Shown: positions 1 to 40,012 of the stretch, in pieces | Layout of the letters: the number at the start of each line of letters is the position of its first letter | How positions within the stretch are numbered: the stretch's first letter is position 1 | Origin: a virus | Taxonomy: Duplodnaviria; Caudoviricetes | Virus record (IMG/VR): IMGVR_UViG_3300042922_000648 | Coordinates: 1 to 40,012 of that record | Length of the DNA stretch: 40,012 bases | Direction: 5' to 3' (one strand) | Translations under genes and position numbers: made by a program | Notes under the pieces: model-generated | Told to the model about the DNA's origin: nothing | The model's database searches: none | The model's input: the letters and a program-made list of their open reading frames with translations, nothing else

Positions 1-284
1 TCGTAGGGGTTGGACAGATTGTTAATTATCGAAAGAGTAAAGTCAGTGATAGATTTGTAAAATTGATATGCATCAGAGACATTCAAGTCCTCAATTGTTA
101 ATGAACCACTTTCTGCCGCTGCCTCAAAGTCCTTAACTATTCGCAACATGAGCAAGTATGCTTCGAGGAACTCTTTAGTGTTTTTGATATCCTCTTTTTT
201 CAGATCCTTTTTGCTGGCCGCAGCTCCGTATAATACTTCATCAAAATGATCGGTTGGCGCTTTATCTAATGCATAGACACTCAT
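1..284 (-). CDS. 5' part of an ArpU-like regulator spanning the circular junction (continues 39885..39624; 181 aa in total)
   Basis: ATG at 284 with RBS GAGGAGGAAAGGA. Translation MSVYALDKAPTDHFDEVLYG...KEFLEAYLLMLRIVKDFE...EDLNVSDAYQF is in frame with the 39624..39971 ORF. Confidence 0.8.
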   Translation of the reverse strand, partial: MSVYALDKAPTDHFDEVLYGAAASKKDLKKEDIKNTKEFLEAYLLMLRIVKDFEAAAESGSLTIEDLNVSDAYQFYKSITDFTLSIINNLSNPY

Positions 285-297
285 TATCCTTTCCTCC

Positions 298-1596
298 TCA
301 GTTTGTTGTAGAATGGGCGCGATCATAGTCAACGAACTTGCCGTAGTTTTTAAGGATTATCATTTCTGCCGTGCCTACCATGCCTTCCCGGTTCTTGGAG
401 ACAATTATTTCGATGACGTTCTTCTTCTCGGTTTCCTGGTTGTAGTAATCATCCCGGTAGAGGAAGGCGATTGTATCCGCGTCCTGTTCGATGTTGCCGG
501 ACTCTCTAAGATCACTCATCATCGGACGCTTGTCCTGGCGCTGCTCTACGCCCCGGCTTAGCTGGGCTAGGGCAACTACAGGTAAATCATTTTCTCGGGC
601 CATCTGCTTCAAGCTAGAGCTTACATAGCCGACTTCTAGGTTACGATTCGCAAATTCCATACCGCCGTTGATCAGCTGCAGATAGTCAATGTACACAATC
701 ATTTCCGGGTACTTCTTCTTCATCCTACGAACTTCTGAACGGATTTCCTGGATGGAGAGTCCCGGCCTATCGTCAATGAAAATGTCCATTTCGCTTAGCT
801 TTGATAAGCCAATCGTGTACTTCTCCCATTCCTCATCGTAAAGCTGGCCTGACTTTATTCGGAATCCATCAATCAAGCACTCCGCTGCAATCATACGGTC
901 ATAGAGCTGTAATTCCGGTTGTTCAAGACTGAACATGGCTACCGCAATTCCCTCTTTTCCATTCCTCACCATGTTGCATAAGGCTGCTGCCGTCTTCCCT
1001 ACGGATGGCCGGGCGGCAATAATGTTTAGCGTCTGCTTTTGCCATTTGCCGATGAGTTTGTCCATGTCGGTTCCTATCGTGCTGATTCCAAGGGGTTTAC
1101 CGTTGTACTTCTTGTCATTCAAGGAATCGTAGTGAGCCATTAGTCCAGGCTTGATATGTTTTAAGCCGCCCTTGCGGTGCGATTGATCCATGATTCTTTC
1201 GCCGACTAAGATAATTTCTGAAGCGAATTTCCGGGGCTGGTCAAAGCCTCCGTTGTAAATTTCCTTGATATCCGCCATGCCGGTGCGAAGAAGGTATTTT
1301 TCCTTGATGATCTGCTCATGACTTTGAAAGAGTCCAACGGTTGGTGAGGATCTGCTGAGTTTAAGAAGGTATTCGTTTCCCCCTACGTTCTGGATCGAAT
1401 CCCCCAAAATCATTGTCAGTGATACGAAATCAATCTTCCGTTCCTGGTCACGAAGCTTTAACATGGCTGACATGATTCGCTGATGATCTTCGTTGTAAAA
1501 GTATTCCTGTCTTAAGATCGATTCGTATATCAAGTCGTTCGAGACTAGAAGAGCGCCTAGCGCCGCCTGTTCCGCTTCTAAGCTGTAGTAGTTCAT
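298..1596 (-). CDS. dnaB: Replicative DNA helicase, DnaB family
   Basis: EAEQAALGALL N-terminus, Walker A AARPSVGKT, IDYLQL, LAQLSRGVEQRQDKRPMMSDLRESGNIEQDAD. Confidence 0.97.
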   Translation of the reverse strand: MNYYSLEAEQAALGALLVSNDLIYESILRQEYFYNEDHQRIMSAMLKLRDQERKIDFVSLTMILGDSIQNVGGNEYLLKLSRSSPTVGLFQSHEQIIKEKYLLRTGMADIKEIYNGGFDQPRKFASEIILVGERIMDQSHRKGGLKHIKPGLMAHYDSLNDKKYNGKPLGISTIGTDMDKLIGKWQKQTLNIIAARPSVGKTAAALCNMVRNGKEGIAVAMFSLEQPELQLYDRMIAAECLIDGFRIKSGQLYDEEWEKYTIGLSKLSEMDIFIDDRPGLSIQEIRSEVRRMKKKYPEMIVYIDYLQLINGGMEFANRNLEVGYVSSSLKQMARENDLPVVALAQLSRGVEQRQDKRPMMSDLRESGNIEQDADTIAFLYRDDYYNQETEKKNVIEIIVSKNREGMVGTAEMIILKNYGKFVDYDRAHSTTN

Positions 1597-1961
1597 TCCT
1601 CTTCCTTCTCCCTGTGCTTCTTGATGATGTCGTGCATCCAGTCTTCACGTGTCATACCAGCTCGTTCCCAAGGAGGTGTTCCTGGGATGTTCGCCGCCAA
1701 TTGCTCCCGTTCTTCAAGCTTGGCCCGAGTGCGCTCCTTGTCCCTCCTAGCCTCTACGTCAGCGTTAGGTTTGATAATGTCGTATAAGGCAGGAGGCCAC
1801 TTGTTGTCGCGCTTATACTCATTCACATTGGCCCATACCGTTTCGGCATCCTCCGTTTCTAAATCATCTACCCAACTCTCGGCTATACCGGCATCCACTT
1901 TCCAGTTCGGATAACTGGCTGCAAGTTTTTTAAAAACCTTTTTCGCTTCTTCCCTGTCCAT
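1593..1961 (-). CDS. Putative helicase loader/inhibitor (SPP1 G39P-like)
   Basis: Lies between initiator and helicase; M-x-REE...ASYPNW...W...KWPP pattern; overlaps the dnaB start. Confidence 0.7.
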   Translation of the reverse strand: MDREEAKKVFKKLAASYPNWKVDAGIAESWVDDLETEDAETVWANVNEYKRDNKWPPALYDIIKPNADVEARRDKERTRAKLEEREQLAANIPGTPPWERAGMTREDWMHDIIKKHREKEEE

Positions 1962-1971
1962 GTAGGCCCTC

Positions 1972-2847
1972 CTACAGCTTGTCTATAAAATCCAGTCGTC
2001 CGTTCAGTTCCTGTGTTTCTGGATTCACATCAGGCATTTTCCCGCCCAGGTAATCTTTATAAGTTCCGGCATTCAAGTAGGTTGTCGGCATTTTTGCAAA
2101 AGTTCCGTCCTTGCCGATTGCATTAGTGTCTTTTGCGTAAAGCTCAGTGCATCGAATAAGATTCTCACGCTCAGAAGCCTTAATCTTCTTTTTCCAAATG
2201 GCATAGGCCCTTGCCTTGTCTCTTCGCCTTACTTTAGGAAACACATCCCAAAATCGTTCGAATTCAGGATGAGAATCATCAACGTGTGATTCTGCCGGAG
2301 GCGGATCAACACATATGTTTTGATCTTTATTATTTACTTTACTTTCCTTTACTTTCCTTTGTGTACCTTTCTCAGGGTAAAATACCTCTGTATTGTTGTT
2401 TTCCCCTGAGATAACCCCATTATCTGTAATGTTTTCTTCTGGGATAACCTCTATTTCGTCATTTTTCCCTTTCTTTTTCCGCCACTTGCTGCGCATGTTT
2501 TCGACTTCATCATGTCGTTTTTTTATGCCTAAACTTGTGATACACTTATGTGTTTCGTAGTAAATTGGATCAAATAACCCTATTTCAAATGATGCCTCAA
2601 GCATGGGAATAAATTGATCCTGGACTATCCCCAACTTCTTAATTAAGGCAGTCCTAACGGTAAAACTGGACACATCCAGTCCCCCGTTTCCACTTCGGTA
2701 TATTCGTTCCAGAAGGATGAAATAGAAGGCGTAGCCATCATTACCAAATAAGGCACGCATGGCCTCTATTTTCTCGTCATTTACTGCGTCTGTGTCATGA
2801 GGGAAATATTCCATGCCCTCCTTTTTGGGTCTAGCCACACCATTCAA
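1972..2847 (-). CDS. Phage replication initiator (DUF4373/Lin1244-like N-terminus)
   Basis: ARPKKEGMEYFPHD, FGNDGYAFYFILLERIY, TSLGIKKR; C-terminal FERFWDVFPK...KMPTTYLN; TQRKVKESKVN linker. Confidence 0.85.
   Translation of the reverse strand: MNGVARPKKEGMEYFPHDTDAVNDEKIEAMRALFGNDGYAFYFILLERIYRSGNGGLDVSSFTVRTALIKKLGIVQDQFIPMLEASFEIGLFDPIYYETHKCITSLGIKKRHDEVENMRSKWRKKKGKNDEIEVIPEENITDNGVISGENNNTEVFYPEKGTQRKVKESKVNNKDQNICVDPPPAESHVDDSHPEFERFWDVFPKVRRRDKARAYAIWKKKIKASERENLIRCTELYAKDTNAIGKDGTFAKMPTTYLNAGTYKDYLGGKMPDVNPETQELNGRLDFIDKL
2366..2451. repeat. Candidate replication origin iterons inside the initiator gene
   Basis: Imperfect direct repeats TGTTTTCCCCTGAGATAACCCC, TGTTTTCTTCTGGGATAACCTC and CCTTTCTCAGGGTAAAATACCTC in the linker-coding region, where phage origins commonly lie. 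Confidence 0.45.
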
Positions 2848-2868
2848 CCCCTTATTTATTCACTGAAT

Positions 2869-3015
2869 TCAAATTAGGCCGATCTCTAGAGCGTGACCAT
2901 TCTTTAAACATAATTCTATAAACTCCAGAAATTCTTCTTTATTATCAAAGGTAAAATTAGGATTGTAACCCGTGTTAACTCCGTCTTTTCTTAATATAAA
3001 AACGGTATACTTCAT
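2869..3015 (-). CDS. Small hypothetical protein, 48 aa (not in ORF track)
   Basis: GGAGG RBS; ATG overlaps the upstream TAA; MKYTVFILRKDGVNTGYNPNFTFDNKEEFLEFIELCLKNGHALEIGLI. Confidence 0.6.
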   Translation of the reverse strand: MKYTVFILRKDGVNTGYNPNFTFDNKEEFLEFIELCLKNGHALEIGLI

Positions 3016-3311
3016 TATTTCAGCCCTCCAAATGCTGTTTGTAAAAGATTCATAAATAATTTCTTATTTCTGTACCTCCAGATCAGCTGTGCGTGGAAAT
3101 CTTCGCGCTGGCTTCTGGTACTGTTGCTGTCATTAAGAACCTCTAGGAGCCTCATAGAGACTTCTCCGGGTTCCCCTGACCAATCGAACGCAATATGATG
3201 AAAAACGCCTCTGTAGTCAGATGTAGGCCGTATAGGGTTACATCTGAGGAAGTAGGAAAGTGTTGTGCACTGCTGGACAGACTTTCTCATCAAGAGAAAA
3301 TTTTCAGTCAT
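3015..3311 (-). CDS. Hypothetical protein, paralogous to the C-terminal half of 3308..3997
   Basis: ATGA overlap with the upstream stop; shared G.[FY]H...FDWS...QL.WR...L...FG pattern. Confidence 0.65.
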   Translation of the reverse strand: MTENFLLMRKSVQQCTTLSYFLRCNPIRPTSDYRGVFHHIAFDWSGEPGEVSMRLLEVLNDSNSTRSQREDFHAQLIWRYRNKKLFMNLLQTAFGGLK

Positions 3312-3997
3312 CCCTTCGCCTCCCCGAACACCGCTCTCAGGAACTTCTCTTCGGCTTCCCTGCCCTCCGGCACACGCCATACCAGCTGTAGAAGGATCGC
3401 ATTCACCATAGAAGCTCCAATGACCTCAGTGAAGCCGTGAAGTTTGTTAATGAAAGACGCTTGGTCAGTATGATGCATAGACCAATCAAATTTGAGGTAA
3501 TGATAGGCCCCTTCAAAGAGATTGTCTGGATGGCGCTTGAAACCACGGGACAACATTTCTTTATCCAGATGTACAAAGGGAACCCGTTCCCATCCTTTGA
3601 AGACATTACGCCGAGGGTCTGCGAACCACTCCGCATAACCATAGTCACAATTGGTCACCTGAGCCGTAATCATAGGCTCATATGGCGTTTCCATGGCTAC
3701 CCATGGCGGGATATTACTCCAGACAAGCAAGCTCTCTCCTGGACGAGCGTACAGCCCGTGGATAACCTCTTCTGCAACGGGTAGGAGTAGCTTCCAGACA
3801 CGTTCCCTATCCTCAGCTTGGTAATTGTGGATTTCTAATTTAAGAGCAGCCAGTAAGCCGCTCACGCCCTCTTGATGGATGATCATCCCCATAGTGGATT
3901 GCAACCGTTCCTTGGAAGACTTAGCGATAACACATTGACCACCGAAGTTAACTGTATAAAATGCAAAGGCGTATCTTGGCTGAGTAGAAGTACTCAT
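3308..3997 (-). CDS. Hypothetical early protein
   Basis: 229-aa ORF coupled to both neighbours by ATGA overlaps. Confidence 0.7.
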   Translation of the reverse strand: MSTSTQPRYAFAFYTVNFGGQCVIAKSSKERLQSTMGMIIHQEGVSGLLAALKLEIHNYQAEDRERVWKLLLPVAEEVIHGLYARPGESLLVWSNIPPWVAMETPYEPMITAQVTNCDYGYAEWFADPRRNVFKGWERVPFVHLDKEMLSRGFKRHPDNLFEGAYHYLKFDWSMHHTDQASFINKLHGFTEVIGASMVNAILLQLVWRVPEGREAEEKFLRAVFGEAKG

Positions 3998-4272
3998 ACA
4001 GCAGCACCTTCCTTTTTAGCTTGAACTACGGCCACGAAATCGGCGTACTGGTGCTCAAGTTGGCAAGCTTCAATGAACTGGTGCTGCAAGGATGAGACAC
4101 GGCGCATGTGGGCGAACATATCGTTTTTATTATCTTGCAACTCCTGCAGCTTCGCACTCAGCTCACAGACCTGATGCTCCAGCATAATTTCATATGCTTT
4201 AACACGGCGTTGCTTCCGGCGCTTTTCGTTGGAAGGCAGACGCAAGAACATTTTACGGATGAATGATTTCAT
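3994..4272 (-). CDS. Hypothetical early protein
   Basis: 92 aa, AGGAG RBS. Confidence 0.65.
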   Translation of the reverse strand: MKSFIRKMFLRLPSNEKRRKQRRVKAYEIMLEHQVCELSAKLQELQDNKNDMFAHMRRVSSLQHQFIEACQLEHQYADFVAVVQAKKEGAAV

Positions 4273-4303
4273 GATTACACGCTCCTATTTTATGGGAGCA
4301 ATA

Positions 4304-4416
4304 TTGACGTATGTAATGAAAAAGTAGTATAATTACGTCATATAGCTCCATTCATATTTAAATTTAGATCGTCTTAACGTGACCCCGCCAAGGTATCCGC
4401 GTTAAGGCGATTTTTC
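4304..4416 (+). ncRNA. Putative antisense sRNA with sigma-A promoter and terminator
   Basis: TTGACG (4304)-18 bp-TATAAT (4328); hairpin ATCGTCTTAACG/CGTTAAGGCGAT (4368-4411) followed by TTTT. Confidence 0.55.
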
Positions 4417-4616
4417 GTTTTGCTGGGTGTTTCAGCTGAAAACGTATCCTGCATGGTCTCTTCCAGTTCCATCAGCTTTACTACAGCCTTTCTGAGATTG
4501 CCCGCAGCCTCTTCTTTAGTACAGGCGCTTGGTGCCTCCAGCTCAAAAATTGTATACATTAGGTAAGTTTTAATTTCCGACAGGTTTGAAAGATCCAATA
4601 GATTAATCTCTCTCAC
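4374..4616 (-). CDS. Hypothetical protein (tandem paralog of 4618..4863)
   Basis: GGAGG RBS; EIK...TI..L...TKE.A...L pattern shared with its neighbour. Confidence 0.6.
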   Translation of the reverse strand: MREINLLDLSNLSEIKTYLMYTIFELEAPSACTKEEAAGNLRKAVVKLMELEETMQDTFSAETPSKTKNRLNADTLAGSR

Positions 4617-4617
4617 T

Positions 4618-4863
4618 TTACCGCGCCTCCTTCATAGTAGCCTCATGTTCATTGATTAGAGCGCCGGTATAGTTGTCCTCGTGCTCAATCACCAATAGCA
4701 GAAGCCCTTTTAATTCCTTGATGGCATTTTCTTTGGTATACGTTTCGTCCTCACGCAAACTGCGGATAGTCCGAATGACTCCAAGTTTGATTTCAGCAAT
4801 GGTTTGGTAGTTGTCGAAATCAACCTCTTCTGGTGCCGCTACTGGTTGTATGGTGTTATTCAT
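4618..4863 (-). CDS. Hypothetical protein
   Basis: 81 aa, overlaps the upstream stop. Confidence 0.6.
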   Translation of the reverse strand: MNNTIQPVAAPEEVDFDNYQTIAEIKLGVIRTIRSLREDETYTKENAIKELKGLLLLVIEHEDNYTGALINEHEATMKEAR

Positions 4864-5782
4864 GGGCAGTGTCCACCACCTTGAGATTAAGTTTGTTTGG
4901 AGTCACATTAACTACATCACCGTACTCATCGAAGTCTGCTGTGTACGTCTGTAGTGGCTTTCCTGTGATATCTTCCAGGAGGGCAAACGAGTCTATCATG
5001 TCTTCGCCAGTTTCAGCCTTGTATTGGTTCATCACAGAAAACATATGATTCATAAAGATATCCATAAGATAGCTATCTTTGTCATGCTCAATTTTTTCGA
5101 TGAATATCAAATCCTTGAAAGCTTCAAAATCAATATTTTCCGGCATTTCTGCATATTGTTCGGAAAACGGCTTAACGTGTGAACCATCCCAATAATTCAA
5201 TTCTTTGTTCAAGGTGATGACTTGCAGAAGATCATCCCGCTTTATAAATGGAACTGTTCTGAATACTCCTTCGATTTGCATCATGAAATCCGCATCACTC
5301 CCAGCCAGAGGCTTTTCTGTGATCTCCTTGAATCGATCCCAATAGTCGGTTGTACTGAAGATTAAATTGGAAACCATGTCCGAATGATCTGTTTTCGAAA
5401 ACTCTTTCGCCATTTTGCACATTTCCTTCAATTCATCCCGCAGCGTATTAATAGGTTTACTCGCTTCGTGGAATTTTCTTTTAAGGGCATTTCTCTTGCG
5501 ACCATAGATTCTAAGAGCGACAAAAACATTCATAGGTCCATACGAAGGAATGCAGAGCATCTTATCAAGGTCGAAATTGTCTCCTAAGCCTTCCCTAACT
5601 TCTTCAACTCCCTCTGGAGTCAATCCCCGTACATAGAATGTGCCAGCCACTTCTCCGATCTTCACATTGAGACCAAGAAGGTCATAATCTAATTGGTTAC
5701 GCAACAATTGGAACTCTCTCAGTTGTTCATTCGCTTCCGTCAGCCAAGTGTTTAATTTGTTCTTAAGCTCAAATTTGTTCAT
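4856..5782 (-). CDS. Hypothetical early protein (~308 aa)
   Basis: Likely start MNKFELK at 5782 with AAAGGA RBS; no motif recognised. Confidence 0.7.
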   Translation of the reverse strand: MNKFELKNKLNTWLTEANEQLREFQLLRNQLDYDLLGLNVKIGEVAGTFYVRGLTPEGVEEVREGLGDNFDLDKMLCIPSYGPMNVFVALRIYGRKRNALKRKFHEASKPINTLRDELKEMCKMAKEFSKTDHSDMVSNLIFSTTDYWDRFKEITEKPLAGSDADFMMQIEGVFRTVPFIKRDDLLQVITLNKELNYWDGSHVKPFSEQYAEMPENIDFEAFKDLIFIEKIEHDKDSYLMDIFMNHMFSVMNQYKAETGEDMIDSFALLEDITGKPLQTYTADFDEYGDVVNVTPNKLNLKVVDTAHE

Positions 5783-5869
5783 GTACACGTTCCTTTCGAA
5801 TAATATTTTTAACAATGATTGCATGTTGCCGGGGGTAGTTGAACCAGATACGGGCCAGATGTTCAAGAG

Positions 5870-6721
5870 TCATAAGCGCCGCTCTCCCTTCGCTTTTGCA
5901 AATAAACCAACCAGTATTGTGTGGAATTTATCCAGAACTCCCATACGGACCATTATGGTGATCCCTGACACCTTACTTTTGAGTGTTTTTTCAGCATAGG
6001 GCTTTCCTGTTTCTACAATACGTTGATCGTTCAGTCGCTTCCGTTCGTTCTCTACGACACGAGGAACGTCAATTCCATGCTGATCCAACATAATTCCATA
6101 AATCAGGTTGTACACTTCTCTGTGGTCGAGACGTACCCAGCGGACATAGTCATTCAAAAGGTCGACCACTTTGGATTGATCCGGTACCGCTGTAAGGTTG
6201 TCGGTCAGGGTATTAAGGCCTTCTTGTAAACCGGATACTTCTTGTCTCAACAAGCCTTGTTCTCTTTCGAGTGCTTGATTTTTCAAATGTGATCTAGCAA
6301 GCCCATCCCATAATTGCTTGAACATCTGCATTTCTGGCGGGAGTTGAGAAACATCAATGATTTGGGAATTGTATCGTTCCTCAATTGCTATGAAATGCTT
6401 TCTCGCTTGGCTACCCCGATCATTGTTCTCCAACATACTGAGTTCTTTTGCCATGCCTATCGACAAACTATAGTCATGCCGAGTTACATTCTGACGTTCC
6501 CCCGTTTTGGTGAGCGTTACTACATAGTCGATGTTTTCAATAAAACGGTACTGTTCAATGCGATTCTTAATCCAACTGGTGAAGTCCCGACCAACTAAAA
6601 GAAATGAGTGCAGTTCCCTTCCATCAACTTCTTTTTTCCCAGTGTGATTTTCATAAATCGGGATCAGTTCACTCGCAATCAGTCTGCGTTCGATCCGACT
6701 TTCGATTTCGTTATCGCTCAT
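5870..6721 (-). CDS. AntA/AntB-family antirepressor with coiled-coil and C-terminal domain
   Basis: VDGRELHSFLLVGRDFTSWIKNRIEQYRFIENIDY...DYSLSIGMAKELSMLENNDRGSQARKHFIAIE. Confidence 0.9.
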   Translation of the reverse strand: MSDNEIESRIERRLIASELIPIYENHTGKKEVDGRELHSFLLVGRDFTSWIKNRIEQYRFIENIDYVVTLTKTGERQNVTRHDYSLSIGMAKELSMLENNDRGSQARKHFIAIEERYNSQIIDVSQLPPEMQMFKQLWDGLARSHLKNQALEREQGLLRQEVSGLQEGLNTLTDNLTAVPDQSKVVDLLNDYVRWVRLDHREVYNLIYGIMLDQHGIDVPRVVENERKRLNDQRIVETGKPYAEKTLKSKVSGITIMVRMGVLDKFHTILVGLFAKAKGERRL

Positions 6722-6807
6722 TTCATCACACCTCTCTTAATGCAATAGACTAAAAAGTCTTATACATTATTTTGCTATGTTTGATCAAAAGCGACCAACC
6801 CTTACAA

Positions 6808-7068
6808 CTATTTTTTTTCACGTTCATTAACCCAGCCAATTATTTCTTCTTCTTGAAGGTGGCCCGAGTGAATCATCATGTCTACGTAAGAACAATTCAA
6901 AGCATCTGCAAATTTGCGAAGAACGCCTGGACCAAGAACACCCTTACGTCCTTTCTCTGCGTGATACACATATGAAATGTGTAAATCCATTCTCTGAGCA
7001 ACCTCTTCGGCAGAAATCCCCTTCACCTTACGTAGATGCCTTAGATATTCACCGAATAACTGAGACAA
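6808..7068 (-). CDS. XRE-family HTH regulator
   Basis: FGEYLRHLRKVKGISAEEVAQRMDLHISYVYHAEKG...LRKFADAL. Confidence 0.85.
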   Translation of the reverse strand: MSQLFGEYLRHLRKVKGISAEEVAQRMDLHISYVYHAEKGRKGVLGPGVLRKFADALNCSYVDMMIHSGHLQEEEIIGWVNEREKK

Positions 7069-7279
7069 GGTTCATCTCTCCTTTCTCTACTTCTAACATC
7101 CTGAATCGGAATGTTAGAATTTCAATTATGGCGAATCGCCATATTAGACACTCGTACCTTCTGAACCAAAATGTCTGAAAACGCAATATTGCGTTTTCTA
7201 TACGGACAGTATTCATACCCGTCAATCTGACGGATGTAGAGTATAAAACTCTATGATGTGGTTATGATGGCTGATAAAG

Positions 7280-7555
7280 TTATCTCGGCTGTTCATCTAG
7301 CCATAATTCTAAAAACTTTCGAGTCTCCTTCGCAGGAAAAAACCATTTAGTCCCGATTTTCCGTTTTGGAAATCTAGAATCAAAAAAGAATTGCTCTTGA
7401 ATAAAATTCCAACTCATACATGTTCGCTTTTTAAGTTCGTTCGTATCCCAAAACACATGCTCAGTATCCACTTCTTTAACTATATTTTCTATTCGCTCTA
7501 GCAAAATTTTTCTAACTTGTGATTCGTTTATACTTAAATCCAAAATTTTTTCCAT
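7280..7555 (-). CDS. Putative excisionase / winged-helix DNA-binding protein
   Basis: Start MEKILD at 7555 with GAGGTG RBS; FWDTNELKKRTCMSWNFIQEQFFFDSRFPKRKIGTKWFFP resembles Xis-like phage proteins. Confidence 0.6.
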   Translation of the reverse strand: MEKILDLSINESQVRKILLERIENIVKEVDTEHVFWDTNELKKRTCMSWNFIQEQFFFDSRFPKRKIGTKWFFPAKETRKFLELWLDEQPR

Positions 7556-7570
7556 TTCCCACCTCTGAAA

Positions 7571-7678
7571 GGTATTTAAAATACCATTTCTACTTTTAAA
7601 AAAACCACACTTGTCTATGCGTGGTATTGACAATACCTTATCATATAAGTATACTTAAATAAAGGTATTATAAATACC
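7571..7678. promoter_or_regulatory. Three operators GGTATT-N3-AATACC (7571-7585, 7623-7637, 7664-7678) around a plus-strand sigma-A promoter
   Basis: Perfect 6-3-6 palindromes; TTGACA (7627)-17 bp-TATACT (7650). Confidence 0.85.
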
Positions 7679-7685
7679 TTTATTG

Positions 7686-7889
7686 CTAAAAAATTTCTTC
7701 TGCCCTACTGTTAAGCACTGAACATATGCTCTGCATTAAAGTAAAACTAGGATTTACTCTTCCATATTCTAAACTCTTAATTTGTTCCAAGGAAACGCCC
7801 ACTTTGTTGGCGAGCTTAGCTTGAGTTAAACCTTTTTCCAGTCGTTTATCGCGCAATCTTTCTCGTTTCCTTGCTAATGCTTCACTCAC
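7686..7889 (-). CDS. Cro-like HTH regulator
   Basis: RLEKGLTQAKLANKVGVSLEQIKSLEYGRVNPS; divergent from the repressor gene. Confidence 0.85.
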   Translation of the reverse strand: MSEALARKRERLRDKRLEKGLTQAKLANKVGVSLEQIKSLEYGRVNPSFTLMQSICSVLNSRAEEIF

Positions 7890-7922
7890 TAATTTCACCT
7901 CATTTCGTGTATTTGTATTTTG

Positions 7923-7965
7923 ATTATAAATGGTATTTAAAATACCGTCAAGTATTTTAAATACC
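7923..7965 (-). promoter_or_regulatory. Early lytic promoter with two operators (7932-7946, 7951-7965)
   Basis: Minus-strand TTGACG (7951-7946)-17 bp-TATAAT (7928-7923); GGTATTTAAAATACC in the spacer and AGTATTTTAAATACC overlapping the -35. Confidence 0.85.
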
Positions 7966-7994
7966 GTTTGAAATAATATTTCGGAGGTTTTACC

Positions 7995-8378
7995 ATGTCG
8001 TTAGGTTCGCGGATAAGAAACAGAAGAAAGCAATTAGGTTTATCTCAACAACAAGTAGCAGAACAGTTAGGGATGGGTCGCTCTAATTTTGGACATATAG
8101 AAAACGACAGAGTCATCCCTTCTAGTACAGACCTCGAAAAGATTGCTGATATTCTAACAACAACCCCTAATACGTTACTTGGCATGCAAATTGAACTCCT
8201 TACTCAATCAGTATCATCTAGAGATATAGCTGACCTCAAGAAAATTCTTGAAGAAGGTCAACCGATACTATTTGATGGAGCCCCAATCGTTGGTGAAAAA
8301 CGTCAACGTGTAATTGACATTCTGTCCGGTCTATTTTGGGAAACAAAGGAAAAAGAGCAAGACAAGTCTGAAGAGTGA
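7995..8378 (+). CDS. CI-like XRE repressor without an S24 autoprotease domain
   Basis: LGSRIRNRRKQLGLSQQQVAEQLGMGRSNFGHIEND; short C-terminus LFDGAPI...; GGAGG RBS. Confidence 0.88.
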   Translation: MSLGSRIRNRRKQLGLSQQQVAEQLGMGRSNFGHIENDRVIPSSTDLEKIADILTTTPNTLLGMQIELLTQSVSSRDIADLKKILEEGQPILFDGAPIVGEKRQRVIDILSGLFWETKEKEQDKSEE

Positions 8379-8419
8379 AAGATAATGATCATTAGTCAAG
8401 GGAGAAACATGCAGTCAAT

Positions 8420-8438
8420 ACCGCCGCATGGCGGTTTT
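8420..8438 (+). terminator. Putative terminator after the repressor gene
   Basis: ACCGCC-GCAT-GGCGGT followed by TTT. Confidence 0.5.
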
Positions 8439-8454
8439 ATATACCCCTTATAGG

Positions 8455-8466
8455 GAACAAATGTTC
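8455..8466. promoter_or_regulatory. LexA (Cheo) box upstream of the integrase
   Basis: GAAC-AAAT-GTTC matches the Bacillota SOS box GAAC-N4-GTTC, just 5' of the int RBS. Confidence 0.65.
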
Positions 8467-8481
8467 TTACGGAGGAATAAA

Positions 8482-9729
8482 ATGGCGACATTCAGGAAAT
8501 TAAAAAGCGGTAATTGGCAAGCTCGTGTTTCAAAGGATGGCGAAGAATTTAGCATAGGCACATTCCGCACAAAAAAAGAAGCTGAGATTGAGGCCGGGAA
8601 AGTCGAAGAAAGAATATATTACGGCCAGACACTAAATGATCGTAACATGCTATTTGAAGAGGTGGCCAAGCAGTGGATAGAACATAAAAGTTCCAATTTG
8701 AAGGATTCGACTTTCGCACAGGTAGAAGTCATCATTCGGCTGCACATCCTCCCGTATTTTGGCAAAAAAAAGATAATGGCTATACGCCGTGCTGAAATTA
8801 AAAAGTGGATACAAGGTTATGTTGATAAGAAAGACAAAAAAGGAGAACCCGAGTATTCATTCGGCTCCTGTCTAAAGTATCTCTCAGTAATGAAAAGCAT
8901 TTTACACTATGCCGTATATGAACTTGAGGTGCTTGAAAAAAATCCGGCAGATAAATTAAAGGTTCCCGTTAAAGATTCAACTGAAAAGAAAGAAGAGGTG
9001 AAATATTTTACTTTAGTGGAGTTGAACAAATTACTCGATTATATGAAGGGTTACAAACATCAACGTTTCGAGGATTATCCTATCTATTACACACTCATGT
9101 ATTTTTTAAGCCAGTCAGGATTACGGATCAGCGAAGCATTGGCACTAAGATGGACCGATCTAAAAGGCGATAAAATAACTATTGAAAGACAGACAAGTAG
9201 AGATAATAATAACAATCTCAAACTAACAACATTAAAAAATACATCATCATACCGCACAATCCGTTTGGACGAAGATGTGGTAAATGCATTAAAAGAATTC
9301 AAAGTGATCCAAGAAAAATTTATTCAGGAATACGATACTTTCCATGCTAATAAAGACAACATTATTTTCCATAATTATCTAGGTAATTATTTGACTCCGG
9401 CAACCACTCGCGAGTCAATTCAGAGATACTGTACCGAGGCAGGAGTCAAATACAAAGGAACACACGTATTCCGGCATACTCACGCAGTTTTACTCCTTGA
9501 ATCAGGCGCAAGTCTTGTGTTTGTATCCAAGCGACTGGGTCACAAAACAATAAAAACTACAGCCGACACTTACTTGTCTATAACGCAAAAAATAGAAGAA
9601 GACGAACTTGATAAGTTCGCCTCCTACACTAAAAGAAAATCCGAATCGGCACAAAATCGGCACGATGATAAAATCCCCTCAGAACAACTCCCCGAAAACC
9701 CTGATTTATCAAGGGTTCCGCAGGTTTAG
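8482..9729 (+). CDS. int: Tyrosine integrase
   Basis: Arm-binding N-terminus MATFRKLKSGNWQARV; catalytic GLRISE, LK, HVFRHTH, LGH, TY; GGAGG RBS. Confidence 0.96.
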   Translation: MATFRKLKSGNWQARVSKDGEEFSIGTFRTKKEAEIEAGKVEERIYYGQTLNDRNMLFEEVAKQWIEHKSSNLKDSTFAQVEVIIRLHILPYFGKKKIMAIRRAEIKKWIQGYVDKKDKKGEPEYSFGSCLKYLSVMKSILHYAVYELEVLEKNPADKLKVPVKDSTEKKEEVKYFTLVELNKLLDYMKGYKHQRFEDYPIYYTLMYFLSQSGLRISEALALRWTDLKGDKITIERQTSRDNNNNLKLTTLKNTSSYRTIRLDEDVVNALKEFKVIQEKFIQEYDTFHANKDNIIFHNYLGNYLTPATTRESIQRYCTEAGVKYKGTHVFRHTHAVLLLESGASLVFVSKRLGHKTIKTTADTYLSITQKIEEDELDKFASYTKRKSESAQNRHDDKIPSEQLPENPDLSRVPQV

Positions 9730-9879
9730 CCTATACTGCCTTCCATCTCGAATTTGATGGACTACGTTTATCACAGTATATATTATAATAGAAGGAACAG
9801 CTTATTACAGCGGTTTCTTCTATTATACCTCTCATGCTATATCACAGCTTTTCGTGTTATATCGGCACGAAATCGGCAC
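9645..9879. other. attP: core 9726-9758 encodes the SufB C-terminus, flanked by arm-type repeats
   Basis: Minus strand 9758-9726 reads IKFEMEGSIG*; ATCGGCAC pairs at 9645/9656 and 9861/9872. Confidence 0.85.
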
Positions 9880-9891
9880 GCTTTGCGTATG

Positions 9892-10053
9892 TTATATTTC
9901 ATTAATAATATTCACCAAATAATTAGCTGATGGCGTGATTACAGATACTTCTACTGGTACTTTTATGCCCTCAGACGAAACGACAGTTGCTGATAGTAAA
10001 TAAATAAGATCTAAGCTTAAATCCCAAGGTATTTTAATTTTGTGTTTTTCCAT
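9892..10053 (-). CDS. Small hypothetical protein, 53 aa (not in ORF track)
   Basis: AGGGAG RBS; MEKHKIKIPWDLSLDLIYLLSATVVSSEGIKVPVEVSVITPSANYLVNIINEI. Confidence 0.4.
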   Translation of the reverse strand: MEKHKIKIPWDLSLDLIYLLSATVVSSEGIKVPVEVSVITPSANYLVNIINEI

Positions 10054-10176
10054 TTACTAAGCTCCCTAGTAGTAGTAATGACAATGATCGCGGATCTAAT
10101 GCATCAGTAATACGTTCAAAACTTTTCCGCATTAGGTGGTACATTAAAAATGAAATTTTTATATTTGCTTTCTCGG

Positions 10177-10205
10177 GGGTGCGTCTGCCAGGACGCGCCC
10201 TTTTT
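10177..10205 (+). terminator. Intrinsic terminator
   Basis: GGGTGCGTC/GACGCGCCC stem followed by TTTTT. Confidence 0.6.
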
Positions 10206-10267
10206 CTATGTTGCTAAACATGATATAATACCAGCGAAATAGATCACCTCTCTCATAGGAGGAAACA

Positions 10268-10498
10268 ATGGCACTCCATCAAGGGAGCTGCCTGCTGCCA
10301 GGTATTCGTAAATCTCGGAAAAAGACACAAGCACAGGTTTGTGCTGCCCTTAAGAAGGAATGCGGGGTTGAAATATCCCCTTCCTACTTCTCAAAGATTG
10401 AGAAGGGCATCGCACCTCTAACTACCCTACAAGCCAGGGCAATATGCATTGTGCTTGCTTGTGCCGAGGAACAACTTTACGATTATAAGCAAGACTAG
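10268..10498 (+). CDS. Small XRE-family HTH protein, convergent with the Agr-like operon
   Basis: IRKSRKKTQAQV...ISPSYFSKIEKG...ARAICIVLAC..EQLY; AGGAGG RBS; upstream TGATATAAT. Confidence 0.8.
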   Translation: MALHQGSCLLPGIRKSRKKTQAQVCAALKKECGVEISPSYFSKIEKGIAPLTTLQARAICIVLACAEEQLYDYKQD

Positions 10499-10718
10499 GC
10501 AGCGGGCTGGAGCAGTTGTGCTCCCCCATGATGCGAATTTGAATAATGCACGAAACAACTAAAAAAGTCAATAATGTTTCAACGGTTGATAACATTTCTA
10601 ATTTAACTCCATTTATAGTAAAATGTATAGTTTAACTCGCATCCTTAAACGGGATATTCGACACCATAATTCGACACACACAATACCTAATGTGTGTTAT
10701 ACTGGTAGTTTCGCAAAC

Positions 10719-10753
10719 AAAAAGCGACCTTTTATACATGAGGTCGCTTTTTT
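10719..10753. terminator. Bidirectional terminator after the LytTR gene
   Basis: AAAAAGCGACCT/AGGTCGCTTTTT. Confidence 0.8.
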
Positions 10754-10754
10754 G

Positions 10755-11117
10755 TTACGCGTATTCAATGGTGTGCGAAGCTTTTCTTTTAATTACTTTA
10801 ATGCGATCTTCAGCAAATGGACAAAATTTCCCTTTTCTATCATTTGAAAAATAAGCCCGATAAAAAAACTTGTCCACTGACTGTATCGCATCTACGTTGA
10901 TAACCCCTATCCTATCAGCGCGAATGAAATTGTATCCATTAAGCTTAAAAAGGTCCAACCAGTATACTAATGTGCCTACGGTATAGTAAGTGTTTGACTC
11001 AGTATGCACAATAATTCTTTTCGCGGAGCGTAGATATTCAATAAATAAAATCTGATTAATAGAAATAGAGGTTAACCCACCGCCGTTGATTTCTTCTGTC
11101 ACTGATATTGTCTGCAT
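10755..11117 (-). CDS. Stand-alone LytTR DNA-binding protein (no receiver domain)
   Basis: ILFIE...KRIIVHT...YYTVGTL..W...FIRADRIGVINVDAI; start MQTIS at 11117 with GGAGGT RBS; 120 aa. Confidence 0.85.
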   Translation of the reverse strand: MQTISVTEEINGGGLTSISINQILFIEYLRSAKRIIVHTESNTYYTVGTLVYWLDLFKLNGYNFIRADRIGVINVDAIQSVDKFFYRAYFSNDRKGKFCPFAEDRIKVIKRKASHTIEYA

Positions 11118-11128
11118 AAGTACCTCCA

Positions 11129-11248
11129 CTACAGCAATTCTTCAGGCACTTCCCCTTCATATACATATAAAAGGCTTGCTGTGCCAAGCGATCCTAGAGC
11201 AACAACTGACAACAATGTTGCAACCAAAGATAGAGCGCGACGTTTCAT
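11129..11248 (-). CDS. agrD: AgrD-like cyclic peptide precursor, 39 aa (not in ORF track)
   Basis: MKRRALSLVATLLSVVALGSLGTASLLYVYEGEVPEELL*: basic/hydrophobic leader, TAS-x4-Y core, acidic E-x-P-EEL tail; directly after agrB with AAGGGGGTG RBS. Confidence 0.88.
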   Translation of the reverse strand: MKRRALSLVATLLSVVALGSLGTASLLYVYEGEVPEELL

Positions 11249-11251
11249 TAT

Positions 11252-11773
11252 TCATTTCACCCCCTTCCAAGAAATTAACGTAAGACCTTGAACCAAGAAG
11301 CACATAGTTAGTGTTGTTGATTGAAATAAAAAGCCACTGGACACAACTACTACAGATAGTATTTTTAATAAAGGGTAATATTTTCTCGGTATACGGTTTT
11401 GCCGTCTAATTCTAGCTGGCGCATATACCAAATATAAAATCACGCTCACTACATTGAAGATATGAATGTATAGTAGATCCAGTTGCATCAGGGAAAGTAT
11501 TGTGAATGTAGTCGTTGTAGCCAAAACACACTTCATCCCTGATTTCAAATGAATGCCTCCGGAAATCTGCCTTATAGAGGCAAAAACAATCAGTAAAATT
11601 AATGTTTCCTTAGTCCTGCCCGTTATAAATGATATAAGCAGTGTTCCTAATATGATGAACGCTGTGTTAAGAACAATAGCGAGAGAATACTTAAGTACTG
11701 CCACTGAAGCCTTATGATCGGGAATGTTTCGTTTAATCTTCTCTGCCAAACTTAAAGCTAAGTCCTCAATCAT
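11252..11773 (-). CDS. agrB: AgrB-family peptide maturation protein
   Basis: FASIRQISGGIHLKSGMKC (R-xx-SGG-x-H-x6-C catalytic His/Cys), YAPA motif, multiple TM segments; start MIEDLA at 11773. Confidence 0.92.
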   Translation of the reverse strand: MIEDLALSLAEKIKRNIPDHKASVAVLKYSLAIVLNTAFIILGTLLISFITGRTKETLILLIVFASIRQISGGIHLKSGMKCVLATTTTFTILSLMQLDLLYIHIFNVVSVILYLVYAPARIRRQNRIPRKYYPLLKILSVVVVSSGFLFQSTTLTMCFLVQGLTLISWKGVK

Positions 11774-12395
11774 CTTCTCTCTCCCTTTTAAAAGAGTAGT
11801 GCAAGAAAAACATGGAAAGCAGGAAAAAGACAAGGATATTCGTATAGATTTCTTTGTAGTAGAGCAGGACAGATATGCCTAATAAGAAGCCAATAATAAT
11901 TATAGTAAGCACTATATCTTCAGACTTAAATCGTAATTTCTCAAATTCAAAATTGAATCCCTTACCCATATGATAGAGAAAATAAGCTCCGACTATAAGA
12001 ACAGCAGCGCTAAGCACCTGTAGCAAATACCCATTTGCGAGACTGCCATCTATCGCACTGATCGACCCAAAAAATATTAGGACAATACAAGTCTGCGTCA
12101 CAGCAAAAATTGCATACCCGGCGATTGTGGCAAGTAATGAAAATATCAGTGGAAGCTTTACCACAACTGTAAAGAAAATTGTAAATAACATAATGCTGAT
12201 TAAAGGAGCAACGTTTGCCATGGATAAATCATTTCTCAAAAAGTAACTTTGAAGGTTCATCAAAAGAATGAAAAACAGAACTTGCCAGGCATACCAGCTC
12301 CACTTAAACCTAAACAAACACATTATTAAAAAGTACATAGAGAAAGCCTCGATTGTTGAAAAAAACATAAAGCCTACCGGTTCCAACGACAACAT
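11766..12395 (-). CDS. Polytopic membrane protein (~7 TM), candidate peptide receptor; AgrC sensor-like but no kinase domain
   Basis: About 209 aa, almost entirely hydrophobic helices; ends shortly after the last TM; its stop overlaps the agrB start. Confidence 0.7.
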   Translation of the reverse strand: MLSLEPVGFMFFSTIEAFSMYFLIMCLFRFKWSWYAWQVLFFILLMNLQSYFLRNDLSMANVAPLISIMLFTIFFTVVVKLPLIFSLLATIAGYAIFAVTQTCIVLIFFGSISAIDGSLANGYLLQVLSAAVLIVGAYFLYHMGKGFNFEFEKLRFKSEDIVLTIIIIGFLLGISVLLYYKEIYTNILVFFLLSMFFLHYSFKREREDD

Positions 12396-12504
12396 GCAAC
12401 ACCGCCTGACATAATTTTCATTCAATAGGTTAATTATATAACTGCTCCAGGTATATCGTATACTACTTATTTACTATGAAGTAGGCCTATCAGGCGGCGA
12501 TATC

Positions 12505-12750
12505 TCAGTGTCTCTTCGACACCCTCCCGGTGGTCCGTAATTCTTCCATTTGAACTCGGATTTCTTCCTTCCAAATCAGGTCATTTGTTTGATTAGCCAG
12601 CCGATTTAATTGTTGCAGCCGAGCGACTTCCCAAAGATAATTAGAGTTTGCTTTAAGGCAGATGTACTTTTCATCTTCTTCCGACTCGGTTAATGGCCGT
12701 TTAAGCTCTATAGTCCACAGTTCAGCAAGTCGATCATGAGCATACAACAT
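12505..12750 (-). CDS. Small helical hypothetical protein
   Basis: MLYAHDRLAELW...RPLTESE...CLKAN..Y.WE.ARL..L..LA..TND..W; AGGAG RBS. Confidence 0.7.
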   Translation of the reverse strand: MLYAHDRLAELWTIELKRPLTESEEDEKYICLKANSNYLWEVARLQQLNRLANQTNDLIWKEEIRVQMEELRTTGRVSKRH

Positions 12751-12801
12751 ATCTATCACTCCTATACATGTGAGGGCGCGCGCTGCCCTCTAATGGCGGT
12801 T

Positions 12802-12888
12802 TCCGCGACCATCCCGGCATAATTCGTCCGGTAGGTTTCGACCAGCCCCGCAGCCGGTCCAAGGCGCTCTCAGCGCTCATCAGGCGGA
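12802..12888 (-). ncRNA. Type I hammerhead ribozyme with an extra hairpin
   Basis: TCCGC-CTGATGA-[GCGCTGAGAGCGC]-CTTG-GACCGGC..GCTGGTC-GAAA-CC..CCGG/CCGG..G-GTC|GCGGA; all core nucleotides and three stems present. Confidence 0.8.
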
Positions 12889-12893
12889 TTAAG

Positions 12894-13112
12894 TTACCAT
12901 GCTGCTATCAGGTCCTTCACTGACATTGTTTTAGCTTTCCCGTATTCGCATTTTTCGAGAATGTGGATAGCATCCACAAGGGCTTTACACGTTCCGTATG
13001 ATGGGCAATCTGACAGTTTCTTGTAGCCACCCTTGCCGTTCATCCATTCTCCACGGAGCCAATCCAGTTCCGGTGATAGAAATTGACTCAGGGCATTGAT
13101 TGCATGATCCAT
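12894..13112 (-). CDS. Hypothetical protein
   Basis: 72 aa, starts immediately after the upstream stop. Confidence 0.6.
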   Translation of the reverse strand: MDHAINALSQFLSPELDWLRGEWMNGKGGYKKLSDCPSYGTCKALVDAIHILEKCEYGKAKTMSVKDLIAAW

Positions 13113-13113
13113 G

Positions 13114-13308
13114 TCATTTCCCCGTTTCCTTAAGCGTTTCTAGTGCCGTTAAAATGATTTCAATATCTCGGAGTTTCTTGAAAGGTGATCCGTCACCAGT
13201 GACGACTGCTTCGATTAGCCCGACTGCCGCAGGATAACGATACCGTTCGCCTTCCTTGGCTATTTGTGCTGCTCTGCGCCTAACTTCTTCACGATCCATT
13301 TTCCGCAT
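13114..13308 (-). CDS. Hypothetical protein
   Basis: AAAGGAGG RBS. Confidence 0.65.
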   Translation of the reverse strand: MRKMDREEVRRRAAQIAKEGERYRYPAAVGLIEAVVTGDGSPFKKLRDIEIILTALETLKETGK

Positions 13309-13364
13309 TTCCTCCTTTAGAGAGGCCGTAGCCCCGCATGGTTCAATTCATCAGCAATGCGCAG

Positions 13365-13574
13365 CTATTCGCACACTTTCCTTACACATGTTCTCGGCAT
13401 GTGCCAAGGGTGGGATATGCCCTCCACATACACGCTAATAAAGTATCCTGTCTTCATAATCCGCTGTACGACACGCACTTGCTCATATTCTTTATGGACG
13501 GAAACATATCTAACCTTATCCCCGATAACAACTCTTTTCCCGTCCATATCTTTGAATGAATTAACCTCAGTCAA
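13365..13574 (-). CDS. Small hypothetical protein (possible beta-barrel)
   Basis: AAGGGAGGTG RBS then TTG; KDMDGKRVVIGDKVRY. Confidence 0.55.
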   Translation of the reverse strand: MTEVNSFKDMDGKRVVIGDKVRYVSVHKEYEQVRVVQRIMKTGYFISVYVEGISHPWHMPRTCVRKVCE

Positions 13575-13608
13575 TTCGTTCACCTCCCTTGGCCGTAGCC
13601 CCACGTTA

Positions 13609-13809
13609 TTAGCCTACCAGCACACCAAGTGCCTTCAGCTGCCGCCGATACCCGTTAGCGCGACCAACCAGGCCGATAACCTCGGAGTCCAGTTCCGTCT
13701 TTCCTGCTGCCTTGTAGCAAGCAGCCAACTCCATGCAGTTTGTGAAGAGTTCCTGTAGTAGCGTGACTTCGCGATTTATTAACTCTTGCTCAGTACGAGT
13801 TTGCTTCAT
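13609..13809 (-). CDS. Hypothetical protein, first gene of the leftward accessory operon
   Basis: 66 aa with GGAGG/AAGGGA RBS. Confidence 0.6.
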   Translation of the reverse strand: MKQTRTEQELINREVTLLQELFTNCMELAACYKAAGKTELDSEVIGLVGRANGYRRQLKALGVLVG

Positions 13810-13886
13810 TCCCTTATCCCTCCTGCGTATTAGTTAATAGCAACTTTGTATATTTAGTTGATTAATATGATCAACTTCCTATACAC

Positions 13887-13961
13887 AATATATTATATCC
13901 AAGTCATCATGTCAAGCATAATGTTCAATATGTTGAACATTATGCTTATCTTTGGTATCAT
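13887..13961. promoter_or_regulatory. Divergent promoters sharing a perfect 15-4-15 palindrome (13914-13947)
   Basis: AAGCATAATGTTCAA-TATG-TTGAACATTATGCTT; minus strand TTGACA-17-TATATT; plus strand TTGAAC-17-TATCAT with TG extension. Confidence 0.7.
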
Positions 13962-13981
13962 GTTATTCAGGAGGGTTGTCC

Positions 13982-14209
13982 ATGATAATAAATCATTTGA
14001 GCGAGATAATGGGGCGCAAAAGATTAAAAGTAACTGATGTTGTAAAGCATACTGGCCTTGCAAGAAATACAGTCACCGAAATATTTCACGCTCGATCTAA
14101 GCGTGTTGATATGGAAACATTGGATAAGTTGTGTGCGTTCCTTGGCGTAAGCGTTGGAGATATATTTGAGCATGTTGAAGAAAGTGAAAAAGAGCCGCCA
14201 CAGGGATAA
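13982..14209 (+). CDS. Cro/C1-type HTH regulator (HTH_26-like)
   Basis: HLSEIMGRKRLKVTDVVKHTGLARNTVTEIFH...VDMETLDKLCAFLGVSVGDIFE; GGAGG RBS. Confidence 0.88.
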   Translation: MIINHLSEIMGRKRLKVTDVVKHTGLARNTVTEIFHARSKRVDMETLDKLCAFLGVSVGDIFEHVEESEKEPPQG

Positions 14210-14225
14210 CCTTGACGGCTCTTTT
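14188..14225. terminator. Bidirectional terminator
   Basis: AAAAGAGCCG/CGGCTCTTTT. Confidence 0.7.
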
Positions 14226-14341
14226 GTTTGGTCAGGAAAATTTTCCTTAACCTATTACGTTTATTGTTCAAATAGATTACTTTTGCATTATGTGATTCAA
14301 TAGAAGTGCAGGGTATTTTGTTTATTTGGAGTGAAACCATC

Positions 14342-14821
14342 ATGGAGAGACAGATAGATGTAGAATTTCCGCTGAAAGAGTATTTCAGTATCCCGTTGCA
14401 CCTTCACCGTAAGGATATAGCTTGTATTCGTGCTGTATCCAATCCTGAGGAACTCGGACCAAACTTATCAGTAATAATTAACGCTTTGCGTTCAAAGGGC
14501 TATAGAGACCTGTCGAGCGTCTTAAACTCTTCATGGAAAGAGCTGTATCAAGTGAGGTTGATTGGGTACAAAAGGCAGATTCTTCTTTTGGAGTTGTTGG
14601 AACGGATTTCTGCTGATCCAGAAGTAATTTCAAATTATAAGATTGCCCCAAGGGTCACAAAGCGTAGCAAGAAAAAAATGGCTGAACTTGAGTTGAAGAG
14701 AATAATAAAACGATATAGAAAGACTCCTGAGGAATTATTGAAGGAAGAGGAACTTGCTGCTAAGGAAGTTCGATTGCAGGAGATAAAGGATAAGTTGCGT
14801 AAATTGGGGTTGATACAATAA
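14342..14821 (+). CDS. Moron protein with an RNA polymerase alpha-CTD-like HhH segment
   Basis: LSVIINALRSKGYRDLSSVLNSSWKELYQVRLIGYKRQILLLELL resembles the alpha-CTD pattern LS..xxN.L...G..T+..L...S..EL..+RN+G.K. Confidence 0.55.
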   Translation: MERQIDVEFPLKEYFSIPLHLHRKDIACIRAVSNPEELGPNLSVIINALRSKGYRDLSSVLNSSWKELYQVRLIGYKRQILLLELLERISADPEVISNYKIAPRVTKRSKKKMAELELKRIIKRYRKTPEELLKEEELAAKEVRLQEIKDKLRKLGLIQ

Positions 14822-14861
14822 AAAATACCCATACAGTATCGCGGTCTGTATGGGTATTTTT
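14821..14861. terminator. Bidirectional terminator ending the late operon
   Basis: AAAAATACCCATACAG/CTGTATGGGTATTTTT between convergent genes. Confidence 0.85.
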
Positions 14862-14869
14862 GAAGCGTC

Positions 14870-15136
14870 TTATTCGTCAAATCCCTTTTTAGTCTGTTTG
14901 ACCAGCTGATTTCCATACACAGACACTGCCCCGCACAAGATCCCTTGCAAGACGCTATCTGGGCTCAAACCCAGCATGAGGCAAACAACCACAATTGCAA
15001 CCAGCGTGACAATGTAAATAATAGTCCAGTCCGGAACACGCGGCGTCTGCTTGAGTATGTACCCGATCACCCAGCAAACAGTAAGCACCAACAGCAGCTC
15101 CGGCTTGATAAAGCTCGATACAGCGTTCCATTCCAT
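14870..15136 (-). CDS. Phage holin
   Basis: Three TM segments; FIKPELL...VIGYILKQTPRVPDWTI...LQGILCGAVSVYGNQLVKQ. Confidence 0.88.
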   Translation of the reverse strand: MEWNAVSSFIKPELLLVLTVCWVIGYILKQTPRVPDWTIIYIVTLVAIVVVCLMLGLSPDSVLQGILCGAVSVYGNQLVKQTKKGFDE

Positions 15137-15141
15137 TCAAA

Positions 15142-15387
15142 TCACCCTTTCGATTTTATGACCAAGCTAATAATTGCCAGCAGTACAGCACCGATAATTG
15201 TAGTACCCACCCAGTTCACCAACTTATCGAGCCGGTCAATTCTTAGGTGCGCCGATTTCGTTGAATTAAGCGCTTCGATCGCCGTCTCTTTAACGTCAAT
15301 CATGGCATCCAACTTTTCCTCAATGTTGTCAATTTTAGTTTCCACTCTGGTTAATCTTTGCAACGTTTCAACCTGTGCGTCTTCCAC
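15142..15387 (-). CDS. XhlA-like lysis-associated membrane protein
   Basis: QRLTRVETKID...KSAHLRIDRLD..VNWVGTTIIGAVL; coiled-coil plus C-terminal TM; adjacent to the holin. Confidence 0.8.
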   Translation of the reverse strand: MEDAQVETLQRLTRVETKIDNIEEKLDAMIDVKETAIEALNSTKSAHLRIDRLDKLVNWVGTTIIGAVLLAIISLVIKSKG

Positions 15388-15448
15388 TCTCGTCCCCCCC
15401 AATTTTAGATCAATTCTCTTTTTCTGATTCCTTTCTTCTAACTTTGTC

Positions 15449-15544
15449 TCAATGCATATCTCTTTGTTTGAAATGATAGTCCCTGCAGGAATTGTGATAT
15501 TTCATCCAATACATATGATAAGCTTTCCAAATTGCTTGCAGCAT
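15449..15544 (-). CDS. Possible 31-aa peptide
   Basis: GGAAGGA RBS; MLQAIWKAYHMYWMKYHNSCRDYHFKQRDMH. Confidence 0.35.
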   Translation of the reverse strand: MLQAIWKAYHMYWMKYHNSCRDYHFKQRDMH

Positions 15545-15565
15545 TTTACCGTTCCTTCCGTAACG

Positions 15566-15595
15566 AAATAAAGGCCCCTCCATAGGAGAGACCTT
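15566..15595 (-). terminator. Terminator after the secreted-protein gene
   Basis: AAGGTCTCTCC-TAT-GGAGGGGCCTT followed by TATTT. Confidence 0.6.
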
Positions 15596-15656
15596 CTTAG
15601 TTATAGGATATATCTGTTTGACCGCATTTAAACGACAGTTTTAGTGCGATTATTAG

Positions 15657-16172
15657 CTATTCGCCGAGTTGTGCTTTTATATCTGCGATAATCATTTCTG
15701 TTGTTGTAATTCGTGCCTGTAGATCTACAATGAAATTCTTTAATTCGGTTATATTTGATGATTCAGAATTTGCTTCAATTTCCGTCTCAGTCTGTGCGAT
15801 TACTTCGCGGTATTTAATAAGAGCACTTTCTCCAACATCAAGTTTGCTTCGCAAGGTTTCTTTTTCATCTTCGGTTAATACTCTCTTAGTTATCATCTCC
15901 ACTTTTGAATCCCCTACTGTAACCTTAGCATTACTTTCCATAATTATTGTCTTCCCCTCTACAGTCAGTCCCGTTCCTGTCGCCTCAGACAAAGCGCGTA
16001 CTGGTACGTATGCTGATCCGTTTATAATAACTGCGTCTGCAATCTTTGTCCCGTTTTGTTGTACAGAGAACAACCCTGTAACTTTAGCGCCTAATAATGA
16101 AGTGTTAGCTGCGTATCCAATTGAACTTCCAAACAGAAATGTAGCCACTACGAATCCGACAATTTTCTTCAA
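15657..16172 (-). CDS. Secreted protein with a copper-amine-oxidase-N-like (stalk) motif and coiled-coil
   Basis: Signal peptide KKIVGFVVATFLFGSSIGYA; IINGSAYVPVRALSEATG; GGAGGT RBS. Confidence 0.7.
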   Translation of the reverse strand: MKKIVGFVVATFLFGSSIGYAANTSLLGAKVTGLFSVQQNGTKIADAVIINGSAYVPVRALSEATGTGLTVEGKTIIMESNAKVTVGDSKVEMITKRVLTEDEKETLRSKLDVGESALIKYREVIAQTETEIEANSESSNITELKNFIVDLQARITTTEMIIADIKAQLGE

Positions 16173-16238
16173 ACTACTAACCTCCCGAATATTTTAGTAT
16201 CCTAATTATATCCAAGAGGTTTGTGACATGAAAGATAA

Positions 16239-18308
16239 TTATGAAACCCCGTATGTTCCTCCGCCGCTGTTTAGGTTATCGGGGTTTCCGTGATTATGAT
16301 TAGGTATAGTTACGCTATGGGAATGACTTATATCCGCTTTTCCAGCTATAGCTGCCCATATTGCATCAAGTTCCGATGCTGTAACGATTCGGTTTCCTGG
16401 CGAGGAAGAACCGACATATGCATAGAATCCCGGTTGGAGAATTACATCAAACGCACCTTTAACGACCGCATTCAATCCTGCATCAATTCGAACATCATTG
16501 GCCCCACGCATTTTAAATTCCTTTGTTCCAGATCCTGCGAATGATAGGAATGCCTCGTAAATACCAGGATCGACAAATTCCATTCGTCTATCATTTACAG
16601 CTCCTGCCAGTCCCATATACAAGTTATTCCCTACACGTGCATCCCTGGTGACATTGATATCTGTATCTGCTGTAATATCTCCACCGATGATATGACTAGC
16701 TCTTATGGTTGAAGAGATCACTTCACTGTTCTCCACTTCACCAGTCAATTTTATTGAGCGTGCAACCACGTTTCCTTTCATATCAACGCGGAATAATGCT
16801 GCATCAAATTCAGCATTGCCAGCTGCTAATCCTTTATAATTCAGGATGACAATATCGTTGCCTGATCCCGCACTTAAAGACTCGAAATTACCAATCTTCC
16901 CAATAATCCGTTCCCCTAAGATCCCATCCGCTGTAATTGCCGCCCGGATAGTTGCCCATCCATCTGTAGAAATGCCCAGGCCAGCAGCTGTAAGGCGAAC
17001 CTGCCGCAATGGATCATTCTTATCCTGGGCAAGGATACCGCCTTCCTCCGGGTATTTCAGTTCTGTCTTGGAGTTGTTAATATCGTGGACCGCTTGCTTC
17101 GCAAACTCTTCGAATGCACCAGCGCGTATTCTCCCGCCGCTGAAGATCTTTTCTACCGTCTTGACGCTATTCCCCAGGTTGGCAATGATATCCGTGAAAT
17201 CCTTGATGGCCACATTTGAAATCATAACTTGAGCATGTTTCTCTTTGGTATACGGATACTCTGTCAGATCCATGATCCGGGCAACCATGTTGTTCATTTC
17301 CATCTTGGGATCATAACAATAGACGGTATCTCCTAGATCGGGTGCCGGTTCTTCATTATCAATCTTAAAGAGATCTGCTCCATCTACGCTGATTTCAAAA
17401 TCCGGAATCTCCTTAATTCGAAGGGTCTTCCTGGCAACTTCCAGCAGATCAGCTACAGCCTTTGCTAAATCGTTACTCGGGTCGATATCCTGTTCGATAA
17501 TCTCGCCGTCAAAGAACGGAACCGAATCACTGGACCAATGATGGACAAAAGGGGAAATCAAGTAATTTACTTGGAGGATGCCGTTCACAATCGCCCCAGG
17601 TACGGCCTCCAGCAGCGCCCGCTCCTCGTTTGTGAGGATTGTTGCGGGTTGGCCTATCCATGTCATTCCGTCCTTCATTTGGGCGAACAGACGCGTTGTG
17701 ATCGCTGTCGTATTGTCCTTGAATTGGTCAGAAACGATATTTTTCTTGAGCCGGTACTGCATCCCTTTGTCTGTGCCGATTTTCTTTTTGAGGTGGATTA
17801 CAAAGTTATCCGGCTTCATTTCACATCGATACAGATTGATAATGGATTCCAACGCGTCCCTACAATGCCCTGCCCCGAAGTCCTTCACATCCATTAGATC
17901 AAATGAATCGTCAATGCTGAAAGTGAACCTGCCCCCGGTAGCCGCCGTAATTCGGTTCGTTAATTCTGAAATATGAACGCCGAAGCCTTCTCTGATGTAT
18001 GAACCATAAGGAAACTTGAAGTCCGCTAGCTTATGGAAAATATGTCTGCAATAGAAAGAGCACAACAGCTTCAGTCCGTCCCGGATTCTGGATCGAGACT
18101 CTATGACATAATATTGACCTCGCTCATCCTGGATGTGACCCTTCAGTTCAAGTTTCTCCTGGTAATCCTCGGAAGTCATAGGTACGGTAAATGTGATTTC
18201 ATCATCGGAATTGATCTTTCTTTTTCGCTGCACATCATAGGCGGAAACAAGCAGCCCCACTCTAACTAAATTCTTATCCAGTGACTCAAGATACCTTTGA
18301 TTTGCCAT
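16239..18308 (-). CDS. Tail tip/hub protein (prophage endopeptidase tail family)
   Basis: Follows Dit; KKKIGTDKGMQYRLKKNI, TTRLF, LGDTVYCYD, GLGISTDGW..AAITADG. Confidence 0.8.
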   Translation of the reverse strand: MANQRYLESLDKNLVRVGLLVSAYDVQRKRKINSDDEITFTVPMTSEDYQEKLELKGHIQDERGQYYVIESRSRIRDGLKLLCSFYCRHIFHKLADFKFPYGSYIREGFGVHISELTNRITAATGGRFTFSIDDSFDLMDVKDFGAGHCRDALESIINLYRCEMKPDNFVIHLKKKIGTDKGMQYRLKKNIVSDQFKDNTTAITTRLFAQMKDGMTWIGQPATILTNEERALLEAVPGAIVNGILQVNYLISPFVHHWSSDSVPFFDGEIIEQDIDPSNDLAKAVADLLEVARKTLRIKEIPDFEISVDGADLFKIDNEEPAPDLGDTVYCYDPKMEMNNMVARIMDLTEYPYTKEKHAQVMISNVAIKDFTDIIANLGNSVKTVEKIFSGGRIRAGAFEEFAKQAVHDINNSKTELKYPEEGGILAQDKNDPLRQVRLTAAGLGISTDGWATIRAAITADGILGERIIGKIGNFESLSAGSGNDIVILNYKGLAAGNAEFDAALFRVDMKGNVVARSIKLTGEVENSEVISSTIRASHIIGGDITADTDINVTRDARVGNNLYMGLAGAVNDRRMEFVDPGIYEAFLSFAGSGTKEFKMRGANDVRIDAGLNAVVKGAFDVILQPGFYAYVGSSSPGNRIVTASELDAIWAAIAGKADISHSHSVTIPNHNHGNPDNLNSGGGTYGVS

Positions 18309-18327
18309 TTTCGCACTCTCCTTTTGG

Positions 18328-19134
18328 TTAATACAGGTATTTATACCGATATATAAATTCAATTGTGGTGTTAATTAACTCCGCTTGCGCTACGACTTTT
18401 GTATTCCCTGGACTTAATTCGAAAAACACTCCGTTGGATCTTCCGTAGACACTCTCCCCATTAAGGCGAACCCTGCACTTTTGAGGGTTACAATCGATCT
18501 CCAAAATGTCTGAGGCTCCCGTAGAACCCGAGAAGGTGAAGGTCTGTCCCTTTGCCGTTAACGATAGATTTGTAAAAGCGCCTGTGATGCGAATCAAAGG
18601 TTCGGCTGTTTCAGTTCCTTCGTTTTCAACAATCATGGTCTGGCCGCTGGATGTAACCGTGAAATAGGAGGAGCCTTGATATCGATATCCCTCGCCATAG
18701 GACACCCCTTCTCCGTACCTTCGAATTTCCGTGGTATGAATCGACTCCGGCCATGGATTGTGCATTTTAATGGGGATCGTCACATTACCATCGAATATGA
18801 TTTTTTCAATAGGTAGGCTTCCTGCATATCGCCCCATATATCGTTTATCCGGTATATCTGAAAACGTAAAGATAATATCGCCTTTTTTAGCATCAAAAAG
18901 AGCCGCCACCAAGGCGACTCTCCGTTGATAATCCAGGGTTGAATCATCGGCCATAAGGACACATTCTAAATCAAATGTCCTTGGCCCGTAAGTGGAACCG
19001 AAATCCGTTTCTCCGTCTGCTCCAGCTATAGAGAGGCTGTTCTCAACGGTTGGAGGCAGGACAGGAATATTGTGTTTCACTAGTCCTAGCCCCAAAGATT
19101 CGAAAGTTGAACCGTCTGCCGTAGCGATAATCAT
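18328..19134 (-). CDS. Distal tail protein (Dit)
   Basis: Follows the TMP; SIAGADGE.DFGSTYGPRTF.L, F.D.PDK.Y, ENEGT..AEPLI.ITG, FFELSPGN. Confidence 0.85.
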   Translation of the reverse strand: MIIATADGSTFESLGLGLVKHNIPVLPPTVENSLSIAGADGETDFGSTYGPRTFDLECVLMADDSTLDYQRRVALVAALFDAKKGDIIFTFSDIPDKRYMGRYAGSLPIEKIIFDGNVTIPIKMHNPWPESIHTTEIRRYGEGVSYGEGYRYQGSSYFTVTSSGQTMIVENEGTETAEPLIRITGAFTNLSLTAKGQTFTFSGSTGASDILEIDCNPQKCRVRLNGESVYGRSNGVFFELSPGNTKVVAQAELINTTIEFIYRYKYLY

Positions 19135-22100
19135 TTTTGTTGTCTCTCCCCCATTCGGCGTGCTACATTTTCTTTTTCATCCCAGAAGATCCTAGCATCG
19201 GAAGCATCTTGAATTGTAACGGGACCTGAGGAAACGCTGTTGTGGTAGGTGTTGTTGTATATGGTTTGGTTTGTTTTAGAATAGTCATTTGATTTTCCGG
19301 GTATAGCAAAGTTGAATGATGGCATCGTGAAGTTCAACAATTTGAATAGGTTGCTCTGCTGCCGGTCATTAAGAATGACCTCTCCGGCATGCGCTTCTAC
19401 CATCGTAGATGCACCGCGCGGACCTTTAACTTCTCCACCCTCTGAAAAGCTTTGAAGTTTCCCGGTATCCTTTACAATGCTATATTTCTTTCGCAGCTCC
19501 TCGTTACGCGCTGCAAGTCGGTCCATTTCCGCTTTGTTTTTTACTGCTTTGGCCGCGTCCCAGGCATCCTTATTGGCATTGTATTCAATTAAGTCGCGCT
19601 GCTTCTGTGAGACATAAGATGATACACCGGAGGCCGCTGAGCCACTCACAGTAGGCGACAGGGTGGTAATTGCACTCATCTTCCCTTGATAGTCCGCGAT
19701 GAACTGATCCAGCTGAGCAAGGATCTCCGCATTCTTCTCCGATTCCTTCAGCACTTGGATATTCTTCAAGACCTCAGCGCGGTTTGCGGTGTCTGACGAG
19801 AAACTATCAAAAGCCGATATCAGATCCTCATAGTGAGATTTAGCCGTTTCGATATCCTTATCAAAGGCGGACTTTTTCGCGTCCTTTTCGTCCTGGAGGG
19901 CTTGTTTCTGTTCTTCAAGGCTACGCTTTGCCAATTCCCGCTCGTGGTCCAATTGCAGCTTTTCAATATCCTTCTGGACCTGCACTCGTTCGGCAATCCC
20001 GTCTGGACCAACCGCCGAAGCCAACAGAGCCAGCCGTGCTTGTTTTTCCGATAAGGCCGTGGCAAAGTCCACATCTTCGTTAAGCTCTTGAGTCTTGCTG
20101 ATTAAATCATCGATTGCTTTAATCTCTGCATCCTTACCGGCTACATAAGCATCCCGTTCAGCTTCGATGGCTTTAATTGCTGCGTCACGGGTAGACTCGA
20201 TTTTAGTTTTATAGGTCGAAGCCAAGGTGTCAACGGCCTTACCTTCATCCTCAATCAGTTTCTGCCGAAGGGTATACACCTGCTCGTCAGCTTCCATGCG
20301 CTCTTCTGAGCCAACCCGGTACATGGCTTGGGTTTTTATCCACTCCTGCAACTCCTGTGCTGTAGTGACCTCTCCCACAGCCTTACGGTGGTTCAAGTCT
20401 TTCTGCCAATCCGAATATTGCTGCTCCATCAGAGTTTTCTTTTGCTCGTATATATTCTGCTCCAGAGCAAAACTTTGTTCTGCAGACCGATTCTTATCCG
20501 CAAACATACGCTCATAGGCTTGTAGCTCCATGGTGATGATTTCTTTTTTACTTTTTCCGGCCATCTCCATTTTCTTAGCTTCTTTATCGATCCAGTTCGT
20601 GGAGTTGGTATAACGAAGCTCATTGTATTGCTTCGTCAGGTCGTATACTTGCTTATCTGCTTCGGCCTTTTGTTCGCCGGTCAGGTAGGCTTTTTTCGAT
20701 TCTTTGGTGTAAAAATCAAGTGTGGCCTTTACGATCTCGATCTCCTGAAGGTTTGCCTGACGCATTCGTTCGGTTTTCTTATCCAGTCCAGCAACGTCTT
20801 CGGTGTACCGCTCATCACTGAGCGCTATGACGTCCCGGCTCCACTGCTTCATAGCATCTTTATCTTCGGCCAAAAAAGCAGCATGCCGCTTCTTCAGGCG
20901 TTCGTAACCGGCTGCTTGCTGATCAATGGTCCAGTTCTGGCGTTCCGCGATGTACTTGAAATTGTCCAAATCATTAGCATAGGCTTCTTTACGTGCATCC
21001 GCTGCGGTCTTGGCTGCTTTATCAGCTTCGCTCTTCCCGCTACTGCTCTTCTTATCCTTATCGGCGGCTGCGCCAAAGCCAGGATCTTTATATAGCTTAC
21101 TCAGAGCGTTGATCTTGTCATAGTACCCCTGGGAGTCATATACGAAGCTTTGATATATCGTGTCGATTTCATCCAACTGCGCTTTGTCTTGCGCTGCTTT
21201 TGCATCCAGTGCCGCTTGCGCATTTTTCTGGAATGCTGGATTGAAGTTCCGAGCGTCTTCAGGGTCGTTCAAAGTGCTTCCTGCACTGGAAGCAGAAACT
21301 TCCGCCTTGACCCCGTTCAACTTCGCTTTCAATTGGGCCAGATCCTTGATTGCTGAAGCCTCAATTCCGTAAGCCTTCAAACGGTCATTGGTCGCGATTT
21401 TAGTATTGAACGCCGAGGCTTGTTCAGATTTCAGGTCGTCAATGGCTTTTTGAATCTTTGCTTTTCGCAATAACTCAACAGCGTCCTTCTCAAAGGCCCA
21501 GCCATCCGCAGTCTTATATATTTCCGTGGCTAATTGTGGATACTTGAGAATCAATTCAGCTGCATTAGAAGCATTGAGTGACTGTCCATCTGCCAGCTCT
21601 TTGAGCAGGCTGTTAACTTCACTTATGGCGGTTCCGTTTCCTTCAATCTGCTCACGCAAATCTGCTAGCTTCTCGTTCATATCCGTTAAACTTTCGGAAG
21701 CCGTACCTGCATTGCCGTCAAGTTGATCAATGCCTTCTACTGCCAATTCGGCAATTTGAACATTTACTCCCGCCGATGCATCCTTAAGTTTGTTCTGCTC
21801 AACCGTCAATGCCTTGAGCTTTTCGGAGAGTTTTTCAACAGCTGCCACTTGCTGCAAAGCAACTTCAGCATTAAACCCTACATCTTTGGCATTCGCTAAC
21901 ATTTTCTTCGCACTTTCAATTTCGGTTTGTTTGGCTTCCAATTGCTTTTGTATGGAGTCCTTTTGATCTAACAGAACATTTCTCCGGGCTTCATTTTGTT
22001 TTTGGATTAAATTATTGAGAGCATTAATCTGAATTTTGACAGCTTCATCGGTGTACTTCGCCGCATCTAATTGTCTTGCTCCTTCATCGCCCAGCGTGAT

Positions 22101-24560
22101 AACCAACGCTTGAGAGACTTCATCCAATTGCTTTTTGACTTTGGCTTGTTTGCCCGCTGAGAGCGTTCCGGAATCCATGGATTGTTGCAAAGAATTATGA
22201 GCATTGACCAACTTAGGCAACAGTTCCACTTGCCGCTGATACTGGCTAATCATTTGCTGGCTCGCTGCATCTACGTCTTTCAATTCCTGAATATGATCCC
22301 GATCTTCCTTTGCGGCCTTACCTTTCTGGAAGATGTATATGGCTATGGCGCCCGCCAAAAGAGAAAGCCCAGCCGTTGCAGCGGCCATCGTTACTGTTGA
22401 AGTCGCTTGTGCCGCTGTCATGGCTACCGTAGCCGCTGTGGCGCCTTCTGTGGCTACTGTCAGAGTACCTTGAGCGACTACCGCCCCCTCGGTTGCAACC
22501 GTCCTAGCAACCGTAGACAGTGTCGCTCCTTGCGCGGATACGATGTTCACTTCATTGGCTACCGTACTTGTCGCTACAGCTGCTGTTTCGGCGGTCTTGG
22601 CTGCGGTTAGCACTCCAACGGCTGTTACCACATTCATAATCGGTGCTCTTAGCGTCTTGTACGCTAGCAGCAATCCGGCTAACGCCGCCGTTCCCTCGAA
22701 GACTCCTGCTGGGACCTTGGTTAATCCGATAAGCAGCTGATCTATCGTATCAAGGACATCTTTAATCGTCTTGCGGAGTCCATCATCACCAGCATTATTG
22801 AATATCTCCAGTAAGGAGGCTTTAGTCTGTGCCGCTTTCCGGCTAATCGTATCCATTTGCACCTTGAGATACTCTAACGTGGAGCCAGTAGAGCCGATAG
22901 ATGATGCCGTTCCCAGGAGGATGTCCCCGGCGTTGAGAGACGCTGCTAACTTCGCATATTGATATACCCCGCGAGAAATATCTGCATACGATTTGGTTAG
23001 GTCGTAATTCTTATCGATAACCTTAGTGGACAAATCGATGAGAATATCGTCCGCTCTGCGCCATTGTTCAGTGCCGTCAACAACTTCCTTTGTGGCAACT
23101 CCAAGGCTTTCAATTTCAGCAACGGCTTTATCCGTCCGGATCGTACCGAGAACGGTCTTCCACATGTTACCCAGGTTCTCTCCTGATAACGCAGTGTTTC
23201 GAATACCGGAAGAGATCAAACCATTCATAACGTCAAAACTAACACCTGTCTCAGCAGCAATCTTCCCTGTCCGTTCAAACGCTGCTCCCAAGTCCTTCGC
23301 CGGAGCCATGGTGTCATGAGCCACTTTCGACCAAGAGTCAAGGATACGTCCGCCCATCACAGCGGCATCATTCGCGTTCTCAATCTGTACGCCATACTGT
23401 GCAAGTGTAGATTCCATACTCTTTGTAGCGTCTTCAAGGCTCACCAGATCGACTGTGGACAGCATGGTGGACTTCCGCACCATTTCCTGAACAATCTCTG
23501 CATCTTTGTACATGCGGCCCCATAGACGCGCTGATTCGGTTACATCAGTAATCTCAGCACCTAAGTCATGTGCGGTATGAATAAATTTGGTTGTTTCCTC
23601 ATGTAGTAGCTTGGTATTCATCACCGCTTCTTTAGATCCTTCGTTGTACATCAAGAAATACTTTTCGTTCGTCTGTACATAGCCGGCCATGTTGGATTCT
23701 ATATCAACGAGACCTTCTTTCATGGCTTGCTGTACTTCGTGGATGCCCCTATAGACCGTATTGAATACAATGGCGTGTGCTGCCATCTGCTGCAGTCTGG
23801 AAGCCCATGACGAAGTAGTTGTGGACATGTCTCCACTAACACTAGAACCGGAAACCGTACTGGTCTGTTTGGCGGTCTGTTCCATTGCGCGGCGAATCTT
23901 CTGCTCTTCCTGAAGAACTCTTTCACGCATTTGCGCTTCTTTGATTTCTCGGGTTCGTAATGCCTTAATCCAAAACTGCTCATATGCTGAGGCATTGGCC
24001 CGGGCTTGCTGGCTTTCTGTCTCTCCGAGCTGAACCAACTTGCGCCGGATGGATTGTTCTTGCATTAAGACGCGTTCTCGCGTGCTATCTGCTGAACTGG
24101 AACCACTGGCTGTAGTTGTTTTTAATGCGCTGGCCGCTGCTTTGTTTCTCAGTGTCTCCAATCTTAGCTGATGCTCTCGCTCTTGCTGTTCTATGATATC
24201 CTCACGGCGCTTTACAATTGCTTGCTGCGCTTGAAGTTTGCTGTCCACGACCTTATTGGTTTGATCCAATTGTTGTTTTTTGGCCTGGATCAGCTCCGTT
24301 TGCGCCTTGCGCTGTGCAACCAGCGCGTTCGATTCGGACATGACCTTCTTTTTGCGCTCATCGGAATTCATGACCATTTTATCCATTGACTTTGCCAAAT
24401 TTACATAGGTCTTTTCAGTTTTGACAAGTTCCGCATTCAATGTCTTGAAGGAGTCGGCGTTCTTCTTTGCGCCTGTATCAATCGTTTTGAATGCTGGCGA
24501 AATTTTGGTAATGTCCAGCTTGACTCTTGCACCGACAACATCCTTGTTAATATCTGTCAA
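19131..24560 (-). CDS. Tail tape measure protein
   Basis: 1809 aa, helical; TMP core (DLGAAFERTG..AAETGVSFD...SGENLGNMWKTVL); position after the chaperones. Confidence 0.93.
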   Translation of the reverse strand: MTDINKDVVGARVKLDITKISPAFKTIDTGAKKNADSFKTLNAELVKTEKTYVNLAKSMDKMVMNSDERKKKVMSESNALVAQRKAQTELIQAKKQQLDQTNKVVDSKLQAQQAIVKRREDIIEQQEREHQLRLETLRNKAAASALKTTTASGSSSADSTRERVLMQEQSIRRKLVQLGETESQQARANASAYEQFWIKALRTREIKEAQMRERVLQEEQKIRRAMEQTAKQTSTVSGSSVSGDMSTTTSSWASRLQQMAAHAIVFNTVYRGIHEVQQAMKEGLVDIESNMAGYVQTNEKYFLMYNEGSKEAVMNTKLLHEETTKFIHTAHDLGAEITDVTESARLWGRMYKDAEIVQEMVRKSTMLSTVDLVSLEDATKSMESTLAQYGVQIENANDAAVMGGRILDSWSKVAHDTMAPAKDLGAAFERTGKIAAETGVSFDVMNGLISSGIRNTALSGENLGNMWKTVLGTIRTDKAVAEIESLGVATKEVVDGTEQWRRADDILIDLSTKVIDKNYDLTKSYADISRGVYQYAKLAASLNAGDILLGTASSIGSTGSTLEYLKVQMDTISRKAAQTKASLLEIFNNAGDDGLRKTIKDVLDTIDQLLIGLTKVPAGVFEGTAALAGLLLAYKTLRAPIMNVVTAVGVLTAAKTAETAAVATSTVANEVNIVSAQGATLSTVARTVATEGAVVAQGTLTVATEGATAATVAMTAAQATSTVTMAAATAGLSLLAGAIAIYIFQKGKAAKEDRDHIQELKDVDAASQQMISQYQRQVELLPKLVNAHNSLQQSMDSGTLSAGKQAKVKKQLDEVSQALVITLGDEGARQLDAAKYTDEAVKIQINALNNLIQKQNEARRNVLLDQKDSIQKQLEAKQTEIESAKKMLANAKDVGFNAEVALQQVAAVEKLSEKLKALTVEQNKLKDASAGVNVQIAELAVEGIDQLDGNAGTASESLTDMNEKLADLREQIEGNGTAISEVNSLLKELADGQSLNASNAAELILKYPQLATEIYKTADGWAFEKDAVELLRKAKIQKAIDDLKSEQASAFNTKIATNDRLKAYGIEASAIKDLAQLKAKLNGVKAEVSASSAGSTLNDPEDARNFNPAFQKNAQAALDAKAAQDKAQLDEIDTIYQSFVYDSQGYYDKINALSKLYKDPGFGAAADKDKKSSSGKSEADKAAKTAADARKEAYANDLDNFKYIAERQNWTIDQQAAGYERLKKRHAAFLAEDKDAMKQWSRDVIALSDERYTEDVAGLDKKTERMRQANLQEIEIVKATLDFYTKESKKAYLTGEQKAEADKQVYDLTKQYNELRYTNSTNWIDKEAKKMEMAGKSKKEIITMELQAYERMFADKNRSAEQSFALEQNIYEQKKTLMEQQYSDWQKDLNHRKAVGEVTTAQELQEWIKTQAMYRVGSEERMEADEQVYTLRQKLIEDEGKAVDTLASTYKTKIESTRDAAIKAIEAERDAYVAGKDAEIKAIDDLISKTQELNEDVDFATALSEKQARLALLASAVGPDGIAERVQVQKDIEKLQLDHERELAKRSLEEQKQALQDEKDAKKSAFDKDIETAKSHYEDLISAFDSFSSDTANRAEVLKNIQVLKESEKNAEILAQLDQFIADYQGKMSAITTLSPTVSGSAASGVSSYVSQKQRDLIEYNANKDAWDAAKAVKNKAEMDRLAARNEELRKKYSIVKDTGKLQSFSEGGEVKGPRGASTMVEAHAGEVILNDRQQSNLFKLLNFTMPSFNFAIPGKSNDYSKTNQTIYNNTYHNSVSSGPVTIQDASDARIFWDEKENVARRMGERQQK

Positions 24561-24613
24561 AGGTAATTCACCCCTTTATAGTTCAGTAAGGAAATTTTTC
24601 CTTAGTGTAGAAA

Positions 24614-24659
24614 CGGAAATAAGGGGTCTCCTTCACTGCGAAGGGACCCCTTATTTCCG
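24614..24659 (-). terminator. Long hairpin / possible terminator just upstream of the TMP gene
   Basis: CGGAAATAAGGGGTC/GACCCCTTATTTCCG plus inner CCTTC/GAAGG; short TTT tail on the minus strand. Confidence 0.55.
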
Positions 24660-24670
24660 AATGTATATAT

Positions 24671-24874
24671 TCACCTATTGAACGCACCCATGATCTGCGC
24701 AATTCCACTGCGAGTTAACGTTTGCGGCTCTTCCACTTCGCCGCCATGCAATCGAATCTGCTCTTTCATTTCCTCGTTCATGTCATCAAATATAGCGATC
24801 ACTTCATACCAGTTATGATCATGCCAAGGTTTGGAAAGTCTTCGGCGTGAGAGGCGACCATAGAGTTCTTCCAT
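24671..24874 (-). CDS. Tail assembly chaperone C-terminal extension (gpT-like), probably reached by frameshift
   Basis: No well-spaced RBS; its frame is open back to the end of the upstream chaperone gene. Confidence 0.6.
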   Translation of the reverse strand: MEELYGRLSRRRLSKPWHDHNWYEVIAIFDDMNEEMKEQIRLHGGEVEEPQTLTRSGIAQIMGAFNR

Positions 24875-24935
24875 GGTAAGGGGTTTGCTTTCTTCCCCCT
24901 CCTTCGCCTTTCCTCGACTTTTTCGTTCCGGTCCA

Positions 24936-25247
24936 TTACTTATAGAAGAGAAATCGCTCTACGGCTTCCTCCAGGACCTCCGGAATGAACTCCTCAATTC
25001 CTGAGCGCTCAAACCCTTCGATGAACACCATATTGAGGATCTCCGTCCATTTATTAAATGTAGCTTCCTGTTCTTCTCCCTCTTGAAAAACAGCTGCGTG
25101 CTTGATCCGCGACAAGCCATCTTTATAGAGCGAGCCGACTTCTTTGATTTGCTTGATACTGCCCACCCGAAGGGTCTTTTTCACATCTGCCGAAAGTTGA
25201 ATAGATGGGCCAATACCCATAATCAAATCCATTTTTTCTTGTTCCAC
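24936..25247 (-). CDS. Tail assembly chaperone (gpG-like)
   Basis: Between major tail and TMP; GTG start with GGAGG RBS. Confidence 0.7.
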   Translation of the reverse strand: MEQEKMDLIMGIGPSIQLSADVKKTLRVGSIKQIKEVGSLYKDGLSRIKHAAVFQEGEEQEATFNKWTEILNMVFIEGFERSGIEEFIPEVLEEAVERFLFYK

Positions 25248-25306
25248 AATTAATTCCTCCCGAATATTTGAAATAGATATACAGGGGCTGATCGCCCCCA
25301 TAGGCC

Positions 25307-26083
25307 CTACGTGGTGATAATGTCAATAACCTTACCGTCAGATCGGTTTGCATCCAGCACAGCCAATTCCAACGTATTAGCCGTTGCATTTTTGCGCTGC
25401 TGATCAATAGTGAACGTCCCCAACATTTTCGCCTTATAAATGACGATGGTTACGTCAAACCATTCTTCGGTCGAATCGTCCAGCGCCTTACCGTATGCAA
25501 CGAATTTGTATGACTTGTTTCGTGTCGTGGTGGTGATGGAAGCCGATGTAGAAGCAACCGAAGTATAACTCCCAAACACACGAACGTCTTTACCTACAAG
25601 CGTTGCATCCCCAAGTGTAATGATCCCTGCCGCAATCGTGTACTGTAAGGCCGTAGGTGTTGCGGAAACCCGCTCCAGTTGCTTCCCTGCGGCGGTGTGG
25701 TCTTTAGACACAACGATAACCTTGTCTGTTTCAGCCACTAATACAGCTGCTTTGGAAGGAGTTACGGTTCCTCCAGCCGCTACCGTCAGCTTCTCAAAGA
25801 AAGGTACGGCAACGGACCCAGTTGCGAGTTCTGCTCCAGTTGCCGCCAGCAGCATATTGAAGTCTAACTCTGCGTTTTCTAACTGAATGCCAGACTCCGC
25901 ATCTTGTTCAGTCAAGTGGAATGCGTATTTGCTTGCACCGCCGTATACGCGATTCTGTTTAGCATCAATGGAAAGTGTCATTTTTGTCAGTCGCTCAAAG
26001 AATGCAACTGGATTGTCACTTTCATCAAACAATGCTGCGTTCGAAATGTCGTCTACAACCCATTGTTTTGTGGATAATGCCAT
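25307..26083 (-). CDS. Major tail (tube) protein
   Basis: 258 aa, Ala/Thr-rich; position before the chaperones and TMP; AAGGAGG RBS. Confidence 0.75.
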   Translation of the reverse strand: MALSTKQWVVDDISNAALFDESDNPVAFFERLTKMTLSIDAKQNRVYGGASKYAFHLTEQDAESGIQLENAELDFNMLLAATGAELATGSVAVPFFEKLTVAAGGTVTPSKAAVLVAETDKVIVVSKDHTAAGKQLERVSATPTALQYTIAAGIITLGDATLVGKDVRVFGSYTSVASTSASITTTTRNKSYKFVAYGKALDDSTEEWFDVTIVIYKAKMLGTFTIDQQRKNATANTLELAVLDANRSDGKVIDIITT

Positions 26084-26114
26084 GTATAAGTCCCTCCTTG
26101 GGATATAAAAAAAC

Positions 26115-26300
26115 CTAACCGTTTAAGATTTCGGTTAGGCGCTTGTCGATCTGCTGAATTCGCTGATATTCTTCAGTTGTTTGGAATCCTTCAATGGGAT
26201 TAAAGGATTCCCATATTCCGAGTTTCTTGGCAAGGTTGATCTTCTCTTTAATCAGCTTGTCTTGCTCGGTAGGTTCTTCTTTGACGGTTTTAATGGTCAC
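26115..26300 (-). CDS. Hypothetical protein
   Basis: 61 aa; GGAGGTG upstream. Confidence 0.55.
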   Translation of the reverse strand: MTIKTVKEEPTEQDKLIKEKINLAKKLGIWESFNPIEGFQTTEEYQRIQQIDKRLTEILNG

Positions 26301-26303
26301 GCC

Positions 26304-26411
26304 TCACACCTCCAATTCCTGAGCCACACGTTTGAATTGTTCTCCAATCCGCTTTAATGATTCTGCGGTTCGTTTTGCTGCGTTTTCTATAGCTATTGCA
26401 TACTCTTGCAT
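26304..26411 (-). CDS. Small hypothetical protein, 35 aa (not in ORF track)
   Basis: GAGGTG RBS; MQEYAIAIENAAKRTAESLKRIGEQFKRVAQELEV. Confidence 0.45.
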   Translation of the reverse strand: MQEYAIAIENAAKRTAESLKRIGEQFKRVAQELEV

Positions 26412-26421
26412 GCCTTCCACC

Positions 26422-26853
26422 TCACTTTCTAACATAGTCCACATCATAGATGGCCTTATACCCCTTAAGGTCCTTTATGCCGGTTGCAAAGTCGGTGTCA
26501 TAGGCTAAATGACACCGGAAGGATTGGAACCCTTGGAACGAGAGGTATTTGTCGTGGAATATCTGAAAGGCTCTCTCTGCTATCCCCCTGGCATCATTGG
26601 AACGCTTGGCGTAAATATCCAAGCAATACTTACCTTCGTACACCAAATGATTTCGTCCGTATCGTCCGGGCATGGTGTAAATCTGCACCTGAGGGATGTT
26701 CTTGTCTGAAACCACAACGTCCGGTTCTAGCCCTTTTACCAGCTTACCCGCCTTAACCTCTGGAGACGCTACGGAATCAAGTCCAAGCAGCGTCATGAAT
26801 GCAGCATCGCGCTCCAGTAAATAGTACACAGCATCAATTATCGCTTGGCTCAA
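26422..26853 (-). CDS. Putative tail terminator protein
   Basis: Size, position and CLDIYAK...ARGIAERAFQIF pattern. Confidence 0.6.
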   Translation of the reverse strand: MSQAIIDAVYYLLERDAAFMTLLGLDSVASPEVKAGKLVKGLEPDVVVSDKNIPQVQIYTMPGRYGRNHLVYEGKYCLDIYAKRSNDARGIAERAFQIFHDKYLSFQGFQSFRCHLAYDTDFATGIKDLKGYKAIYDVDYVRK

Positions 26854-27428
26854 TCCCTCACCTCCTTGAAGTATTTATGATATGGAAACTCTTCCAGGAC
26901 ACGCGCAACGCCCTGTAGAATGCGGTCACGATTGGACTGTATGGCAATTCGTAAGAAGTATGACGGGGGTGTCGCTTTGAACTTCGGATCAATGTCCCCG
27001 CGTGCCGCCAGTTCTTCCAGGTCAACCCCCGCATAACCGCCGCCTGAGTATCGGACTGTACCGTCAATGCTTCTATAGTTGCCCATGCCGCGCCCCACGA
27101 CAACCTTACTCCCCTTTGAGCGAAGCCTGTTCCAAGCATCCGAATTCATATAGGTTACAAGTCCGGCGTTTTGGCTGGAGTCGGCCATGAGTGAGCCTTT
27201 ACCGAATTGTTCCAACCATGCTTGCCAGTAATCGGCCGTGATATCGCCCTGTATCATTTGGTTTGCCAGTGTGATCATGCTCATTTCAAGCTTTTCACGT
27301 ACCGCAGGATAGTAGCGCACGCCACCTTTGGCTGTCAGCAGTACCAGCTTTGTAAGGCCCGTGATTTCAACCGCCAATTTGTTCTCCAGGTCTCTTGTCG
27401 CCCTTACGTAATCATATCCATCAATCAT
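26850..27428 (-). CDS. Putative tail completion/neck protein (HK97 gp10-like position)
   Basis: AWLEQFGKGS...PPSYFLRIAI...ILQG. Confidence 0.55.
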   Translation of the reverse strand: MIDGYDYVRATRDLENKLAVEITGLTKLVLLTAKGGVRYYPAVREKLEMSMITLANQMIQGDITADYWQAWLEQFGKGSLMADSSQNAGLVTYMNSDAWNRLRSKGSKVVVGRGMGNYRSIDGTVRYSGGGYAGVDLEELAARGDIDPKFKATPPSYFLRIAIQSNRDRILQGVARVLEEFPYHKYFKEVRD

Positions 27429-28009
27429 CGCATGTCCTCCGACAGCTGTATCTGATAGAGTCCTGGGAACTGAATATCGTCTATGGCATCCACTTGATAT
27501 GGACGGCCATTCAAAATTATGCGATCTGGCCCGAGCAGTAGGGAGTCATTGGGGCGGCGAACATCTACGGTATTCTGCAGACGAATCAGATGGGTTGATG
27601 TTGGCAATAGCCCGGGGTCTTCTTGTCTTAATTGACCTGTGACGTAACGGACAAATGAATGCACTCCTGTTTCAACATCTTGAAATTCAGGATCACCGAT
27701 TGGATTGTCATTATCATCATACCGCTGTCCGTACCGCTGCACTTTTACAATCATGTTCGTTTTTACCATCCCGCAGTATTTATCCCGGTCCGGTGTAGGT
27801 CGGATAGAACAGACAAGAAATATTTCTCCCGTCTCGATCAACGCCCCTGGAAGAACGGACGACTCGGGAGCAAAGCGCCCGATGTAATCCGACTCTCTCC
27901 CGAACTGAGATGATCCGCTTGCTCCGCGAGACAATATAACCGCCTCCGACACTCCATTCACTGTGCAGGGCGTGTGCCGGTGGGCGAATTCATGAAACAT
28001 CCTTCTCAC
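27425..28009 (-). CDS. Putative head closure (stopper) protein
   Basis: DRIILNGRPYQVDAID C-terminus; position after the adaptor. Confidence 0.55.
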   Translation of the reverse strand: MRRMFHEFAHRHTPCTVNGVSEAVILSRGASGSSQFGRESDYIGRFAPESSVLPGALIETGEIFLVCSIRPTPDRDKYCGMVKTNMIVKVQRYGQRYDDNDNPIGDPEFQDVETGVHSFVRYVTGQLRQEDPGLLPTSTHLIRLQNTVDVRRPNDSLLLGPDRIILNGRPYQVDAIDDIQFPGLYQIQLSEDMR

Positions 28010-28573
28010 CTACCTGAAGGAACGATGCTGATACTCAGACAGCATATCCGCTATCTCTGGAGTAATCATGTCGTTCCCAAAGTATTCAATTGTGGAATCA
28101 ACGTCTTTTCTCATTTTGACGTTTGAATTTGAACTGCTGGACAATTGAGCGATAAGCAAACCACACGCCACCTTCACCTTATCAGGGATTGGGTCCCAAC
28201 CGCTGGTATAGGTGACCTCCAGCTCAGCATACGGCGCTCCGAACGGCGAACCACCACAAAACACCGCGCCGATTTCTTTATCCACGTCCAAGGCGCTGAG
28301 GTCTACCTCCGCAAACCCTGGAGAACCGAAGAAGTTATCACCGGTGATGCCGTATGCGGCTCGGCCCTTAAGCTCTGTGACATCCTTAACGGGATAGTAC
28401 GACAGGTGTCCCCGTTGATTCGTCAATGGTATGCGCTCCGTGTAGGTTGTAACGCCGATTTCACGCTTACAGCGACCGTCCACGATGGCCGAAGCCCTAA
28501 TAATTAACGGGAGGGTCAGCACGACTCCTGCGGGTGCATAGTCGGTTTCTGTTGTGGTTAGATATTGGCTCAT
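28010..28573 (-). CDS. Head-tail adaptor (gp6/gp15-like)
   Basis: RASAIVDGRC.R...VTYTSGWDPIPDKVKVAC..L...IADMLSEY. Confidence 0.75.
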   Translation of the reverse strand: MSQYLTTTETDYAPAGVVLTLPLIIRASAIVDGRCKREIGVTTYTERIPLTNQRGHLSYYPVKDVTELKGRAAYGITGDNFFGSPGFAEVDLSALDVDKEIGAVFCGGSPFGAPYAELEVTYTSGWDPIPDKVKVACGLLIAQLSSSSNSNVKMRKDVDSTIEYFGNDMITPEIADMLSEYQHRSFR

Positions 28574-28860
28574 TCAATGTAACCAGCTTTACGGAGTGTT
28601 TCAGCTGCTTCCGAAGAAAATTCCGCTTTACCATTGATGAAGGTGAAAATCCCTTCGCTGAGGTGAACAGTAAGAGAACCTTCGCGACCTTCGTCCCAGC
28701 CTTTTAATGAAACCAATTCCTTCGGAGGCTTGATTTCTTCAGCAGGCGGCGTTGTTGGCTCCGTTTCGGGTGTGTTGGAACCCTCTTTTCCATCCGGGTT
28801 TTCAGCTTTAGGAGTGTCTTGAACTTCAGTAACTGCTTTCTCTACTGTTTTGTCCTTCAT
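28570..28860 (-). CDS. Hypothetical head-region protein
   Basis: 96 aa after the capsid gene; AAAGGAG RBS. Confidence 0.6.
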   Translation of the reverse strand: MKDKTVEKAVTEVQDTPKAENPDGKEGSNTPETEPTTPPAEEIKPPKELVSLKGWDEGREGSLTVHLSEGIFTFINGKAEFSSEAAETLRKAGYIE

Positions 28861-28916
28861 GTCTATCTTCTCCTTTCAATTGGGAAGGGCGGCAGTTTCG
28901 CCGCCCTATGGACTAA

Positions 28917-29915
28917 CTAAACTGCGATGATAGTCGGACGTTCAACTACACCGTAGGCATGAGCATAACCAGGACCTTTTGCAACAGGAGCACCGAACTT
29001 AACGCCCACAAAAGATTCAGCCAGATTTCCGGTTGTACCGAGTTCAAACAACATAATGCCTTTGTCGCCAACATAGTGATATTCGATCATAGATTCAGTA
29101 ACGATCGCGAATCCATAGTCGGTATTTTCAGGGCGAGTTGCATTCACGCCCGATGGCATGAAAGGTTCCGGGATCAAAGGCAGTACGCCAGCTGCCGTCT
29201 GTATGGCTTGAACAGTCAATCCAGCAATTGTCGTTTTTGACAGGTTGCTAATATAGGTTTGATTGAACGAAGCCAGTTTTTCTTCTTCGGCCAGATAGTG
29301 CAGTGCCAAAGGATGGATGTAGATTGCAGTAGGCATTAGCTCATATACTTCACTGGCAATCATAGAAGCCACTTTTGCACAAATCGCTGAAACGATGGAC
29401 GCACCAATACCCACGGAGAACAAATTGGTGATCTGTTTTGGAATACCAACATATTGCAAGGTGGTCGGAACCATAAGATTAGTGTCCGTTCCTCTCCACA
29501 ACATTTTCCCGTGATGAAGACCAATAGCGTTAAGCATGTCCGCCAGGTCTTTAGATCTCAGTTCAGGGAAGTTGTTCTGTTGCTTATTAAGCAGATTGTC
29601 GTATAGGCCAAAGTTCACTTGGTTTGTGGAAGCTTTGATCTTTACGCCGTGTGGTGTGCGCGGATTACTCGTTGCCGCAGCAGTGATGTTTCGCGGATCG
29701 ACCGCTACACCGCCGTTGATAGTGTTCTGCTCGTAGTACGTAGAAATGTCACCGGTTGCTGGAGTATAATTCATACGGCCATCAAGAACGGAACTGCGGC
29801 GCAGTGTGTCAGTAATCTCCTTTTGGAAATCATCCGTAATCAATGCACCAGGACTTTGAAATTGCGTTGCCGCTGCGATATCGACAGATTGTGCTTGACC
29901 CACTCGATTATTCAT
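28917..29915 (-). CDS. Major capsid protein
   Basis: 332 aa after the scaffold/protease gene; followed by hairpin AGGGCGGC/GCCGCCCT (28886-28907). Confidence 0.8.
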   Translation of the reverse strand: MNNRVGQAQSVDIAAATQFQSPGALITDDFQKEITDTLRRSSVLDGRMNYTPATGDISTYYEQNTINGGVAVDPRNITAAATSNPRTPHGVKIKASTNQVNFGLYDNLLNKQQNNFPELRSKDLADMLNAIGLHHGKMLWRGTDTNLMVPTTLQYVGIPKQITNLFSVGIGASIVSAICAKVASMIASEVYELMPTAIYIHPLALHYLAEEEKLASFNQTYISNLSKTTIAGLTVQAIQTAAGVLPLIPEPFMPSGVNATRPENTDYGFAIVTESMIEYHYVGDKGIMLFELGTTGNLAESFVGVKFGAPVAKGPGYAHAYGVVERPTIIAV

Positions 29916-29918
29916 ATA

Positions 29919-30938
29919 TTATTTTTCCTCCTTGTTGAACTGCCCTCTTGCTTGCAACTTCAAATTCATGGAATCAGCAATCGGGAGATTTAATGCGTCT
30001 ACCGATGCGCAGAACGTCTTGTAATCTTGCGGCTCAGCTGCGTTACTTCCATACTTGGAAAGCAATTGCGAGGCTGAGAACGTTTTTCTTTCCGGTTCTG
30101 CTGGCGGCTGTTCAGCCTTTGCCTTCAGTTCCTTCAACTCAGTTTCAAGCTGAGTCATGCGATCCTGCGAAGCCTTCAGATCAGCTGCAGCCTGTTGTTC
30201 TGCTGTCTTCTGGCCCTCAGTCGCATTTGCTGCCTTCACAGTCGCAAGGTCGGTTTTGATTTCGCCTACCTCTGTCTTGATCTCACCGATACTGGCCGAG
30301 ATATCCTTCTTAAAGCCCTCCAGCAGTTCTTTCAACAATTTGTCGTCCACTTCGTTTTCCTCCTTGGGTTTATGATTTCGAGCCGCGAAGCTCGTTGTTT
30401 GATAAGCAGCCGCTTCAGCAAAAAGGATTGCCGCGCCGGTACCGCAGAACTCTACCACATCCAGCACGTTTTCCAGGTCTGGTGCATCCTGCACCGAAGC
30501 TTCCATTTCGAGCGAAGCGCCGAACTTGTACTCTGACCAATTGTGTTCAGCTGCAAGCCCGTTATAGTAACGGATAGTCGCCACAACATCCGGGAAGTCT
30601 TTGCCGTAGATATATCCATCAATCCAGGCATATCCATCCAAGGAACGGTACGCCTTATCGATCACGGCCACTTTAAAGCGTGGATCATGGTCGGCCATAC
30701 CTGCGGCATAGTCAATATTCAGCGCCATTCCTACAAAGGTTTGAAGGTATTGGTCACACACGCTTGACGATATCCGGATCTTCTTGCCGCCAGCTCCGTG
30801 CGGTGAACCTTCACTCGGCTGATCTACCGCGAACAATGCGCATTTGAATGGAACCTTATTGGGGTGTCCTCCAGCATCCGAGAGTTTGAAGTCCTGGACG
30901 CGCATCTTCTGATTGCTTAATTTCAGAGTTTTTAACAT
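29919..30938 (-). CDS. Prohead protease/scaffold fusion (putative)
   Basis: Globular N-terminal half (DH, GASLEM, GAAIL..AAAY) plus coiled-coil C-terminal half; between portal and capsid. Confidence 0.7.
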   Translation of the reverse strand: MLKTLKLSNQKMRVQDFKLSDAGGHPNKVPFKCALFAVDQPSEGSPHGAGGKKIRISSSVCDQYLQTFVGMALNIDYAAGMADHDPRFKVAVIDKAYRSLDGYAWIDGYIYGKDFPDVVATIRYYNGLAAEHNWSEYKFGASLEMEASVQDAPDLENVLDVVEFCGTGAAILFAEAAAYQTTSFAARNHKPKEENEVDDKLLKELLEGFKKDISASIGEIKTEVGEIKTDLATVKAANATEGQKTAEQQAAADLKASQDRMTQLETELKELKAKAEQPPAEPERKTFSASQLLSKYGSNAAEPQDYKTFCASVDALNLPIADSMNLKLQARGQFNKEEK

Positions 30939-30946
30939 TTCACTTC

Positions 30947-31057
30947 TCACCTCCCCTCAGGTTTTACGCCATGTCGCCGTTCTGCGCGATTCCTCGGGGC
31001 TGGCACAGCCTGAGAAGAAGTCTTGCGGACCAGCTTTTTGAGTAGCTTCTTAAACAC
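30947..31057 (-). CDS. Small basic peptide, 36 aa (not in ORF track)
   Basis: GGCGGTG RBS; MFKKLLKKLVRKTSSQAVPAPRNRAERRHGVKPEGR with NRAERR motif. Confidence 0.45.
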   Translation of the reverse strand: MFKKLLKKLVRKTSSQAVPAPRNRAERRHGVKPEGR

Positions 31058-31093
31058 GTTCTCACCGCCTCTCAGGGCAAAATAAAAACACCG

Positions 31094-32428
31094 TTACGTT
31101 TCCTCGGTGTTTGGGTCTTCTTTATTCGGTTCGACTTCTGGCGGCTCAGGCGGCGCTTTAGCAACTGCGAGTTCTTCTTGGGTCATATTTATATCAACAA
31201 CCGCGCTCTTGCTTGGTTGTAATAGCACCTCTCCATGTTGGTTAGGCAGGGCCTTCTTGCCTTGTTTATCTCTCACTTCATCCGGTGTCCAGGTTCTTCG
31301 ATCCAAGTAGATTGCATCGATGTCCGCCTGTGTCTTCAAGTCCTTCAGAGATGTAGCATAAATGAACTTGAACTCGATCACGCCGCCCATTTTAAAGATG
31401 CCGTCAATAATATGATTGTTGATATGCTCAACGATGTTCTCGGCAATGGATTGTACCGTAGCTTCCGTATCCTCGTCTTCACTTTCTGCTGTGGTCCGGT
31501 TTACGTCCTTTGTCTGCCCCAACTTCTTAGGCGATACACCGAAGGATATAGCTATGATCTCAATAAGGAATCGCTGCCACTCAAGGAAGAGTGCTTTGTC
31601 GTCTGTGGCTCCTAAATCAAGCAAGCTCGGGTTAGATCCGCTGATAATAGGGAGAATCCCCTTGCCTTGTACCTCGTTATCCCAATATGAGCGATATGCC
31701 TTAACATCTACGCTATCCCCGTTTTTTCCCGTTCCAAGATTCAGTATCTTGCGAATGAATGAGCTTTTCGTTTGATTTCCTGCCGATCTATGAGAATCTA
31801 TGAAGTTATTCGCTGATTCCCACACTGTTTCAAGGGGAGATAACCCGAACGGTGTACTTGATCTCGGATTCATTCGGACATACATCATTTCAGATGCGGT
31901 CAAAGGAACGATCTTACCATTGTTCCGCTGGGCGTATCGGTATGAATCTGTCTTACCGTCCCAATTGGGGAACAGGTCCACAGAGAAAGAATCTACCGGA
32001 TACATGCGAAATGGCCGATCTTTATCCCCGGCCCTGAGTACTTCGGAGCTACCGGCACTACAGACAAGCATATCTTCAACCATTTGCTCTAGCCATGAAC
32101 GGAAGGTGTCGCCAGGATTAGGTTTAAGTAACGCGTTTTCGATAATCTTGCACAGCCCTGCGTACTTCTCCGTGTTGTTTTCATCAATAGCAGCCACCGA
32201 CCAATTCAGCTTTGTTATCCCATCTTTAACAACGTTGATTGCTCGGCGTGGGATGGGCGACTCACTCAATGTCCTGAGGTTCGTTGGCGTTCGCTTCTGC
32301 ACTGGCTGATTCGTGTTTCTACGGCCCCACCAGCCCCAGCCCTGTGAGAATGGTTCCGTCTGCCGCTCCGGCTCGTTCTTGGTTCTTCCTGCTTCAAGCC
32401 ATGTAATCAGCCTTTGTCTAATGCCCAA
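31094..32428 (-). CDS. Portal protein
   Basis: KPNPGDTFRSWL, FGLSPLE, IAISFGVSPKKLG, WTPDEVR..GK.ALP. Confidence 0.92.
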   Translation of the reverse strand: MGIRQRLITWLEAGRTKNEPERQTEPFSQGWGWWGRRNTNQPVQKRTPTNLRTLSESPIPRRAINVVKDGITKLNWSVAAIDENNTEKYAGLCKIIENALLKPNPGDTFRSWLEQMVEDMLVCSAGSSEVLRAGDKDRPFRMYPVDSFSVDLFPNWDGKTDSYRYAQRNNGKIVPLTASEMMYVRMNPRSSTPFGLSPLETVWESANNFIDSHRSAGNQTKSSFIRKILNLGTGKNGDSVDVKAYRSYWDNEVQGKGILPIISGSNPSLLDLGATDDKALFLEWQRFLIEIIAISFGVSPKKLGQTKDVNRTTAESEDEDTEATVQSIAENIVEHINNHIIDGIFKMGGVIEFKFIYATSLKDLKTQADIDAIYLDRRTWTPDEVRDKQGKKALPNQHGEVLLQPSKSAVVDINMTQEELAVAKAPPEPPEVEPNKEDPNTEET

Positions 32429-32630
32429 TCGTGTTCACCTCATTTCCAGTCGGCGGTTTAATCCTTGCTGTAGGCTTGCACTCAAAGCCAAATTCGTCCC
32501 AATATGTGCCACGAACAGGGGTTACGGAACAGTGCATACACCACCTGCCCTTAGAACGCTTTCCACAGTGATGACAATCAAAGGAATCTTTTTCAGGGAT
32601 AACACCAGCATTAGTTCGCTTGGTCATCAT
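32418..32630 (-). CDS. Small Cys-rich (CxxC...CxxC) protein
   Basis: DCHHCGK...WCMHCS; overlaps the portal start. Confidence 0.5.
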   Translation of the reverse strand: MMTKRTNAGVIPEKDSFDCHHCGKRSKGRWCMHCSVTPVRGTYWDEFGFECKPTARIKPPTGNEVNTIGH

Positions 32631-32700
32631 TTGTCTTCCCTTCTATAGGAATTCGCTTGAGCTAAGGAAACTTTTCCTTGTATGCCCTTCGTTATTATTC

Positions 32701-32894
32701 AAAAAATAGAAAACGGCATGCAGCTCTACACCTGGAGGAAGTAGACGGCATACCGTTTCATGCTCATTTATCCGTGAGCACATCGGATATAGGCTCCTGT
32801 AGCCGGGAGCGATACGGCTTATATGTTAAGCGCTGAGCGCACTCGACCAAAAAAAGAAGAACCCATTACTCCAACCAAAGGCGAAATGGATTCT
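32701..32894 (-). ncRNA. Structured RNA element: terminator, two tandem H-type pseudoknots, terminator
   Basis: PK1 AGCCG-TATC-GCTCC-CGGCT-ACA-GGAGC; PK2 ATCCG-ATG-TGCTCA-CGGAT-AAA-TGAGCA; flanking hairpins have G-U pairs and U tracts on the minus strand. Confidence 0.6.
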
Positions 32895-33084
32895 CAAAAC
32901 AATAAAAACGATAATTAGGCAACAGAGACATCAACTGTTACTATAACCTGAACGTACTTCGTGCCATTCAGGGCCAATTGGCGTTGGTCTTGAATGGAAA
33001 TACATCACATCAATTAGAGTTGACGTTAGGACAAATTACTACAAATAAAATATAACATTGGTTCGTTACTGCTCCACTACGGAT

Positions 33085-33285
33085 TTAACGATGGAAATCA
33101 ATGTACATCACGCTAGACATGGGGAATACTCGTCCTTTTCCATTTGTATCGATCAACGTGACTACTTTCTTCTCTGCGATTTCATCCCATGTGTTTGCTG
33201 TCTTTGCCGCCTCACTAACTTGTTTAGCCGCAGCTTCGCTAGCTTCAATGGTTGATCCATCTAAAAACTTGAACGTTGCTTTCAT
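33085..33285 (-). CDS. Hypothetical protein
   Basis: 66 aa; AAGGAG RBS. Confidence 0.65.
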   Translation of the reverse strand: MKATFKFLDGSTIEASEAAAKQVSEAAKTANTWDEIAEKKVVTLIDTNGKGRVFPMSSVMYIDFHR

Positions 33286-33309
33286 GATCTCATCTCCTTA
33301 TAGGTTTTC

Positions 33310-34725
33310 TTAACCGTATGTGAACCCTGTATTGCCTTCGCGGTCATTGTATATGGCGTACCTCTTTGAATCCTGTGTGTGGTTGTTCTTATCCTCAGGT
33401 TCCTCCGTGTGTTGATCTGTCTTCTTTTCCTTTTTCCACTTGTAGTTTTCTGTCTCCTTGATTTCGTTCTTGCATTCACGGTTCACATAGATGTTTGGAC
33501 GACCTGTACCAGCCTTCACCTTGTATAGAGTGGCTACCTCTCGAATGCCTGGCCCTATGGCGTTGTTAGCTTCTCTTACTGGCAAATCATAGCTCTTATA
33601 CGTACTGATGTATTCTGGCCCTGATGGGTCAGCCCATATCTCATCGAAGCGATATCTGTCGTTCATTTCTTTATAGCGCTTCACTAGGCAGTCTTCTAAG
33701 GCCCCGTCATTCCCGACCACAAGTACATTGACATGCTGGGCATACGCTTCCTCCACGATGTAATAGTCCTCACCTATGCAGCCTATAGCAAGCAATACAG
33801 CCGGATCGTTCCAGCCGTGGTCCATGCCGCCTATGAACCGGCTGAAGGTAATGTCCTTTGTGTTGCCGTCTGGGTAGGTGACCTCATACAGGTGAATGCT
33901 TTCGTCCAGGCATCGCATGTCCACAACGTGAGTGGTTCGCTTGAACTCGTCATACACCTGTCCATGGAATACATTGAACTTTGCCCTAATCTCACGGTCA
34001 ACGTATCTTTCGGGGTAAGTCTCGATCATTCGTTGAATGTTACGTTGCAGCTCAGGAATTGGATTGTCGAGTGATGTCCAGTAGAAGTTACGCCACTCAG
34101 GATCATTGAGATACTGTTCTTCCTCAAGCCCTGCATCTATGAACTGGCCTCTCAGTACAATGTCATCCGCGAACCAGTTAATACCTTCGGGCGTAGTCGT
34201 CCATACGCTCCAGCCGCCTTTGTCTGCCAGCGCATAAGACAAGTACCCCGTCCATGTCTCGGCCTTCATCTTACTTACCTCGTCCAACCATACGCCGTCC
34301 AGACCTTTACCAACGAGCGACTTTGGGTTGTCAGCTGACTTGAACTGAATAAGGACCCATCCCTTTAACCAGACTCGGTTCTTGGATAGGTCCCACGATT
34401 CAATCATTTCTTCTGGTAGTACGTCTGATAACTCCTCTTGCTGGATTTCAGACATTGCATATGTCGGTGACACGCACCAGTATTCAAGCTTTGGCTTGGG
34501 CTTCTTCATCTTCTTAAGGTTTTTAGGCGGTTTGTACGGCAACCCCTTACCGCGTTCAACATCAGCTAGGATGTTATCGAAAAACTTTCTCGCTCCAACA
34601 TTCGTCTTCCCGCCGCGCCGTCCGCAGTTCAATACATTGTTGCGCACTTCACTTTCCATAACTTCGATTTGTTTATCATGTGGAGTCCAACCTTCAAACG
34701 GATCAAGATCCAGAACGTGAGCCAT
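33310..34725 (-). CDS. terL: Terminase large subunit
   Basis: CGRRGGKT Walker A, VWLDE Walker B, TTTP, GMDHGWNDP, ADPS, NHTQDSKRY. Confidence 0.96.
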   Translation of the reverse strand: MAHVLDLDPFEGWTPHDKQIEVMESEVRNNVLNCGRRGGKTNVGARKFFDNILADVERGKGLPYKPPKNLKKMKKPKPKLEYWCVSPTYAMSEIQQEELSDVLPEEMIESWDLSKNRVWLKGWVLIQFKSADNPKSLVGKGLDGVWLDEVSKMKAETWTGYLSYALADKGGWSVWTTTPEGINWFADDIVLRGQFIDAGLEEEQYLNDPEWRNFYWTSLDNPIPELQRNIQRMIETYPERYVDREIRAKFNVFHGQVYDEFKRTTHVVDMRCLDESIHLYEVTYPDGNTKDITFSRFIGGMDHGWNDPAVLLAIGCIGEDYYIVEEAYAQHVNVLVVGNDGALEDCLVKRYKEMNDRYRFDEIWADPSGPEYISTYKSYDLPVREANNAIGPGIREVATLYKVKAGTGRPNIYVNRECKNEIKETENYKWKKEKKTDQHTEEPEDKNNHTQDSKRYAIYNDREGNTGFTYG

Positions 34726-35434
34726 TTGACCACCTCTTCACATTTATTGCAGTAGGATTTTCGTTATCTCCACTCTTAAGCTCTTCGATTTGCATTTTGG
34801 TCTTCTCTACATCAGCTTGCATTTGTTCCAGTTTCAGACGGCGCTCATCGTCTTCAGGGGCTATAGCAAGGAACTGCTTGATTGCACCACGCAGCTCACG
34901 CATGATAATAGACTCAGTTTTAACGAAACTAGCGTACTTGTCCCAAGCGAATTGAATCTCGTACTCTTTTTCATTGCCCCATTCGCCGGGCTTCTCCCTT
35001 TTTAACTCTTTAGTCATGTCTTCTTTGTCTTGAATGAAGAAAATTCGTTGTGCATATATGATCTTTTGGAACAGTTTCGTTATGTTGTACCAGATCATGT
35101 CTATTGGGTCCATCTGTTGGGCCATGTCGAGGATTGCCAGATATTCCGGGTCTTGCGGTTCAAACTTGCGGAACATGCCGTGCGTGACCGCCTTGTCATT
35201 CCCTGGTGGACCACCGGGACCGCCTTTGTTGCCCTTTGCGTTCTTGTTTCCCTTCTGTCCGCCGCGTCCTCGCTTGTCTGGTACGTCTTCCCACTTATCT
35301 ACCGACTTCCACTTACGGACGAGACCGGCGCTCACACCTAATTTTTCAGCGAGATCCTTCAATTTCATGGATTTGCCGCTGTCGAGCCACATTTTGAGGG
35401 CCTTTTTTCGATTGTCACTCTTATCTAAGCTCAT
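34703..35434 (-). CDS. terS: Terminase small subunit
   Basis: LKDLAEKLGVSAGLVRKWKSVDKW HTH; GQKGNKNAKGN..G.PPGN.KAVTHG; EYEIQFAWDK. Confidence 0.92.
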   Translation of the reverse strand: MSLDKSDNRKKALKMWLDSGKSMKLKDLAEKLGVSAGLVRKWKSVDKWEDVPDKRGRGGQKGNKNAKGNKGGPGGPPGNDKAVTHGMFRKFEPQDPEYLAILDMAQQMDPIDMIWYNITKLFQKIIYAQRIFFIQDKEDMTKELKREKPGEWGNEKEYEIQFAWDKYASFVKTESIIMRELRGAIKQFLAIAPEDDERRLKLEQMQADVEKTKMQIEELKSGDNENPTAINVKRWSNGSRSGS

Positions 35435-35691
35435 AATTCACCACCGTTTTGAGTATTCGAGTTGGAAAGAACGCGGAGAGCCATCTGACCACTCTGCGTT
35501 ACACTATCTTTTTCTCACCACATATCTGAATGTTCTGGTGTATCAATCCAATTCCACCTAAATACTGTTAATTAAATTCCCTTCAGTACTAATTGTGTGT
35601 AACTGATAAATCACCTTAAATAATTGATCTCATAATATTTCTTGAATATAAGTCATTTTGAGTTCATCATGACCCGTTTAAAGAGAGTTGA

Positions 35692-36246
35692 CTACAGCTC
35701 GAAATCGTCTAAAGCATCGTCTAAGGTGTCCTGGTGGATGCCTACATACCTCAAAGTCACGCTTTCTTCTGTGTGGTTGAACAAATCCATCAGTAACACG
35801 ATGTCCTTCTTTTCATTGTAGAAGTTGTACCCGAAGGTTTTTCTCATGGAGTGCGTACCGATATCCGGAAGGCCGAACTCAGCTGCAGCCTCGCGGATGA
35901 TCTTATAGGCCATGCTGCGGGTGATTGGCTGTGGCTTCCGGCTTCCTTTTCGGTTCCTGCTGGGGAATAGCAGATCTCCATCCCTTTTGTTGGATATATA
36001 TACATCCAGGTCTTTGCGGAGCGCCTTGCGGATTGGAACTTTCTTGACCTTCCCTGTTTTCTGCTCCCGGATTGTGATATGTGTCCCTTTAACGTCCAGT
36101 ACCGTGAGAGGAAGAATGTCTGAGATGCGGTAGCCGGTATTGATTCCGATTTGAAATAAGATGTAATTACGATGGCTTTGACTCCTTAGGTGTTTTTGAA
36201 TCGAAGATAGCTTCACTGGATCTCGAATCGGTTGGACAAATTTCAT
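35692..36246 (-). CDS. Small tyrosine recombinase (catalytic domain only)
   Basis: MKFVQPIRD; GINTGYRISDIL, EQKTGK, GTHSMRKTFGY, FNH, TLRYVG. Confidence 0.92.
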   Translation of the reverse strand: MKFVQPIRDPVKLSSIQKHLRSQSHRNYILFQIGINTGYRISDILPLTVLDVKGTHITIREQKTGKVKKVPIRKALRKDLDVYISNKRDGDLLFPSRNRKGSRKPQPITRSMAYKIIREAAAEFGLPDIGTHSMRKTFGYNFYNEKKDIVLLMDLFNHTEESVTLRYVGIHQDTLDDALDDFEL

Positions 36247-36356
36247 CAGTCTAGCACCTCTCAAATTGATTTTTAATAAAAGCAAAAAAGCGCCAGACTT
36301 GGCGCATCATAAGTGATAAAATTTGAGAAAAACCTACCTTTTGGAGATGATATCCT

Positions 36357-36617
36357 TTGGATAATTCTATTTATGATGGTCTTTTTGTTCAATATGGACA
36401 GCTGAAGATTAAAGATTTGTCTTGGTATGATACTTATTTATTAAAAAACGAATCAGATGTGGCAAAAATTCATATTCCAAAAGATGTTCACTTATCTTTG
36501 ATGGTTACTTTGAATGGACAGCCCTATTCTCTAAAAAAAGGAAATTGTTTGTGGCTCGATCCTGTACTTATTGCAATGAAGTTAATCGATCCAAGTCGTT
36601 TTCCGCTCAATTTTTAA
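36357..36617 (+). CDS. AT-rich hypothetical protein oriented against the operon (moron-like)
   Basis: 86 aa; GGAG RBS. Confidence 0.5.
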   Translation: MDNSIYDGLFVQYGQLKIKDLSWYDTYLLKNESDVAKIHIPKDVHLSLMVTLNGQPYSLKKGNCLWLDPVLIAMKLIDPSRFPLNF

Positions 36618-36789
36618 TCATAATAACCATTTCTGATTTCTCAGTCTTGGCGCATTGAGGCAGTATGCACATTTGCTTGCTGCCAGTCCAGTTGCCCCAT
36701 ACACAGCCCCTGCATTTGTCTGGTTGCAAATTAGAAGTTACAGGGATCGGAGGTTCTTTCTGAGTCCACTTAATAACCACAGGAATCAC
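36607..36789 (-). CDS. Small Cys-containing hypothetical protein
   Basis: QPDKCRGCVWGNW...C.LPQC. Confidence 0.55.
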   Translation of the reverse strand: MIPVVIKWTQKEPPIPVTSNLQPDKCRGCVWGNWTGSKQMCILPQCAKTEKSEMVIMIKN

Positions 36790-36804
36790 CTTGCCCTCTA
36801 TATT

Positions 36805-37446
36805 CTATTCTTCGAAAGCAGACCATTCTTCCAGGTTGATTCGGTACTGTAGTTTCTTGCAACGGCCAGCACCTTCATTTTTTAGAATAAGTTCAAGAAT
36901 GCCGAGTATTTCTAGACTGGCGGATATTTCTCTAATAGCTAATCTGCGCTTGTAGGCAAATGTGCTTGCTGGTATTACACCCAACTTACTTGAATAGCCT
37001 TTACTAAGATATTCAAGAGTCTCTTTGTGACGAACGCCCTTGATAAAGAGCATTTGGGCGATTGTTTTAGCTTGTTGGTCTACGATACTATCAATGACAA
37101 TATGGATGATTTCAGATAACTGTTTATATAGTGAATATATCGCAGCCCTTTTGTGTTTCAAAACAACCGTGTTTGCCGTAACGTCTCTATAGAGTTCTCT
37201 GCCGTGTTCGTGTCCTGCTTGTCCGTAGGCATTTGATATATCATCCTGAGAAAGAGATGATTGTTTTGTGCTCTCGACCTTTTCATAGTCACGGATTATG
37301 GTGATCATCGTTGGATGAAACTTCAGGAGAAATTCAGCCTTTTTCTCATTTTCACTCAACACATACAGTTTACGTCCTTCTTCGTCTATTAGAGAAAGAC
37401 TGCTTTCATCAGCAAGATTGCGCTCATCATCAATTAACGAAGACAT
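36805..37446 (-). CDS. ArpU-like late transcription regulator (paralog 4)
   Basis: LL.FHPTM..IIRDYE...I..+D...K.I...LFIKG...STFAYKRRLAIREISASLEILGILE; GGAGG RBS. Confidence 0.65.
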   Translation of the reverse strand: MSSLIDDERNLADESSLSLIDEEGRKLYVLSENEKKAEFLLKFHPTMITIIRDYEKVESTKQSSLSQDDISNAYGQAGHEHGRELYRDVTANTVVLKHKRAAIYSLYKQLSEIIHIVIDSIVDQQAKTIAQMLFIKGVRHKETLEYLSKGYSSKLGVIPASTFAYKRRLAIREISASLEILGILELILKNEGAGRCKKLQYRINLEEWSAFEE

Positions 37447-37712
37447 TCGCCGCCTCCTCTCAATTCTCTTCAAACTGATTCATGTATAAATCATAAACTC
37501 AGTATTCTTCGCTCTCATTGCGTACTTACTGCGGATTTGAGAGATTCATACTGAACCGTTCAATAGGTCGGGTTCAGGTTGAACCTGAGAGTAGAATGAT
37601 CGTTATTCGCACTAAAAAACCGGATGCGGTGATTAACCGAATCCGGCACAAATGGGGTATGTTAAACATACGTCATATTCGGTCATGGTGATTCGCCATG
37701 TCCGGAATTTAT

Positions 37713-37928
37713 CTACTCTTCAAACAGTATCTCTACAGACTTAACATCACGATAGTTCCTTTTGATCACACTTCCATCCGGTGCTGTGAATTCAATGGGA
37801 TAGTAGTCCATCTTTGCCGCTATGATTGTTGCTATAAAATCAACGCCATTTGGTGTCTTCTCGTTATCGCTTAACGGAACCGCAAGCCTCATTCCATCCT
37901 TGAAGTTGTGAACTAGTTGAATATTCAA
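37713..37928 (-). CDS. Hypothetical protein
   Basis: 71 aa; GGGGGTG RBS. Confidence 0.6.
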   Translation of the reverse strand: MNIQLVHNFKDGMRLAVPLSDNEKTPNGVDFIATIIAAKMDYYPIEFTAPDGSVIKRNYRDVKSVEILFEE

Positions 37929-37982
37929 TGTCTCACCCCCTTGGATATTTCATACTCCTGGTTGTCGCTCGGAGTACAGTCT

Positions 37983-38120
37983 TCATTGGTTATCTCCTTT
38001 CTTATCATTCCCAAACCTGATGTTTATTCGGCCTCCAAGGATCATCACCCCAGCTAACGTCCCCGCCGCCAGGGAACCTATAGTTGCGAATACCAAAATT
38101 ATTAAATAATAGAGGTGCAT
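37983..38120 (-). CDS. Small membrane peptide, 45 aa (not in ORF track)
   Basis: MHLYYLIILVFATIGSLAAGTLAGVMILGGRINIRFGNDKKGDNQ. Confidence 0.45.
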   Translation of the reverse strand: MHLYYLIILVFATIGSLAAGTLAGVMILGGRINIRFGNDKKGDNQ

Positions 38121-38125
38121 GATTT

Positions 38126-38320
38126 TTAGTCCCCCCCTGCCGCAGCTTCCAATTCTTCCGCAAATTCATCTTTCACAAAGCCCATGGCATCATGATAACC
38201 GGCAATGGCTCCCTCGCTATATTCACTGCCGTTACCTTTTGTCTGGTGCATTTCGATCCGTTCCTCGCACCGCTTAAAGATAAATTCCAGCTGGTCAAGC
38301 AAATTCGTTCTCAGTTTCAT
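38126..38320 (-). CDS. Hypothetical protein
   Basis: 64 aa; GGAGG RBS; YSEGAIAGY.DA. Confidence 0.6.
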   Translation of the reverse strand: MKLRTNLLDQLEFIFKRCEERIEMHQTKGNGSEYSEGAIAGYHDAMGFVKDEFAEELEAAAGGD

Positions 38321-38399
38321 TCGATAATCCTCCCCGGAATATTATTTGGATTGCTGTTTTCGTTATCGATCCAAAGAACCGCAAGTTTCAATTTCCAGG

Positions 38400-38954
38400 C
38401 TACTTCCTTCCTATCTTGAAATTCTCCGCAACTTCATCAAGCTTAAAGACATCCTCTGGAATGAGTTCTAAAATACCAAGAATTTTCAGGCTTAATGTAA
38501 TTCTGTTCAAACCCTTCCGCCTTCTTTCTGCAAAAGTCCCGCCGAATATCGGATCTAAGCCTTCTTCTGGATGTTCTCCCATGTTGTGTGCAGCCTCGGT
38601 AAAGGTCTGTCCATCAATATACATCAGCTCAAGGACTTTTCTTTCATGAGGGTTTTGAAGACTTTTGATTAGTTCAGGTATAAAAAGCGTTAACACTTTG
38701 TAGGAACTATACCGCTTCCCTCCTTCGCTCTTCGATGCAGCAAATGCGATAAGAGATTTGGAACTACCTCCTCCAGATTGCGTAAGTAAATGCGCGCCGG
38801 TTGCTTCATAATCATTAACAATCTTCAGCACAGGGATGTACGATTCAAGAAACTTCACTGTCAATTCAACATCTTCCTTCTTCAACGATGTATTGATTCC
38901 AACTATTCCGCGGAGTGCGCCGTCTAAGTCCATTGCGAGTCGAAGAAAACTCAT
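38400..38954 (-). CDS. ArpU-like regulator (paralog 3)
   Basis: FLESY..VLKIVNDYE...NPHERKVLELMYIDG...TFAERRRKGLNRITLSLKILGILE. Confidence 0.65.
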   Translation of the reverse strand: MSFLRLAMDLDGALRGIVGINTSLKKEDVELTVKFLESYIPVLKIVNDYEATGAHLLTQSGGGSSKSLIAFAASKSEGGKRYSSYKVLTLFIPELIKSLQNPHERKVLELMYIDGQTFTEAAHNMGEHPEEGLDPIFGGTFAERRRKGLNRITLSLKILGILELIPEDVFKLDEVAENFKIGRK

Positions 38955-39044
38955 AATAATCCTCCTATTTTAAATATGTTTGTTTTATACGTTGTTATCC
39001 GAATTATCGGTAAGGAAAATTTTCCTTTTTCGGAATTGTGGACT

Positions 39045-39605
39045 TTATCCTTTTGGGATTTTATCGACTTCCATACCAAGTTCAAGGATTCCTTCTGGTA
39101 TTACTTCTAATATCCCAACAATTTTAAGGCTTTTCGCTATCCTTCTAACCCCCCGTCTTTTGTGTTCGTAATATGTCGAGCCTTGGATGGCCGGATATCC
39201 TGTTTTTTCTTCATCCTGTAACAAAGTAATCGCTACACGATCTTTCGCTCCTTCGAAATAGCGCTTTTGAATTGCGAGCCTCTCATAGGGGAAGTACAGG
39301 CCGTCCACTAATGACTGTATAAAATCTGTGATCACTTTACAGGCTTTATATTCCTTTGCCCCTTTACTTTTAGAAGCCGTAAGTGCCAACAATGTCTTAG
39401 GTGCTTTTGAATCAAATTGAAGCAATAAGTGCGCACCAGTCGCCTCGTAATCAAGAACGACCTTTTTCATTGCCGGGTAAGCTTTTAGTAGCTTATTCGT
39501 AAGTTCAACATCTGTTTTTGTAATTTTAGTTTTACATTTAGAGGCTTCCGTCAATATGACGATAACCTCAGCAAGAGACAAATTAGAATCTATCGTTGTA
39601 TTCAT
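39045..39605 (-). CDS. ArpU-like regulator (paralog 2)
   Basis: LLKAYPAMKKVVLDYE...PYERLAIQKRYFEG...STYYEHKRRGVRRIAKSLKIVGILE. Confidence 0.7.
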   Translation of the reverse strand: MNTTIDSNLSLAEVIVILTEASKCKTKITKTDVELTNKLLKAYPAMKKVVLDYEATGAHLLLQFDSKAPKTLLALTASKSKGAKEYKACKVITDFIQSLVDGLYFPYERLAIQKRYFEGAKDRVAITLLQDEEKTGYPAIQGSTYYEHKRRGVRRIAKSLKIVGILEVIPEGILELGMEVDKIPKG

Positions 39606-39623
39606 CTCACTCTTCCTCTCGTC

Positions 39624-39885
39624 TTAAACTTTCACCGATTTTTTTCTTGGAGGGATGTTGTATTTCAAGTCCCCTCTGTGAAGTTTGGTTATTTCTCCAG
39701 ACATTTCTTGTAGAACCCCTATGATATTCAGACTGAGTGCGATACTAGCGAGCGCTTTGTTTCTCCGCTCTGCAAATGTAGTTTTGCTAATAGGGTTTAG
39801 TTCTCTGTTGTATCCCGCCCCCATGTACATGGCCGCATTTTTATACGGAATTCCTTCGATATATAGTTTTTGCATGATTAAGCGT
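39624..39885 (-). CDS. 3' part of the ArpU-like regulator (paralog 1) that starts at 284
   Basis: NPYERLIMQKLYIEG...TTFAERRNKALASIALSLNIIGVL. Confidence 0.7.
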
Positions 39886-40012
39886 TCGTAGGGGTTGGAC
39901 AGATTGTTAATTATCGAAAGAGTAAAGTCAGTGATAGATTTGTAAAATTGATATGCATCAGAGACATTCAAGTCCTCAATTGTTAATGAACCACTTTCTG
40001 CCGCTGCCTCAA
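39886..40012. repeat. 127-bp exact terminal duplication of 1-127 (circularisation/assembly overlap)
   Basis: TCGTAGGGGTTGGAC...GCCGCTGCCTCAA is identical at 1-127 and 39886-40012, and falls inside a gene. Confidence 0.95.

Follow-up and report, generated by a model that had tools for sequence, protein, structure and literature searches.

An agr-like peptide cassette without kinase or receiver domain in a temperate phage and in bacterial chromosomes

Among Gram-positive bacteria, agr is the principal peptide-based quorum system, and the studies that we examined describe it as signalling through a kinase. A phage-derived stretch of 40,012 nucleotides (IMG/VR record IMGVR_UViG_3300042922_000648; hereafter the window) instead combines agr peptide machinery with what appears to be a sensor module without a kinase, next to a LytTR-type regulator without a receiver. 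How might a peptide signal cross the membrane and reach transcription with such parts, and is this arrangement a module in its own right or the remnant of a larger one?

A four-gene operon beside a phage attachment site

Scanning 50 ORFs of the record revealed terminase, portal, tail, holin, integrase and repressor genes, which identify a temperate tailed phage. Four co-oriented ORFs form a 1.7-kb cassette on its minus strand in the order M (a membrane protein), agrB, agrD and LytTR; M and agrB overlap by 8 nt, 3 nt separate agrB from agrD, and the agrD stop overlaps the ribosome site of the LytTR gene:

12433..12462, minus strand: predicted operon promoter (TATACG, 18 nt, TATAAT; non-consensus -35), of presumed function
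11766..12395, minus strand: M, predicted stand-alone seven-helix peptide-sensor module, 209 aa, without a kinase (AlphaFold model and homology)
11252..11773, minus strand: AgrB peptide-processing membrane peptidase, 173 aa from ATG (PF04647, E 1.8e-21)
11129..11248, minus strand: AgrD precursor, 39 aa, with leader, ring and an acidic tail ending P-E-E-L-L (TIGR04223)
11162-11176, minus strand: predicted AgrD ring, S25-L-L-Y-V29, placed from relatives
10755..11117, minus strand: LytTR-only protein, 120 aa from an ATG behind GGAGG (PF04397, E 1.2e-8)
10712..10759, both strands: terminator-like two-way hairpin at the operon end (19-nt inverted repeat, T runs on both strands)

Of 133 loci, 20 share the window's promoter layout 5′ of M, and almost all of these belong to the window's own clade; a direct-repeat spectrum of the DNA upstream of M has no clear period. 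Among the sequencing runs listed, one DNA run and no RNA run contained the sequence.

In AgrB, residues R68, G73, H75 and C82 have the same spacing as R70, G75, H77 and C84 of the S. aureus protein, as given in the available part of PMC10196373. The motif R-x3-GG-x-H-x6-C is present in 139 of 146 relatives, and the other seven retain the H and a nearby C. AgrD scores 32.3 bits against TIGR04223, above the cut-off of 19. Most of its relatives have a Ser or Cys 4–5 residues ahead of a Q/N-P-E-x-P-E-E-L tail; by a rough pattern, the ring position holds S or C in 124 of 151 sequences and K in 19, with 8 unclear, and the peptide cores are highly varied. Judged from these sequences, AgrB and AgrD very probably yield a peptide, and a five-residue Ser lactone, S-L-L-Y-V, is a reasonably probable form for it; in sister clades with Lys the ring would be closed on lysine, a putative chemistry. 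The portion of the PMC12180512 supplement available to us lists related AgrD precursors, uncharacterised, and the window's core is not among the precursors seen there.

The LytTR ORF has an alternative start, a GTG at 11129, that would give 124 aa. A Pfam search found no receiver domain in the protein, whose model reached pLDDT 96.8, and the AlphaFold model of M (pLDDT 79, pTM 0.78) consists of seven long helices, the chain stopping 7 residues past the last. The HATPase_c, GHKL and Response_reg profiles had no match at E<=1 anywhere in the record, an absence to be read against the record's class, which is direct terminal repeats, yet with a completeness column of 65. In these respects the locus is as the sequence-only reading had described it: four coupled genes (joined by overlaps or gaps of at most 3 nt), a membrane protein of about seven helices that ends past the last one, an AgrB with an intact H-x6-C, a 39-residue ORF encoding AgrD, a 120-residue LytTR protein lacking a receiver, and a genome in which neither kinase nor REC domain was recognisable.

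The cassette lies with lysis genes on one side and the phage attachment site on the other, and the integrase gene is also near:

9645-9664 and 9861-9880: 20-nt arm-like repeats flanking the attP core (repeat search)
9726..9759, plus strand: predicted attP core, duplicating the host sufB 3′ end (34-nt match, between the arm-like repeats)
10268..10498, plus strand: gene for a small XRE-type HTH protein, in convergent orientation to the cassette (HTH_31/HTH_3, below cut-off)
10601..10676, minus strand: two TGTCGAA sites and a promoter-like site aimed at the convergent XRE gene (pattern search)

The 34 nt of the attP core, 3′ of the integrase gene, were matched in three of five Paenibacillus-type genomes, at the end of an ORF scoring as SufB. 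This match, together with the flanking repeats, suggests an intact attP and, as the probable host, a Paenibacillus. The region between lysis genes and attP is the usual site of lysogen-expressed genes. Given this position, the separate promoter and terminator predicted for it, and a G+C content below that of the record (36.9% vs 44.2%), the cassette is most likely carried as lysogenic cargo. The XRE gene accompanies it in close relatives, with related DNA in four of five other aligned loci and an intact ORF in one, L038. The TGTCGAA sites, which we take to be Spo0A-box-like, are unchanged in all six aligned loci; over the whole record TGTCGAA is not enriched (4 found vs 5.5 expected). The record has two occurrences of a TATAC-type pattern, one on each side of the cassette; a chance estimate is no fair test of it because the pattern was derived from those two sites.

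M and the sensor modules of agr-type kinases

The best named match of M was a membrane protein family, PHROG_15604 (E 7.8e-8), and searches of M against Pfam and NCBIfam assigned it to no family. Among 150 M sequences no Pfam family was common to more than two, nor was any LRS inhibitor family found. Structural searches with the M model were similarly unproductive: Foldseek against PDB and viral libraries gave nothing at E<=0.001, the best VIA hit had a Z of 7.3, no profile of a solved structure matched significantly, and Atlas returned unnamed clusters only.

Comparison with its own distant relatives was more informative. At E<=0.001 there were 459 of these, and the best 150 of the 459 are all <=242 aa. 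In three genomes (L237–L239), six proteins of 452–469 aa join an M domain (E 1e-33 to 1e-40) to a histidine kinase; their operons have the order REC-LuxR response regulator, M-kinase(s), agrB, agrD. A first search for such longer, fused forms had returned none, which these six show to be a false negative; three long M open frames of the family sample, inspected as possible kinases, proved to be upstream extensions. The fusions are rare, with none among the 150 places listed for the family sample and six among the 150 listed of 291 for the order sample. The attached kinase is of a non-AgrC kind, and the fused proteins form one clade within the short-M family, next to a short M encoded in the same genome (FastTree, root unsure).

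A profile of M also matched a second family of AgrC-like sensors (18 sequences) with a probability of 74% and E 2.8e-5 over 139 columns, scoring 39.6 vs at most 23.5 in controls (reversed profile, AgrB and 40 block shuffles). An earlier profile comparison with 10 AgrC-like sensors had given a probability of only 3%, and M did not match the single sensor sequence of phage phiCDHM1. Because an M domain is fused to kinases beside agrBD and its profile matches AgrC-like sensors, M is, by homology, the peptide-sensor module of agr-type kinases. Full-length AgrC-like seven-helix kinases also occur next to the cassette itself, head-to-head in seven loci and downstream in one. Two of three head-to-head kinases that were tested match the staphylococcal AgrC model over the membrane part, far below cut-off, and AgrC-like sensors of the head-to-head type are present in 8 of 151 order genomes.

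The charge distribution of M points to an N-out, C-in topology. Conservation within M is highest at polar residues of the outer half (E16, S50, R54, Q101 and Q126) and in a cytoplasmic G-F-x-F loop; the former would suit a peptide pocket and the latter a docking site. A seven-helix receptor for an AgrD-derived peptide has a tested precedent in VirS (PMC7492741, available part). That M serves as the receptor of the AgrD peptide, as had been proposed from the locus alone, is backed by the homology to kinase sensor domains and appears quite likely.

Distribution and selection

About two thirds of the genomes surveyed contain M (83 of 121 in the family and 102 of 151 in the order). Within 2.2 kb downstream of 175 full-length M copies we found LytTR in 141, agrB in 153, agrD in 154 and all three in 121. 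The retrieved loci contain 179 distinct M ORFs, of which 115 stand in the exact order M-agrB-agrD-LytTR; for these counts the loci were chosen by M and the profiles built from the same loci. Phage or mobile loci number about 39 of 172, counted by eye on a map, where an integrase, recombinase, holin, lysin, YolD, UmuC or LigD gene, or the phage itself, served as marker; this is a lower bound because 32 of the loci are only 3.6 kb long. Many chromosomal copies lie among housekeeping genes (tdk, polA, serS, rsmD, prkA), and phage and chromosomal copies are intermixed in the M tree (FastTree). Hence the cassette is a bacterial module spread across the family and carried by phages as well. The synteny survey that the sequence-only reading had envisaged for prophages thus found the cassette to be coherent and conserved, and for the most part chromosomal rather than prophage-bound.

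The same gene order is also present in the phages Emery, Abouo, Davies and Harrison. A kinase-less trio of membrane protein, AgrB and AgrD was noted in the Brevibacillus phages Davies, Emery and Abouo by Hargreaves et al. (2014; PMC3901668, available part). Their cassettes likewise comprise a membrane protein without HATPase, which is related to M, an AgrB and a putative AgrD, beside the integrase gene, and their precursors have Lys at the position of the window's Ser. The fourth gene is annotated as hypothetical and is not named in the available part of PMC3901668; here it matches LytTR in all four phages, in two of them above the Pfam cut-off. This 2014 remark was the only one that we found on the four-gene unit or its mechanism, in a search that covered subscription journals sparsely; no published experiment on any cassette member was found, and in PMC4909266 LytTR is absent from the text and AgrB is named only in a legend.

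Across nine locus pairs dN/dS ranged from 0.03 to 0.24 for all four genes (33 of 36 values computable); between the window and L038 it was 0.04 for M, 0.13 for agrB, 0.09 for agrD and 0.16 for LytTR. Purifying selection acts on each of the four genes, and since, in addition, 121 of the 175 full-length M copies have all three partners downstream, the cassette is no decayed copy. A non-working agrCBDA remnant that had lost kinase and receiver might explain why kinase-fused M exists and why some loci carry frameshifts or missing genes. It is contradicted by the selection on the four genes and by the hundreds of distant M relatives that end at the same place, and the fused forms, with their non-AgrC kinase and LuxR-type regulator, are a clade inside the short family; we regard decay as very improbable. 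Decay had been expected to show as homologous loci that normally carry full AgrC and AgrA, which is not what the 0 and 6 fusions per 150 listed places indicate.

Routes from peptide to regulator

The LytTR family profile matched AgrA chains best among solved structures (E 6e-12), and the subfamily has its own signature, D-R at the place of AgrA's H-N. AgrA has three base-contact positions, among them N201 and R233; only the N201 equivalent is conserved here (as R, 90%), and the region equivalent to R233 is acidic as often as basic. Net charge has a subfamily median of 0, the window protein having +4. DNA binding is not certain, given the D-R signature, the one conserved contact position of three and the median charge, and from the sequence we lean only slightly toward it. 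Such proteins also occur apart from M: of 37 LytTR hits selected for lying at a distance from M, out of the 150 listed among 173, 35 are stand-alone with no M nearby and two are ordinary response regulators. The gene prkA accounts for 9 of the genes scanned upstream of stand-alone LytTRs, and some genomes hold the whole cassette at prkA. NarL-type regulators lie 3′ of the LytTR gene in two genomes; together with the AgrC-like kinases head-to-head with or downstream of the cassette, they suggest that phosphorelay partners may act in trans.

Partial correlations over 116 complete loci link the peptide core to M (0.26) and AgrB (0.29), and not to LytTR (0.05). The core was expected to covary with the outer loops of M, and this was not the pattern found, the value being 0.23 for the inner half vs 0.15 for the outer. 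M clades parallel peptide classes, which co-inheritance within the operon could alone explain. LytTR follows the predicted cytoplasmic half of M (0.42) more than the outer half (0.16), most strongly at loops 3 and 5, where the locus pairs are non-independent and the topology of M is that derived from charge. This effect was equalled by 2–6% of random splits (150 trials) and was kept at 59 clusters (0.20). LytTR did not track M significantly over AgrB (bootstrap difference 0.135, interval -0.02 to 0.27), and a complex prediction for M and LytTR from paired alignments scored 0.02 vs a mark of 0.32. M and LytTR are adjacent in 15 loci without intact agrB, and 23 of the 175 M copies have agrBD without LytTR, three of these loci ending 1.5 kb downstream. 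The covariation is suggestive only; with the gene order, it leaves direct coupling of M to LytTR a possibility that falls just short of even.

We propose the following route. AgrD is likely processed by AgrB to a small ring peptide closed on its serine, which the stand-alone M likely binds outside the cell; M would relay its state without phosphotransfer, probably through its cytoplasmic loops, by contact with the receiver-less LytTR protein, which in turn likely alters transcription in the lysogen. As a whole, this chain from AgrB/AgrD peptide through M and LytTR to transcription is nearly as probable as not. Its output is likely a host or lysogen trait rather than a lysis-lysogeny switch. 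As the receptor has no kinase part, the signal would reach the bare regulator without phosphorylation; a phosphorylation-free relay taken alone, in which a seven-helix cyclic-peptide receptor directly grips or releases a bare LytTR protein, is a tentative proposal, somewhat below even. Joined to temperate phages counting lysogens and timing induction, it becomes improbable. If the relay is direct, peptide signals would have a new route through the membrane, and the cassette would offer a compact, orthogonal tool. For the orphan AgrD peptides known from plant-associated Paenibacillus it provides a candidate receptor, and it may constitute a further channel for phage-host or phage-phage communication.

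Signalling through a host kinase is the alternative to which we give most weight, about one chance in four by our judgement expressed loosely, that is, unlikely and yet to be reckoned with: M would bind the peptide and signal in trans, or tune AgrC-like kinases as partner or decoy, and LytTR would act on its own, for instance as a competitor of a host AgrA-type regulator. The AgrC-like kinases that lie head-to-head with the cassette in seven loci have no regulator of their own, M has homologues in the sensor modules of kinases, two genomes place NarL-type regulators after the LytTR gene, and stand-alone LytTRs without M are common; relay to a host regulator was also proposed for phiCDHM1 (Hargreaves et al., 2014; PMC3901668, available part). 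However, most loci have no such kinase in the DNA fetched, LytTR divergence parallels the cytoplasmic segments of M, and the pairing of M with LytTR survives loss of agrB in 15 loci.

Two further explanations concern what the peptide is for, and we consider both improbable. The peptide might mainly jam other agr systems or mark kin, with M as a sink or immunity-like binder whose extra copies let a strain bind foreign peptides. Such a role would agree with the varied peptide cores, with the 6 of 20 retrieved loci in which 2–8 M paralogues stand in tandem around a single agrBD, and with up to 20 M matches per genome; yet single M-agrB-agrD-LytTR units dominate (115 of 179 M ORFs), a sink needs no conserved regulator gene in its operon, and M retains the cytoplasmic G-F-x-F loop. 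Lysogen counting, by which the phage would set lysis vs lysogeny in the manner of arbitrium, is hardly more probable than jamming. The cassette is present in no fewer than four cultured temperate phages and in numerous prophages, in the window it adjoins attP and integrase, and in close phage loci a convergent XRE gene with a promoter-like site follows it, but most copies are chromosomal and beside housekeeping genes, phage and chromosomal copies mix in the M tree, and a recurring LytTR-type site was not seen in the vicinity of the repressors. The phage-specific, arbitrium-like role put forward in the sequence-only reading is thus unsupported, given the chromosomal majority and the lack of a link to lysis-lysogeny. 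The arbitrium system too has a phage-borne peptide, processing and receptor; its parts are unrelated, whereas the cassette's receptor is in the membrane and its copies are mostly chromosomal.

The cassette is agr-like on its signal side and belongs to neither canonical agr nor the LRS. The LRS (HdrRM, BrsRM) pair a membrane protein with a receiver-less LytTR protein, use no phosphorelay and are defined by promoter repeats (PMC6193735, available part). The pairing is alike here, but M belongs with the sensors of agr type, the cassette encodes a peptide and peptidase of its own, and the gene order differs. The defining repeats are 9-bp direct repeats, 11–13 bp apart and 4–11 bp 5′ of the operon -35; at the 94 of 133 promoters that could be placed, at predicted positions, the mean match was 4.64 vs 4.74 in shuffled sequence, and the window's best was 4 of 9. 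The suggestion that the locus is a hybrid with the LRS therefore finds no support, M being an agr-type sensor and the repeats being absent.

Canonical agr (agrBDCA of S. aureus, AgrBD with VirS/VirR of C. perfringens, and the P. polymyxa system) shares with the cassette a catalytic AgrB, the AgrD layout, a seven-helix sensor module and a LytTR domain, for which AgrA is the best solved match. Its receptor has a kinase and its regulator a receiver, whereas the window has neither; its peptide is a Cys thiolactone where the window's is a predicted Ser lactone, and the LytTR protein of the cassette has its distinct D-R signature. In P. polymyxa, agr makes Pp-AIP, and the locus is drawn with AgrC, AgrA and a Cys peptide (PMC12180512 and PMC13700820, available parts). 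The agr3 locus of phiCDHM1 is likewise phage-borne, lies in the endolysin-integrase interval and has the order sensor, agrB, agrD, but its AgrC retains the kinase and it has no LytTR gene.

Precursor and operon variants

Several loci encode AgrD-like precursors in which Lys occupies the ring position in place of Cys or Ser:

L004:4513-4641, Lys-type AgrD-like precursor
L002:4527-4643, Lys-type AgrD-like precursor
L162, L169, L173, L181 and the L048/L138/L144 clade, Lys-type AgrD-like precursors

AgrB is intact beside these precursors, several of these AgrBs carrying H-x5-C, and the ring may be a lactam.

In three further loci, the domain of M, the seven-helix membrane protein that is kinase-less in the window, is fused to a histidine kinase other than AgrC:

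L237:8134-13399, M-kinase fusion
L238:8031-11509, M-kinase fusion
L239:4766-7719, M-kinase fusion

All three place a REC-LuxR regulator upstream of the fusion and agrBD downstream, with a second AgrC-like kinase facing the operon; these operons are an agr layout without AgrA. Elsewhere, a single agrBD-LytTR unit is flanked by tandem kinase-less M paralogues, two to eight per run (L268-L272, L279), and M matches per genome reach 20 (G147). Gene order is rearranged in L166, L178, L179 and L183, where agrB precedes M.

Chromosomal sites

Chromosomal cassettes lie within a few kb of spo0A-spoIVB (L145, L149, L153, L157) or at prkA-spoVR (L134, L151, L152), sites that may tie the cassette to sporulation. 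At nine loci, prkA is followed directly by a stand-alone LytTR gene of the receiver-less D-R type (L192, L196, L198, L203, L204, L206, L210, L213, L214), probably a remnant of a cassette at this site.

Flanking sequences and phage integration

Past the cassette terminator, TGTCGAA is invariant and accompanied by promoter-like sites in the window (10268-10676), L038, L021, L023, L039 and L041; five of these six loci also carry a small convergent XRE gene there. An antisense transcript may be made there. Counting related loci unthinned, TGTCGAA occurs within 300 nt downstream of 30/132 cassette loci versus 31/491 other genes. At the opposite end, TCAGGCGG lies within M's ribosome site (window 12402-12409) and, inverted, upstream of the promoter (12490-12497); the record holds 5 copies against 0.7 expected, for a pattern chosen after being seen.

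Two integration features were found in the window:

9645-9880, attP-like site copying the sufB 3' end, with two 20-nt arm repeats
35692-36285, a short gene (197 aa), the second of the integrase family, lying upstream of those for terminase

A similar attP-like site lies in a prophage region of genome G002, ~1.8 kb from that genome's own cassette.
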